Shown here: positions 1 to 13,131 of the stretch, in pieces
Layout of the letters: each line of letters opens with the position of its first letter
How positions within the stretch are numbered: position 1 is the first letter of the stretch
Source: a virus
Taxonomy: Duplodnaviria; Heunggongvirae; Uroviricota; Caudoviricetes
IMG/VR virus record: IMGVR_UViG_2703719355_000018
Strand: one strand, 5' to 3'
Length of the DNA stretch: 13,131 nucleotides
Program-made: the position numbers and the translations under genes
Notes under the pieces: generated by a model
Told to the model about the DNA's origin: nothing
The model's input: only the letters and a program-made list of their open reading frames with translations
The model's database searches: none

Positions 1-1260
1 ATGGCAAAGCTGACAGATATCCAAATCAAGTCATGGATTAAGGCAGGAGAGCGCTTCGAGGGGCGCTCTGACGGCAACGGGCTATACCTTCGCTATCGAG
101 CGGGGGATAAAGTACCTGTATGGCGTTTTCGATATCAGTTCGCTGGGAAATCACGGGTAATGCTTATTGGATCTTATAGCGAAATATCCCTTTCCAAAGC
201 ACGGGAAATAGCCAAGGAATTATCCGCACGTGTAGCCCTGGGCTTCGATGTCGCCGGGGAAAAGAAAGCGCGAAAAGCGGCTGCTATAGAAAAGATGGAG
301 CGGGAGAAAAACGCGCTTCGTGTGTCAGAGCTAGCAACCGAGTATTTCGAACGGCAGATTTTGGGACGCTGGAAACATCCCGATCTTCTGCGCCGGAGAA
401 TCGATAAGGATATCAACCCACATATTGGCAACATGAAGATAGAGGACGTAAAACCCCGTCATATTGATGCGATGCTACAGAGCGTTGTTGATCGTGGCGC
501 TCCAACCGTAGCTAATGACGTTCTGCGCTGGACTAAACGCATATTCGATTATGCTATCAAGCGTCATGCACTGGAATTAAACCCAGCTGGAGCATTTGAT
601 CTGTCAGACGCTGGCGGGCAGGAAAGTAGCCGTATGCGCTGGCTGACCCGTGAAGAACTTATACGTTTTTTCCAAGCTATGCGCACTGCAAAAGGATTCA
701 GCCGCGAGAACGAGCTGACCATGAAGCTAATCCTTTGCCTGTGTTGTCGCAAAATGGAGCTGTGCGGTGCTCAGTGGGATGAATTCGACCTTGATGAAGC
801 AGTGTGGCATCTACCAGCAGAACGCGTTAAAAACGGCGACGCTATTGATATACCACTACCTCCACCTGCGGTTGGTTGGTTGAGAGAGCTTCGCACTATC
901 GCGGGCAGTGGGAGTAAATGGGTTCTCCCCGCGCGGAAGATGCAACACCGCATGATTCCCCACATTCAGGAAAGCACACTCCCCGTGGCGCTGGCAAAAG
1001 TACGCCGCGAAATGCCAGAAGTACCAAACTTCACAATTCACGATTTCAGACGTACCGCCCGCACCCATTTAGCGGCGTTGGGTGTCGATCCCGTAGTCGC
1101 AGAACGTTGCCTGAATCACCGCATTAAAGGCGTTGAGGGTATCTACAACCGCCACCAGTACTTTGAAGAACGACGGGCAGCCCTGGAACTGTGGGCGGGG
1201 CTTCTGGTTTCGCTTGAACGAGGGGAAAACTACAATGTTATTCCTTTATCTAAAATATAA
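1..1260 (+). CDS. int: Tyrosine recombinase / integrase, P4 family (419 aa)
   Basis: ORF begins at window position 1. N-terminal arm-binding-like region (GNGLYLRYRAGDKVPVWRFRY) and C-terminal catalytic region with HDFRRTARTH and YNRHQY typical of P4-type integrases. Confidence 0.93.
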   Translation: MAKLTDIQIKSWIKAGERFEGRSDGNGLYLRYRAGDKVPVWRFRYQFAGKSRVMLIGSYSEISLSKAREIAKELSARVALGFDVAGEKKARKAAAIEKMEREKNALRVSELATEYFERQILGRWKHPDLLRRRIDKDINPHIGNMKIEDVKPRHIDAMLQSVVDRGAPTVANDVLRWTKRIFDYAIKRHALELNPAGAFDLSDAGGQESSRMRWLTREELIRFFQAMRTAKGFSRENELTMKLILCLCCRKMELCGAQWDEFDLDEAVWHLPAERVKNGDAIDIPLPPPAVGWLRELRTIAGSGSKWVLPARKMQHRMIPHIQESTLPVALAKVRREMPEVPNFTIHDFRRTARTHLAALGVDPVVAERCLNHRIKGVEGIYNRHQYFEERRAALELWAGLLVSLERGENYNVIPLSKI

Positions 1261-1276
1261 AAGTTTTGTTTGAAGG

Positions 1277-1379
1277 TATTCACCCTATTCACCTTTTTAA
1301 TTAACTTCATGATTTTAAATAATAAAAAAGGGTGAATACTTACAGTAAAACTAATCACCTTAGTATTCACCTGTTCACC
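1277..1379. repeat. Iteron cluster: TATTCACC at 1277-1284, 1286-1293 and 1364-1371, inverted copy GGTGAATA at 1331-1338, TGTTCACC at 1372-1379 (crr-like)
   Basis: Five copies of the octamer read directly in 100 bp of AT-rich intergenic DNA. From memory, TGTTCACC is the P4 type I iteron bound by the alpha protein at ori and crr. Confidence 0.6.
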
Positions 1380-1452
1380 TTCTAAAGCTGCTGTGGCTGC
1401 TCCCCTTGCCCGAAAACACGCCAGCCACCAGCGTTAAAAAATACAAAAATCA

Positions 1453-1476
1453 TCATCGTCCAGATCTGGACGATGA
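1453..1476. repeat. Perfect 24-bp palindrome TCATCGTCCAGATCTGGACGATGA
   Basis: Exact reverse-complement symmetry read directly; lies in the int-to-cargo intergenic region. Confidence 0.8.
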
Positions 1477-1679
1477 CGCCAGCACTCACCCTACAAAACA
1501 ACCTAACTTATTGATTTCAAAAGTAGAGAAAATCTGCTTTATGCCACTAGCTCGCACCCGTCCCCAAAAAGAAAAAGCCCGCGCTGGAGACGCACGGGCC
1601 TTTGGGTACCGATAACCATGTTTGGAATCAGCTCATTGAGTTCTGACCTCAATTTGCATGTTATCACAAGAAAAACACA

Positions 1680-1720
1680 TTGCAATAATTGCAACAACGA
1701 ATATTATCATTGCGTATAAT
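1680..1720 (+). promoter_or_regulatory. Putative promoter/operator of the plus-strand cargo operon: 15-bp palindrome TTGCAATAATTGCAA (1680-1694) and -10 TATAAT (1715-1720)
   Basis: Perfect palindrome and consensus -10 hexamer about 40 bp upstream of the 1761 start codon; the -35 is weak. Confidence 0.4.
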
Positions 1721-1760
1721 GAAACATAAATATCCGATAGAACATACTGAGGTCTGACCG

Positions 1761-2312
1761 ATGAAAGATATTACAAACATCGCAGTGACTGGCGAAGATG
1801 GCGTGGTGACGTATGCCGACGGCAGTAAAGAGGAGTTCCAGTGCAGCGGAACCGTTGCGACCATCATTGCAAGTCTTGCAACGACACTCGAGAAAGAACG
1901 CAAAATGCGCATCGCCACCGGCGACCGCCTGCGCCGCATGTACACCCGCGACAGTGATATGATTTCCCGCGGTTTGAATGGCACGTCTGCTACTTCCACG
2001 GCACCGACAGCAATGAATGCTGAGTTCATGCGTCTGGTACGTGCCGTAGCGCCGAAATACGATTCAGCACTGCCCGACGCCGACCCGCGCATCGTTGCTC
2101 TCGATGTGCTGCGCTACGCCCCTGCTGAGGCGTTCAGCGCCGTACACCCTACCCCAATGTCAGAAATCCAGCTGGATCAGGCTATCGATATACTCGAGCA
2201 GGTTGGCGACTACATGAAAGCAAACAATATCGCTCCGAAAATAATTTCTACAGGAGACGCAATCCGCAGCATCAATGCTGACAACGCCACCTTCTGGGGC
2301 AAAAAACACTAA
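1761..2312 (+). CDS. Hypothetical protein (183 aa)
   Basis: Long ORF with GAGG Shine-Dalgarno 8 nt upstream; first gene after the promoter-like region; no family recognised. Confidence 0.6.
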   Translation: MKDITNIAVTGEDGVVTYADGSKEEFQCSGTVATIIASLATTLEKERKMRIATGDRLRRMYTRDSDMISRGLNGTSATSTAPTAMNAEFMRLVRAVAPKYDSALPDADPRIVALDVLRYAPAEAFSAVHPTPMSEIQLDQAIDILEQVGDYMKANNIAPKIISTGDAIRSINADNATFWGKKH

Positions 2313-2318
2313 AGAGAT

Positions 2319-2513
2319 ATGAGCATGCCTATCTATGACCCGAAATTAGCCGCAGGCAACCCACAGCGCGCCCACCGCCCGATGCTGACCCGTCAGGATC
2401 TTGAAGCGGCAAAGGCACGCAATAACTTCGATCGCCAGAGTCGCAACCTGCAGCAACTCAACGAATCAAATGCACGGTTCTGGAGTGAACAGAATGAGAA
2501 AGCCAAACGTTAA
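2319..2513 (+). CDS. Small hypothetical protein (64 aa)
   Basis: Starts 6 nt after the stop of the upstream gene, same strand; weak RBS; alternative start at 2325. Confidence 0.4.
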   Translation: MSMPIYDPKLAAGNPQRAHRPMLTRQDLEAAKARNNFDRQSRNLQQLNESNARFWSEQNEKAKR

Positions 2514-2670
2514 GCCGGTCCTGCTGTCCGCCGAGCAGATGCAGGCCATACGCAACATTCAGGAACGTGAACGCCAGCGCTCCAATCTCGGCGTCGCTCC
2601 CACCGTTCACCAGATTGCCCGCGGCCTCATGGCTAAGGCTCTGGCCTCACTGGCAAGCGAGGGCGTGTAA
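2494..2670 (+). CDS. Small hypothetical protein (58 aa), possibly ribbon-helix-helix-like DNA-binding
   Basis: GGAG RBS 8 nt upstream of the ATG at 2494; overlaps the previous stop by 20 nt and its own stop overlaps the next start (TAATG). The 2401 start in the ORF track is rejected. Confidence 0.45.
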   Translation: MRKPNVKPVLLSAEQMQAIRNIQERERQRSNLGVAPTVHQIARGLMAKALASLASEGV

Positions 2671-3341
2671 TGGGCGCCATTCACCAGATATATGAGCAGG
2701 AAATGTTCTATAACTGGATAGGCGATGGTAAACGATGTGTAGCATTCCACGAAGCGGGCCATGCAGTAGCCGCATGGCTTATTCGCTTAGATATGCAGGT
2801 TATCGCCATTATGGATGAATCCGGCTACGTTGCTGGCGAACATGTACATGAAGCCCAGTGTTTGGGCATTGTTAAACACAGCATAATCCACAGCCACGAT
2901 CTCAGGCGTTTGCGGGAGAGTAAATCTGGTGTAGTTGGGCACGATGGCAAAGTTATCCCTTTCATACGCTACTACGCGGAAGGTATAAAGCGCGATGCAA
3001 CAAAGGCCGCTTTTGTAGCCCTCGCTGGACCAGTAAGCGAAGCCCTTTACGAAAATAACGAAATTTTCAATAAAAAGTATTCACTCCCTCACCGCTATGA
3101 CATGGCTAACGTAAATGACATGCTCGATTTAATATGTGCCACGGATAAGCAAATTAACAGGAAGTTAATGCTTTCTAAACTTGTTGAAAAGACCAAATTC
3201 CTCATGACTCAATACTGGCCGGAAGTAGGAAAAATAGCGCATTTGCTTGAGCGGGATAACATTGTTAATGGGCGCGATGTTAGCTCGCTAATCGGCCTCA
3301 ACGTCATTGACCGGGCAACGCCATTTTTGCTGGAGGAATAA
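2670..3341 (+). CDS. Predicted zinc metallopeptidase, standalone FtsH/M41-like HEAGH motif (223 aa)
   Basis: VAFHEAGHAVAAWL closely resembles the FtsH zinc-binding segment, with a downstream ALAGPVSEALY segment; no AAA ATPase domain; GAGGG RBS; start overlaps upstream stop. Confidence 0.7.
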   Translation: MGAIHQIYEQEMFYNWIGDGKRCVAFHEAGHAVAAWLIRLDMQVIAIMDESGYVAGEHVHEAQCLGIVKHSIIHSHDLRRLRESKSGVVGHDGKVIPFIRYYAEGIKRDATKAAFVALAGPVSEALYENNEIFNKKYSLPHRYDMANVNDMLDLICATDKQINRKLMLSKLVEKTKFLMTQYWPEVGKIAHLLERDNIVNGRDVSSLIGLNVIDRATPFLLEE

Positions 3342-3417
3342 CCCCTGCCCGAACTCATTCGACGATTTATTCCTCGGCGGGTAAGCTATACCGGTCTACC
3401 TAACTGCGAGCACAAGG

Positions 3418-4476
3418 ATGATGAATAATTTAATCAATCGCATTGCTTTAACCTTTCTAGCGTTAGTACTCACAGGCTGCACTGCGGGGAAAATCGATCC
3501 CGCAAAAGCGTTAACACAAATGCATATCGTCAAAAGTGATGACTATAAGAAGCGCCCCGGCTGGCCTGCGTTAGTTCGTCTGGGTACTGACGATTGTGAG
3601 ACATACAAAAGTGGCGGCGGTAGCCTCTTTAAGTGGGACGGGCTGACGTGCAACGACAAAAGCATTATCCTGGCGGTTAATAGCAAACCACAGACCATTC
3701 CAGTGTTCTACGCTGCTTACCATGAATACGGGAGCTATGGGGTCGGGGAACTATCCAATTTTGACAATAGCACCCGAACAGGTGAGGAAGCCTCGAAGAT
3801 TCTGGTTAACCTGACCACAGCATTGAACAATCCGGCAAAAGTTGACGCTATCTATGCTGACTATGAAAAGGATCGTTGGAGCATGGGACTTGGTACAGTC
3901 AACGAAAGCGATTTTAAAAAGAGCCTGGCTACTTTTGCTCAGGAACGGGATAAGCTCGCCTCTGAATACCATAGATTACGTGACGCAAACCAAAAGAGAT
4001 ACCTAGCTGAACGGGACGAACGAATCAAACGTGAGAAAGAAGAGGCCATGGCCTCTGAAAAAACGATTGATCTCGTGTTATGGCAGAATCCAACAGTTGA
4101 GCAACAGATGGTTGTTGACGCTCTGCACACTATTAAATTCACAATAAGAAACGATGGCGTGGCATACGCTAACGGTCGCCGATTTATGTCAATTGCCGGG
4201 CTGGAATATCTCAGGAATAGCCTAGCTCTGAGTATGGAGTCATGTTCAGACGCTGGAGCATATGTTGGTGATACGGCATTAAATCGCGCATGTATTCAGG
4301 GCTTGGCGAGGAACATTGTTGAGTGGGGGAAAACCGCCAACGACCGTTCTATTTCAGACAGAGCATGGAACGCAGCCGCAATGGATGGCAGCATTAACTA
4401 CAACCCAATCAAGTATGAAATCCTGTTTTCACATTGGGCAGGAATGGCCCGTGTCTACTCTGCTCGTGGATATTAA
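3418..4476 (+). CDS. Predicted lipoprotein of unknown function (352 aa)
   Basis: N-terminal signal peptide ending in lipobox LTGC (MMNNLINRIALTFLALVLTGC); AAGGA RBS; followed by an intrinsic terminator. Confidence 0.7.
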   Translation: MMNNLINRIALTFLALVLTGCTAGKIDPAKALTQMHIVKSDDYKKRPGWPALVRLGTDDCETYKSGGGSLFKWDGLTCNDKSIILAVNSKPQTIPVFYAAYHEYGSYGVGELSNFDNSTRTGEEASKILVNLTTALNNPAKVDAIYADYEKDRWSMGLGTVNESDFKKSLATFAQERDKLASEYHRLRDANQKRYLAERDERIKREKEEAMASEKTIDLVLWQNPTVEQQMVVDALHTIKFTIRNDGVAYANGRRFMSIAGLEYLRNSLALSMESCSDAGAYVGDTALNRACIQGLARNIVEWGKTANDRSISDRAWNAAAMDGSINYNPIKYEILFSHWAGMARVYSARGY

Positions 4477-4526
4477 ACATTGCGCTTCGAACTGATAAAT
4501 TTAAGCTTAATCAGTACATTACTGTT

Positions 4527-4552
4527 AGCCCGCATTTTAGCGGGCTTTCTTT
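4527..4552 (+). terminator. Rho-independent terminator after the lipoprotein gene
   Basis: Stem AGCCCGC/GCGGGCT with 6-nt loop, followed by TTCTTT. Confidence 0.6.
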
Positions 4553-4618
4553 AGTTGAGCTTTGTACAAGATGTAAATTTACATCCTGATTATCCAGTGC
4601 GCCGTAAAAGCTGGCAAT

Positions 4619-5731
4619 CTATTTAACTAAACGTAAATGTGACGGGCGTATCCCCGATTCCTGGGTACTCGATTTTCCACCATTGATAGCTTCCATAAAG
4701 AAGCTGTTACTGAAAGTAAGTGCACTCACTTCGTCCGCTGGTAACCTCAACTGCTCGAGAATATCTCCCCTTTTAACGCCTTTGCTGCGTAGGGCTGAAA
4801 ACACTTTATCCAGCACTAATGACTTTTCACGTTCAGCAATCCCTTGAGGCTCACTCGTACGATATCCACGGCGAGCAAGTTCTATCGATAGCTGTCGATA
4901 ATGCCATTCGGTAGATAAACCGACATCAAACGTACGGCGCACCAAAGCCGCCAATGATACCCGCCAGTTCTTTTTTAACGAGATGAGTAGATCAAGCGAT
5001 GGCATTCTTGGCACTAAAGCTAAAATACTACGCTCAGGCATCAAAAAGGCCGATGCGAATCGATCTGCATCCTGCTCAGCTTGGCGGCCGTTGTTAGTTG
5101 AATGTTTATGGAGAACCAAGTGCCCCAGTTCATGAGCTGCATCGAATCGACTACGCTCCGGCGTTTTCATTGTATTCAAAAGCACAAAAGGTTTTTCATC
5201 CATCCAGAACGAAAAGGCGTCTACTTCAATACAATTTTCCGCGAGAGAGAACACACGGACCCCATTAGCTTCAAGAAGATGGACCATGTTAGAGATGGAT
5301 AATTCACCTATCCCCCAACTTTCTCTAACCACGCGAGCAGCTCGCTCAGGCTCAGAATAACCATCGAAACTACAATCAGGTACATTAGGTTTAGGAAGCT
5401 TAAACTGCCCGTCAATCCAAGCTGATAGCTCTTGCGCGAGCTTTCCGGCTCCGAGTGCTGAGTCCCTTTTCTGTGCCGTCAACTTTGTCATTGCACGGAA
5501 ACTAACGGCTTCTGGCGACAGAGTAGGTACATCCCTGTCGAAGAAGAACTCAATCGGATAGCCCAGAACAGCAGAAATCCGTTCCATGGTATCGCTGGCT
5601 ATGGCATCAAAAATCCCTGCTTTCTCGTAATTCGAAATCGTCTTACTAGTCAATTCTGTAGCTTCAGCTAAAGCTCTTTGTGTCAGGCCTCTCCGTTCTC
5701 TGGCTATACGTAAACGCTCTGAATTAAACAT
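4619..5731 (-). CDS. Fused XRE-family HTH / ImmA-IrrE (COG2856) zinc metallopeptidase regulator (370 aa)
   Basis: N-terminal HTH (LRIARERRGLTQRALAEATELTSKTISNYE); HExxH as HELGHLVLH, followed by the family-typical FASAFLMPE segment. Confidence 0.85.
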   Translation of the reverse strand: MFNSERLRIARERRGLTQRALAEATELTSKTISNYEKAGIFDAIASDTMERISAVLGYPIEFFFDRDVPTLSPEAVSFRAMTKLTAQKRDSALGAGKLAQELSAWIDGQFKLPKPNVPDCSFDGYSEPERAARVVRESWGIGELSISNMVHLLEANGVRVFSLAENCIEVDAFSFWMDEKPFVLLNTMKTPERSRFDAAHELGHLVLHKHSTNNGRQAEQDADRFASAFLMPERSILALVPRMPSLDLLISLKKNWRVSLAALVRRTFDVGLSTEWHYRQLSIELARRGYRTSEPQGIAEREKSLVLDKVFSALRSKGVKRGDILEQLRLPADEVSALTFSNSFFMEAINGGKSSTQESGIRPSHLRLVK

Positions 5732-5740
5732 GGTGCATAT

Positions 5741-6460
5741 TTAGCCTGTTTTTAAAATGTCGAGATCGATATCCGGTGTAAACTGCGGTACATCACCGTT
5801 CTGAACAATAGGGTCAGGTTGATGAGGAGCAATAATTAAACGTGTGGAGAAGGCATTAACTACATTCTTGTTATTGTATGAAATCGGGCGTGAAAGCTCA
5901 GCTCGGATCCCCACGCGCTCATCCCCGTCAATTTCATAAAAATCGTAAAGTAAAAACCATAAGTCCAGTCCGATTTTATTCGGTAGCAGTGGTATAACAT
6001 CACCTTCCGGCATGTCTAAATCCAGCTTAAGCTGGCTATCATCCAGGATAAGCTCACCCTGACCCGGGGTGTTATTATGGATTAACCCCATCAGCTCACA
6101 AGTAAAATCACCTTTCTTCATGCGAGACTCAGGAAATCCATGAACCAAACCTGTCTGATCACACCCCCGGCAGAGGTAAAGGGCAACTTTATCACTTACA
6201 GTCAGTTCAACATTTCGCAGAGACAGACGTTTGTAGCCTTTCGGAGCCAGAATGTCGCGGGCTGCACTCACCCCCTCACCATAGAAATATTGCCCACGTG
6301 AGGTCTTGGGGTGATTCTGAGTCGTCGAATAACGACCAGACAAGCCACGCTCAAGAATACGCCTGAGATCACTTTGGCTCAGATTCAGGGACTGCAGGTA
6401 GGATTCAACATCGTCAGGATCTGCCAAAACAATGGTTTTTGCGAGATTATGAGAGTACAT
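5741..6460 (-). CDS. Hypothetical protein (239 aa), first gene of a two-gene operon with the HTH-ImmA regulator; candidate effector/toxin
   Basis: AAGAGG RBS 8 nt upstream of the ATG; stop lies 9 nt before the downstream start; no family recognised. Confidence 0.65.
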   Translation of the reverse strand: MYSHNLAKTIVLADPDDVESYLQSLNLSQSDLRRILERGLSGRYSTTQNHPKTSRGQYFYGEGVSAARDILAPKGYKRLSLRNVELTVSDKVALYLCRGCDQTGLVHGFPESRMKKGDFTCELMGLIHNNTPGQGELILDDSQLKLDLDMPEGDVIPLLPNKIGLDLWFLLYDFYEIDGDERVGIRAELSRPISYNNKNVVNAFSTRLIIAPHQPDPIVQNGDVPQFTPDIDLDILKTG

Positions 6461-6489
6461 CGGAAAAGCCTCTTATATATTTTCTATTT

Positions 6490-6518
6490 TTTATACCTCA
6501 TTTGAGGTTTAAAAACAA
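6490..6518 (-). promoter_or_regulatory. Sigma70-like promoter for the minus-strand operon with an embedded palindromic operator
   Basis: On the minus strand: -35 TTGTTT (6513-6518), 17-nt spacer, -10 TATAAA (6490-6495); 14-bp palindrome ACCTCA-TT-TGAGGT (6495-6508) fills the spacer. Confidence 0.5.
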
Positions 6519-6526
6519 GAAAATCA

Positions 6527-6542
6527 CTGTATAAAATCTCAG
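6527..6542. promoter_or_regulatory. LexA-like box CTGTATAAAATCTCAG (CTG-N10-CAG) in the divergent intergenic region
   Basis: Left half matches the LexA consensus CTGTATAT; right half keeps only CAG. Confidence 0.3.
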
Positions 6543-6666
6543 AGATAATCGACAGATTAGAGAGTATTATCCATATTGAGGCTATCCCGACGGGGAGAAA
6601 AGCGACTACGCCTTGCCGCCTGCCTCCCCCATTATCTCAAGGCGGTGACGTGTAAGGCGAACGTGC

Positions 6667-7485
6667 ATGAGTGGTTTTGTTTTTCCTTTCGAGTTTCAAC
6701 CAGTGCCAGAGGCATTGGCAATCCTGAACGACATGGATATTGCTCCCTTTGAAATAACCGAAAAACACCTAGAAAGCTGGTGGGCGGAGGGGAAAATTCA
6801 ACTGTGCTTTAACTGGGGTAGATTCTGGAAAGCTGGCTTAGCCGACGAACTGGCAAAAACAGAAGGCTACGCAGAATTAGGGGCGAAAGAAAAGATCACT
6901 GCGCTCAATGCTGTATCCGCTTCCCCCGAGGCTAACATCAGTCTTGTCGTGCCATCTTACAGCGATTTAAGTTTTATCTGGCGCGGGCATAGCGACGATC
7001 CACTCCCCTGTATCGAGGCCAAACCCTACGGGCTTGATCAACCTTTTGTTATCAAACGCGTTCCTCACACCTGCGAGGACTATTGCGATTACGGTACGCA
7101 GCATTGGGAAAAACTTTACCATTCGCTGCACATTTCGAGTATGGTGCTGCCGCGTGCTGAAGCTGAAAAAATTTATTATCTCTGCAACCCTACAGCTATT
7201 CCAGGCATGGACGAAAAGACGGCATCTGCAGTATCTGCGAAAACGGTTAACTATCTGGCCACTGCTTTAAAAGCTTTTATTCACATCCATTACGGGGCTG
7301 ATGTGGCGGACAACCTGCGCAAACATCTTGAGGATCCCACCAGTGATATACGGAAAGACTTTGCGAATAAAGGGATCAAAGCGCCAGGTGGAAAAGCGCT
7401 GGCCAGCCATCTGAAAAATATTCTGATTGAAGTTTTACCCGCGCTCGACAACGTCGATGTGGAGAGTGACGCTGGTAATACATAA
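6667..7485 (+). CDS. Hypothetical protein (272 aa), Cys/His-rich central segment
   Basis: Long ORF divergent from the minus-strand operon; AAGG RBS-like sequence upstream; HTCEDYCDYGTQHW segment; no family recognised. Confidence 0.6.
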   Translation: MSGFVFPFEFQPVPEALAILNDMDIAPFEITEKHLESWWAEGKIQLCFNWGRFWKAGLADELAKTEGYAELGAKEKITALNAVSASPEANISLVVPSYSDLSFIWRGHSDDPLPCIEAKPYGLDQPFVIKRVPHTCEDYCDYGTQHWEKLYHSLHISSMVLPRAEAEKIYYLCNPTAIPGMDEKTASAVSAKTVNYLATALKAFIHIHYGADVADNLRKHLEDPTSDIRKDFANKGIKAPGGKALASHLKNILIEVLPALDNVDVESDAGNT

Positions 7486-7546
7486 CCCCGGAACATTCCA
7501 TATATTCCGACGCATTAGAATATTCCAGAGCCCATCACCATAACCT

Positions 7547-7584
7547 TGCGATTACCTTCTCACTCAATAGCAGGTAATCGCATG
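7547..7584 (+). promoter_or_regulatory. Stem-loop covering the alpA ribosome-binding site and start codon
   Basis: 10-bp inverted repeat TGCGATTACC (7547-7556) / GGTAATCGCA (7573-7582), 16-nt loop; the 3-prime arm contains the AGGT SD-like motif and the A of the ATG. Confidence 0.5.
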
Positions 7585-7794
7585 AAATCGCAAACTTTCA
7601 CCTTTCCCACCAATGGCAACGCACGAGCCAAACAAGTGGCGCACTATCTTGGAGTGCATATCAGCACCGTATGGCGCTATGCAAAACGTCCTGATTTTCC
7701 AAAACCCCACCAGTTAACCGACGGCGTGACCGTCTTTGACGCCGCAGCTATTCGCCAATGGAACAAGCAAAAAACCGGGGGTGAGAATGCTTAA
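7582..7794 (+). CDS. alpA: AlpA-family transcriptional regulator / excisionase-like protein (70 aa)
   Basis: VAHYLGVHISTVWRYAKRPDFPKP matches the AlpA/phage-excisionase HTH signature; start taken at the internal ATG at 7582 rather than 7546. Confidence 0.85.
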   Translation: MKSQTFTFPTNGNARAKQVAHYLGVHISTVWRYAKRPDFPKPHQLTDGVTVFDAAAIRQWNKQKTGGENA

Positions 7795-7848
7795 CGCGAC
7801 CGTGAGCACACCCTGCACGACAGCCGTTCGATCGCCATTGTTGGCGAG

Positions 7849-7983
7849 TCAGGTTTTCGGCTCAATACCTACGTTAAGTAGCTTTTCCCGGCAGGCATCT
7901 TTAACCCATGAGCTGAAATTACCTTTACCCGCAGCAGCATTTATCTGCTTTAAAAGTTCATCCTCAAAGCGGATGTGCTTCAT
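7849..7983 (-). CDS. Ribbon-helix-helix (Arc/CopG-like) putative repressor (44 aa; alternative start at 8031 gives 60 aa)
   Basis: MKHIRFEDELLKQINAAAGKGNFSSWVKDACREKL has a strand-helix-loop-helix layout; divergent from the replication operon across a region with twin palindromes. Confidence 0.45.
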   Translation of the reverse strand: MKHIRFEDELLKQINAAAGKGNFSSWVKDACREKLLNVGIEPKT

Positions 7984-8031
7984 GGTGCTACCCGAACGGT
8001 CAAACGGTTTTTTTTCACTTTTACCTTGCAT

Positions 8032-8078
8032 TGGTAACTACCACTCATATAATGAACCAAAGCATGGTAACTACCATG
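8032..8078. promoter_or_regulatory. Two copies of palindromic operator TGGTA-AC-TACCA (8032-8043; 8065-8076, extended to CATGGTAACTACCATG at 8063-8078) flanking a TATAAT (8047-8052)
   Basis: Read directly; lies between the divergent RHH gene and the replication operon; possible -35 TTGCAT at 8026-8031. Confidence 0.55.
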
Positions 8079-8170
8079 CGCGATTTTATCAAGAGATAAA
8101 TACAGCGAAGCCCGGCAGTGCGGGAACACTAACCGGGCCTCTGACCAACAACGTTACGGAGACTAACGCT

Positions 8171-8371
8171 ATGGCTAAGCCGCAGTGTACCCAAACTCAC
8201 CCCAAATATCAGTATCGTTTTATGGCGCTCGATCGCGCTGACCGTCAGGCGAAACCCTGCAAAATCATTGTCGAGGCCACCAGCGAGCACGAAGCGCGTA
8301 AAGTGCTGGCTCCTCACTACATCCTGTCACTGTCCGCCGTTTTGCCAGTTCAGGAGGTGAGCCATGTTTAA
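8171..8371 (+). CDS. Small hypothetical protein (66 aa), first gene of the replication operon
   Basis: GGAG RBS 9 nt upstream; stop overlaps the next start. The 211-aa ORF from 7736 is rejected. Confidence 0.45.
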   Translation: MAKPQCTQTHPKYQYRFMALDRADRQAKPCKIIVEATSEHEARKVLAPHYILSLSAVLPVQEVSHV

Positions 8372-8558
8372 CGTCATTGTCACGGTCACCTATCACTTTT
8401 CGGGAACGATCCGTCGTTTTGCTATTCCGGAACGTTTCAATAATCGTGAGCTCGCAGAGAAAGCGGCGCAGCAGTTAACCCATACCAGCTATCTGGATGA
8501 TGGAGTGAGCAGAATTGTGACCCACGCGGCGGAAGTAGTGGAGGTGCGCCATGTATGA
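8364..8558 (+). CDS. Small hypothetical protein (64 aa)
   Basis: AGGAGG RBS 6 nt upstream; start overlaps upstream stop (ATGTTTAA) and stop overlaps the next start. Confidence 0.6.
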   Translation: MFNVIVTVTYHFSGTIRRFAIPERFNNRELAEKAAQQLTHTSYLDDGVSRIVTHAAEVVEVRHV

Positions 8559-8739
8559 CGCCTACCTGAACCCAAAGGACGCACTCCGTCCGATCGCCGT
8601 TGCACTCGAGGCTGCGCAGTTTATCGCGCTTGACCCGGAGAATACCGATTTAGCCCATGAGCTGATCGCCTGGGCACTTGAAACAGCCGCGCGTGCCTCA
8701 GCTGCGCAACGTAACACCCCGGAGGTGGACAATGCTTAA
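8551..8739 (+). CDS. Small hypothetical protein (62 aa)
   Basis: GGAGG RBS 7 nt upstream; coupled to both neighbours. Confidence 0.6.
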   Translation: MYDAYLNPKDALRPIAVALEAAQFIALDPENTDLAHELIAWALETAARASAAQRNTPEVDNA

Positions 8740-9040
8740 TCTCAATACATGGAATCTTTTCACGCTGCCGCTGAACGGTGGCGCAGCTGAGACAGCGCCG
8801 GACGATCTGCGTCTGCTGGCCGCTGTGGGGGACGAGGCTCGCAACGACTACCTGCGCGGTGTAAGCGCCATCGGCAATCTGATCTTCTGGGCATGTGATA
8901 ACCCCAACTACACCGACCATCAAGCTGACCTGCCAGCGCTGGGCGCATTCCTGAAACATACCGCTGATATGGCGCGCGCTGCCGAATTCATGGCAGGACA
9001 TCTGGACTCACTGGCTGACGGCAAAGAGGGAGGCAAATAA
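8732..9040 (+). CDS. Hypothetical protein (102 aa)
   Basis: GGAGG RBS 6 nt upstream of the ATG at 8732; start overlaps the previous stop (ATGCTTAA); the 8678 start is rejected. Confidence 0.6.
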   Translation: MLNLNTWNLFTLPLNGGAAETAPDDLRLLAAVGDEARNDYLRGVSAIGNLIFWACDNPNYTDHQADLPALGAFLKHTADMARAAEFMAGHLDSLADGKEGGK

Positions 9041-9261
9041 TGCCACGCAAACATCGCTCATCAAGCAACCTGATCAAATTAATGGAACGCCAGAAAGGTA
9101 TAGGGCGCGACGATATCCAGATCGCAGATAATCGCCCTACATTCATGCCGTACGAGCCGAACGGAACCTACGCTACAAACCGCCATACCCGCCGTATGCT
9201 ACGCAAGCTCCACGGCATCCAGGCAAAAAGAATGTGTGATCTGAAAGGAGGTCAGAAATGA
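9040..9261 (+). CDS. Small basic hypothetical protein (73 aa)
   Basis: GAGGGAGG RBS; start overlaps the previous stop (TAATG); stop overlaps the primase start (ATGA). Confidence 0.55.
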   Translation: MPRKHRSSSNLIKLMERQKGIGRDDIQIADNRPTFMPYEPNGTYATNRHTRRMLRKLHGIQAKRMCDLKGGQK

Positions 9262-11672
9262 GTGGATTCGATCACCTGATGGAGCAGGGGCAGAAACGCA
9301 CCCCTGCTCGTTTTACTGCAAATAGCTTTTCTGACCTGTGCAACGCTATTCTATCGCATCGTGTGCAAATTTCCATCACACAGGAAATGACGGATGAAGA
9401 ACGGCGCAAAGAAAAGCAGAAACTGTACTGGTTCTCGGCAACTACCCAGCAGGACGGGCAGCGACGTAAACCCGAAAACATGGCACCGTGTGCTTTCGGT
9501 ATGCTGGACATTGACGGCAGCACTCCCGGTGCAATCACAGCACTTGTACAGGTGTTCCGGCGATACTCAATGCTGGTGTACCAGACGGCCAGCTATACGG
9601 CGGATGAACCTCGTCTGCGTATTGTGTGCGAGCTTTCCCGAGCGGTTGAATCTGACTACCGCCGAGCGACAGGCGAATCCATAGAAACTTTGTTGATGCA
9701 GGAGGCTGGATTCTCATTCGCCAGCCTGGCGGATAAGAAAGCACGCTGGGAGAACGGCAGCGATTATGTTGTCTTTGACCGCAATGTATACGGCGCTCAA
9801 AGCTATTGCTACTGTCCACACACTGGAGCGAAAGCCCAGAATTACGCGGGCGCGGTAATCGACGTAGGGGCGTTACCGGAACCCGCCCAGCCACCAGCGA
9901 AGGCGGCCAAAAGCAAGGCAAAGAAACAGCGCCAGCGTGACGCCGCGGCGGTAATAGATGCTGATTTTGACGATCTGAGCGCCGGACCGGATAACTTCCT
10001 TATCGCCGACCTGCGCAGCGCACTCTGGTTTCCCTCCATGCTGCAAAAGGCATGGGACAATGGGGCGTGGATTGAGCAGGGCTACCGCCTTGCATCTCTC
10101 AAAGGCACCGATTTTGAGGACGACGCGCGGCAACTGTGGGTCGAGTGGTCATTGACCGCAGCGGATGGCTGGCCTGATGAAGAACTTGATGAAGTCGCGG
10201 CACAACGCTGGAATGGTCTCGCCCCTGACAAAACCAGCTATAAAGCTATTTTTACTGATGCTCAGGCGCAGGGGTGGAATAATCCGGGCAAATGGCGAGC
10301 AAAGGCCGCGTACATTGAGAAAATGGCCCCCAGCACACGCGGTGAACTGCTGGCGCAATATTACGGCAACGTATGCCTGAAAGCTGATGGCAACATGGTT
10401 TATCACTATACCGGGCAGGGGTGGGAGCACATCGCCGATGCCGAGTTGCGCCGCCAGCTTTCGCAGATTTTCAAAGATAACGGGGTCCCCTTTACACCGT
10501 ACGAGGTTAAAAGCGCGATTGAGGCTATGGGAATGCTTCTGCCTTTAATAGGAGAAACTCCTCGTAACCTGATTGGCTTTGCCAACGGCGTTTATGATCT
10601 CGAGGCGCAGCGATTCCGCCCCCACTGCCCAGACGATTGGCTGACCAGCCATAACGGCGTTGAATACACGCAGCCGGTTAAAGGCGAAACCCTGAAAAAC
10701 AATGCCCCAAACTTCTGGCGCTGGCTGCATCATTCCGCAGGGGGCGACTTCGACAAAATGGAGAGAATCAAAGCCGCTCTGTATATGGTGCTGGCAAACC
10801 GCTACGACTGGCAACTGTTCATCGAGGTTACCGGTGCTGGTGGCAGTGGTAAAAGCGTGTTCACGGGTATTGCACGTATGCTGACGGGCGAACTACACGC
10901 CACCAGCGGCACAATGGAGGACATGGACACCGCGCGCGAACGCGCATCTTTTGTCGGAAAAAGCCTGATCACCCTACCCGACCAAGCAACATATACGGGT
11001 TCCGGGCCGGGTATCAAGGCTATAACGGGCGGCGACGTGGTAAGGATCGACCCAAAGCACGAAAAGCCATTCCATACGGTTATTCGCGCCGTTGTCATCG
11101 CAACAAACAACGAACCTATGCGTTTCACCGAACGACAAGGCGGGATATCGCGGCGCCGGGTTATTTTCCCGTTTAACCATGAAGTGCCGGAGGCGGAACG
11201 TGATCCCCATCTGCTCGATAAAATTAAAGCCGAACTGCCGGTAATCGTCCGTGGTCTGCTGATTGACTTCGAACAGCCAGGCAAAGCCAAATCGCTACTT
11301 ATCGCGCAGCGTGATTCAGCGGAAGCGCTGCAGGTGAAGAACGATAACGACCCGATGTATGGCTTTTGCTCTTACCTGCTAGGTTTGCCGAATCCCGAGG
11401 GCATGTACATGGGCGATGGGCGCATGGCGCGAGAGCCACGCATCTACCTCTATCATGCTTATCTGGCCTATCTGGAAGCCTACGGTTATCAGAGAACCCC
11501 CACCCTACCGAAGTTCAGCGGAGATTTACGGGACACGCTCAAAGCCTTTGGTATTACTCTGGACAGTAAAAAGAGTAAAAAGGGCAAAAGATATAACGTC
11601 AATTTGTCTGACAGGGCACAAGAATGGCTGGGAGAAGACGAACTCTCAGCTGTGCCCGACACATTGCAGTAA
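9258..11672 (+). CDS. DNA primase-helicase, P4 alpha-like phage/plasmid type (804 aa)
   Basis: Walker A GAGGSGKS followed by a P-loop NTPase region (VVIATNNEP) in the C-terminal half; size and position after alpA as in P4-like elements; AGGAGG RBS. Confidence 0.88.
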   Translation: MSGFDHLMEQGQKRTPARFTANSFSDLCNAILSHRVQISITQEMTDEERRKEKQKLYWFSATTQQDGQRRKPENMAPCAFGMLDIDGSTPGAITALVQVFRRYSMLVYQTASYTADEPRLRIVCELSRAVESDYRRATGESIETLLMQEAGFSFASLADKKARWENGSDYVVFDRNVYGAQSYCYCPHTGAKAQNYAGAVIDVGALPEPAQPPAKAAKSKAKKQRQRDAAAVIDADFDDLSAGPDNFLIADLRSALWFPSMLQKAWDNGAWIEQGYRLASLKGTDFEDDARQLWVEWSLTAADGWPDEELDEVAAQRWNGLAPDKTSYKAIFTDAQAQGWNNPGKWRAKAAYIEKMAPSTRGELLAQYYGNVCLKADGNMVYHYTGQGWEHIADAELRRQLSQIFKDNGVPFTPYEVKSAIEAMGMLLPLIGETPRNLIGFANGVYDLEAQRFRPHCPDDWLTSHNGVEYTQPVKGETLKNNAPNFWRWLHHSAGGDFDKMERIKAALYMVLANRYDWQLFIEVTGAGGSGKSVFTGIARMLTGELHATSGTMEDMDTARERASFVGKSLITLPDQATYTGSGPGIKAITGGDVVRIDPKHEKPFHTVIRAVVIATNNEPMRFTERQGGISRRRVIFPFNHEVPEAERDPHLLDKIKAELPVIVRGLLIDFEQPGKAKSLLIAQRDSAEALQVKNDNDPMYGFCSYLLGLPNPEGMYMGDGRMAREPRIYLYHAYLAYLEAYGYQRTPTLPKFSGDLRDTLKAFGITLDSKKSKKGKRYNVNLSDRAQEWLGEDELSAVPDTLQ

Positions 11673-11691
11673 CTTGTAAAAAATCACCAAG

Positions 11692-11716
11692 AACCCCGTA
11701 AATCGGGGTTTTTGTC
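11692..11716 (+). terminator. Rho-independent terminator after the primase gene
   Basis: Stem AACCCCG/CGGGGTT with loop TAAAT, then TTTGTCTATTT, 20 nt after the stop codon. Confidence 0.7.
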
Positions 11717-11734
11717 TATTTATTAGTCTGAAAG

Positions 11735-11836
11735 GGTGAACAGGTGCGCATACCTTAACAAAGCTGTTCACTCTAATAATTTTCTTTAATATCAGTACAC
11801 TACCCGCAATAAGTGAACAGATGGACGGGGTGAACA
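11735..11836. repeat. Iteron cluster (ori-like): GGTGAACA at 11735-11742 and 11829-11836 (exact inverse of TGTTCACC), TGTTCACT at 11765-11772, AGTGAACA at 11812-11819
   Basis: Four copies, two exact, read directly downstream of the primase gene; same octamer family as the cluster at 1277-1379. Confidence 0.6.
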
Positions 11837-11985
11837 CTTCACACCTATAGCGCGAAATATTTTAATATTTGCAGTTGAATTGCAATCCTTGAAAACAGAA
11901 ACGCGTAGCAAAACGTAGAGTGCTGAAAAAATTTTGTTGGGGAGCAGTTCAAACTGCATGAGCAATTTTCAAGCACTCCTCTTTG

Positions 11986-12009
11986 TCTTGTACCCAAGAT
12001 TGTACCCAA
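11986..12009. repeat. Tandem direct repeat, two units ending in TTGTACCCAA (11988-11997 and 12000-12009)
   Basis: Read directly in the AT-rich junction between the element and dinD; function unknown (att remnant or binding site). Confidence 0.4.
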
Positions 12010-12121
12010 TAGAAAAAATAGAAAATAAAAACTCAGCAATAGCAGCGATTGGTTACACTACTCAACATTCAGATTCAATTGAGTAACTCGTAACACTAAT
12101 TCTTACTTTTCAGCCTTCACA

Positions 12122-12156
12122 AATGCCGCCCACTCAAACAGAGCGGCATTTTTCTT
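12122..12156 (+). terminator. Orphan hairpin plus T-run (intrinsic-terminator-like) with no gene immediately upstream
   Basis: 8-bp stem AATGCCGC/GCGGCATT with 13-nt loop, followed by TTTTCTT. Confidence 0.4.
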
Positions 12157-12245
12157 CCCCGCAACTTCAATTCTGTTTTGCGTGCCTGCTCCAGATTTTG
12201 CGATGTTTTTTTGCCCAGCACACTGAGAACGTGAGATACTCACAA

Positions 12246-12261
12246 CTGTATATAAATACAG
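12246..12261. promoter_or_regulatory. LexA (SOS) box CTGTATATAAATACAG upstream of dinD
   Basis: Exact CTGT-N8-ACAG consensus, 45 nt upstream of the dinD start; dinD is a known LexA-regulated gene. Confidence 0.85.
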
Positions 12262-12306
12262 TTACAGATTTACTTTCTTTGCAATCGATATCACATGGAG
12301 TGGGCA

Positions 12307-13131
12307 ATGAACGAACATCATCAACCTTTTGAAGAAATACGGCATTATGGCACTGAAGGGCAAGAATTTTGGTCAGCTAGAGAATTGGCACCGTTACTGG
12401 ATTATCGGGACTGGCGCAATTTTCAAAAGGTACTGGCCCGCGCGACTCAAGCGTGCGAAGCCAGCAATCAAGCTGCATCTGACCATTTCGTTGAAACCAC
12501 CAAAATGGTTGTATTAGGTTCAGGGGCTCAACGAGAACTTGAAGATGTTCATCTCTCCCGCTATGCCTGTTACCTGGTAGTACAAAACGGCGACCCTGCG
12601 AAACCGGTTATTGCGGCAGGGCAAACTTATTTTGCTATCCAGACCCGACGGCAGGAGCTGGCTGACGATGAAGCTTTCAGGCAACTTCGTGAAGACGAAA
12701 AGCGTCTTTTTCTGAGAAATGAATTGAAAGAACATAACAAACAATTGGTTGAGGCAGCGCAGCAAGCTGGGGTAGCGACAGCTATCGATTTCGCCATATT
12801 TCAGAATCATGGTTACCGGGGGCTGTATGGTGGATTAGATCAGAAAGCCATCCATCAGCGGAAGGGGCTGAAAAAGAGTCAGAAGATCCTGGATCATATG
12901 GGTTCAACAGAACTGGCGGCTAATCTCTTTCGAGCTACCCAAACAGAAGAAAAACTCAAGCGGGATGGCGTGAATTCAAAACAGCAAGCTAATACCACAC
13001 ACTTTGACGTGGGTAGCAAGGTGAGGCAAACCATTCAGGAACTTGGCGGAACCATGCCTGAGGAGTTGCCGACCCCGCAGGTCAGCATCAAGCAGTTGGA
13101 AAACAGTGTAAAAATTACAGAGAAGAAATAG
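12307..13131 (+). CDS. dinD: DNA-damage-inducible protein D (274 aa)
   Basis: N-terminus MNEHHQPFEEIRHYGTEGQEFWSARELAPLLDYRDWRNF recognised from memory as enterobacterial DinD; length and perfect SOS box agree; start at 12307 (GGAG RBS) preferred over 12295. Confidence 0.8.
   Translation: MNEHHQPFEEIRHYGTEGQEFWSARELAPLLDYRDWRNFQKVLARATQACEASNQAASDHFVETTKMVVLGSGAQRELEDVHLSRYACYLVVQNGDPAKPVIAAGQTYFAIQTRRQELADDEAFRQLREDEKRLFLRNELKEHNKQLVEAAQQAGVATAIDFAIFQNHGYRGLYGGLDQKAIHQRKGLKKSQKILDHMGSTELAANLFRATQTEEKLKRDGVNSKQQANTTHFDVGSKVRQTIQELGGTMPEELPTPQVSIKQLENSVKITEKK

Follow-up and report, generated by a model that had tools for sequence, protein, structure and literature searches.

A predicted RosmerTA pair and a recurrent five-gene cassette between int and alpA of a PICI-like Escherichia coli element

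The closest described relatives of the element analyzed here are Gram-negative PICIs, such as EcCIMP1 and EcCICFT073 (PMC11773190), and P4-like satellites (PMC13586616). Like both groups, it combines int, alpA, an Icd-like gene, and a D5-type primase of the D5/P4 family in about 12 kb of DNA with att direct repeats at its ends, lacks structural genes, and carries accessory and defense genes near int. The published P4 hotspot lies between int and psu-delta-sid (PMC13586616). The RosmerTA family, to which two genes of the element are assigned below, was defined by Millman et al. 2022 (10.1101/2022.05.11.491447) and in NetFlax (PMC10440598).

The element and its int-alpA interval

The window, a stretch of 13,131 nt from IMG/VR virus record IMGVR_UViG_2703719355_000018, represents a 12.07-kb island in E. 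coli that has yicC on one side and dinD on the other and is delimited by 19-nt att repeats. The attL core, TTGTACCCAAGACTGTACC, lies 61 nt upstream of int in locus L001. Landmarks within the window are as follows.

1 to 1260, plus strand: int, tyrosine integrase (Pfam Arm-DNA-bind_3, Phage_int_M, and Phage_integrase); left boundary of the interval
7582 to 7794, plus strand: alpA (Pfam Phage_AlpA, 7.7e-7, and RefSeq annotation); right boundary of the interval
11995 to 12013: attR core, 19-nt direct repeat of the sequence upstream of int (L001 3922-3940 and 15995-16013)

The end of int at 1260 and the start of alpA at 7582 follow the RefSeq annotation of the 99.3%-identical DEC5B locus and leave the interval of about 6 kb reported in a preliminary description. 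A TTG at 7546 is also a possible alpA start. That description had called the element P4-like, an assignment we revise. A Pfam search of the alpA-to-primase ORFs detected no psu, delta, sid, or ash/epsilon (five short ORFs had no Pfam family, and a sixth, on the minus strand, is DUF3950). We therefore class the element as PICI-like; it is not P4-like as SatelliteFinder uses the term (PMC13586616), falling outside the seven-gene definition of P4-like satellites, and the published P4 hotspot (PMC13586616) is not directly transferable to it. It differs from PICIs in having no PerC or terS-like gene.

Each of the eight ORFs in the interval is annotated in RefSeq copies, and their strands (g1 to g5 plus, rmrA and rmrT minus, g8 plus), a hairpin at 4527-4546, and promoter-like sites at 1661-1707 and 6508-6577 all fit three transcription units, so both the gene count and the unit count given earlier hold. 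Purifying selection was found in the seven genes that entered the test (g8 did not), the two small ones included, with dN/dS of 0.03 to 0.26 against diverged copies; dS was saturated in 2 of the 15 comparisons, among them the sole one for rmrA. Several DNA signals accompany the left and central parts of the interval.

1277 to 1371: four exact TATTCACC 8-mers, one inverted; candidate protein-binding sites
1451 to 1478: second hairpin
1573 to 1603: G+C-rich, terminator-like hairpin at the left edge of the mobile g1-g5 cassette
1661 to 1707, plus strand: two overlapping sigma-70-like promoter candidates upstream of g1, 9/12 matches each
4527 to 4546: hairpin and T-run between the convergent g5 and rmrA

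All copies of the 8-mer in the window fall within 1277-1371, a region conserved with sister elements; 0.41 would be expected by chance, and 0 of 200 shuffles reached four. Because the total of promoter-like sites in the region was not above shuffle expectation, those at 1661-1707 are only suggestive as promoters of g1 to g5.

Three units and the RosmerTA slot

Any part of the interval is present in 55 of 5,426 complete E. coli genomes, and all of it is present in 10. Compared with E2348/AUSMDU, positions 1-3329/3356 and 7538 to the end are 97 to 99% identical, with a single match between these blocks (6576-6678, 79%), and 3357-7537 is the only variable segment among sister elements. Conservation of g1 to g4 is 99% among the E. 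coli sisters and 90% in the Salmonella elements found at yicC, and within the yicC element family these genes behave as backbone and not as swapped cargo. The earlier expectation of variable anti-phage cargo beside int thus survives in part: accessory DNA does vary between sisters and includes a defense system, but g1 to g4 lie outside the variable part.

The interval is probably a mosaic of three independent units: A (g1 to g5, 1572-4486), B (rmrT and rmrA, 4619-6460), and C (the int-alpA RNA and g8, 6575-7485). One large new multi-gene defense system is an alternative reading, and the eight genes are contiguous between int and alpA and all intact, with selection acting on the seven tested. 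However, each unit occurs without the others, which contradicts such a system. RosmerTA stands alone in an ffs-linked island, tRNA-Gly islands carry g1 to g5 without RosmerTA or g8, and E2348/69 and Salmonella pair g1 to g4 with another RosmerTA subtype and another gene at the g8 position. A single eight-gene system is already contradicted by these comparative data, and we consider it highly improbable.

Unit B overturns the earlier statement that no named system is recognizable in the interval.

4619 to 5731, minus strand: rmrA, predicted RosmerTA antitoxin, 370 aa; XRE HTH and M78 (ImmA/IrrE) zinc peptidase with HELGH
5741 to 6460, minus strand: rmrT, predicted RosmerTA toxin, 239 aa; 9 nt upstream of rmrA
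6479 to 6524: 22-nt inverted repeat, 19 to 64 nt upstream of rmrT; arms 86% complementary, 2 nt apart

The product of rmrA matches PADLOC RmrA profile PDLC03949 (E = 6.3e-151; protein 1-370 against profile 1-363 of 363) and Pfam HTH_3 (4e-9) and Peptidase_M78 (9.5e-21). That of rmrT matches PADLOC RmrT profile PDLC03935 (E = 1.1e-52) near full length; it had no Pfam or PDB match, and its dN/dS is 0.03 against a 77%-identical copy. By these profiles the two adjacent genes, on one strand, are identified as a RosmerTA system, so that two of the eight genes match a described system. By analogy with tested RosmerTA systems, RmrT would be a toxin restrained by RmrA, and phage infection would be expected to free it and abort the infection. 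RmrA probably also represses the operon, with the upstream 22-nt palindrome as the candidate operator for its HTH domain.

The pair is rare (11 of 5,426 complete E. coli genomes). The 77% copy is the one in the ffs-linked island, without g8, and g8 is therefore not a RosmerTA component. E2348/69 has RmrA PDLC03951 (3.5e-125), only 27% identical to the window RmrA, and RmrT PDLC03937 (8e-16) in the same slot, and the Salmonella yicC elements likewise have another subtype there. Judged from these profiles, the RosmerTA slot is the swapped one. In related elements this slot changes by subtype, g1 to g4 are conserved, and the g8 position keeps distant homologues.

Unit C lies between the RosmerTA pair and alpA.

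6575 to 6642, plus strand: int-alpA RNA motif, Rfam RF02996, in the g8 5' leader; 41.1 bits against a gathering score of 35.8
6667 to 7485, plus strand: g8, 272 aa, about 25 nt behind the int-alpA RNA

The RNA match exceeds the gathering threshold and sits between int and alpA. Rfam files RF02996 as an sRNA; in all four loci that score above the gathering threshold, 16 to 26 nt separate the end of the motif from the first codon of a variable ORF belonging to the gene or genes that come before alpA, which would fit a cis-acting 5' leader better. In L002, L009, and L007 this ORF is the positional counterpart of g8, and distant g8 homologues hold the same position behind the RNA in sister elements. 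The g8 product had no family match, and its family is small (56 clusters at E <= 1e-3 among 1.84 billion representatives), with about 45 N-terminal and 70 C-terminal residues conserved around a variable middle. Similarity to the Salmonella positional counterpart is weak (23% identity, E = 2e-4). An excisionase-like HTH at the N terminus was considered and had no Pfam support. We picture the int-alpA RNA acting as the 5' leader of g8, a rapidly evolving gene with conserved ends, always just upstream of alpA; this position suggests that g8 may be part of the element's own regulatory region.

The g1-g5 cassette

The genes of unit A form a five-gene operon on the plus strand that is preceded by promoter-like sites and bounded on each side by terminator-like hairpins.

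1761 to 2312, plus strand: g1, 183 aa; conserved core at residues ~85-165
2325 to 2513, plus strand: g2, 62 aa; RefSeq annotation, dN/dS 0.25, no family match
2494 to 2670, plus strand: g3, 58 aa; stop overlaps g4 start (ATGA), dN/dS 0.10-0.22
2670 to 3341, plus strand: g4, 223 aa; M41 (FtsH protease domain)-like zinc metalloprotease, stand-alone, no ATPase or membrane part
3418 to 4476, plus strand: g5, 352 aa; lipobox and five invariant cysteines, predicted to be an exported lipoprotein

Exactly 1572-4486 recurs at 93% nucleotide identity at the far end of the otherwise unrelated tRNA-Gly islands, indicating that the cassette has moved between unrelated satellites. Searches of PADLOC, Pfam, PHROGs, and NCBIfam found no match for g1, g2, g3, or g5, and fold searches found nothing for g1 and no structural relatives for g5. 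In g4, the motif HEAGH occupies residues 27-31; H27, G30, and D144 are invariant in the alignment, E28 and H31 nearly so, and the M41 signature is present at both ends of the domain. We read g4 as a zinc protease of the cytoplasm that is a homologue of the protease domain of FtsH but lacks the unfoldase; its recognizable relatives occur almost only in Enterobacterales mobile elements. Lipobox and cysteines make g5 probably an exported, disulfide-bonded lipoprotein.

In other satellites the two genes are found together even where they are not neighbors. A g4 homologue is present in 11 of 11 evaluable g5-bearing IMG/VR loci, Dickeya and Yersinia elements, which have no g3-like ORF, carry the two side by side behind the primase, and in at least eight IMG/VR contigs and E. 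coli ET791 one element carries g5 and g1 to g4 about 6 to 7 kb apart. However, g4 occurs without g5 in E2348-type, Salmonella, and FLI21-type elements, and a 40% g5 homologue stands alone in a Photorhabdus prophage tail module; g4 and g5 thus need not travel together, and their association may come from common descent of related satellites. Some satellites have the isrK/C4 immunity-RNA locus immediately downstream of g5, which suggests expression of g5 in the lysogenic state.

It is possible, though doubtful, that g1 to g5, or at least g4 and g5, are undescribed anti-phage or superinfection-exclusion cargo, with the lipoprotein blocking adsorption or DNA entry and the protease acting as an intracellular effector or regulator. 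Transfer as a unit between unrelated satellites, with its own promoter-like sites and bounding hairpins, would suit such cargo, as would the bona fide defense system next to it in the accessory region, the predicted export of g5, its occurrence as a lone moron in a tail module, and its place beside immunity RNA. Moreover, 6 of 8 randomly picked loci without assigned function in P4 hotspots protected against phage (PMC13586616). On the other hand, none of the five genes had a PADLOC match, candidate PDC families included, no known defense fold was found in fold searches, and g1 to g4 are conserved within the yicC family.

Elsewhere g1 to g4 usually follow the primase directly and, in at least six elements, are themselves followed immediately by a DUF2280 gene in the same operon orientation, a placement that looks more like that of a life-cycle module. 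We take the DUF2280 gene to be terS-like. A second reading, held just as tentatively, is that g1 to g5 are satellite life-cycle genes that exploit or manipulate a helper phage and do not protect the host; they might regulate helper late genes, degrade a helper repressor or morphogenetic protein, or shield progeny from receptor-bearing debris. The order primase, g1 to g4, and DUF2280 gene recurs in many satellites with three different primase types, Klebsiella satellites have g1 alone after the primase, satellites of this kind often sit inside a prophage morphogenesis operon, and the yicC elements of E. coli and Salmonella alike conserve g1 to g4. Yet the modules can be dispensed with and are found in different combinations (the E2348 type lacks g5, the FLI21 type g1 and g2, and Dickeya and Yersinia g3), the window operon has separate promoter-like sites and lies outside the alpA-primase operon, and the element lacks terS-like and structural genes and has no known helper phage.

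The overlap of g3 and g4 allows a third reading, which we consider unlikely, that they are a toxin-antitoxin-like or ImmR/ImmA-like pair in which the protease controls or cleaves a small DNA-binding g3 as an element switch, by analogy with the HTH-plus-M78 pairs RmrA and ImmR/ImmA (PMC10440598). In FLI21 a g3-like gene preceding g4 and g4 itself are the only cassette parts, and about 30 other E. coli genomes match just the g3 3' part and g4. However, g3 had no family match, a ribbon-helix-helix fold was unsupported (hhalign probability against Arc/CopG/Mnt, 0.4%), and Dickeya and Yersinia have g4 without any g3-like ORF.

In our preferred view, Enterobacterales satellites carry unit A as an accessory module, and our best guess, made with low confidence, is that it acts on the interplay between phage and host: g5 could work at the envelope in surface exclusion or receptor masking, and g4 could cleave a phage or host protein in the cytoplasm.

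Comparison with known systems

Prophage tail modules are the typical location of genes for exclusion lipoproteins such as Cor and Llp. Compared with T5 Llp, phi80/N15 Cor, and TraT, g5 is likewise a mobile-element lipoprotein with one homologue inside a prophage tail-gene cluster; unlike them, it is much larger, has no sequence or fold similarity to them, and would be an exclusion protein only putatively. The g4 protein resembles peptidase M41 of FtsH and AFG3L2 in its zinc motif, set in the context AxHEAGHAvaaw, in its invariant downstream Asp, and in its C-terminal helical segment, and about 190 residues (20-210) align with AFG3L2 (6nyy, E = 1.3e-3). It differs in having no AAA+ ATPase module or transmembrane anchor, and its Pfam Peptidase_M41 match (E = 3e-4, 21.1 bits) is below the gathering threshold of 29.9.

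The finding is in part ordinary, and g1 to g5 offer a moderate lead. Unlike the pore-forming RmrT of Gordonia phage Kita, the window RmrT (PDLC03935) has no membrane segments predicted from its sequence. In other respects the pair resembles described RosmerTA systems (10.1101/2022.05.11.491447; PMC10440598): the toxin gene precedes the antitoxin gene in a two-gene operon, RmrA joins an N-terminal XRE HTH to an M78/ImmA zinc peptidase with HExxH, and both proteins match the PADLOC RosmerTA profiles over nearly their full length.

Element type, boundaries, and gene content

The window matches a chromosomal island of E. coli O55:H7 DEC5B at 99.3% identity, and nine further complete genomes contain it over at least 80% of its length. 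Insertion is between yicC and dinD. Of the two copies of a 19-nt direct att repeat (TTGTACCCAAGACTGTACC), one precedes int by 61 nt and the other occupies 11995-12013; they are 12,073 nt apart, which gives an element of 12.07 kb. No tRNA gene was found in the window. [quoted passage not shown] No ORF of the element contained a Pfam family for psu, delta, sid, or ash, leaving int, alpA, and a D5-type primase with neither the psu/delta/sid helper-subversion operon nor ash. That assignment therefore had to be given up, as the element fits the Gram-negative PICI layout (PMC11773190) rather than the seven-gene P4-like one. It combines int, alpA, and a primase within the ~10- to 20-kb range and between flanking att repeats, and no phage structural or lysis genes occur among its ORFs.

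Features of the element (window coordinates; g1 to g5, rmrT, rmrA, and g8 follow the RefSeq annotation)
1-1260, tyrosine integrase gene (int)
1761-2312, plus strand, g1
2325-2513, plus strand, g2, 62 aa
2494-2670, plus strand, g3, 58 aa
2670-3341, plus strand, g4, 223 aa
3418-4476, plus strand, g5
4619-5731, minus strand, rmrA, 370 aa
5741-6460, minus strand, rmrT, 239 aa
6575-6642, int-alpA RNA (Rfam RF02996)
6667-7485, plus strand, g8
7582-7794, alpA
9258-11672, D5_N/DUF5906/Pox_D5 primase gene, 804 aa
Also recognizable: a DUF3950 gene and an Icd-like gene

All eight ORFs between int and alpA are annotated in RefSeq copies. Seven of them (g8 left out), including those of 62 and 58 aa, gave dN/dS values of 0.03 to 0.26 against diverged copies, with dS saturated in 2 of the 15 comparisons, among them the only one available for rmrA. 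These ORFs are real genes. Their organization into three transcription units, as first proposed, was also borne out: gene strands back it, as do promoter-like sites, whose number shows no excess over the shuffle expectation, and a hairpin with a T-run that separates the convergent units at 4527-4546. A single eight-gene system is rejected because the three units (g1 to g5, the minus-strand pair, and the int-alpA RNA with g8) are distributed independently.

Several sequence features lie outside these units. Just downstream of int, at 1277-1371, are clustered four exact copies of TATTCACC (one inverted); they are all the copies in the window, where 0.41 would be expected by chance. They are probably protein-binding sites, and at ~1.35 kb from the attL core they are far away for classical arm-type sites. 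A sub-threshold match to a SymR-like antisense RNA (8104-8176, minus strand; 30.5 bits versus a gathering score of 61) overlaps the first bases and upstream region of the Icd-like cell division inhibitor gene. The equivalent place in related satellites (E. coli FLI21 and loci L043 to L052) holds isrK plus a C4 antisense RNA; the window has no match to a C4/CI immunity RNA, though relatives do.

Integration sites of relatives were also examined. In E. coli FLI21, a different element with a P4 family primase (8678-10675 of its locus) sits at the same dinD-adjacent site and is followed by two tandem dinD copies. In E. coli ET791 (NZ_CP100906.1, 3799868-3811553), a relative carrying int, alpA, g5, icd, a primase, g1 to g4, and a DUF2280 gene is integrated within the head gene operon of a lambdoid prophage; its neighbors there are a DUF2213 gene on one side and, on the other, a DUF2184 gene regarded here as encoding the major capsid protein. 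In Klebsiella, relatives have a capsid cement gene on one side and prophage tail genes on the other. Since these insertions fall in prophage morphogenesis operons, the satellites seem to have a possible helper phage's morphogenesis operon as their target.

A RosmerTA pair and the int-alpA RNA in a variable segment

According to the preliminary description, no named system was recognizable between int and alpA. When all eight proteins were searched against PADLOC-DB v2.0.0 (2023), this held for g1, g2, g3, g4, g5, and g8, which had no match at an E value of ≤0.1, and it failed for the minus-strand pair, which PADLOC profiles identify as RosmerTA. The positional counterparts of the non-RosmerTA genes in other elements likewise gave no PADLOC match at an E value of ≤0.01. 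Scans of Pfam, NCBIfam, PHROGs, and PADLOC returned nothing for g1, g2, g3, g5, and g8, and RmrT was positive in PADLOC alone, with no match in the other three libraries. PDB sequence searches with g1, g5, RmrT, and g8 yielded nothing meaningful.

RmrA matches PADLOC profile PDLC03949 over its full length (E value, 6.3e-151). It contains a Pfam HTH_3 domain (residues 7 to 63; 4e-9) and a Peptidase_M78 domain (residues 154 to 266; 9.5e-21), with a HELGH motif readable in the sequence, and so pairs an XRE-type helix-turn-helix with an M78/ImmA-type zinc peptidase. RmrT matches PDLC03935 (1.1e-52; residues 9 to 237 against positions 3 to 205 of the 207-position profile). The genes form a same-strand bicistronic operon on the minus strand, rmrT (6460 to 5741) preceding rmrA (5731 to 4619) by a gap of 9 nt, and the toxin-first order is the commoner one in the family, at 58% (PMC10440598). 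As all definable sequence features of the family are present, we assign the pair to RosmerTA by homology, and the interval is predicted to hold one known defense system.

RosmerTA is a phage defense toxin-antitoxin pair with a zinc peptidase antitoxin and a toxin of variable type, in which an rmrA deletion was unobtainable, possibly owing to toxicity (10.1101/2022.05.11.491447). A second member protects against specific coliphages (PMC10440598). By analogy with these tested members, RmrA would neutralize RmrT and would probably autoregulate the rmrTA operon; a 22-nt inverted repeat just upstream of rmrT (6479-6524) is a candidate operator for the helix-turn-helix domain of RmrA. Phage infection would then upset the balance between RmrA and RmrT, freeing the toxin to halt growth and abort the infection. 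The pair is rare: it is present in the island's ten full-length copies, and an integrase island of another kind, adjoining ffs and unrelated, has one further copy at 77% identity.

Local blastn of the window against same-site sister elements, those of strains E2348/69 and AUSMDU00014361, located the variation within the interval. Identity is 99% from int through g4 (1 to 3329/3356) and 97 to 99% from alpA onward (7538 on); between these limits, no blastn similarity was detected save for 6576-6678, at 79%. Both sister elements lack g5. In position and orientation their RosmerTA slot is unchanged, and it holds another subtype (RmrA PDLC03951, 3.5e-125; RmrT PDLC03937, 8e-16) whose RmrA is only 27% identical to that of the window. 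In place of g8 these elements encode a 226-aa protein. The yicC elements of Salmonella have g1 to g4 at 90% nucleotide identity, carry the second RosmerTA subtype, and have a third protein, of 239 aa, at the g8 position. Variation among relatives is thus confined to 3357-7537, int through g4 being kept. The RosmerTA slot and the g8 slot vary independently within this segment. The exchange of one RosmerTA subtype for another between elements that are otherwise 99% identical represents a clean natural like-for-like defense swap in a PICI-like satellite. Four Salmonella loci (L009 to L012) also have four small genes in place of g5 (10759-12082), one of which is a second, oppositely oriented AlpA family gene of 66 aa.

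Upstream of g8, the int-alpA RNA scores 41.1 bits (gathering score, 35.8) between int and alpA, with three noncanonical pairs in its outer stem; copies above threshold also occur in E2348/69, Salmonella, and a Dickeya satellite. At all four loci compared (6575-6642 in the window, 8757-8824 in L002, 14184-14251 in Salmonella locus L009, and 948-1017 in L007), a spacer of 16 to 26 nt separates its 3' end from the start codon of the downstream variable ORF or ORFs between int and alpA. Rfam classes it as an sRNA (RF02996), and a literature search on it returned nothing. Its placement is more in keeping with a putative cis-acting 5' leader than with an independent sRNA, and its consistent position as the apparent leader of a hypervariable gene upstream of alpA makes its function testable.

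The g8 product matched no family library, and when 1.84 billion representatives were searched exhaustively with HMMER, only 56 clusters contained homologues. Their alignment has a conserved N terminus of ~45 aa, a conserved C terminus of ~70 aa, and a variable middle. Counterparts in the sister elements are remote relatives (23% identity at an E value of 2e-4; 38% over the C terminus), and a 27%-identical homologue adjoins a HigBA pair on a 16-kb Arsenophonus plasmid that also encodes a VapE-type primase and has genes for head and packaging functions. In our reading, g8 evolves fast and fills a fixed slot within the regulatory region of alpA. The alignment gave the impression of an AlpA/excisionase-type helix-turn-helix at its N terminus, which was rejected for want of Pfam support among 20 family members. 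A role as a third RosmerTA gene was also rejected, because the 77%-identical copy at ffs has no g8.

The g1-g5 cassette

Unrelated islands integrated at a tRNA-Gly gene carry, at their far end and after primase, ProQ, and PerC genes, a 93%-identical copy of exactly window positions 1572-4486. The shared segment opens with a terminator-like hairpin, takes in the promoter-like sites, and extends 10 nt beyond the g5 stop codon; the cassette has therefore moved as a unit. This recent transfer, the dispensability of single cassette genes, and the presence of bounding hairpins and promoter-like sites are consistent with g1 to g5 being an exclusion or defense module carried as cargo, a reading we hold only tentatively. 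About equally likely is that they form a helper-directed life cycle module, as their usual position between the primase gene and a DUF2280 gene, presumably terS-like, and their conservation across the yicC family would suggest.

The g4 product has an HEAGH zinc motif (H27 and G30 invariant, E28 and H31 almost invariant) and an invariant D144 as the candidate third zinc ligand. Its match to Pfam M41 (3e-4; 21.1 bits) is under the cutoff of 29.9, and it also matches PDB 6nyy (AFG3L2) at 1.3e-3 over residues 20 to 210. Profile matches also fall at both ends of the M41 domain, and the similarity is weak but domain-wide. Both the AAA+ ATPase module and the N-terminal membrane anchor are absent from the 223-aa protein, and the match is to the protease domain only. 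By sequence, g4 is thus best described as M41-like and not as an FtsH. As g4 is predicted to be a cytoplasmic zinc protease with no unfoldase, its substrates would have to be unstructured or to expose an accessible loop. No match came from a tblastn search against INPHARED phages or from scanning IMG/VR with the g4 sequence as sole query, and hits to the FtsH motif overwhelmed a scan of genome contigs; a 352-aa neighbor from that scan, in a Gammaproteobacteria metagenome-assembled genome, proved unrelated to g5. An E. coli variant of g4 (P0024; 226 aa, 66 contigs) has its N-terminal ~45 residues replaced and has lost HEAGH, and appears to be a naturally inactivated or repurposed form of the protease.

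The g5 product carries a lipobox (...LALVLTGC(21)TAGK, agreeing with L-x-[GA]-C) whose C21 is conserved without exception among 35 homologues; in ET791, the g5 homologue reads IVAC here. As a predicted exported protein, it could act at the envelope. Modeling of g1 gave a poor structure with no match. For g3, nothing was found in Pfam at an E value of ≤10, and a ribbon-helix-helix fold was rejected when hhalign of its family against Arc, CopG, and Mnt gave a probability of 0.4%. A switch of the ImmR/ImmA or toxin-antitoxin kind formed by g3 and g4 is a minor alternative to either reading of the cassette. Similar C-terminal motifs, N-A-x-F-W followed by basic residues, occur in g1 (around 170 to 183) and g2 (around 47 to 62), as INADNATFWGKKH and NESNARFWSEQNEKAKR. 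The tryptophan is nearly invariant among g1 homologues, the motif is kept in the g2 of ET791, and it could be a shared docking or recognition motif.

Elsewhere the cassette occurs in parts and in other orders. E. coli FLI21 has a g3-like gene before g4, downstream of the primase gene, and in about 30 other E. coli genomes the match is limited to the stretch of g3-like gene and g4. Dickeya and Yersinia have adjacent g4 and g5 downstream of primase, with no g3-like ORF at either locus; in Yersinia, g4 shows just 29% identity, and one nucleotide lies between it and g5. Klebsiella satellites have g1 alone after primase, and a 40%-identical g5 homologue stands alone in a Photorhabdus prophage tail module. 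In at least eight IMG/VR contigs and ET791, the order is int ... g5 - (isrK/C4 RNA) - icd ... primase - g1 - g2 - g3 - g4, usually with the DUF2280 gene next. There, g5 is ~6 to 7 kb from g1 to g4, yet they are always together, with three primase types.

The genes thus stay in the same element despite different places within it, and a g4 homologue was present at 11 of the 11 evaluable g5-bearing IMG/VR loci (a raw count without phylogeny correction). A functional link between g4 and g5, probably extending to g1 to g3, is best argued from this coinheritance across layouts; shared ancestry is an alternative explanation, because all carriers are related satellites. It is possible, if doubtful, that g4, the fold-orphan lipoprotein g5, and the small g1 to g3 constitute an undescribed functional module of Enterobacterales phage satellites, either a new exclusion or defense system or a helper manipulation device, in which a cytoplasmic protease would be coupled to an envelope lipoprotein.

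Relation to known systems

The g4-g5 module and the leader behavior of the int-alpA RNA are worthwhile, if unproven, leads, and the presence of relatives inside a prophage head gene operon is a further, tentative one. A literature search on M41 peptidases in satellites or PICIs returned nothing, and no satellite module combining a lipoprotein with an M41-like protease is described in PADLOC v2.0.0 or the literature searched, including a 2026 survey of P4 hotspots that named Bandua, Aernus, Toga, Reve, and Crouga.

Judged by homology, the RosmerTA pair joins a family that already has a name, and the corrected annotation makes a rare RosmerTA subtype the island's only recognizable immune system. 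The g4 product resembles the protease domain of FtsH and differs from FtsH in having neither its ATPase nor its membrane anchor. Such an unfoldase-less homologue recurs with an orphan lipoprotein in satellites of three primase types, and if g4 and g5 work together, they would represent a new kind of satellite-borne function.

Follow-up and report, generated by a model that had tools for sequence, protein, structure and literature searches.

An iteron array beside the integrase gene is the most likely replication origin of a P4-related phage-satellite island

Replication of phage P4 involves two cis-acting regions: crr is required for replication in addition to ori, and the alpha protein is reported to loop ori to crr. 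Alpha reportedly binds the type I iterons of both regions. Paired clusters of initiator-binding iterons placed around a gene block are also known from P1 (incC and incA), for which pairing or looping is plausible; the P1 initiator is RepA, not an SF3 primase-helicase, and incA is a purely negative control locus. According to the P4 record (NC_001609), ori consists of six "type 1 repeats", all TGTTCACC, at 9310-9413, with offsets, in the sense of the alpha gene, of 0(+), 10(+), 53(-), 75(+), 86(+) and 96(+). The crr region of the same record (P4 4291-4590) is flanked by the alpha terminator and attP and is made of two 120-bp repeats, each holding five type 1 repeats that include the variants TGTTCACA, TATTCACC and TCTTCACC. 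A second point of reference is provided by the Gram-negative PICIs, whose layout is int, alpA, pri in one transcription direction and whose origin, directly 3' of pri-rep, consists of an AT-rich region between iterons; a fragment carrying pri and ori supports replication of a plasmid (PMC6092414). PICIs inserted at yicC have also been mentioned (bioRxiv 10.1101/2022.07.18.500453).

The DNA analyzed here, called the window throughout, is the whole 13,131-nucleotide stretch of viral record IMGVR_UViG_2703719355_000018. In E. coli this DNA is an integrative island located between yicC and dinD; a stretch of strain E2348/69 matches it at 99% identity, and 18 of the 5,426 complete E. coli genomes carry it. 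The features that frame the island are the following.

1-1260, plus strand: P4-like tyrosine integrase (int) with an Arm-DNA-bind_3 N-terminal domain
6575-6642, plus strand: int-alpA RNA motif (Rfam RF02996, 41 bits, above the gathering score)
7582-7794: AlpA-like regulator
9258-11672, plus strand: alpha-like primase-helicase of 804 aa, with an SF3 helicase and, C-terminal to it, a winged-helix domain
11343-11630, plus strand: coding part for primase residues 696-791, homologue of the P4 alpha winged helix
11988-12009, plus strand: attR core, TTGTACCCAA twice, right end of the island

The att core sequence TTGTACCCAAGAYTGTACC is found at both ends of the island, the attL copy lying 60 bp 5' of the int ATG, just beyond the window edge (E2348/69, L001 13922-13940). 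From left to right, int is followed by an iteron array (site A), the cargo, the int-alpA RNA motif, the AlpA-like regulator and an Icd-like gene, then by small ORFs, the primase-helicase gene, its terminator, a second iteron array (site B), attR and chromosomal dinD. This is the Gram-negative PICI layout (int, alpA, pri, unidirectional). The order is also collinear with that of P4 (ori, regulatory genes, alpha, crr, att), from which it differs by the absence of the late region and by the cargo inserted between the ori-like site A and alpA. Searches of the island for nucleotide similarity to P4 cos, sid, delta and psu were negative, and it is therefore not a full P4-like satellite; the best reading is a P4-related, Gram-negative PICI-like satellite between yicC and dinD. 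The int-alpA RNA motif, found in all five relatives tested, sits 5' of a 272-aa gene that precedes alpA, and 5 kb of cargo parts it from int. A LexA box, CTGTATATAAATACAG, is present at 12245-12260, just past the right end of the island and 5' of chromosomal dinD (12295-13131).

The first base of site A is located only 16 nt past the int stop codon (1258-1260), and the array is built as follows.

1277-1379, plus strand: site A, 103 bp, P4 ori-type array of six iterons with the order ++-+++ relative to the primase gene
1277-1284 and 1286-1293, plus strand: iterons 1 and 2, both TATTCACC, in tandem, 9 bp start to start
1294-1330: spacer of 37 bp, 89% A+T, candidate DNA-unwinding element
1331-1338, minus strand: iteron 3, TATTCACC, inverted
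1352-1359, plus strand: iteron 4, degenerate copy TAATCACC
1364-1371, plus strand: iteron 5, TATTCACC
1372-1379, plus strand: iteron 6, TGTTCACC

An earlier note on this DNA had described four copies of TATTCACC and one of TGTTCACC within 100 bp here, and all five are indeed present (at 1277, 1286, 1331 and 1364, and at 1372, respectively). The description has to be amended in two respects, as the copy at 1331 is inverted and a sixth copy, the degenerate one at 1352, had been missed. Counted from the first base, the iterons start at offsets 0(+), 9(+), 54(-), 75(+), 87(+) and 95(+). The sequence TRTTCACC occurs seven times in the whole window against 0.64 expected, a number reached in 0 of 200 dinucleotide-preserving shuffles of the window; five of the seven fall within site A and the remaining two, at 11735(-) and 11829(-), both belong to site B. 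Since all occurrences are confined to these two clusters, the octamer is not distributed across the window, and the even density that the earlier note had named as evidence against its own reading is not what we observe. Nearest-neighbor energies place the least stable 40-bp duplex of the entire island (rank 1 of 11,971) at a window that starts at 1286 and spans iteron 2 and most of the 37-bp spacer. The equivalent window also ranks first in two relatives (L005 and L018) and is among the three least stable regions in a third (L017). Such a low duplex stability would fit a DNA-unwinding element.

These features allow us to compare site A with both replication sites of P4. In the P4 record, TGTTCACC bears the annotation "ori type 1 repeat" in ori as well as in crr, which supports the identification of this octamer as the P4 type I iteron made in the earlier note, and TATTCACC is an annotated natural variant within P4 crr. 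In a global alignment, site A and the reverse-complemented P4 ori agree at 71/100 positions (z=8.8 against shuffles); for the two P4 crr units the figures are 64/91 (z=8.0) and 60/92 (z=6.7), and in the wrong orientation z drops to about 0. Site A thus aligns with crr, as the earlier note had proposed to check, and aligns better with ori. P4 ori and site A have in common the octamer family, six iterons in the order ++-+++, a 103-bp span, offsets that agree within 1 bp, an AT-rich spacer after iteron 2 and the orientation relative to the alpha-type gene, the inverted iteron being at offset 53 in P4 and 54 in site A. With P4 crr, site A shares iterons that include TATTCACC and the succession of a tandem pair 9 bp apart, a spacer and an inverted iteron. 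It is worth noting that a tandem iteron pair 9-10 bp apart is also present in P4 ori, P4 crr and three relatives (L012, L017 and L018). However, a P4 crr unit has five iterons in the order ++--+, is located 3' of alpha and is usually duplicated, whereas site A is a single unit of six iterons; P4 crr lies between the alpha terminator and attP, a location that fits site B, whereas site A lies beyond int; and, unlike the spacer of site A, the P4 crr spacers are not especially unstable (ranks 626-906 in the P4 helical-stability scan, against 88 for the ori spacer). In this respect, the spacer of site A is closer to that of P4 ori. The term "crr-like" used in the earlier note for the array at 1277-1379 is therefore correct as far as the P4 alpha-type iterons are concerned, and has to be revised for the layout, which is that of P4 ori, the crr-like array being site B.

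A survey of viral contigs with the tandem pattern TGTTCACNCTGTTCAC returned 120 loci, 58 of them with a P4 alpha-like gene; this search is biased toward P4-like sequences and defines the P4 signature, not its frequency. In the P4-like contigs, arrays of the ++-+++ type (n=35) are without exception 5' of alpha and in the alpha sense (35/35), at a median distance of 1,657 bp; all but two of them are exactly as long as site A, 103 bp (33 of 35). These ori arrays comprise 23 distinct sequences, which share offsets of 0/10/53/75/86/96, with TATTCAC variants common at position 1. Arrays of the -++-- type (alpha sense; n=41) are found at a median of 66 bp 3' of alpha and correspond to crr units. With its span of 103 bp, its ++-+++ order and its alpha-sense orientation, site A carries the P4 ori signature as defined by this sequence survey, and site B that of crr. 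As a class, site A is a known kind of element, a probable P4-type origin, in an unusual position.

Site A departs from P4 ori in several features, most of which count against its assignment as a P4-type origin. All the iterons of P4 ori are TGTTCACC, whereas this exact consensus accounts for one of the six in site A, the other five being variants (four TATTCACC and one TAATCACC). P4 ori-type arrays lie about 1.6 kb 5' of alpha, beside the vis/PLL region, whereas the gap between site A and the primase gene amounts to 7.9 kb. The cargo, flanked by site A and the alpA/primase operon, parts the array from the replication operon, unlike in P4; the placement of the cargo between the array and the replication module had been correctly stated in the earlier note. 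Lastly, the P4 type II repeats (CAYTTAAAG, three times), which stand beside P4 ori, are not enriched in the window and none is found near site A.

The second array, absent from the earlier note, is located between the primase gene and the right end of the island.

11735-11836, minus strand: site B, crr-like partner array, iterons around an AT-rich spacer
11735, minus strand: site B iteron TGTTCACC
11765, plus strand: site B iteron TGTTCACT
11812, minus strand: site B iteron TGTTCACT
11829, minus strand: site B iteron TGTTCACC

Site B starts 62 bp past the primase stop codon and ends 151 bp ahead of the attR core. It is a single unit with the iteron order -+-- and is retained in the relatives L005, L007, L010, L011, L012, L015 and L019. 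Its position and orientation suggest that it is the counterpart of P4 crr. The same position is also that of the PICI ori. Integration places the arrays at opposite ends of the island, with about 1.35 kb from attL to site A and 151 bp from site B to attR; excision as a circle brings them to about 1.5 kb from each other, with attP and int in between.

We therefore have to consider a reversal of roles, in which replication fires at site B and site A is an accessory site bound by the primase, acting either as a crr-like positive enhancer or in negative copy control through handcuffing or titration, as P1 incA does. This is the serious rival, and we regard it as possible while giving it a rather low likelihood. 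It draws on the position and design of site B, which are those of the PICI origin, a region 3' of pri-rep (PMC6092414), as well as on how closely site A and the crr units align (64/91, z=8.0) and on the fact that most iterons of site A are off-consensus. However, the number, order and spacing of these iterons fit P4 ori better than crr, no duplex of the island is less stable than that of the site A spacer region, whereas the spacer of site B ranks 116 in the same scan, and the orientation of site B and its distance from the primase gene are those of P4 crr. We consider it probable that site A is a P4-type origin, with site B as its crr partner and the primase-helicase as initiator.

Relatives were collected by searching a protein database for full-length homologues of the primase and then retrieving the contigs that encode them; a search of genome contigs with the primase gave one locus, related through the N-terminal domain, and a single-protein search of viral contigs also gave one locus. 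The informative loci, with percent identity to the proteins of the window, are the following.

L005, Salmonella: primase 94%, integrase 96%; site A and site B conserved
L012, Serratia fonticola: primase 72%, integrase 80% over the last 41 residues only; site A and site B conserved
L017, Xenorhabdus: primase 56%, integrase 29%; site A and site B conserved
L018, Providencia: primase 56%, integrase 29%; both sites a mixture of TGTGCAC and TGTTCAC
L013 and L020, Salmonella: primase 62-64%, integrase 65% (L013, C-terminal 237 residues); both sites with TGTAYACC
Altered arrays: L013, about 800-930 and 12515-12625; L018, 4382-4496 and 12469-12590

Five further loci (L007, L010, L011, L015 and L019; primase 66-86%) keep site B, their int being out of range or off the contig. 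In L005, L012, L017, L018, L013 and L020, site A is found 17-72 bp past the int stop codon. The plan (+)(+), AT-rich spacer, (-)(+)(+)(+) is intact in L005, L017 and L018; in L012 the third, inverted iteron is degenerate, and L013 and L020 show a matching design with an altered iteron. Such preservation bears on the idea that site A is a decayed, non-functional relic of an ancestral P4-like origin, as might be thought from the single consensus TGTTCACC among its six iterons and from the loss of the P4 late genes from the island. We hold this to be very unlikely, given that arrays from five genera (Escherichia, Salmonella, Serratia, Xenorhabdus and Providencia) agree in position, iteron count, orientation and AT-rich spacer although the flanking non-coding DNA diverges, and that the iteron variants co-vary with those of site B.

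Wherever the iteron sequence shifts, it does so in site A and site B together (L013, L020 and L018), and this concerted change implies that one protein most likely reads both. The integrase is an unlikely candidate for this role, as judged from the independence of the iterons from integrase and att divergence: L017 and L018 have integrases of 29% identity (31-34% in the N-terminal domain) and unrelated att cores and keep TGTTCAC iterons, and L013 keeps the att core of the window (TGTACCCAA twice) and the P-arm motif GTAGCAAAACGTAGA with different iterons. The same observations weigh on the proposal that the repeats are integrase arm-type sites, or excisionase/AlpA sites, serving site-specific recombination. 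This proposal would account for an array adjoining the gene of an integrase with an arm-binding N-terminal domain and for the presence of site B in the P arm, 151 bp from the core. It leaves unexplained why about 1.35 kb and the whole of int separate site A from the core, why the iterons persist next to 29%-identical integrases and different att cores (L017 and L018), and why they are altered in L013 when the att core is not. Moreover, the arm repeats of P4 Int are ATGCCCCC-like and unrelated to the iteron (P4 record), and GTAGCAAAACGTAGA is the better arm or excisionase candidate in the window. A recombination role for the iterons is in our view highly improbable. The motif GTAGCAAAACGTAGA itself, at 11905-11919 and about 70 bp left of the attR core, is kept in L013, L015, L019 and L020, even where the iterons are different, and is a candidate integrase arm-type or AlpA/excisionase site.

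A host factor could also be imagined to read the octamers, for example as weak DnaA boxes, GTATTCACC agreeing with the DnaA box TTATNCACA at 7/9 positions. However, neither array contains a DnaA box with one mismatch or fewer, and the number of such boxes across the window, 10 against 10.7 expected, shows no enrichment; furthermore, the relatives carry TGTAYACC or TGTGCAC in hosts whose DnaA has the same specificity. There is hardly any reason to retain this explanation.

The presumed reader and initiator is the 804-aa protein, in which the domains D5_N, DUF5906 and Pox_D5 are recognized and which is 43.5% identical to P4 alpha across residues 314-791. Its residues 696-791 match PDB 1KA8 with E=6.2e-16 and 98/100 residues covered; this structure is the P4 alpha C-terminal domain, described as a DNA-binding winged helix. 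For the binding of alpha itself to type I iterons we draw on the annotation of the P4 record, on 1KA8 and on the P4 literature. Comparison of the recognition-helix residues with the iteron type revealed no simple code among the relatives compared: the pattern FVS.L.GT is common to P0005 and to P0012, which is of the TGTAYACC type, yet L019 (P0005) has TGTTCACC-type iterons. The lack of such a code counts against the primase as reader of the octamers. Residues 1-350 of the primase (9258-10310), which have no Pfam match, are unrelated to the N-terminal third of P4 alpha, a DnaG-type primase domain (PMC2777425). They share 57-71% of their residues with the N-termini of DUF927-domain proteins and 31% with APSE P3, which points to domain shuffling among initiator families.

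Based on the above data, we propose that site A is most likely the replication origin of this P4-related phage-satellite island, and the locus as a whole is best read as a P4-style replication site made of two parts, one of them site A, within a Gram-negative PICI-like island. After induction, the 804-aa primase-helicase would bind the T(G/A)TTCACC octamers via its C-terminal winged-helix domain and assemble on both flanks of the 37-bp spacer. Melting of the spacer, loading of the protein as an SF3 helicase and priming of DNA synthesis would follow, and site A would cooperate with the inverted site B 3' of the primase gene. The sequence of the arrays, their layout, conservation and concerted variation and the domain homology of the primase are observed directly; that the primase binds the arrays, that the spacer melts and that site A acts as ori and site B as crr is what we infer from them. 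A primase-helicase that bridges both arrays might conceivably double as an architectural factor, either in joining attL to attR during excision or in switching the activity of int and attP with the replication state; we mention this as a long shot, which, if true, would couple replication and recombination through one cis module of about 1.8 kb.

Site A resembles the origins of Gram-negative PICIs and SaPIs in having two iteron sets around an AT-rich region. It differs from them in location, as the PICI ori is immediately 3' of pri-rep whereas site A is 3' of int, site B being at the PICI position; PICIs are described with one array 3' of pri, whereas the family of the window has two. To see how unusual this is, we turn to a second survey, of 80 viral contigs whose proteins have related helicase and C-terminal domains (47-57% identity), in which iteron calls allow one mismatch, exact 7-mers having missed even the positive controls. 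The iterons 3' of the primase gene in these contigs are varied (GGTATAC, GTGTTCA, GGTAGAC, GTAGATA and GTGCACA), and several of the apparent "second arrays" probably arise from the palindrome GTATAC being counted twice. A second array directly after int was found in 0 of the 49 surveyed contigs with an upstream int and a callable iteron, and the same procedure detected the array after int in all five scored family loci (the window and four relatives). L003, an unrelated PICI with shared cargo, has its GGTAGACA iterons only 3' of its primase gene. The array adjoining int is, on the evidence of these sequence surveys, a trait of the island family of the window. Gram-negative PICIs have been described with a single origin; this family keeps a P4-style pair of sites, which offers a testable link between the P4 and PICI replication systems. 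The natural iteron variants (TGTTCACC, TGTAYACC and TGTGCAC), together with the related winged-helix domains, provide material on DNA recognition by alpha-type proteins, and the 103-bp ++-+++ pattern is an origin signature usable in genome annotation.

Site A also marks the fixed left edge of a cargo-exchange slot. The start of the cargo, 1572-2400 (2400 being the end of the query), is 98% identical to positions 13001-13829 of L003, a PerC-type PICI of other E. coli strains, in which the homologous cargo genes run on further downstream, past the primase and PerC genes. The common segment starts at 1572, beyond site A and the first hairpin described below. As this cargo is shared with an unrelated PICI, it moves between different islands.

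The Rfam models of C4 antisense RNA and isrK detect relatives of the P4 CI immunity RNA and of its seqA target. They match in the distant relatives (L013 7907-8245, L017 8370-8588 and L018 8695-8910); the window has no C4 or isrK match, its one weak, sub-threshold match being symR-like (8104-8176, minus strand). The same kind of scan identified no RNA family overlapping site A.

Two strong hairpins with T-tails, at 1451-1478 and 1573-1603 on the minus strand, are located between site A and the first cargo gene, with no minus-strand gene close to them. We considered site A as a terminator of int and rejected it, these two being the only terminator-like hairpins nearby and both on the minus strand. 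One possibility is that they shield site A and int from antisense transcription, another that they act bidirectionally. About 25 bp past site A, at 1404-1416, is the motif CCYTGCCYG, followed within 0-2 bases by AAA; no common RNA structure was found at this motif. It is present in every family member (L005 2715, L012 290, L013 959, L017 2315 and L018 4523), with a second copy inside the cargo of L013, L020 and L017, and may be a module-boundary or protein-binding site.

Follow-up and report, generated by a model that had tools for sequence, protein, structure and literature searches.

A satellite-borne, standalone FtsH-type protease and its frequent but separable lipoprotein neighbour

The stretch of DNA analysed here (the window; 13,131 nucleotides, IMG/VR record IMGVR_UViG_2703719355_000018) is, judged by its genes and other recognisable features, a ~12-kb Gram-negative PICI-type phage satellite in E. 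coli. It combines the integrase, AlpA regulator, primase and flanking repeats of such satellites with a size in their range of about 10-15 kb, and a full set of virion genes is absent (Table 1). The satellite is inserted between yicC and dinD.

Table 1. Features of the window, with their positions and the evidence for each assignment.
Feature	Position	Strand	Evidence or remark
Tyrosine integrase of the satellite island	1..1260	+	Pfam Arm-DNA-bind_3, Phage_int_M and Phage_integrase; integrase annotation beside yicC in E. coli DEC5B
183-aa protein, first of the five-gene block	1761..2312	+	No match in Pfam, PHROG or PDB
62-aa protein	2325..2513	+	PGAP annotation in DEC5B
58-aa protein	2494..2670	+	Stop overlaps protease start (TAATG); resembles ribbon-helix-helix proteins only in its strand-helix-helix pattern
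Standalone peptidase M41 (FtsH-type) domain, 223 aa, predicted soluble	2670..3341	+	Family profile, PF01434 matches, T. maritima FtsH alignment
Predicted outer-membrane lipoprotein, 352 aa, orphan family	3418..4476	+	Lipobox LTGC
Intrinsic-terminator-like hairpin closing the block	4527..4546	+	7-bp stem (6 G-C), 6-nt loop, then TTCTTT
RmrA (HTH + M78 peptidase)	4619..5731	-	PADLOC RmrA, E 6e-151; Pfam HTH_3 and Peptidase_M78
RmrT, RmrA partner	5741..6460	-	PADLOC RmrT, E 1e-52
int-alpA RNA motif	6575..6642	+	Rfam RF02996, 41.1 bits versus gathering score 35.8, E 9e-6
AlpA-type regulator	7582..7794	+	Helix-turn-helix regulator annotation in DEC5B; Phage_AlpA (Pfam) in homologues from related satellites
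P4-family primase/helicase	9258..11672	+	Pfam D5_N, DUF5906 and Pox_D5; PGAP "phage/plasmid primase, P4 family"
Right copy of the 19-bp direct repeat TTGTACCCAAGACTGTACC flanking the island	11995..12013	+	Left copy between yicC and int in L001

The protease gene is the fourth gene of a co-oriented five-gene block (1761-4476) that ends with the lipoprotein gene. A preliminary description of this DNA had placed a terminator after the lipoprotein gene, and a G+C-rich hairpin is indeed found there. The block, including both the protease and the lipoprotein genes, has been transferred between unrelated islands, at 93% nucleotide identity. Its first product, the 183-aa protein, accompanies the protease in subfamily-A satellites; we considered it as a candidate RppA or RppC and rejected this assignment, a PDB match being absent. 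The 62-aa protein is kept upstream of the protease in L002, L003, L010, L011 and L015. The 58-aa open reading frame shares one base with the protease gene, its stop overlapping the protease start, and its product gave no match to ribbon-helix-helix or antitoxin models in HMM and PDB searches. Unlike the antitoxin gene of a type II toxin-antitoxin system, this upstream gene does not encode a recognisable ribbon-helix-helix antitoxin, and its pairing with the protease is missing at many homologous loci. Adjoining the protease-lipoprotein pair is a defence/toxin-antitoxin system, RmrTA. Genes of this kind also lie beside the lipoprotein gene in other elements (TumE in L026, YafO in L008).

The preliminary description had recognized an FtsH-type HEAGH zinc site in the 223-aa protein (residues 24-37, VAFHEAGHAVAAWL), and at the level of the family the match extends over the whole FtsH protease domain. 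A profile of the protease family matched FtsH structures with a best E value of 2.9e-13 across profile positions 12-199, and its matches included the protease domains of FtsH, YME1 and AFG3L2. PF01434 was matched by 21 of 24 family members, and the window's protease on its own falls under the Pfam M41 cut-off (21.1 versus 29.9 bits), matching at residues 21-44 only. Among 24 diverse homologues, H27, E28, G30 and H31 are invariant, and conservation is 90% or more at E124 and D144. The T. maritima FtsH counterparts of H27, E28, H31 and E124 are H423, E424, H427 and the Glu of GGRAAEE. The third zinc ligand, whose absence had been named beforehand as a ground for abandoning the assignment, is present: D144 aligns with T. 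maritima D500 in a MAFFT alignment, in a column that is Asp in 24 of 25 sequences. The T. maritima residue numbers are those of the 2CE7 structure paper. We rejected a HMMER local register that pairs D500 with D109, because D109 is not conserved whereas the MAFFT alignment pairs conserved motifs. An AF2 model built from a shallow alignment was of low confidence (pLDDT 53.9), and the top 25 PDB matches obtained with it in Foldseek were all FtsH, AFG3L2, YME1 or FtsHi (E values of at least 0.079, TM scores of 0.37-0.45). Identity to FtsH domains in structural alignments was 9-16%.

An ATPase domain and a membrane anchor had been described as lacking, and both are absent: neither Pfam nor NCBIfam detected an AAA+ or other second domain in the 223-aa protein, and it has no hydrophobic or transmembrane segment (maximum Kyte-Doolittle 19-residue mean of 1.29). 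The dN/dS of the protease gene, 0.19-0.27, indicates a real gene under purifying selection. We therefore regard the 223-aa product as a genuine FtsH-type (M41) peptidase domain that stands on its own, and as probably an active, ATP-independent peptidase descended from the FtsH protease domain. Comparison with the M78 and Lit-like families, also suggested in the preliminary description, was negative. An M78-like identity was rejected because the 223-aa protein does not match PF06114 (the neighbouring RmrA does), and a Lit (U49) or known-defence protease was rejected because PADLOC has no family for either the protease or the lipoprotein at E values up to 0.1.

In canonically arranged elements (L002, L004-L006, L010-L021, L027, L029 and L033), the protease gene lies downstream of the primase, where PICI interference and packaging genes are placed (PMC6739421, PMC11773190, PMC10111431). 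The protease is a recurrent gene of this zone just 3' of the satellite primase, in which satellites hold helper-hijacking and packaging genes. There are more than 3,500 short homologues of the protease, and all sampled contexts were mobile elements; the conserved non-mobile placement that had been put forward as a counterargument was not encountered. No protease of this family was found in 50,697 phage and 72,556 plasmid records. A profile search of genome contigs (pattern HEAGHA) was swamped by genuine FtsH, and its sole locus was a full-length FtsH-like gene. In the library searched, we found no relevant literature on M41 peptidases of satellites, PICIs or prophages, and no paper there describes the protease. 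Some copies have decayed, having lost HEAGH (P0024), been split by IS5 (ECONIH5) or acquired an altered C-terminus (E2348/69), and the protease is therefore dispensable for island carriage.

The 352-aa protein encoded downstream begins with MMNNLINRIALTFLALVLTG/C, the slash preceding the lipobox Cys. This start conforms to the lipobox rule [LVI][ASTVI][GAS]C (LVLTG/C-T), and residues 5-23 make up a hydrophobic core. All 31 homologues share the Cys, as expected of the lipoprotein that the preliminary description had called, and none of the 31 has Asp at +2. The protein is predicted to undergo export and lipidation and to be sorted to the outer membrane. With a dN/dS of 0.08-0.21, its gene is likewise a real gene under purifying selection. 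Neither sequence nor fold comparisons gave it a relative of known function. Paralogues in L008, L063 and L064 lie in phage tail modules, between E217_gp41-like and baseplate genes, and are not accompanied by any protease; this tail-module moron placement holds for the paralogues and not for the window's copy. The lipoprotein belongs to a modular moron family found both in satellites and, within tail modules, in the E217-like myoviruses that are their helpers.

We compared the occurrence of the two genes across satellites and genomes. The gap between them in the window is exactly 76 nt, as previously described, and they are adjacent in at least six divergent satellites; adjacent pairs are co-oriented, with short intergenic gaps of 1-79 nt. 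This adjacency occurs on two unrelated satellite backbones, with D5-type and DUF927-type primases, at protease identities down to 23-29%. The near-identical Yersinia satellites L006 and L033 have exchanged exactly the two-gene stretch of protease and lipoprotein, as one cassette. All 16 lipoprotein-bearing E. coli genomes have the gene in a protease-bearing island, and in a sample seeded with the lipoprotein, 19 loci with adequate flanks have the protease in the same element. The linkage of the lipoprotein to the protease is stronger than simple cargo predicts. Pairwise identities of the two proteins are positively correlated (Spearman 0.43, uncorrected for shared ancestry).

Other observations separate the two genes. 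The lipoprotein is missing from L003, L004 and L014, and of 58 E. coli genomes with the protease approximately 40 lack it. Where satellites are embedded in a helper, a distance of 5.4-7.4 kb separates the two genes, and the lipoprotein gene occupies a different zone with its own upstream region. Allele identities of the two proteins can also be incongruent (26% versus 69%, 46% versus 88%). The preliminary description had presented a soluble protease and an envelope lipoprotein as an unusual pairing. The pairing stands as a non-random association, given the E. coli genomes, the six satellites and the Yersinia exchange, while its extension to a single system is not supported by the protease-bearing genomes that lack the lipoprotein, the distant copies, the lone tail-module paralogues and the incongruent alleles. 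The protease and lipoprotein are frequent neighbours, yet they do not form an obligate two-part system. The further suggestion that the lipoprotein might be a partner processed by the protease is topologically unlikely, because the protease is predicted to be cytoplasmic and the lipoprotein to be exported.

The reading that we favour, at a probability of roughly 0.55, is that the satellite carries an M41-type protease gene and, as cargo, an envelope lipoprotein gene, both directed at the helper, separable from each other and found at a common hotspot. The protease would act in the cytoplasm by site-specific cleavage, and we infer that its target is a flexible or unfolded part of a regulatory or packaging protein of the helper phage, the host or the satellite itself, cleavage of which would benefit the satellite. 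The lipoprotein would act at the envelope in the manner of Cor or Llp, most likely against the adsorption or entry of helper-type phages. Their adjacency would reflect a hotspot for cargo immediately behind the protease gene and perhaps also a need for both to match the helper.

Alternatively, and close to the idea in the preliminary description, the pair might be one helper-matched module. In the cytoplasm, the protease would sense infection or cut a protein of the helper; at the outer membrane, the lipoprotein would block the helper's receptor or entry. The two would be selected and exchanged together, so that one swap retargets the satellite to a new helper. The exact Yersinia exchange, the short co-oriented gaps, the presence of the protease in lipoprotein-bearing E. 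coli islands and in the 19 seeded loci, and the correlated identities are all consistent with such a module. We nonetheless consider it possible though unlikely, considering that many protease-bearing satellites have no lipoprotein, that in helper-embedded satellites the lipoprotein gene lies in another zone and has an upstream region of its own, that paralogues occur in phages without the protease, that there are strong allele discordances, that the correlation is uncorrected for shared ancestry, and that PADLOC gave no match. The corresponding proposal of a swappable "helper-specificity cassette", in which the FtsH-derived protease cuts a helper protein, the lipoprotein masks a receptor and exchange of the pair gives access to a new helper, is similarly tentative.

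Two other alternatives concern the protease and leave the lipoprotein aside. By analogy with ImmR/ImmA, CapH/CapP and RmrA, the 58-aa protein and the protease might form a repressor-protease or toxin-antitoxin-like switch, in which a DNA-binding 58-aa protein keeps late genes repressed, or the protease neutralised, and cleavage begins on a signal from a helper or from stress. The stop/start codon overlap would suit such a switch, as would the presence of the same 58-aa gene before the protease in L002-L004, L010 and L011, a Pfam Antitox_RHH gene that immediately precedes a distant homologue of the protease in L030 and an HTH_3 gene near a homologue in L022. However, HMM and PDB support for a ribbon-helix-helix fold is absent, neither the subfamily-B satellites nor L012-L014 and L029 have the 58-aa gene, and a captured phage head-tail gene separates it from the protease in L015-L017 and L026; we regard the switch as quite doubtful. 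FtsH controls lysis-lysogeny in lambdoid phages, and a protein that descends from its protease domain and keeps its HEAGHA motif might instead mimic or poison host FtsH, joining the protease ring or titrating substrates and so shifting decisions such as those that depend on lambda CII/CIII stability. The low identity to FtsH domains in structural alignments and the equal distance of the family from FtsH across many phyla make this very improbable, and the strictly conserved catalytic residues favour catalysis over mimicry.

These genes bear on the means by which Gram-negative PICI satellites without Rpp may use their helpers or interfere with them. A conserved FtsH-type protease with intact catalytic residues and no unfoldase, encoded in the hijacking zone, is a concrete candidate effector. 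The lipoprotein represents an orphan envelope family of temperate myoviruses and the satellites that ride on them, and could plausibly be a new superinfection-exclusion family. Should the two genes cooperate, they would constitute a new kind of two-compartment satellite module.

Compared with FtsH and other M41 peptidases (T. maritima 2CE7; A. aeolicus, YME1, AFG3L2), the satellite protease has in common the HEAGH helix, a conserved Glu in the helix that carries GGRAAEE, the Asp that serves as third ligand and a helical bundle at the C-terminus. It differs in having no AAA+ module, transmembrane helices or periplasmic domain, in a deletion of ~37 residues after the third-ligand helix and, in the subfamily of the window's protease, in an insertion of ~35 residues after the zinc helix. 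FtsH is a housekeeping gene, whereas the 223-aa protease is satellite-borne. The ImmA/IrrE (M78) proteases, including the adjacent RmrA and CapP of CBASS, are also small HEXXH zinc proteases on mobile elements, and the satellite protease sometimes resembles them in having a small putative DNA-binding protein encoded upstream; however, it belongs to another peptidase family and has no fused or constant HTH partner. In the helper prophage of ECONIH5, a small metallopeptidase gene (PF18894, "putative phage metallopeptidase") immediately precedes a small-terminase-like gene of the DUF2280 family, and the satellite there likewise has its M41-like gene upstream of its own DUF2280 copy. DUF2280 is absent from the island in the window. 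Homology between the PF18894 metallopeptidase and the M41-like protein was rejected, as sequence and profile similarity were undetectable.

T5 Llp and phi80/N15 Cor, which mask receptors in superinfection exclusion, and F-plasmid TraT are, like the predicted product of the lipoprotein gene, outer-membrane lipoproteins of a phage or mobile element. The satellite lipoprotein is far larger, at ~330 mature residues, and has no sequence or fold similarity to these three. The window's satellite has no Rpp homologue, and its late block is found between int and the int-alpA RNA, not 3' of the primase. The window shares its integrase, AlpA, primase and late-zone layout with Gram-negative PICIs and helper-embedded PICIs (Fillol-Salom 2019, PMC6739421; Tommasini 2023, PMC10111431), and relatives of it sit integrated within the capsid gene of an E217-like prophage.

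The protease and lipoprotein genes proved to be as the preliminary description had them. Domain-model search and a hydrophobicity scan found neither a second domain nor a hydrophobic segment in the HEAGH protein, which thus has no ATPase domain or membrane anchor; the lipoprotein with its LTGC lipobox follows after 76 nt, and the terminator was seen as a hairpin and T-run. The protease is gene 4 of a co-oriented five-gene block (1761-4476), and its start codon and the stop codon of a 58-aa ORF overlap (TAATG). With dN/dS values of 0.19 to 0.27 for the protease and 0.08 to 0.21 for the lipoprotein, both genes are under purifying selection.

Features of the window, and lipoprotein paralogues in E217-like myovirus loci (L-numbers)
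Feature	Coordinates	Strand	Details
Integrase (int)	1-1260		tyrosine integrase
Protease ORF	2670-3341	+	223 aa, contains VAFHEAGHAVAAWL
Lipoprotein ORF	3418-4476	+	352 aa, N-terminal signal peptide, lipobox LTG/C (cut before C)
Hairpin, then T-run	4527-4546
RmrA (HTH plus M78 peptidase) and RmrT	4619-6460	-	PADLOC E 6e-151 and 1e-52
int-alpA RNA	6575-6642	+	Rfam
19-bp direct repeat, right copy	11995-12013		flanks island
Lipoprotein paralogue, L063	9986-10876		between E217_gp41-like gene and baseplate genes
Lipoprotein paralogue, L064	9899-10789		between E217_gp41-like gene and baseplate genes
Lipoprotein paralogue, L008	8001-9125		between E217_gp41-like gene and baseplate genes

Searched singly against Pfam M41, the protease gave a sub-threshold match to the zinc helix only. 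A profile built from 24 diverse members matched FtsH, YME1, and AFG3L2 across the whole protease domain (best E, 2.9e-13), bearing out the proposed M41 affinity. H27, E28, G30, H31, and G120 are invariant in the family, and conservation is 90% or more at E124 and D144. In an L-INS-i alignment, which set the register to the Thermotoga maritima FtsH domain, H423, E424, and H427 correspond to H27, E28, and H31, the Glu of GGRAAEE to E124, and D500, the third zinc ligand of FtsH, to D144. The AF2 model of the protease was poor (pLDDT 54), and its best 25 PDB matches were all FtsH-family proteases. The suggested FtsH-type zinc site is intact, third ligand included, and lies in a soluble protein of one domain; neither of the outcomes that were to refute it, a missing third ligand or a fold other than that of a protease, was seen. 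M78-like and Lit-like readings were ruled out by Pfam and PADLOC model searches, and no PADLOC model matched the protease. Approximately 37 residues that follow the third-ligand helix in FtsH are absent from the standalone family in the same alignment. Mimicry of FtsH is a very improbable reading.

Close protease homologues occur only in Enterobacterales, under the NCBI name "peptidase M41 family protein." A profile search gave 281 clusters of short standalone relatives, and a second search gave more than 3,500 proteins, mostly of 150 to 260 aa and most with PF01434. Among the decayed or altered alleles, one from E. coli (P0024, 66 contigs) has its first ~50 residues replaced and HEAGH gone, and the 243-aa allele of E. 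coli E2348/69 (L003, 10414-11145) has a recombined C terminus.

In every related locus examined, the protease gene lies within an integrase/primase element; more distant members occupy other small integrative or phage-like elements. The protease is absent from 50,697 phage genomes and 72,556 plasmids. In canonically arranged elements, it sits just downstream of the replication genes, as in E. coli EC02 and M9682-C1, in Dickeya, Yersinia, Serratia, Pseudomonas, and Klebsiella, and in eleven IMG/VR contigs. Interference and packaging genes of PICIs (phage satellites) likewise sit after the primase (PMC6739421, PMC11773190), in a region termed the dynamic late zone (PMC10111431). The satellite late zone is thus the conserved position of the protease. 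The exceptions are the window, DEC5B, and E2348/69, in which the late block directly follows the integrase. No constant partner gene was found among the loci compared: upstream lies the 58-aa gene, SSB, ProQ/FinO, an HTH protein, or nothing, and downstream the lipoprotein, a DUF2280 small-terminase-like gene, a 116-aa gene, PerC, or other cargo. A switch made of a small repressor and the protease seems quite unlikely. In some satellites (L015-L017, 8704-9297; L026, an ECONIH5 prophage with an embedded satellite, 21127-21720), the 58-aa gene and the protease are separated by a 197-aa gene homologous to a helper head-tail-region gene, an arrangement that looks like late-gene capture.

The window matches, at 99.5% identity, a chromosomal island that E. 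coli O55:H7 DEC5B and nine further complete genomes carry between yicC and dinD. It encodes a tyrosine integrase, AlpA, an Icd-like gene, and a P4-family primase, and its layout is that of a Gram-negative PICI-type satellite (PMC6739421, PMC10111431). Between the integrase and the int-alpA RNA motif are 5.3 kb. Because the canonical order (L004, L027, L033) is int, a ~300-aa gene, and AlpA, and in the window a 272-aa gene and AlpA come after the RNA motif, this 5.3 kb is extra. The layout is rearranged, with the late block and cargo (1261-6570) between int and the RNA motif and not after the primase, and the protease-lipoprotein adjacency falls within this cargo-rich region. The 500-nt spacer between int and the five-gene block (1261-1760) has two strong minus-strand hairpins with T-runs (1603-1573 and 1478-1451) and promoter-like sites (1661-1707), and may include bidirectional terminators or a regulatory RNA. 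The RmrA/RmrT pair comes directly after the lipoprotein gene and is convergent with it, which places both genes in a cargo and defense neighborhood. In E2348/69, the equivalent slot holds another RmrA-like pair (27% identity), and a retron-like reverse-transcriptase family gene (L003, 3884-4843, between slmA and pyrE) lies a few kilobases from the island, with no counterpart at that position in DEC5B.

The 40 lipoprotein homologues (38 to 99% identity) are from Enterobacterales, and all are unnamed. Since the lipobox Cys and four others (C60, C78, C276, and C292) are invariant and the +2 residue is never Asp, the protein is predicted to be exported, disulfide bonded, and outer membrane located. 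E217-like myoviruses, the type that hosts embedded satellites, carry paralogues without the protease in their tail/baseplate module. Two (L063 and L064; 296 aa) have the N-terminal domain of the lipoprotein (YKKRPGW, FYAAYHEYG, two Cys) but another C-terminal domain, and that of L008 is a full-length homologue (374 aa, 40% identity), which shows the family to be modular. Helper phages and satellites have this predicted exported family in common.

We then weighed whether the two genes form a pair. Among 5,426 complete E. coli genomes, 58 carry the protease region and 16 the lipoprotein, all 16 in protease-bearing islands (13 adjacent, 3 with the lipoprotein after the integrase). A lipoprotein-seeded sample had the protease in the same element at 19 loci with adequate flanks. 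Adjacency recurs on two unrelated backbones with gaps of 1 to 79 nt and protease identity down to 23 to 29%. Between two Yersinia satellites with backbones 93 to 97.5% identical (L006, 7316-9011; L033, 8169-10074), exactly the protease-lipoprotein stretch is replaced (25% and 39% amino acid identity, respectively), and islands whose integrases and primases are unrelated share, at 93% identity, a five-gene block with both genes in it. These patterns show a nonrandom association. Against obligate coupling count the approximately 40 of 58 protease-bearing genomes without the lipoprotein; the separate placement in helper-embedded satellites, where the lipoprotein, with its own upstream region, lies just after int and AlpA, 5.4 to 7.4 kb from the protease; the phage paralogues; and incongruent allele identities (protease 26% and lipoprotein 69% for the window versus Dickeya; 46% and 88% for L011 versus L015). 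In E2348/69, homology breaks between the two genes. A true two-gene module is rather unlikely. Cleavage of the lipoprotein by the protease is unlikely, because the protease is cytoplasmic and the lipoprotein exported.

We favor, at a probability of roughly 0.55, separable satellite genes, a flexible-region protease and an envelope lipoprotein, each of which would need to match the helper. Lacking an unfoldase, the protease would cut its target, a specific protein of helper, host, or satellite, within a flexible stretch; the helper small terminase, a repressor, and a scaffold are the candidates. For the lipoprotein, a Cor- or Llp-like action at the envelope is most likely, given its tail-module paralogues and toxin-antitoxin or defense neighbors. 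If both genes must match the helper, this shared need could explain their co-transfer without physical cooperation.

The M41 assignment is not new, since NCBI names already recognize the homology. The literature searched does not describe a standalone form without an unfoldase that recurs in satellites, the orphan lipoprotein family, or the nonrandom association of the two. Related satellites in L013, L014, L029, and L047 and in ECONIH5 (11082-24376) are embedded within the head-gene cluster of an E217-like prophage, and the first four break up the major capsid gene (PF09950), leaving fragments of ~150 and ~190 aa. This agrees with the helper-embedded PICIs that Tommasini et al. described in 2023 (PMC10111431). 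In embedded satellites, the protease gene is directly followed by a DUF2280 terminase-like gene that belongs to the satellite; in ECONIH5 (21791-24376), the M41-like gene upstream of the satellite DUF2280 copy is split by IS5. The helper prophage carries a PF18894 "phage metallopeptidase" gene immediately upstream of its own DUF2280 small-terminase-like gene (4750-5875). The two peptidases occupy the same place before DUF2280, but their sequences are unrelated, and the analogy is one of position only.

Follow-up and report, generated by a model that had tools for sequence, protein, structure and literature searches.

A RosmerTA toxin-antitoxin operon on an integrative island, with a conserved operator-like dyad over its putative promoter

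The analysed window (13,131 nt, IMG/VR virus record IMGVR_UViG_2703719355_000018) carries on its minus strand a two-gene operon in which rmrT (5741..6460, 239 aa) is followed by rmrA (4619..5731, 370 aa). Both ORFs, and the 9 nt that separate them, had been described in the original prediction and were found as described. The 9 nt from the stop codon of rmrT to the start codon of rmrA (ATATGCACC, 5732..5740, minus strand) contain no obvious Shine-Dalgarno sequence, thus rmrA is likely to be translationally coupled to rmrT. An AAGAGG Shine-Dalgarno sequence was read 8 nt 5′ of the rmrT ATG (6469..6474, minus strand).

PADLOC assigned the 239-aa protein to RmrT (PDLC03935, E 1.1e-52, residues 9–237 of 239) and the 370-aa protein to RmrA (E 6e-151). 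All residues of RmrT are shared with the verified RmrT of E. coli OLC-716 (239/239, 100%), and RmrA matches its OLC-716 counterpart at 368 of 370 residues (99.5%), with two conservative substitutions, F64L and V335A. The operons differ besides by a few silent or intergenic changes, and the host strain is not the same. The SG158 insert of Millman et al. (2192 bp, with both genes and both intergenic regions) could be placed by alignment at 4476..6667 on the minus strand, the first 399 nt of its published sequence aligning from 6667 with one mismatch. Tables S2 and S11 of that study list SG158, which was cloned under its native promoter, as 'v'/'Verified' (Millman et al. 2022, 10.1101/2022.05.11.491447). 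According to the same study (also Cell Host & Microbe 2022), RosmerTA consists of a Zn-peptidase antitoxin and a toxin whose function is unknown, E. coli carrying the operon under its native promoter is defended against phages, and the rmrA deletion could not be transformed, which was put down to possible toxicity.

By sequence, the pair is therefore the known RosmerTA in its original E. coli form, the founding or type example of Millman et al. 2022. The expectation of a two-gene toxin or defence module, with the HTH-ImmA/IrrE protein as an antitoxin-like partner, was correct, the module being RosmerTA and the partner RmrA. On the other hand, the module had been called undescribed, and this did not hold, since it was published in 2022 and is modelled in PADLOC. 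Among 5426 complete E. coli genomes, the operon was detected in 10 at an identity of at least 99.7%, and in one more at 77%. A divergent 272-aa ORF (6667..7485) was considered as a third component and rejected, since the clone published as active does not include it and it is not kept beside rmrTA elsewhere.

RmrA is composed of an XRE-type HTH (residues 7–63, 5543..5713; Pfam HTH_3, E 4e-9), a linker, an M78 (ImmA/IrrE) Zn-peptidase domain (residues 154–266, 4934..5272; Peptidase_M78, PF06114, E 9.5e-21) and a helical C-terminal region. The domain composition agrees with the original prediction, and the two peptidase motifs that it had named were located at residues 200–208 (HELGHLVLH, 5108..5134) and 225–233 (FASAFLMPE, 5033..5059), all on the minus strand. 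The HEXXH motif corresponds to H200-E201-x-x-H204, and H200, E201, H204, H208 and E219 are invariant in 27 RmrA homologues; an S77-x-R79-A80 motif in the linker is invariant as well. Two features of RosmerTA that can be read from sequence are seen here, namely an antitoxin having an M78 Zn-peptidase with HEXXH and an adjacent co-oriented RmrT gene. In structure comparison the RmrA fold resembled CapP/IrrE peptidases plus HTH domains of the SinR/CapH/ImmR type. PDB entry 9vzy, an HTH and peptidase protein for which no paper was found, gave a weak match.

RmrT showed no matches in Pfam, NCBIfam or PHROGs, and Pfam searches with 45 diverse members of its superfamily returned nothing meaningful and no nuclease family. 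From the AF2 model (pLDDT 78, pTM 0.75), RmrT is predicted to be soluble and of alpha/beta type, with disorder in an insertion at residues 134–158 and in a conserved C-terminal tail (residues 214–239). RmrT has no transmembrane segment (maximum KD(19) = 1.03), and this absence of a hydrophobic segment led us to reject its reading as a membrane toxin. Foldseek retrieved no significant structural match to the model, and the close-family RmrT profile found no match among PDB sequences. Four residues (G56, P110, E188 and R207) are invariant among the 45 diverse superfamily members. Across the superfamily the disordered tail is conserved, and it is dibasic in 112 of 149 representatives, although the C-terminus of the RmrT studied here (…DILKTG) is only weakly basic. 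This superfamily tail could serve as a handle for a protease or unfoldase.

Upstream of rmrT, a 46-bp imperfect dyad was identified by inverted repeat search (6479..6524, minus strand), with 22-nt arms that are complementary at 19 of 22 positions and whose outer parts read ATTTTCT and AGAAAAT. It overlaps the putative rmrTA promoter, which has a −35 element TTGTTT (6513..6518), a 17-nt spacer and a −10 element TATAAA (6490..6495). The 14-bp palindrome that had been proposed in the promoter spacer is present and can now be described as a 6+2+6 inverted repeat (ACCTCA-aa-TGAGGT, 6495..6508) inside the 17-nt spacer and within the longer dyad. None of 2000 dinucleotide shuffles of the intergenic region reached the score of the dyad, placing it above chance. 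A consensus promoter scan called no minus-strand promoter upstream of rmrT, because the −35 element matches the consensus at just 3 of 6 positions; the promoter assignment thus rests on conservation. The block is conserved in 16 sequences, those of the window and of 15 other species, spanning Enterobacterales, Vibrio, Shewanella, Photobacterium and Aeromonas, while its flanks diverge. Substitutions within the dyad are symmetric among the 16 sequences (CCTCAATTGAGG and CCTCGATCGAGG), and the composite promoter/operator motif occurs in one copy per locus, each time 5′ of rmrT. We infer from its conservation that the block acts as a promoter, and conservation together with symmetry suggests that RmrA may repress its own operon through the dyad.

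The rmrT-rmrA pair is kept and co-oriented in 15 of 16 species loci, with unrelated neighbours, and the gap between the two genes ranges from 6 to 24 nt across 15 homologous loci. RmrA is the more conserved protein, with identities of 49–87% across these loci versus 26–88% for RmrT. The cassette was found in unrelated contexts, some of which are near integrases. The operator dyad over the promoter, the conservation of the pair, and the observations on the solubility and the tail of RmrT are new here.

The operon lies on an integrative island of about 12 kb between yicC and dinD, bounded by 19-bp direct repeats, which agrees with its anticipated status as cargo of such an element; no tRNA gene was found within the window. 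Searches against PHROGs identified an integrase (E 4e-66), an excisionase/regulator (E 1e-8) and a primase (E 2e-101), the last showing 43.5% identity to P4 alpha over 59% of the protein. In tblastx comparisons with P4, the primase matched at 48% over 349 aa and the icd/cI region at 44%, and the whole window had no match to P4 9583-11460 or to the epsilon gene. The psu, delta, sid and epsilon families were not found in the PHROGs scan of the island ORFs. The description of the element as P4-like could therefore be retained in part. The P4-type integrase, the AlpA/ORF88-like regulator, the icd/cI region and the alpha-type primase are related to those of P4 (Rousset et al. 2022, PMC9122126), and the cargo adjoins int in a position equivalent to gop-beta-cII of the P4 defence hotspot (PMC9122126). 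Unlike P4, the island has no detected homologues of psu, delta, sid or epsilon, and it sits between yicC and dinD.

We consider it fairly probable that this RosmerTA combines autorepression, neutralisation of RmrT by RmrA with ClpX(P), and an abortive-infection logic. An RmrA dimer would bind the conserved dyad over the −35 and −10 elements and repress rmrTA, and RmrA would also neutralise RmrT post-translationally with the help of host ClpX(P). Upon infection this restraint would fail, and free RmrT would accumulate and stop the cell before the phage cycle is completed. The participation of ClpX(P) is proposed because ClpX or ClpP becomes essential when other Rosmer systems are present, as in E. 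coli E101, S. pneumoniae (PMC12795458) and Pectobacteriaceae, this dependence coming from other RmrT families than the one found here. It has also been reported that rmrA is essential in Pectobacteriaceae carrying a Rosmer system, and that separately supplied antitoxin counteracts the toxin of phage Kita RmrTA (PMC10440598) and of S. pneumoniae RipAB (PMC12795458).

The strong conservation of the operator over the promoter would also be expected if RmrA did nothing but repress and the operon were a protease-gated switch like ImmR/ImmA or CapH/CapP, so that a signal from phage or damage would lead the peptidase to cut off the RmrA HTH in cis or in trans and RmrT would be overproduced, with no neutralisation at the protein level. 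The invariant S77-x-R79-A80 linker motif fits such a switch, HTH cleavage has been suggested for Rosmer-like systems (Ernits et al., PMC10440598), and the authors of the RipAB study were unable to exclude repression behind the rescue that they observed (PMC12795458). However, in relatives the antitoxin, when provided in trans, works against a toxin that is driven by a heterologous inducible promoter, for which repression of a native promoter cannot account, and the essentiality of ClpX/ClpP in Rosmer carriers would be left unexplained; we thus regard a purely transcriptional switch as unlikely. A different role, in which rmrTA would mainly be an addiction module that holds the 12-kb island in the chromosome, with phage defence as a side effect observed on plasmids, is suggested by the location on an integrative island with 19-bp direct repeats at its ends, by the essentiality of rmrA where the system is present, and by the mobility of the cassette, whose contexts are unrelated and in some cases include a nearby integrase. 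Yet defence was seen with the native promoter construct and gave the system its name, a distant RosmerTA defends as well (PMC10440598), and stabilisation and defence are not mutually exclusive, so that we hold this role to be improbable as the main one.

Regarding the activity of RmrT, the superfamily profile had the restriction enzyme BfiI as its best match among PDB sequences, at a non-significant E of 0.15, and the order of elements in the predicted model (helix, three strands, helix, strands) was compared with the restriction-endonuclease core (alpha-beta-beta-beta-alpha-beta). Both could be taken to indicate a PD-(D/E)XK-like nuclease of restriction-endonuclease fold that degrades DNA on release. 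Nevertheless, every score is below significance and Foldseek returned nothing, the invariant G56, P110, E188 and R207 come without a conserved catalytic D…(D/E)xK triad among the 45 diverse members, and none of these members matched a Pfam nuclease; this activity therefore seems rather doubtful. Killing by membrane depolarisation is far less credible still for the RmrT in question. Kita RmrT-D5 does form pores and depolarise E. coli (PMC10440598), and later literature has extended this mode to 'RmrT' in general, but RmrT-D5 belongs to an unrelated toxin family with a C-terminal region predicted to be membrane-localised, whereas RmrT here lacks a hydrophobic segment, as the KD(19) value above shows, and is modelled as a soluble alpha/beta domain. 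A more speculative version, in which RosmerTA of this type would be guarded by proteolysis, is offered tentatively: the RmrT tail might be a handle for continuous disposal of the toxin by the RmrA peptidase and/or ClpX(P), the toxin might be a new enzyme of distant restriction-endonuclease-like fold, and phages might be sensed through their interference with the disposal.

As the module that had been ranked the best candidate is the published RosmerTA type example, following it up as a discovery is not warranted, and the finding that a presumed undescribed module is already known is a useful negative. The starting points that the locus provides for the mechanism of a validated system are the conserved dyad operator at the promoter, the predicted soluble RmrT fold with its four invariant residues, and the conserved C-terminal tail, which may be connected with the ClpX/ClpP dependence that has been reported for Rosmer systems.

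Compared with known systems, the operon shares its gene order, 9-nt spacer and promoter region with the OLC-716 RosmerTA (SG158). It resembles S. pneumoniae RipAB (Spr1630/Spr1629; PMC12795458), for which ClpX dependence has been shown, in having an antitoxin with an XRE HTH and an ImmA-like peptidase, the toxin gene first and an essential antitoxin; RmrA also matched the NCBIfam 'spr1629 family repressor/antitoxin' model (E 4.5e-38), although this match falls short of the model cut-off. RipA, unlike RmrT, belongs to another toxin family and acts on the sliding clamp DnaN (PMC12795458). The RosmerTA of Gordonia phage Kita (RmrT-D5/RmrA-D25; Ernits et al. 2023, PMC10440598), which gives a narrow anti-phage defence in E. 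coli, likewise pairs an ImmA-type protease antitoxin with a toxin, although its membrane-depolarising RmrT-D5 is unrelated to the RmrT found here, which is predicted to be soluble. The peptidase domain of RmrA is homologous to CapP, ImmA and IrrE. In CapH/CapP, ImmR/ImmA (ICEBs1) and IrrE/DdrO (Deinococcus), however, repressor and protease are two separate proteins, and cleavage of the repressor derepresses other genes, whereas RmrA is one fused 370-aa chain and the antitoxin of the adjacent toxin.

The operon consists of two minus-strand ORFs, the first encoding 239 aa (5741..6460, with a Shine-Dalgarno sequence, AAGAGG, 8 nt upstream of its ATG) and the second 370 aa (4619..5731), separated by a 9-nt spacer, ATATGCACC. 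The 370-aa product combines an XRE-type HTH (residues 7-63; Pfam HTH_3, E 4e-9) with a Peptidase_M78/IrrE-like domain (residues 154-266; Pfam, E 9.5e-21) with the motifs HELGHLVLH (residues 200-208) and FASAFLMPE (residues 225-233), while the 239-aa protein had no matches in Pfam, NCBIfam or PHROGs. The original prediction was correct in this description, including a partner with no recognisable signature, and its functional guess was sound: a toxin/defence module whose partner protein joins protease and HTH and whose promoter is predicted to be autoregulated. Its claim that the module is undescribed was refuted, as scanning PADLOC-DB identified the 239-aa protein as RmrT (PDLC03935, E 1.1e-52, nearly full length) and the 370-aa protein as RmrA (PDLC03949, E 6.3e-151, full length), the toxin and antitoxin of RosmerTA.

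RosmerTA is one of the defence systems in Millman et al. 2022 (bioRxiv 10.1101/2022.05.11.491447), whose Table S2 lists construct SG158 as RosmerTA from Escherichia coli OLC-716, marked "v" (verified), and supplies its insert and both protein sequences. Direct comparison of the window with SG158 showed identity at 239/239 positions of RmrT and two differences in RmrA (F64L and V335A). Over its first 399 nt, the published insert of 2192 bp aligns with the minus strand of the window from 6667 with a single mismatch, so the clone corresponds to 4476..6667. Defence from the native-promoter clone and the indispensability of rmrA were established by others on the RosmerTA sequence found here; the delta-rmrA mutant could not be transformed, with toxicity a possible reason (Millman et al. 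2022). The operon is the type example of RosmerTA, a system that has already been named, modelled and experimentally validated.

Among 5,426 complete E. coli genomes, the operon was present in 10 at ≥99.7% identity, with one further copy at 77%, all of them chromosomal. In strain 2011C-4251 it lies within an island between yicC and dinD, and the NCBI annotation of the pair reads only "hypothetical protein" and "helix-turn-helix domain-containing protein". RmrT relatives were found in 16 further species of Enterobacterales, Photobacterium, Vibrio, Shewanella and Aeromonas (one genome per species). In 15 of them an RmrA homologue follows 6-24 nt downstream on the same strand; the sixteenth locus is a truncated remnant. 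As no other island gene is conserved beside them in other species, rmrT and rmrA form a self-contained cassette that moves by itself. Across these loci, RmrA is the better conserved of the two (49-87% identity, against 26-88% for RmrT), and its family is far larger, with at least 5,996 clusters (90% identity) at E ≤ 1e-10. A word-seeded search with RmrT gave 43 clusters, and a full profile search gave an RmrT-type superfamily of 1,932 clusters at 50% identity, 1,139 of them with E ≤ 1e-10. This superfamily is the RmrT family already modelled by PADLOC, since the PADLOC RmrT models match all 45 sampled members.

The predicted structure of RmrT (pTM 0.75) has pLDDT >90 for most of residues 10-130 and 160-210, with disordered stretches at 134-158 and 214-239. 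Foldseek of this model against the PDB gave no match below E 0.1, and the best match of the superfamily profile among PDB sequences, the restriction enzyme BfiI, was non-significant (E 0.15). Invariant in 45 diverse members are G56, P110, E188 and R207, and no D…(D/E)xK triad is present among the conserved residues. We regard a nuclease activity as a weak lead. The reading as a membrane toxin was rejected, as no stretch of RmrT is hydrophobic enough (the Kyte-Doolittle mean over 19 residues peaks at 1.03); the RmrT of Gordonia phage Kita, to which it is unrelated, is a membrane toxin (PMC10440598).

The first disordered stretch (5987..6061, minus strand) is an insertion in Enterobacterales RmrT that measures about 12-25 residues according to the relative used for comparison; the relatives in Vibrio, Shewanella and Photobacterium lack it, as do most superfamily members (typically 210-225 aa). 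The disordered C-terminal tail (5744..5821, minus strand) is conserved superfamily-wide (members P0164-P0311), with hydrophobic/acidic alternation followed by 2-3 basic residues and a small residue (e.g. …EIKRRA), and 112 of the 149 superfamily representatives have a dibasic pair among their last six residues. We take this basic tail to resemble a MuA-type ClpX recognition signal, and it may relate to the reported essentiality of ClpX or ClpP in Rosmer-carrying strains.

AlphaFold2 predicts the structure of RmrA with confidence (pLDDT 86, pTM 0.85). Across 27 homologues, with identity down to 50%, H200, E201, H204, H208 and E219 are invariant, as are S77, R79 and A80 of the S-F-R-A linker between HTH and peptidase (residues 77-80; 5492..5503, minus strand), F78 being nearly so; one might speculate that this motif is a self-cleavage or pseudo-substrate site. 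A solved 393-aa "HTH cro/C1-type domain-containing protein" (PDB 9vzy) has an RmrA-like HTH and peptidase layout (E 0.002) and may represent an RmrA-like antitoxin; our literature search turned up no paper describing it.

The predicted 14-bp palindrome was present in the promoter spacer as ACCTCA-aa-TGAGGT (6495..6508), and it forms the core of a larger, imperfect 46-bp dyad (6479..6524) with 22-nt arms complementary at 19/22 positions, a score reached by 0/2000 dinucleotide-preserving shuffles of the 206-nt intergenic region. The -35 hexamer TTGTTT (6513..6518) is followed by a 17-nt spacer housing the repeat core and by the -10 hexamer TATAAA (6490..6495). A consensus promoter scanner did not call it because its -35 agrees with the consensus at only 3/6 positions. 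When the 100 nt 5' of rmrT were aligned for this window and 15 further species, a sharp footprint emerged, in which TTTCTTGTTTT, CCTC…GAGGT and A.AGGAAA are fully or almost fully conserved, between unalignable flanks; in Shewanella and Vibrio the -10 hexamer is retained as TACAAT or TAGAAT. The dyad centre varies symmetrically, with CCTCAATTGAGG in some genera whereas Vibrio and Shewanella have CCTCGATCGAGG, and the outer arms shorten jointly (ATTTTCT/AGAAAAT versus ATTTCT/AGGAAAT). Each locus has the composite motif exactly once, in every case directly upstream of rmrT. Together, these comparisons are good evidence of a dyad-symmetric operator overlapping the rmrT promoter, which is what one would expect for a dimeric XRE repressor, and RmrA is presumably the protein that binds it.

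A single island of ~12.1 kb, inserted between yicC and dinD, coincides almost exactly with the window. In strain 2011C-4251, one copy of the 19-bp direct repeat TTGTACCCAAGACTGTACC is found 61 nt upstream of int and another downstream of the primase; this second copy has one mismatch and occupies 11988..12006 of the window. Written as TTGTACCCAAGA(C/T)TGTACC, its copies in sequence L001 (4423-4441 and 16505-16523) bracket the island and are likely its att sites; the window contains no tRNA gene. Directly upstream of the dinD ORF (12295..), at ~12248..12263, is CTGTATATAAATACAG, presumably the classical LexA (SOS) box of dinD. The latter is an annotated pseudogene (internal stop) in 2011C-4251 and reads open to the window end here.

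Other cargo includes a 223-aa ORF (2670..3341, plus strand) with an FtsH-like zinc motif, FHEAGHAV, whose only matches were weak, sub-threshold ones to Peptidase_M41 and M50B, and, downstream of it, a 352-aa ORF (3418..4476, plus strand) with a lipoprotein-signal-like N-terminus (…LVLTGC). Neither matched PADLOC, PHROGs or NCBIfam, and the two may form another cargo pair of the island, as yet uncharacterised. Between the convergent 352-aa gene and rmrA lies a GC-rich hairpin (AGCCCGC…GCGGGCT, 4527..4546) with a T-run on the plus strand only, which may be their shared terminator. Divergent from rmrTA, across a common intergenic region, is a 272-aa ORF (6667..7485, plus strand), matchless in all four libraries, outside the active SG158 clone and not conserved next to rmrTA in other species.

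As for the proposed P4-like nature of the element, the island has in common with the satellite P4 its integrase, its AlpA/ORF88-like gene, the icd/cI region (44%) and its alpha-type primase (43.5-48% identity across the C-terminal 60%), and its cargo adjoins int as in the P4 defence hotspot (Rousset et al. 2022, PMC9122126). In helper exploitation, however, the element falls short of a P4-like satellite: tblastx against the complete P4 genome gave no match to sid, delta, psu, epsilon or gop-beta-cII.

Work on other Rosmer systems shows that antitoxin counteracts the toxin when provided independently of the promoter of the toxin gene (Kita, PMC10440598; S. pneumoniae RipAB, PMC12795458), and the host ClpX or ClpP is reported to become essential when the system is present (E. 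coli E101, RipAB (PMC12795458) and three Pectobacteriaceae). Combining these observations with RosmerTA defence, rmrA indispensability and the operator, we favour a model in which RmrA would autorepress the operon via the dyad and also, at the protein level, keep RmrT from doing harm, with ClpX(P) assisting and the conserved RmrT tail as a possible route; infection would break this restraint and RmrT would arrest the cell. For the RmrT of this window, we infer every one of these steps.

Its main rival is a switch like CapH/CapP that cleaves itself and acts on transcription alone. The HTH-peptidase fusion and the operator agree with such a switch; the neutralisation of toxin made from heterologous promoters and the Clp dependence do not. 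RmrA also departs from the two-protein CapH/CapP and ImmR/ImmA switches because both domains are in one chain. It is in effect a single-chain version of those pairs and may work in a related manner.

Follow-up and report, generated by a model that had tools for sequence, protein, structure and literature searches.

Several toxin-antitoxin (TA) modules of Escherichia coli are regulated by the SOS response, among them dinJ-yafQ, tisB/istR-1, symER and hokE, with a LexA-type box in the promoter of the TA operon besides any autoregulation. The LexA boxes of E. coli, such as those of dinD, the weak dinB and polB, have a 16-bp CTG-N10-CAG core with an AT-rich spacer, and among experimentally tested sites all those with a heterology index (HI) of 12.6 or less bind LexA, 12.6 being the value of the weakest validated site and 12.1 that of polB, whereas sites at 15.5, 18.4 and 18.9 are non-binders (PMC12527982). 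Host LexA may also act on a mobile element together with a repressor of the element itself, as in CTX-phi, where LexA and RstR jointly control the rstA/rstR promoter, with LexA bound beside RstR (PMC3323433). Another route from DNA damage to gene expression is provided by the CapH/CapP, ImmR/ImmA and DdrO/IrrE pairs, which derepress defence or mobile-element genes upon DNA damage. RosmerTA (Millman et al. 2022) is a phage-defence TA system, and toxicity, neutralisation and anti-phage activity have been established for members of this family other than the one described here. Gram-negative PICIs such as EcCIMP1 carry an integrase, AlpA, a P4-family primase and an RNA between int and alpA, with alpA serving as the master regulator; in one E. 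coli PICI studied, the alpA promoter answered helper phage but not mitomycin C alone (PMC11773190).

In the DNA analysed here (the window, 13,131 nucleotides), a chromosomal island of E. coli occupies the site between yicC and dinD (Table 1). Of 5,426 complete E. coli genomes, 10 have the stretch from 6200 to 7600 with at least 99% identity; O55:H7 DEC5B and O45:H2 FWSEC0003 are among the strains with the island, and EPEC E2348/69 has the sister island. In the window, the integrase, AlpA and P4-family primase follow the canonical PICI/P4-like order and, with an RNA between int and alpA as well, the island is, from its genes alone, a PICI/P4-like integrase-AlpA-primase island that resembles EcCIMP1 but differs from it in having no identifiable packaging or capsid-redirection genes. 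In this regard, no phage structural gene was found among the ORFs scanned in the island, and neither P4 sid/delta/psu nor PICI rpp/terS was found among the large ORFs scanned; the gap between the primase and dinD is only about 620 nt.

Table 1. Features of the window, with positions counted from its first nucleotide.
Feature	Position	Strand	Description
Tyrosine integrase (int)	1-1260		
Cargo	1761-4476		five unannotated ORFs
rmrA	4619-5731	-	RosmerTA antitoxin, 370 aa; N-terminal XRE-type HTH and M78 peptidase; PADLOC RmrA, E 6.3e-151; Pfam HTH_3 and Peptidase_M78
rmrT	5741-6460	-	RosmerTA toxin, 239 aa; PADLOC RmrT PDLC03935, E 1.1e-52
Long imperfect palindrome	6479-6524		46 bp; 22-nt arms, 86% complementary; centre CCTCATTTGAGG (6496-6507); spans rmrTA -35 and -10
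Predicted sigma-70 promoter of rmrTA	6490-6518	-	-35 TTGTTT (6518-6513), 17-nt spacer, -10 TATAAA (6495-6490); read from sequence
CTG-N10-CAG motif CTGTATAAAATCTCAG	6527-6542		20-mer 6525-6544, HI 16.50; outermost conserved element of the rmrTA promoter block
Candidate rightward promoter elements	6549-6577	+	TCGACA-17-CATATT (scan), or -10-like TATTAT (6565-6570) 7 nt before first RNA stem
int-alpA RNA motif (Rfam RF02996)	6575-6642	+	5' leader of 272-aa ORF; 41.1 bits, gathering score 35.8
272-aa ORF	6667-7485	+	orphan family, two swappable modules
alpA-like HTH regulator/excisionase gene	7582-7794	+	70 aa; PHROG 66, E 1.7e-8; Pfam Phage_AlpA on orthologues
Icd-like gene and several small ORFs	between alpA-like gene and primase		
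P4-family primase	9258-11672		
Chromosomal dinD	from 12295		

Profile matches to both of its genes (Table 1) identify the leftward operon as RosmerTA, the two genes lying 9 nt apart on the same strand with the toxin gene first. We noticed no structural difference from the described system, in that RmrT is followed by RmrA and the pair is borne in the defence-rich cargo of a satellite-like island (Millman et al. 2022). RmrT has 43 homologue clusters, and RmrA also matches capP (3e-20) and capH (2e-6) in PADLOC. Similar to CapH/CapP, ImmR/ImmA and DdrO/IrrE, RmrA joins an XRE-type HTH with an M78/ImmA-type metallopeptidase, the difference being that in RmrA the two are fused in one protein, which has the role of antitoxin. 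The first-pass annotation, made from the sequence alone, had called this gene an ImmA-type regulator responsive to DNA damage; the M78 regulator is indeed there, as the RmrA antitoxin, while its responsiveness to damage may be surmised only by family-level analogy to ImmA, IrrE and CapP.

The same annotation had drawn attention to the motif CTGTATAAAATCTCAG, with its perfect left half, at about 125 nt upstream of the 272-aa gene and next to the divergent -35. We found it as described, at a measured distance of 124 nt before the ATG (6667) of the 272-aa ORF and 8 nt beyond the predicted rmrTA -35 on the minus strand. It spans about -44 to -59 with respect to the predicted rmrTA start near 6483, and lies at or just upstream of the -35 of the candidate rightward promoters. 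To place the motif among LexA sites, we rebuilt the Lewis HI matrix by regression on 140 published sequence/HI pairs of E. coli K-12 (PSOSP Table S1, PMC12527982), yielding a symmetric additive model with a residual of 5e-5. The 20-mer CACTGTATAAAATCTCAGAG has an HI of 16.50 and ranks 4th in the window, which also contains the dinD box (12244-12263) at 3.34, a CTG-N10-CAG inside int at 13.64 and a site with one mismatch at 14.0. Accordingly, the core of a LexA site is present but the index falls outside the range of binders (12.6 or less, with a non-binder at 15.5), and while K-12 has 51 listed sites between 12.6 and 16.5, none of the binders in the table of tested sites has an index above 12.6. 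The likeness to weaker natural SOS boxes, as had been proposed, did not hold up in this calculation, and SOS inducibility in the window is doubtful because the HI of the motif is beyond that of a site shown not to bind LexA. A relaxed scan allowing mismatches in CTG and CAG found no better site in the intergenic region between rmrT and the 272-aa ORF or upstream of alpA. The bare CTG-N10-CAG pattern is common, with 8 matches in the window vs. 3.0 expected, and 0.32 sites with an HI of 16.5 or less are expected per shuffled window. Judged from its own sequence alone, the motif in the window is thus a poor LexA candidate; nevertheless, it is unlikely to be there by chance, since it is positionally conserved in related cassettes.

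This conservation became evident in a comparison of 27 loci with RmrT 72-100% identical, 24 of them contributed by a metagenome scan in which each added locus has rmrT followed by full-length RmrA. A CTG-N10-CAG is found at a common position in 25 of the 27 loci, the two exceptions reading GTG-N10-CAG. In these 25 loci, the first base of the 20-mer lies about 84 nt ahead of the rmrT ATG (-84 to -86, and -70 in L014, where the start codon is annotated differently), and the distance from the -35 is identical, with CAG ending 8 nt before TTGTTT. A more distant Yersinia locus (L043, 64% identity) has the motif AACTGAATAACCATACAGTG with an HI of 9.76, placed 1 nt closer to the -35 (7 nt). With L043 included, the loci represent 14 unrelated upstream contexts, all with full-length RmrA, and the box is present in 12 of them. 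Across 23 distinct promoters, CAG is present in 100% and CTG in at least 90%; T10, A13/T14 and T19 are retained in 80-100%, and the other spacer columns and the upstream flank in only 30-60%. The 18 distinct 20-mer variants range in HI from 10.5 to 16.5 (median 12.9, null 17.3 +/- 4.2 with composition allowed for), 8 of them at 12.6 or less and the window copy being the weakest; if L043 is included, 9 sister-cassette variants have an HI of 9.8-12.6, those of L043, L019, L017 and L014 (11.15) lying at 9.8-11.2. A 79%-identical cassette resides beside ffs in a different E. coli island without the 272-aa gene or alpA, and there the promoter block is kept, including TACTGTATGAATAGTCAGAT with an HI of 11.15, while similarity to the window ends just past the box. 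The island-borne copies (window, L005, L006, L011, L016 and L038) have a poor distal half, CTCTGA. Beyond this lineage, the box is absent in the distant homologues of Xenorhabdus, a 58%-identical locus, Vibrio europaeus, Shewanella, Sphingomonas and Mesorhizobium; the Photobacterium version reads CTG-N10-CAT, and that of a Vibrio alginolyticus plasmid reads ACTGT-N9-ACAGT and sits 8 nt further upstream. The alpha-type LexA box GTTC-N7-GTTC does not occur at the alpha-proteobacterial RmrT homologues (Sphingomonas, Mesorhizobium), a result that is uninformative as a test of LexA vs. RmrA, and RmrT searches of phage and plasmid collections returned distant matches only, or none. As judged by these alignments, the box is shown to be a selected element of the rmrTA promoter in one RosmerTA lineage, held at a near-fixed distance from the -35.

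The box directly abuts the 46-bp palindrome, within which the TTGTTT and TATAAA hexamers are invariant in the 23 distinct promoters, even though a stricter promoter scan did not return the rmrTA promoter, its -35 matching at only 3 of 6 positions. The architecture of the palindrome recurs, with an altered core, in the Vibrio, Shewanella, Sphingomonas and Mesorhizobium homologues; distant homologues, alpha-proteobacterial ones included, keep TTCTTGTTTTT, the central palindrome and AGAAAA, with the centre reading CCTCAAATGAGG, CATCGATCGATG or CTCGATCGAG. Type II antitoxins usually autoregulate via their own operator, and the palindrome is probably the operator through which RmrA, with its HTH, represses its own synthesis. 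The palindrome is universal across the homologues and the box is confined to one lineage, and the comparison of promoters thus shows the box to be separable from the palindrome. A literature search at title and abstract level found no report of LexA control of RosmerTA, and as far as we have checked, the conserved two-operator architecture in this RosmerTA promoter lineage, comprising the palindrome and an upstream element of LexA shape, is novel.

On the other side of the intergenic region, the 272-aa ORF has its own conserved upstream element in the form of the int-alpA RNA. The Rfam model scores above its gathering score in 8 of 10 homologous loci (39.4-52 bits), and an upstream leader of about 95 nt running to the ATG is common to all 10. 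In 13 loci (the window and 12 related), no terminator separates the conserved leader, or a sequence identical to its core, from an ORF of the 272-aa family that begins within about 25-60 nt of it, and in the window a scan found no terminator-like site between the RNA and the ORF. Because the ORF follows in this manner in all 13 loci, the RNA behaves as a 5' leader, a placement that differs from that of Rfam, in which the motif is filed as an sRNA. In an alignment of 8 leader sequences, 88% of cells pair without compensatory changes, the sequences being too similar to reveal covariation. RNAalifold also proposed an alternative pairing of the leader CGCCUUGCCGCC with two AAGGCG boxes that would mask the ribosome-binding site; we considered the leader CGCCUU as an anti-Shine-Dalgarno on this basis, but there was no covariation and the complementarity is not kept in Erwinia and Izhakiella, and we leave it as speculation. 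As regards the promoter, a -10-like hexamer is found 6-8 nt before GAGGC in most homologous loci by our reading of the alignment. A plus-strand promoter inside the box (TTTAAA-TATAAA) was rejected, as it is not conserved in L014 (TATGAA), where there is no rightward gene. As far as checked, the consistent placement of int-alpA RNA as the 5' leader of a conserved modular ORF preceding alpA would also be novel.

From the conservation of the ORF, its start and a Shine-Dalgarno-like box across divergent homologues, we conclude that the 272-aa ORF is a real gene. Although their N-terminal parts are only about 40% identical, the homologues share the start MxDFVFPF, and the Shine-Dalgarno-like AAGGCG is conserved 7 nt before the ATG. 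The family is small: a set of 5.8 billion proteins yields 24 homologue clusters at 90% identity, a profile search over 1.84 billion finds 92 representatives, and a scan of genome contigs gave only 2 loci. The homologues come from Salmonella, Citrobacter, Erwinia, Izhakiella, EPEC E2348/69, metagenomes and two IMG/VR contigs, among others, and in every locus recovered alpA lies immediately 3' of the gene, within an integrase-[cargo]-ORF-alpA-primase island. What lies to the left varies, comprising the same RosmerTA cassette, a second RosmerTA type, a split HTH and M78 pair or a lone HTH gene, and in Erwinia a divergent 417-aa ORF in the position of the integrase without cargo in between. The first-pass annotation had treated the 272-aa gene as cargo of a mobile element, but this fixed position directly upstream of alpA and behind the int-alpA leader marks it as a backbone gene.

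As for the protein itself, an N-terminal module of about 190 aa exists in several types, joined to a C-terminal module of about 80 aa (SAKTVNYLATALKAFIHIHYGADVA...KAPGGKALA) that is nearly invariant across types; some family proteins have the same N-module with a different C-module, and many profile matches cover the C-module only. A remote homology search had been suggested for this protein, and it yielded no match in Pfam, PADLOC, PHROGs or NCBIfam (none in Pfam at E of 5 or less for all 22 family members), nothing meaningful in a PDB sequence-profile search, and no Foldseek match with E below 1 in PDB or BFVD. For ten distant relatives of the C-module, Pfam revealed no informative N-terminal domains, and hhalign found no similarity to the AlpA of the island (probability 0.1). 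Weak fold matches suggest a possible similarity to winged-helix proteins of the MerR/AlpA type, and from these matches together with the secondary-structure string (strand, helix, helix, strand) we surmise that residues 9-50 may form a winged helix-turn-helix. Based on the fixed place before alpA, the structured leader and the immunity-like swapping of modules, we propose with modest confidence that the protein has a regulatory DNA-binding role in the switch of the island.

The explanation that we favor, and consider fairly probable, is that the motif is a degenerate copy of the CTG-N10-CAG operator of the rmrTA promoter and not an element of the 272-aa gene, which would be a separate unit under its leader. 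In this scheme, the HTH domain of RmrA would use the palindrome, still present in alpha-proteobacterial homologues, to autorepress rmrTA, and the upstream CTG-N10-CAG would be an added input for a dimeric repressor of the host, most plausibly LexA. With the box in the position of an UP element (about -44 to -59), DNA damage would relieve repression in sister cassettes (HI 9.8-12.6), LexA acting there by interference with the contact between alpha-CTD and the UP element, or by cooperation with RmrA; the site in the window would have drifted to an HI of 16.5, where LexA binding is probably weak or none. The 272-aa gene, as a backbone gene of the island, would be transcribed rightwards behind the int-alpA RNA leader, directly before alpA, and its product would most likely be regulatory and modular, a winged-helix domain forming its N-terminal part, with expression governed by the leader and the island's own circuitry rather than by SOS. 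The first-pass annotation had placed a LexA-like box in the promoter region of the 272-aa gene; taken to mean a working though weak LexA operator there, with the gene, alpA and the island firing on SOS, this is a reading that we regard as improbable. The left half-site is perfect, a site this good occurs in just 0.2% of shuffles of the 206-nt intergenic region, and the 3' end of the motif (6542) is 6 nt before the -35 found by the scan (TCGACA) and abuts the -35 position implied by TATTAT, so that a bound LexA dimer could touch the rightward promoter; however, the HI of 16.5 exceeds that of the tested non-binder at 15.5, and the box is missing upstream of the gene at 6 of the 10 homologous loci, which argues that it is not owned by the 272-aa gene. 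The 4 loci that do have it (HI 16.50 or 16.33) all have the same RosmerTA cassette adjoining, and the box also accompanies rmrTA in settings where the 272-aa gene is missing. What is conserved upstream of the gene is the int-alpA leader, and the junction between backbone and cargo, where similarity between islands of different cargo starts, is at about 6573, leaving the box on the cargo side. We found no evidence for SOS control of the 272-aa gene, and the response of the studied PICI alpA promoter to helper phage and not to mitomycin C alone would, by analogy, fit with SOS not being the direct trigger (PMC11773190). What stands of the SOS interpretation is a genuine, selected element of LexA shape, but it had been assigned to the wrong gene and the copy here is probably too weak.

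Whether it is LexA that reads the box is a separate matter, and on the sequence data we hold binding to the better sister sites to be about evenly balanced and meaningful LexA control of the window copy to be unlikely. LexA is the obvious candidate because the conserved positions are those that LexA contacts, half of the variants fall in the validated range and all the hosts use the consensus; our estimates are held down because the HI values are borderline and carry weak statistical weight once composition is allowed for, the two halves are conserved asymmetrically, the Vibrio variant has an N11 spacing, and the box is absent in some hosts with the same LexA consensus. A location as far upstream as about -44 to -59 is unusual for a LexA site; the LexA site of CTX-phi is also upstream of the core promoter. 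It is conceivable, though somewhat unlikely, that the CTG-N10-CAG is not a LexA site at all: RmrA or another factor could use it as a second operator, or it could be part of an UP element or of the promoter architecture that this cassette lineage requires. Binding to several operators is common among TA antitoxins, the box lies in the UP-element zone with near-constant spacing to the -35 (7 nt in L043, otherwise 8 nt), its promoter-proximal half is better conserved than the distal half, and the N11 spacing of the Vibrio variant is incompatible with LexA. Nonetheless, the arms of the motif are unlike those of the universal palindrome that RmrA presumably reads, and the Xenorhabdus and L045 cassettes keep an identical palindrome with the box lost, so the two elements are separable. 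Moreover, a distal CTG kept in at least 90% amid unconserved columns, exactly 10 nt from CAG, is the contact pattern of LexA, and an UP element would not conserve G/C triplets. It is very improbable, in our estimation, that the motif in the window came along with the cassette and has become a relic without function, bound by nothing: its HI is the highest of all 18 variants and the island-borne copies all share the poor distal half, but CTG and CAG are intact in both island variants despite one spacer change (C to A, HI 16.33).

Under the favored explanation, in which the box belongs to rmrTA, the cassette family can be set beside the known SOS systems. Its conserved CTG, CAG, T10, A13, T14 and T19 match the preferences of LexA in E. 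coli boxes, and the HI values of 9.8-12.6 in sister cassettes are close to those of polB and the weakest validated site; the differences are that the window copy is outside the validated range and that the candidate site is upstream of the -35, not over the core promoter. Compared with the SOS-regulated TA modules of E. coli, RosmerTA would likewise have a LexA-type box in a TA operon promoter, but it is a phage-defence TA with an HTH and M78-peptidase antitoxin. As in CTX-phi, a promoter on a mobile element would answer both to host LexA and to an HTH repressor that the element encodes; CTX-phi, however, is a filamentous phage whose lysogeny switch has been shown experimentally, whereas for the TA defence operon of RosmerTA we infer this control (PMC3323433).

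Each of these components, namely an SOS-type box, RosmerTA, the int-alpA RNA and a PICI/P4-like island, is of a known kind. If LexA binds the better sister sites, a defence TA would be wired directly to the host SOS repressor, adding to the regulators of immune operons that sense damage (CapH/CapP, CapW and CapK/CapS). In its widest form, which we advance as a doubtful proposal, an Enterobacterales lineage of RosmerTA, as an abortive-infection TA system, would be under dual control, by the antitoxin via the palindrome and by host LexA via an operator in the UP position, such that DNA damage or prophage induction primes defence; in the window the site would also lie against the promoter that drives the int-alpA leader, the 272-aa protein and AlpA rightwards, and this module, a structured leader RNA ahead of a winged-helix protein of two modules, would be a hitherto unrecognised switch in a family of minimal PICI/P4-like islands. 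For its part, the orphan Rfam motif int-alpA gains a genetic setting, as the leader of a conserved, modular and uncharacterised ORF that always precedes alpA, and the int-alpA/272-aa/alpA arrangement may offer a testable entry into how small islands are switched on.

As an internal positive control for LexA-box scoring by heterology index (HI, lower values being closer to the LexA consensus), we used the canonical LexA box that precedes the start of chromosomal dinD by 32 nt. The island occupies the yicC-dinD interval, with its insertion point a short way upstream of this box. A CTG-N10-CAG match within the integrase coding sequence has a better HI than the site at 6527-6542 that the first-pass annotation had read as LexA-like, showing that mid-range HI scores arise easily. 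The sister island of E. coli E2348/69 encodes an int-alpA RNA (39.4 bits), a 226-aa protein belonging to the 272-aa ORF family and a RosmerTA (215 + 407 aa) of a different type from that of the window; the intergenic region corresponding to the one that holds the 6527-6542 site has no CTG-N10-CAG. A distant RosmerTA homologue on a Vibrio plasmid carries a perfect palindrome 16 nt before the -35; this palindrome exceeds a LexA box in length by one base, and would represent either a distinct operator or a relative of the enterobacterial box that has shifted.

Features located in the window and in related loci
Feature	Location	Details
CTG-N10-CAG CACTGGAATTAAACCCAGCT	569-588	within integrase coding sequence; HI 13.64
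Five co-directional cargo ORFs	1761-4476	183, 62, 58, 223 and 352 aa
int-alpA leader 3' half ACGCCUUGCCGCCU and AAGGCG boxes	6607-6659	complementary; boxes at 6639-6644 and 6654-6659
Inverted repeat TGCGATTACCTTCT / AGCAGGTAATCGCA	7547-7582	14-nt, 93% complementary
dinD canonical LexA box AACTGTATATAAATACAGTT	12244-12263	HI 3.34
Sister island (L015), E. coli E2348/69 (EPEC)	NC_011601.1 4064118-4078221	same yicC-dinD site
Perfect palindrome ACTGT-N9-ACAGT	L040 2316-2336	Vibrio alginolyticus plasmid NZ_CP054704.1
ColE1-type RNAI (RF00106)	L003 3414-3516	Erwinia endophytica contig; 76.6 bits

At the RNA level, RNAalifold favoured an alternative pairing of the 3' half of the int-alpA leader with the two AAGGCG boxes, the second of which is likely the Shine-Dalgarno of the 272-aa ORF; no covariation was found for this pairing. 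The right arm of the inverted repeat extends as far as the initial base of the start codon of alpA, and the repeat could fold into a hairpin masking the alpA ribosome-binding site.

The 272-aa family itself (window 6667-7485; proteins P0003-P0007, P0011 and P0022) is mosaic: one N-module is paired with any of two or three C-modules that are unrelated to each other, and one C-module is also joined to a different N-module. These combinations show that recombination occurs within the gene, around residue 180-190. In the Erwinia sister island, a 417-aa ORF (3969-5222) occupies the position of the integrase, and the RNAI a few hundred bases away hints at a remnant of an integrated or adjacent plasmid replicon.

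The five cargo ORFs had no match in PADLOC, PHROG or NCBIfam, the sole signal in the block being that the 223-aa protein weakly matches the HExxH-type Peptidase_M41 (E 3e-4). The block is also present in the sister island L011, and partly in L005 and that of E2348/69; this recurrence makes it a candidate for a defence or accessory module not yet characterised.

Follow-up and report, generated by a model that had tools for sequence, protein, structure and literature searches.

Twin palindromes as probable operators of a divergently encoded Arc-like RHH protein upstream of an icd-to-primase operon in an Escherichia coli island

Several described systems resemble parts of the locus studied here. 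Arc of P22 acts as a dimer of dimers on one 21-bp operator and is co-transcribed with ant. CopG of pMV158 is an autoregulated RHH repressor that keeps a replication-initiator operon down via a pseudo-palindrome on the promoter; its gene is the first of the operon that it represses, and the protein binds cooperatively to one 13-bp element at the -35. The symE/symR locus of E. coli K-12 is a type I toxin-antitoxin locus repressed by LexA, which binds at an SOS box. Stl and Rpr are released by helper-phage proteins. In Gram-positive PICIs (SaPIs), these divergent repressors lie beside the xis/replication operon and keep the island quiescent (PMC6092414). For Gram-negative PICIs, Fillol-Salom et al. 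(PMC6092414) described AlpA as an activator and the global repressor as unclear. Kawano et al. observed that some symE homologues share an operon with RHH or HTH genes, and they remarked on islands encoding a primase-helicase; the combination of a divergent DUF3950 gene with SymR is not described in their study.

The window analysed here is the whole 13,131-nt stretch of IMG/VR record IMGVR_UViG_2703719355_000018. It contains an island of approximately 12 kb whose insertion site lies between the E. coli genes yicC and dinD, and a relative (L001) is 97.6% identical. The integrase gene (1-1260) is followed by cargo that includes the Rosmer defence pair (RmrA, 4619-5731; RmrT, 5741-6460), an int-alpA RNA motif (6575-6642) and the gene for AlpA (7582-7794). 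Downstream lies an operon consisting of the following features:

8171..8371, plus strand: Icd-like (host cell division inhibitor-like) gene, the first of the operon (NF033153, 64.8 bits; RefSeq annotation of L001)
8364..11672, plus strand: remainder of the operon, with four small overlapping ORFs (8364-8558, 8551-8739, 8732-9040 and 9040-9261) and then the primase-helicase
9258..11672, plus strand: P4-type D5 primase-helicase (Pfam D5_N, DUF5906 and Pox_D5; TIGR01613)

Stops and starts of the operon ORFs overlap in the ORF list. The island has the gene order integrase-AlpA-primase of Gram-negative PICIs, and relatives occur on IMG/VR contigs of 10-16 kb. No late genes for packaging or capsid redirection were identified in the window, where the primase ends at 11672 and host dinD starts at 12295. 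Because packaging genes are lacking, we refer to a PICI-like or primase island and not to a full PICI.

The sequence TGGTAACTACCA occurs exactly twice on the plus strand of the whole window, at 8032-8043 and 8065-8076, with a start-to-start distance of 33 bp, and the two copies flank a TATAAT at 8048-8053. Each copy is a 5+2+5 inverted repeat around a non-palindromic AC centre, and in the second copy the palindrome is longer (8+2+8, GCATGGTA-AC-TACCATGC, 8062-8079). When up to two mismatches were allowed on both strands, five matches were found versus 0.59 expected, a count reached by none of 200 dinucleotide shuffles; the sole further near-match to the site in the window, at 805-816, is at chance level. 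These positions and shuffles confirm an earlier note on this DNA, which had described the palindrome TGGTA-AC-TACCA as occurring twice, about 33 bp apart, around a TATAAT. The same note had placed one copy in the spacer of a candidate promoter and the other downstream of it, and the refined coordinates bear this out, with the first copy within TTGCAT-16-TATAAT and the second at approximately +5 to +16. The features of this region are as follows:

7849..8031, minus strand: DUF3950 (YlcI/YnfO) Arc-like RHH gene, 60 aa (Pfam, NCBIfam, alignments, AF2 model and profile comparisons)
8026..8053, plus strand: P(+), candidate promoter of the icd-to-primase operon; -35 TTGCAT at 8026-8031, 16-bp spacer, -10 TATAAT at 8048-8053
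8032..8043, no strand: op1 (candidate operator 1), TGGTA-AC-TACCA, exact match; abuts the RHH start codon and fills the P(+) spacer
8062..8079, no strand: op2 (candidate operator 2), core TGGTAACTACCA at 8065-8076, extended form GCATGGTA-AC-TACCATGC; approximately +5 to +16 of P(+), overlapping the -10 of P(-)
8064..8092, minus strand: P(-), candidate promoter of the RHH gene from a consensus scan; -35 TTGATA at 8092-8087, 17-bp spacer, -10 TACCAT at 8069-8064 inside op2

In a weight-matrix scan, P(+) is the best plus-strand promoter of the window (12.0 bits), and its position also holds the top plus-strand promoter in nearly all relatives; transcription would start near 8060. A simple consensus scan, which demands agreement at four or more of six positions in the -35, omits P(+) because TTGCAT agrees with TTGACA at only three of them. 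Read as its reverse complement, the -35 forms the first two codons of the RHH gene, for Met1 and Gln2; both residues are invariant, Gln2 perhaps because its codon doubles as this -35. A scan of 7500-8700 revealed no further strong promoter. The TTGnnn-17-TACCAT geometry of P(-) was found in at least 19 relatives listed in the matrix scan, the remaining relatives having their best minus-strand candidates elsewhere, just right of op2; in the symE-linked group, the promoter of the RHH gene shows no positional conservation. Transcription from P(-) would start near 8057.

The gene next to op1 encodes a member of the DUF3950 family, matching PF13132 with 39.2 bits (cut-off 25) and NF041551 (YlcI_YnfO) with 35.4 bits (cut-off 30). 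The predicted 60-aa protein comprises a basic N-terminal arm (residues 1-16), a strand (17-22) and two helices (24-34 and 39-54). The earlier note had assumed an RHH protein of 44 aa, which would begin at ATG 7983. This assignment was rejected: the 16 residues upstream are conserved in 37 homologues, with Met1, Gln2, Lys7, Arg12, Ser15 and Thr16 invariant, and Met17 is not, with K, A, R, T, V or S in its place, so that the product is read as 60 aa from ATG 8031. A gel shift with the 44-aa fragment would probably fail, because the conserved basic N-terminal arm belongs to the 60-aa protein. The gene is divergent and monocistronic, with a convergent alpA ending at 7794, and it does not show the co-transcription of a type II toxin-antitoxin pair.

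Sequence-profile relations to solved structures place this protein in the RHH (MetJ/Arc) superfamily. The DUF3950 family profile aligned with the profile of another Arc-like cassette protein, that of E. coli E2348/69 (see below), with an hhalign probability of 97.5% and an E-value of 7.8e-12, and the latter profile matches P22 Arc (1b28_A, E 2.3e-4). With the two profiles merged, Arc was the best PDB match (E 0.016), and weaker E-values were obtained for the RHH antitoxin 7e4j, NikA (2ba3) and a de novo designed helix bundle. The link between DUF3950 and Arc is transitive, since the YlcI-type profile alone found no match in the PDB except a spurious one. AF2 monomer models of moderate confidence (pLDDT 65.6 and 69.4) show the N-terminus as extended, two helices (24-34 and 39-53/54) and no strand; Arc was the sole Foldseek match of the first model, at a non-significant E-value of 8.1, and further fold searches returned nothing useful. 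Residues 17, 19 and 21 align in the profile alignments with Gln9, Asn11 and Arg13 of Arc, which are the three base-contacting side chains in the Arc-operator crystal structure, and Arg21 is invariant.

YlcI (DLP12) and YnfO (Qin) of K-12 belong to the same Pfam/NCBIfam family and have the same arm-strand-helix-helix pattern. Unlike the window gene, ylcI and ynfO adjoin cos/nohD in lambdoid prophages, and no twin TGGTA..TACCA sites were seen upstream of K-12 ylcI, so the operator layout cannot be generalised to the lambdoid members. In the literature searched, we found no functional study of DUF3950, YlcI, YnfO or an RHH repressor in Gram-negative PICIs. The present comparison thus assigns a likely function, that of an Arc-like operator-binding repressor, to DUF3950, a family represented by ylcI and ynfO in E. 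coli K-12 and by members encoded on many satellites.

Relatives of the RHH gene were compared in 61 genomic loci and 55 viral contigs, many of them of 10-16 kb. Among these, 93 non-redundant loci have two 12-bp sites beside the same small divergent gene, the first of them 2-3 bp from the RHH start codon. The sites are 33-35 bp apart in 89 of the 93 loci; by distance, 53 loci were counted at 33 bp, 37 at 34 bp, three at 35 bp and four at 28 bp. The GGT..ACC positions are invariant across relatives and carry 1.7-2.0 bits of information, the centre carries 0.5-1.1 bits and the drifting flanks mostly 0.1-1.0 bits, a pattern that fits a protein-binding site. Residues 17 and 19 of the protein and the centre of the sites vary in step, as follows (residues 17/19, central hexamer, number of loci):

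M/N: TACCTA, 36 loci
K/N: TACGTA, 18 loci
M/H: TAACTA, 14 loci, the window among them
A/N: TATATA, 7 loci
R/T: T(T/G)CGAA, 5 loci
R/I: TATG(C/A)A, 5 loci
R/Q: TACG(T/G)A, 4 loci
S/I: TATAAA, 2 loci
V/N: TACATA, 1 locus

The central hexamer of op2 was predicted from residues 17 and 19 in 86 of the 93 loci, a result equalled by none of 5000 permutations; the covariation classes are mostly clades, and the independent changes behind this figure are therefore perhaps 9-10 and not 93. With Asn19 constant, the central dinucleotide is GG/CC where residue 17 is M, CG where it is K, TA where it is A and TG/CA where it is V, giving an unusually clean natural recognition table that pairs each single residue change with a change at one central base pair. 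Both copies have the identical centre in 78 of the 93 loci and thus appear to evolve in concert, and every class change needed matched substitutions in both half-sites of both copies. Asymmetric centres have no fixed orientation (AC/AC in the window, GT/AC or GG/CC elsewhere), which would be expected of a symmetric dimer as the binder. In three Buttiauxella loci, two centre types are found mixed although the protein type is the same.

A natural cassette swap was identified in E. coli E2348/69 (L003; alternative cassette at NC_011601 4072260-4072600), whose island is 97% identical on either side of a replaced stretch. There, the segment corresponding to window positions 7870 to approximately 8106 is substituted by unrelated-looking sequence with another Arc-like gene. 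The Icd-like and downstream proteins of L001 and L003 are identical and their AlpA proteins are 99-100% identical, and the palindromes are unrelated. The E2348/69 cassette protein is 64 aa long and matches the PHROG family 'Arc-like repressor', and HicB weakly; proteins of this alternative type are often named HicB-family antitoxin. Its intergenic palindromes are GTACCTATT..AATAGGTAC and ACCTTAACATGTTAAGGT, and the cassette promoter (TTGACA-18-TAAGAT) again overlaps the start codon of the cassette gene. The left swap junction lies inside the C-terminal tail GIEPK, which is common to both cassette proteins. In another E. coli island (L002), two copies of TGGTACGTACCA lie 33 bp apart and the protein is of the K17/N19 type. 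E. coli therefore contains three specificities, namely an AC centre (window), a CG centre (L002) and the alternative cassette (L003).

From op2 to the Icd-like start codon, the leader comprises two conserved hairpins, one at 8107-8141 and the other, at 8151-8169, with a 5-bp stem and the Shine-Dalgarno sequence in its loop. The sole Rfam match in this leader is SymR (RF01809) on the minus strand, with 30.5 bits, below the gathering threshold of 61; matches at the same place and strand were found in L002 (34.8 bits) and L046 (31.2 bits). Because these scores are below that threshold, we call the RNA SymR-like and do not regard it as an Rfam member. Two minus-strand features are proposed:

~8095..8176, minus strand: candidate SymR-like cis-antisense RNA with a predicted length of about 75-85 nt and a start near 8176, spanning the ribosome-binding site and start codon of the Icd-like gene; 5' hairpin with an anti-SD loop (complement of 8151-8169) and 3' hairpin (complement of 8107-8141)
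8184..8212, minus strand: candidate promoter of the antisense RNA inside the first Icd-like codons; CTGATA at 8212-8207, 17-bp spacer, TACACT at 8189-8184

Several results place a putative functional leader RNA on the minus strand. This strand of the leader is the more stable one in 35 of 35 relatives (mean -28.9 vs -20.1 kcal/mol), compensatory changes were observed in 12 of 18 consensus pairs, and 35 of 47 non-redundant relatives have a minus-strand TAnnnT hexamer at ATG+13 to +18. K-12 has TAGAAT at the same offset, and its symR promoter, with a -10 that was validated by mutation, lies inside the symE ORF (PMC1891008). By eye, the leader aligns as a homologue of the K-12 symR leader. All elements of a SymR-type layout were found, including overlap with the ribosome-binding site and start, a candidate promoter in the ORF, two hairpins and strand-specific structure.

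The sequence separating op2 from the first gene thus has a homologous counterpart at K-12 symE/symR, and the two leaders share a hairpin topped by GTG..CAC, a Shine-Dalgarno sequence in the loop of a small hairpin and a candidate antisense -10 at ATG+13 to +18. A two-layered control, transcriptional and antisense, would be a further similarity. In place of the K-12 repressor LexA, the divergent DUF3950 RHH gene with twin operators is found at this locus and also at symE in Enterobacter, Citrobacter, Leclercia and others; the payload differs as well, being an Icd-like to primase operon and not symE. Control by LexA as at K-12 symE was rejected, since no SOS box was found near 8000-8200 and the only perfect box is that of dinD. 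As in P4 CI/P1 C4 immunity, RNA-level control would be exerted in a leader before an Icd/Kil-type first gene of an operon ending in a P4-type primase; unlike those systems, the candidate RNA is a SymR-type cis-antisense RNA and is accompanied by a probable protein repressor. A P4/P1-type C4 or isrK immunity RNA in the leader was rejected for want of an Rfam match: C4 (RF01695) and isrK were not found at gathering score in the window or 16 relatives, nor in relaxed scans of 7500-8700 (E up to 10) and of eight relatives (E up to 5).

It is very probable from these comparisons that the palindromes are binding sites of the adjacent Arc-like repressor, and we consider it likely that they serve as operators through which the divergently encoded 60-aa RHH protein silences the icd-to-primase operon. 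The layout in 93 loci, the covariation, the E2348/69 swap and the homology to Arc all speak for the proposal of the earlier note that the divergent RHH protein is a dimeric repressor holding this operon silent. We infer binding, stoichiometry, repression and autoregulation as follows. One dimer would probably occupy each palindrome, with its two-stranded beta-ribbon in the major groove over the middle of the site; this stoichiometry is the simplest assumption, given how MetJ occupies its 8-bp boxes. The central bases would be read by residues 17 and 19, and the outer GGT/ACC would be held by Arg21 together with the basic N-terminal arm. Protein bound to op1 and op2 would exclude RNA polymerase from TTGCAT-16-TATAAT, and with P(+) silenced, the Icd-like gene, the four small ORFs and the primase would be off and the island quiescent. 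The RHH protein probably also limits its own synthesis: negative autoregulation is likely because op2 holds the -10 of P(-) and op1 lies in the RHH 5' leader, and because the RHH transcript would have to cross the operators in every relative. The SymR-like antisense RNA over the ribosome-binding site of the Icd-like gene may add a second, post-transcriptional layer, which the earlier note had not proposed.

Such a mechanism would be familiar from Arc at Pant, differing by the split twin sites and the divergent gene. As at P22 immI (Pant/Pmnt), a small RHH protein with an N-terminal arm, whose residues 17/19/21 are aligned to Gln9/Asn11/Arg13, would act at an operator placed in the -35/-10 spacer of the promoter it represses, with overlapping promoters and likely negative autoregulation. 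Unlike Arc, the protein has two separate 12-bp palindromes 33 bp apart, a divergent gene, an N-terminal arm twice as long and a conserved C-terminal GIEPK tail, and its identity to Arc is low and indirect. In its proposed role it resembles CopG, as an RHH repressor on the promoter of a replication operon, and no sequence relationship to CopG was detected for the window protein. The arrangement of a divergently transcribed repressor adjoining the replication operon of a satellite recalls Stl/Rpr, of which the 60-aa DUF3950 protein is no relative. This protein is a candidate quiescence repressor for Gram-negative PICI-like islands.

Other explanations of the palindromes have to be weighed against this reading. 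That they arose by duplication without function has virtually no likelihood: apart from the small size of the motif nothing favours it, none of the 200 shuffles matched the observed count, and the conservation of the layout across at least 30 genera while the flanks diverged already refutes it. A different protein might bind them, such as AlpA, the Icd-like protein, the primase (with the sites as origin iterons) or a host regulator. AlpA is a DNA-binding regulator known as an activator in Gram-negative PICIs (PMC6092414), and the Icd-like protein matches PHROG families labelled 'transcriptional repressor'. However, L001 and L003 share these proteins yet have unrelated palindromes, changes at the site centre accompany changes in residues of the RHH protein, and the only extra near-match in the window is at chance level. 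A single fixed host factor cannot account for three specificities within one species, and since only the small gene changes together with the sites, AlpA, the Icd-like protein, the primase and host factors were all rejected as the binder; we regard this explanation as extremely improbable. Nearly as improbable is that the palindromes act mainly as RNA or DNA hairpins, op2 for instance as a 5' stem-loop or early terminator and op1 as a translational element of the RHH mRNA. Extended op2 (8062-8079) is followed by GCGATTTTAT and was flagged as terminator-like on both strands, a U-run follows op2 in several relatives, and op1 occupies the Shine-Dalgarno position of the RHH mRNA. Most relatives, however, have no U-run after op2, and op1 with its 5+2+5 structure is too short for a stable RNA hairpin, and a function as hairpins only was rejected on these two grounds. 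Hairpins would also leave unexplained why both copies have the same sequence, why GGT..ACC is invariant and why the centre tracks two residues of the protein.

A less remote alternative, which we nevertheless hold to be rather unlikely, accepts the RHH protein as the binder and sees it as an antitoxin-like regulator of a toxic first gene, with replication controlled elsewhere, for example by AlpA or a helper phage. The same cassette occurs upstream of symE toxin genes without a primase in at least 25 loci, it is always paired with a SymR-type antisense RNA, which is a type I antitoxin, and the alternative cassette protein often bears the name of an antitoxin, as mentioned above. Against a role confined to the first gene, the primase of the window and of its primase-island relatives is encoded on the same strand, 1.2-3.7 kb further downstream and behind translationally coupled ORFs. 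Given this coupling and the lack of a further strong promoter in 7500-8700, silencing of P(+) would have to silence the primase as well. The antitoxin-like role and the replication switch are compatible with each other and are not mutually exclusive.

Returning to the RHH protein as repressor of P(+), its gene and sites are associated with diverse payloads. The most numerous group of relatives (Enterobacter, Citrobacter, Leclercia and others), situated beside tRNA-Sec, has a SymE toxin gene (PF08845, E 7e-15) behind the cassette. At K-12 symE the leader is homologous, and a LexA box takes the place of the RHH gene and operators. A symER-type antisense leader is thus shared by a chromosomal toxin locus and by replication operons on mobile islands. 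The cassette is followed by first ORFs that are not related to one another (the Icd-like protein, SymE, a 176-aa family and a 113-aa family), which points to the cassette as a portable two-layer control. More speculatively, and with a good deal less confidence than we place in the operators themselves, the RHH gene, twin operators and SymR-like RNA may form one portable cassette, with at least nine operator classes and a second Arc-like type, set on unrelated payloads; in primase islands it might supply the 'missing' master repressor of Gram-negative PICI-like satellites, and the GIEPK tail could be a handle for a helper phage or protease that lifts repression. The unrelated first ORFs have an N-terminal MAxxxST motif in common, most simply because the embedded antisense promoter constrains their sequence.

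The leader of the Icd-like gene, the first gene of the replication operon, encodes a candidate SymR-like antisense RNA on the opposite strand; two loci carrying the symE toxin gene are listed alongside it:

Window 8095-8212, minus strand: SymR-like cis-antisense RNA, which spans the Icd-like gene's ribosome-binding site and start codon, and its candidate promoter
L026:3531-3968, minus strand: example of a symE-linked cassette
L066:2500-2912: K-12 symE/symR locus

The candidate antisense promoter in the window, CTGATA-17-TACACT, sits within the Icd-like open reading frame. The antisense RNA region folds better on the minus strand in all 35 of 35 relatives, and compensatory changes were identified at 12 of the 18 pairs of the antisense RNA structure; the window RNA scored 30.5 bits against the Rfam SymR model, below its gathering threshold. 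Hairpin 1 of this leader is a variation hotspot. Its top (GTG..CAC) is flipped between close relatives on the same stem, with TGTGTTGCGAGCAC in L001, the 97.6% identical island, versus GTGCTCGCAACACA in L003 of E. coli E2348/69, and the stem of the window hairpin (8107-8141) differs again from both.

The same cassette of RHH gene, twin operators and leader precedes symE toxin genes in Enterobacter, Citrobacter, Leclercia, and others, where these genes adjoin tRNA-Sec and GmrSD (L022-L056). The K-12 symE/symR locus has a leader homologous to that of the cassette, but a LexA box takes the place of the RHH gene and operators. Among the first open reading frames behind the cassette (L001-L060; window 8171-8200), the unrelated Icd-like, SymE, 176-aa family, and 113-aa family proteins have an N-terminal MAxxxST motif in common, the position of which coincides with the antisense -10 element at ATG+13 to +18.

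In many relatives the palindrome of op2, the second operator, carries an extension peculiar to it, reaching up to 9+2+9. In the window (8062-8089) this extended palindrome is followed by GCGATTTTAT and has a terminator-like score on both strands; the U-run after op2 is not conserved among relatives. Two loci, L047 and L063, retain one hybrid operator, as though op1 and op2 had recombined, and have lost the -10 element of the operon promoter P(+); these are probably decayed copies.

In E2348/69 (L003:3250-3500, corresponding to window 7870-8106), the DUF3950 cassette is replaced by a different Arc-like 64-aa gene, which is weakly HicB-like, is accompanied by palindromes of its own and has a start codon that its promoter overlaps; the island is otherwise 97% identical. 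Both cassette proteins end in the C-terminal tail GIEPK(G/A/T) (window 7849-7869; alignment A4 of the E2348-type protein and merged alignment A7), within which the swap has its left recombination junction. This tail could be a common interaction or degradation signal.

Two further features were annotated in the island:

Window 4619-6460, minus strand: Rosmer anti-phage defence pair RmrA (HTH and ImmA/IrrE peptidase, E = 6e-151) and RmrT (E = 1e-52)
Window 6575-6642, plus strand: int-alpA RNA motif RF02996 (41.1 bits, above the gathering score)

The Rosmer pair is located in the variable cargo region, where the cargo of L001 differs. The int-alpA motif, also found in L001, L003, and L004, lies upstream of a 272-aa open reading frame and alpA. 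A one-mismatch LexA box (CTGTATAAAATCTCAG, window 6527-6542) upstream of this unit would fit SOS induction of AlpA, with such boxes occurring at chance frequency. The perfect LexA box CTGTATATAAATACAG (12246-12261) ahead of dinD is expected for that host gene.

K-12 YlcI (L065:6252-6850) has the same arm-strand-helix-helix pattern as the window RHH protein, and twin TGGTA..TACCA sites are absent upstream of ylcI in this interval. The gene adjoins the DLP12 cos/nohD region, which contains other palindromes, TTGAT-GCAG-ATCAA and ATGATAAT-T-ATTATCAT.
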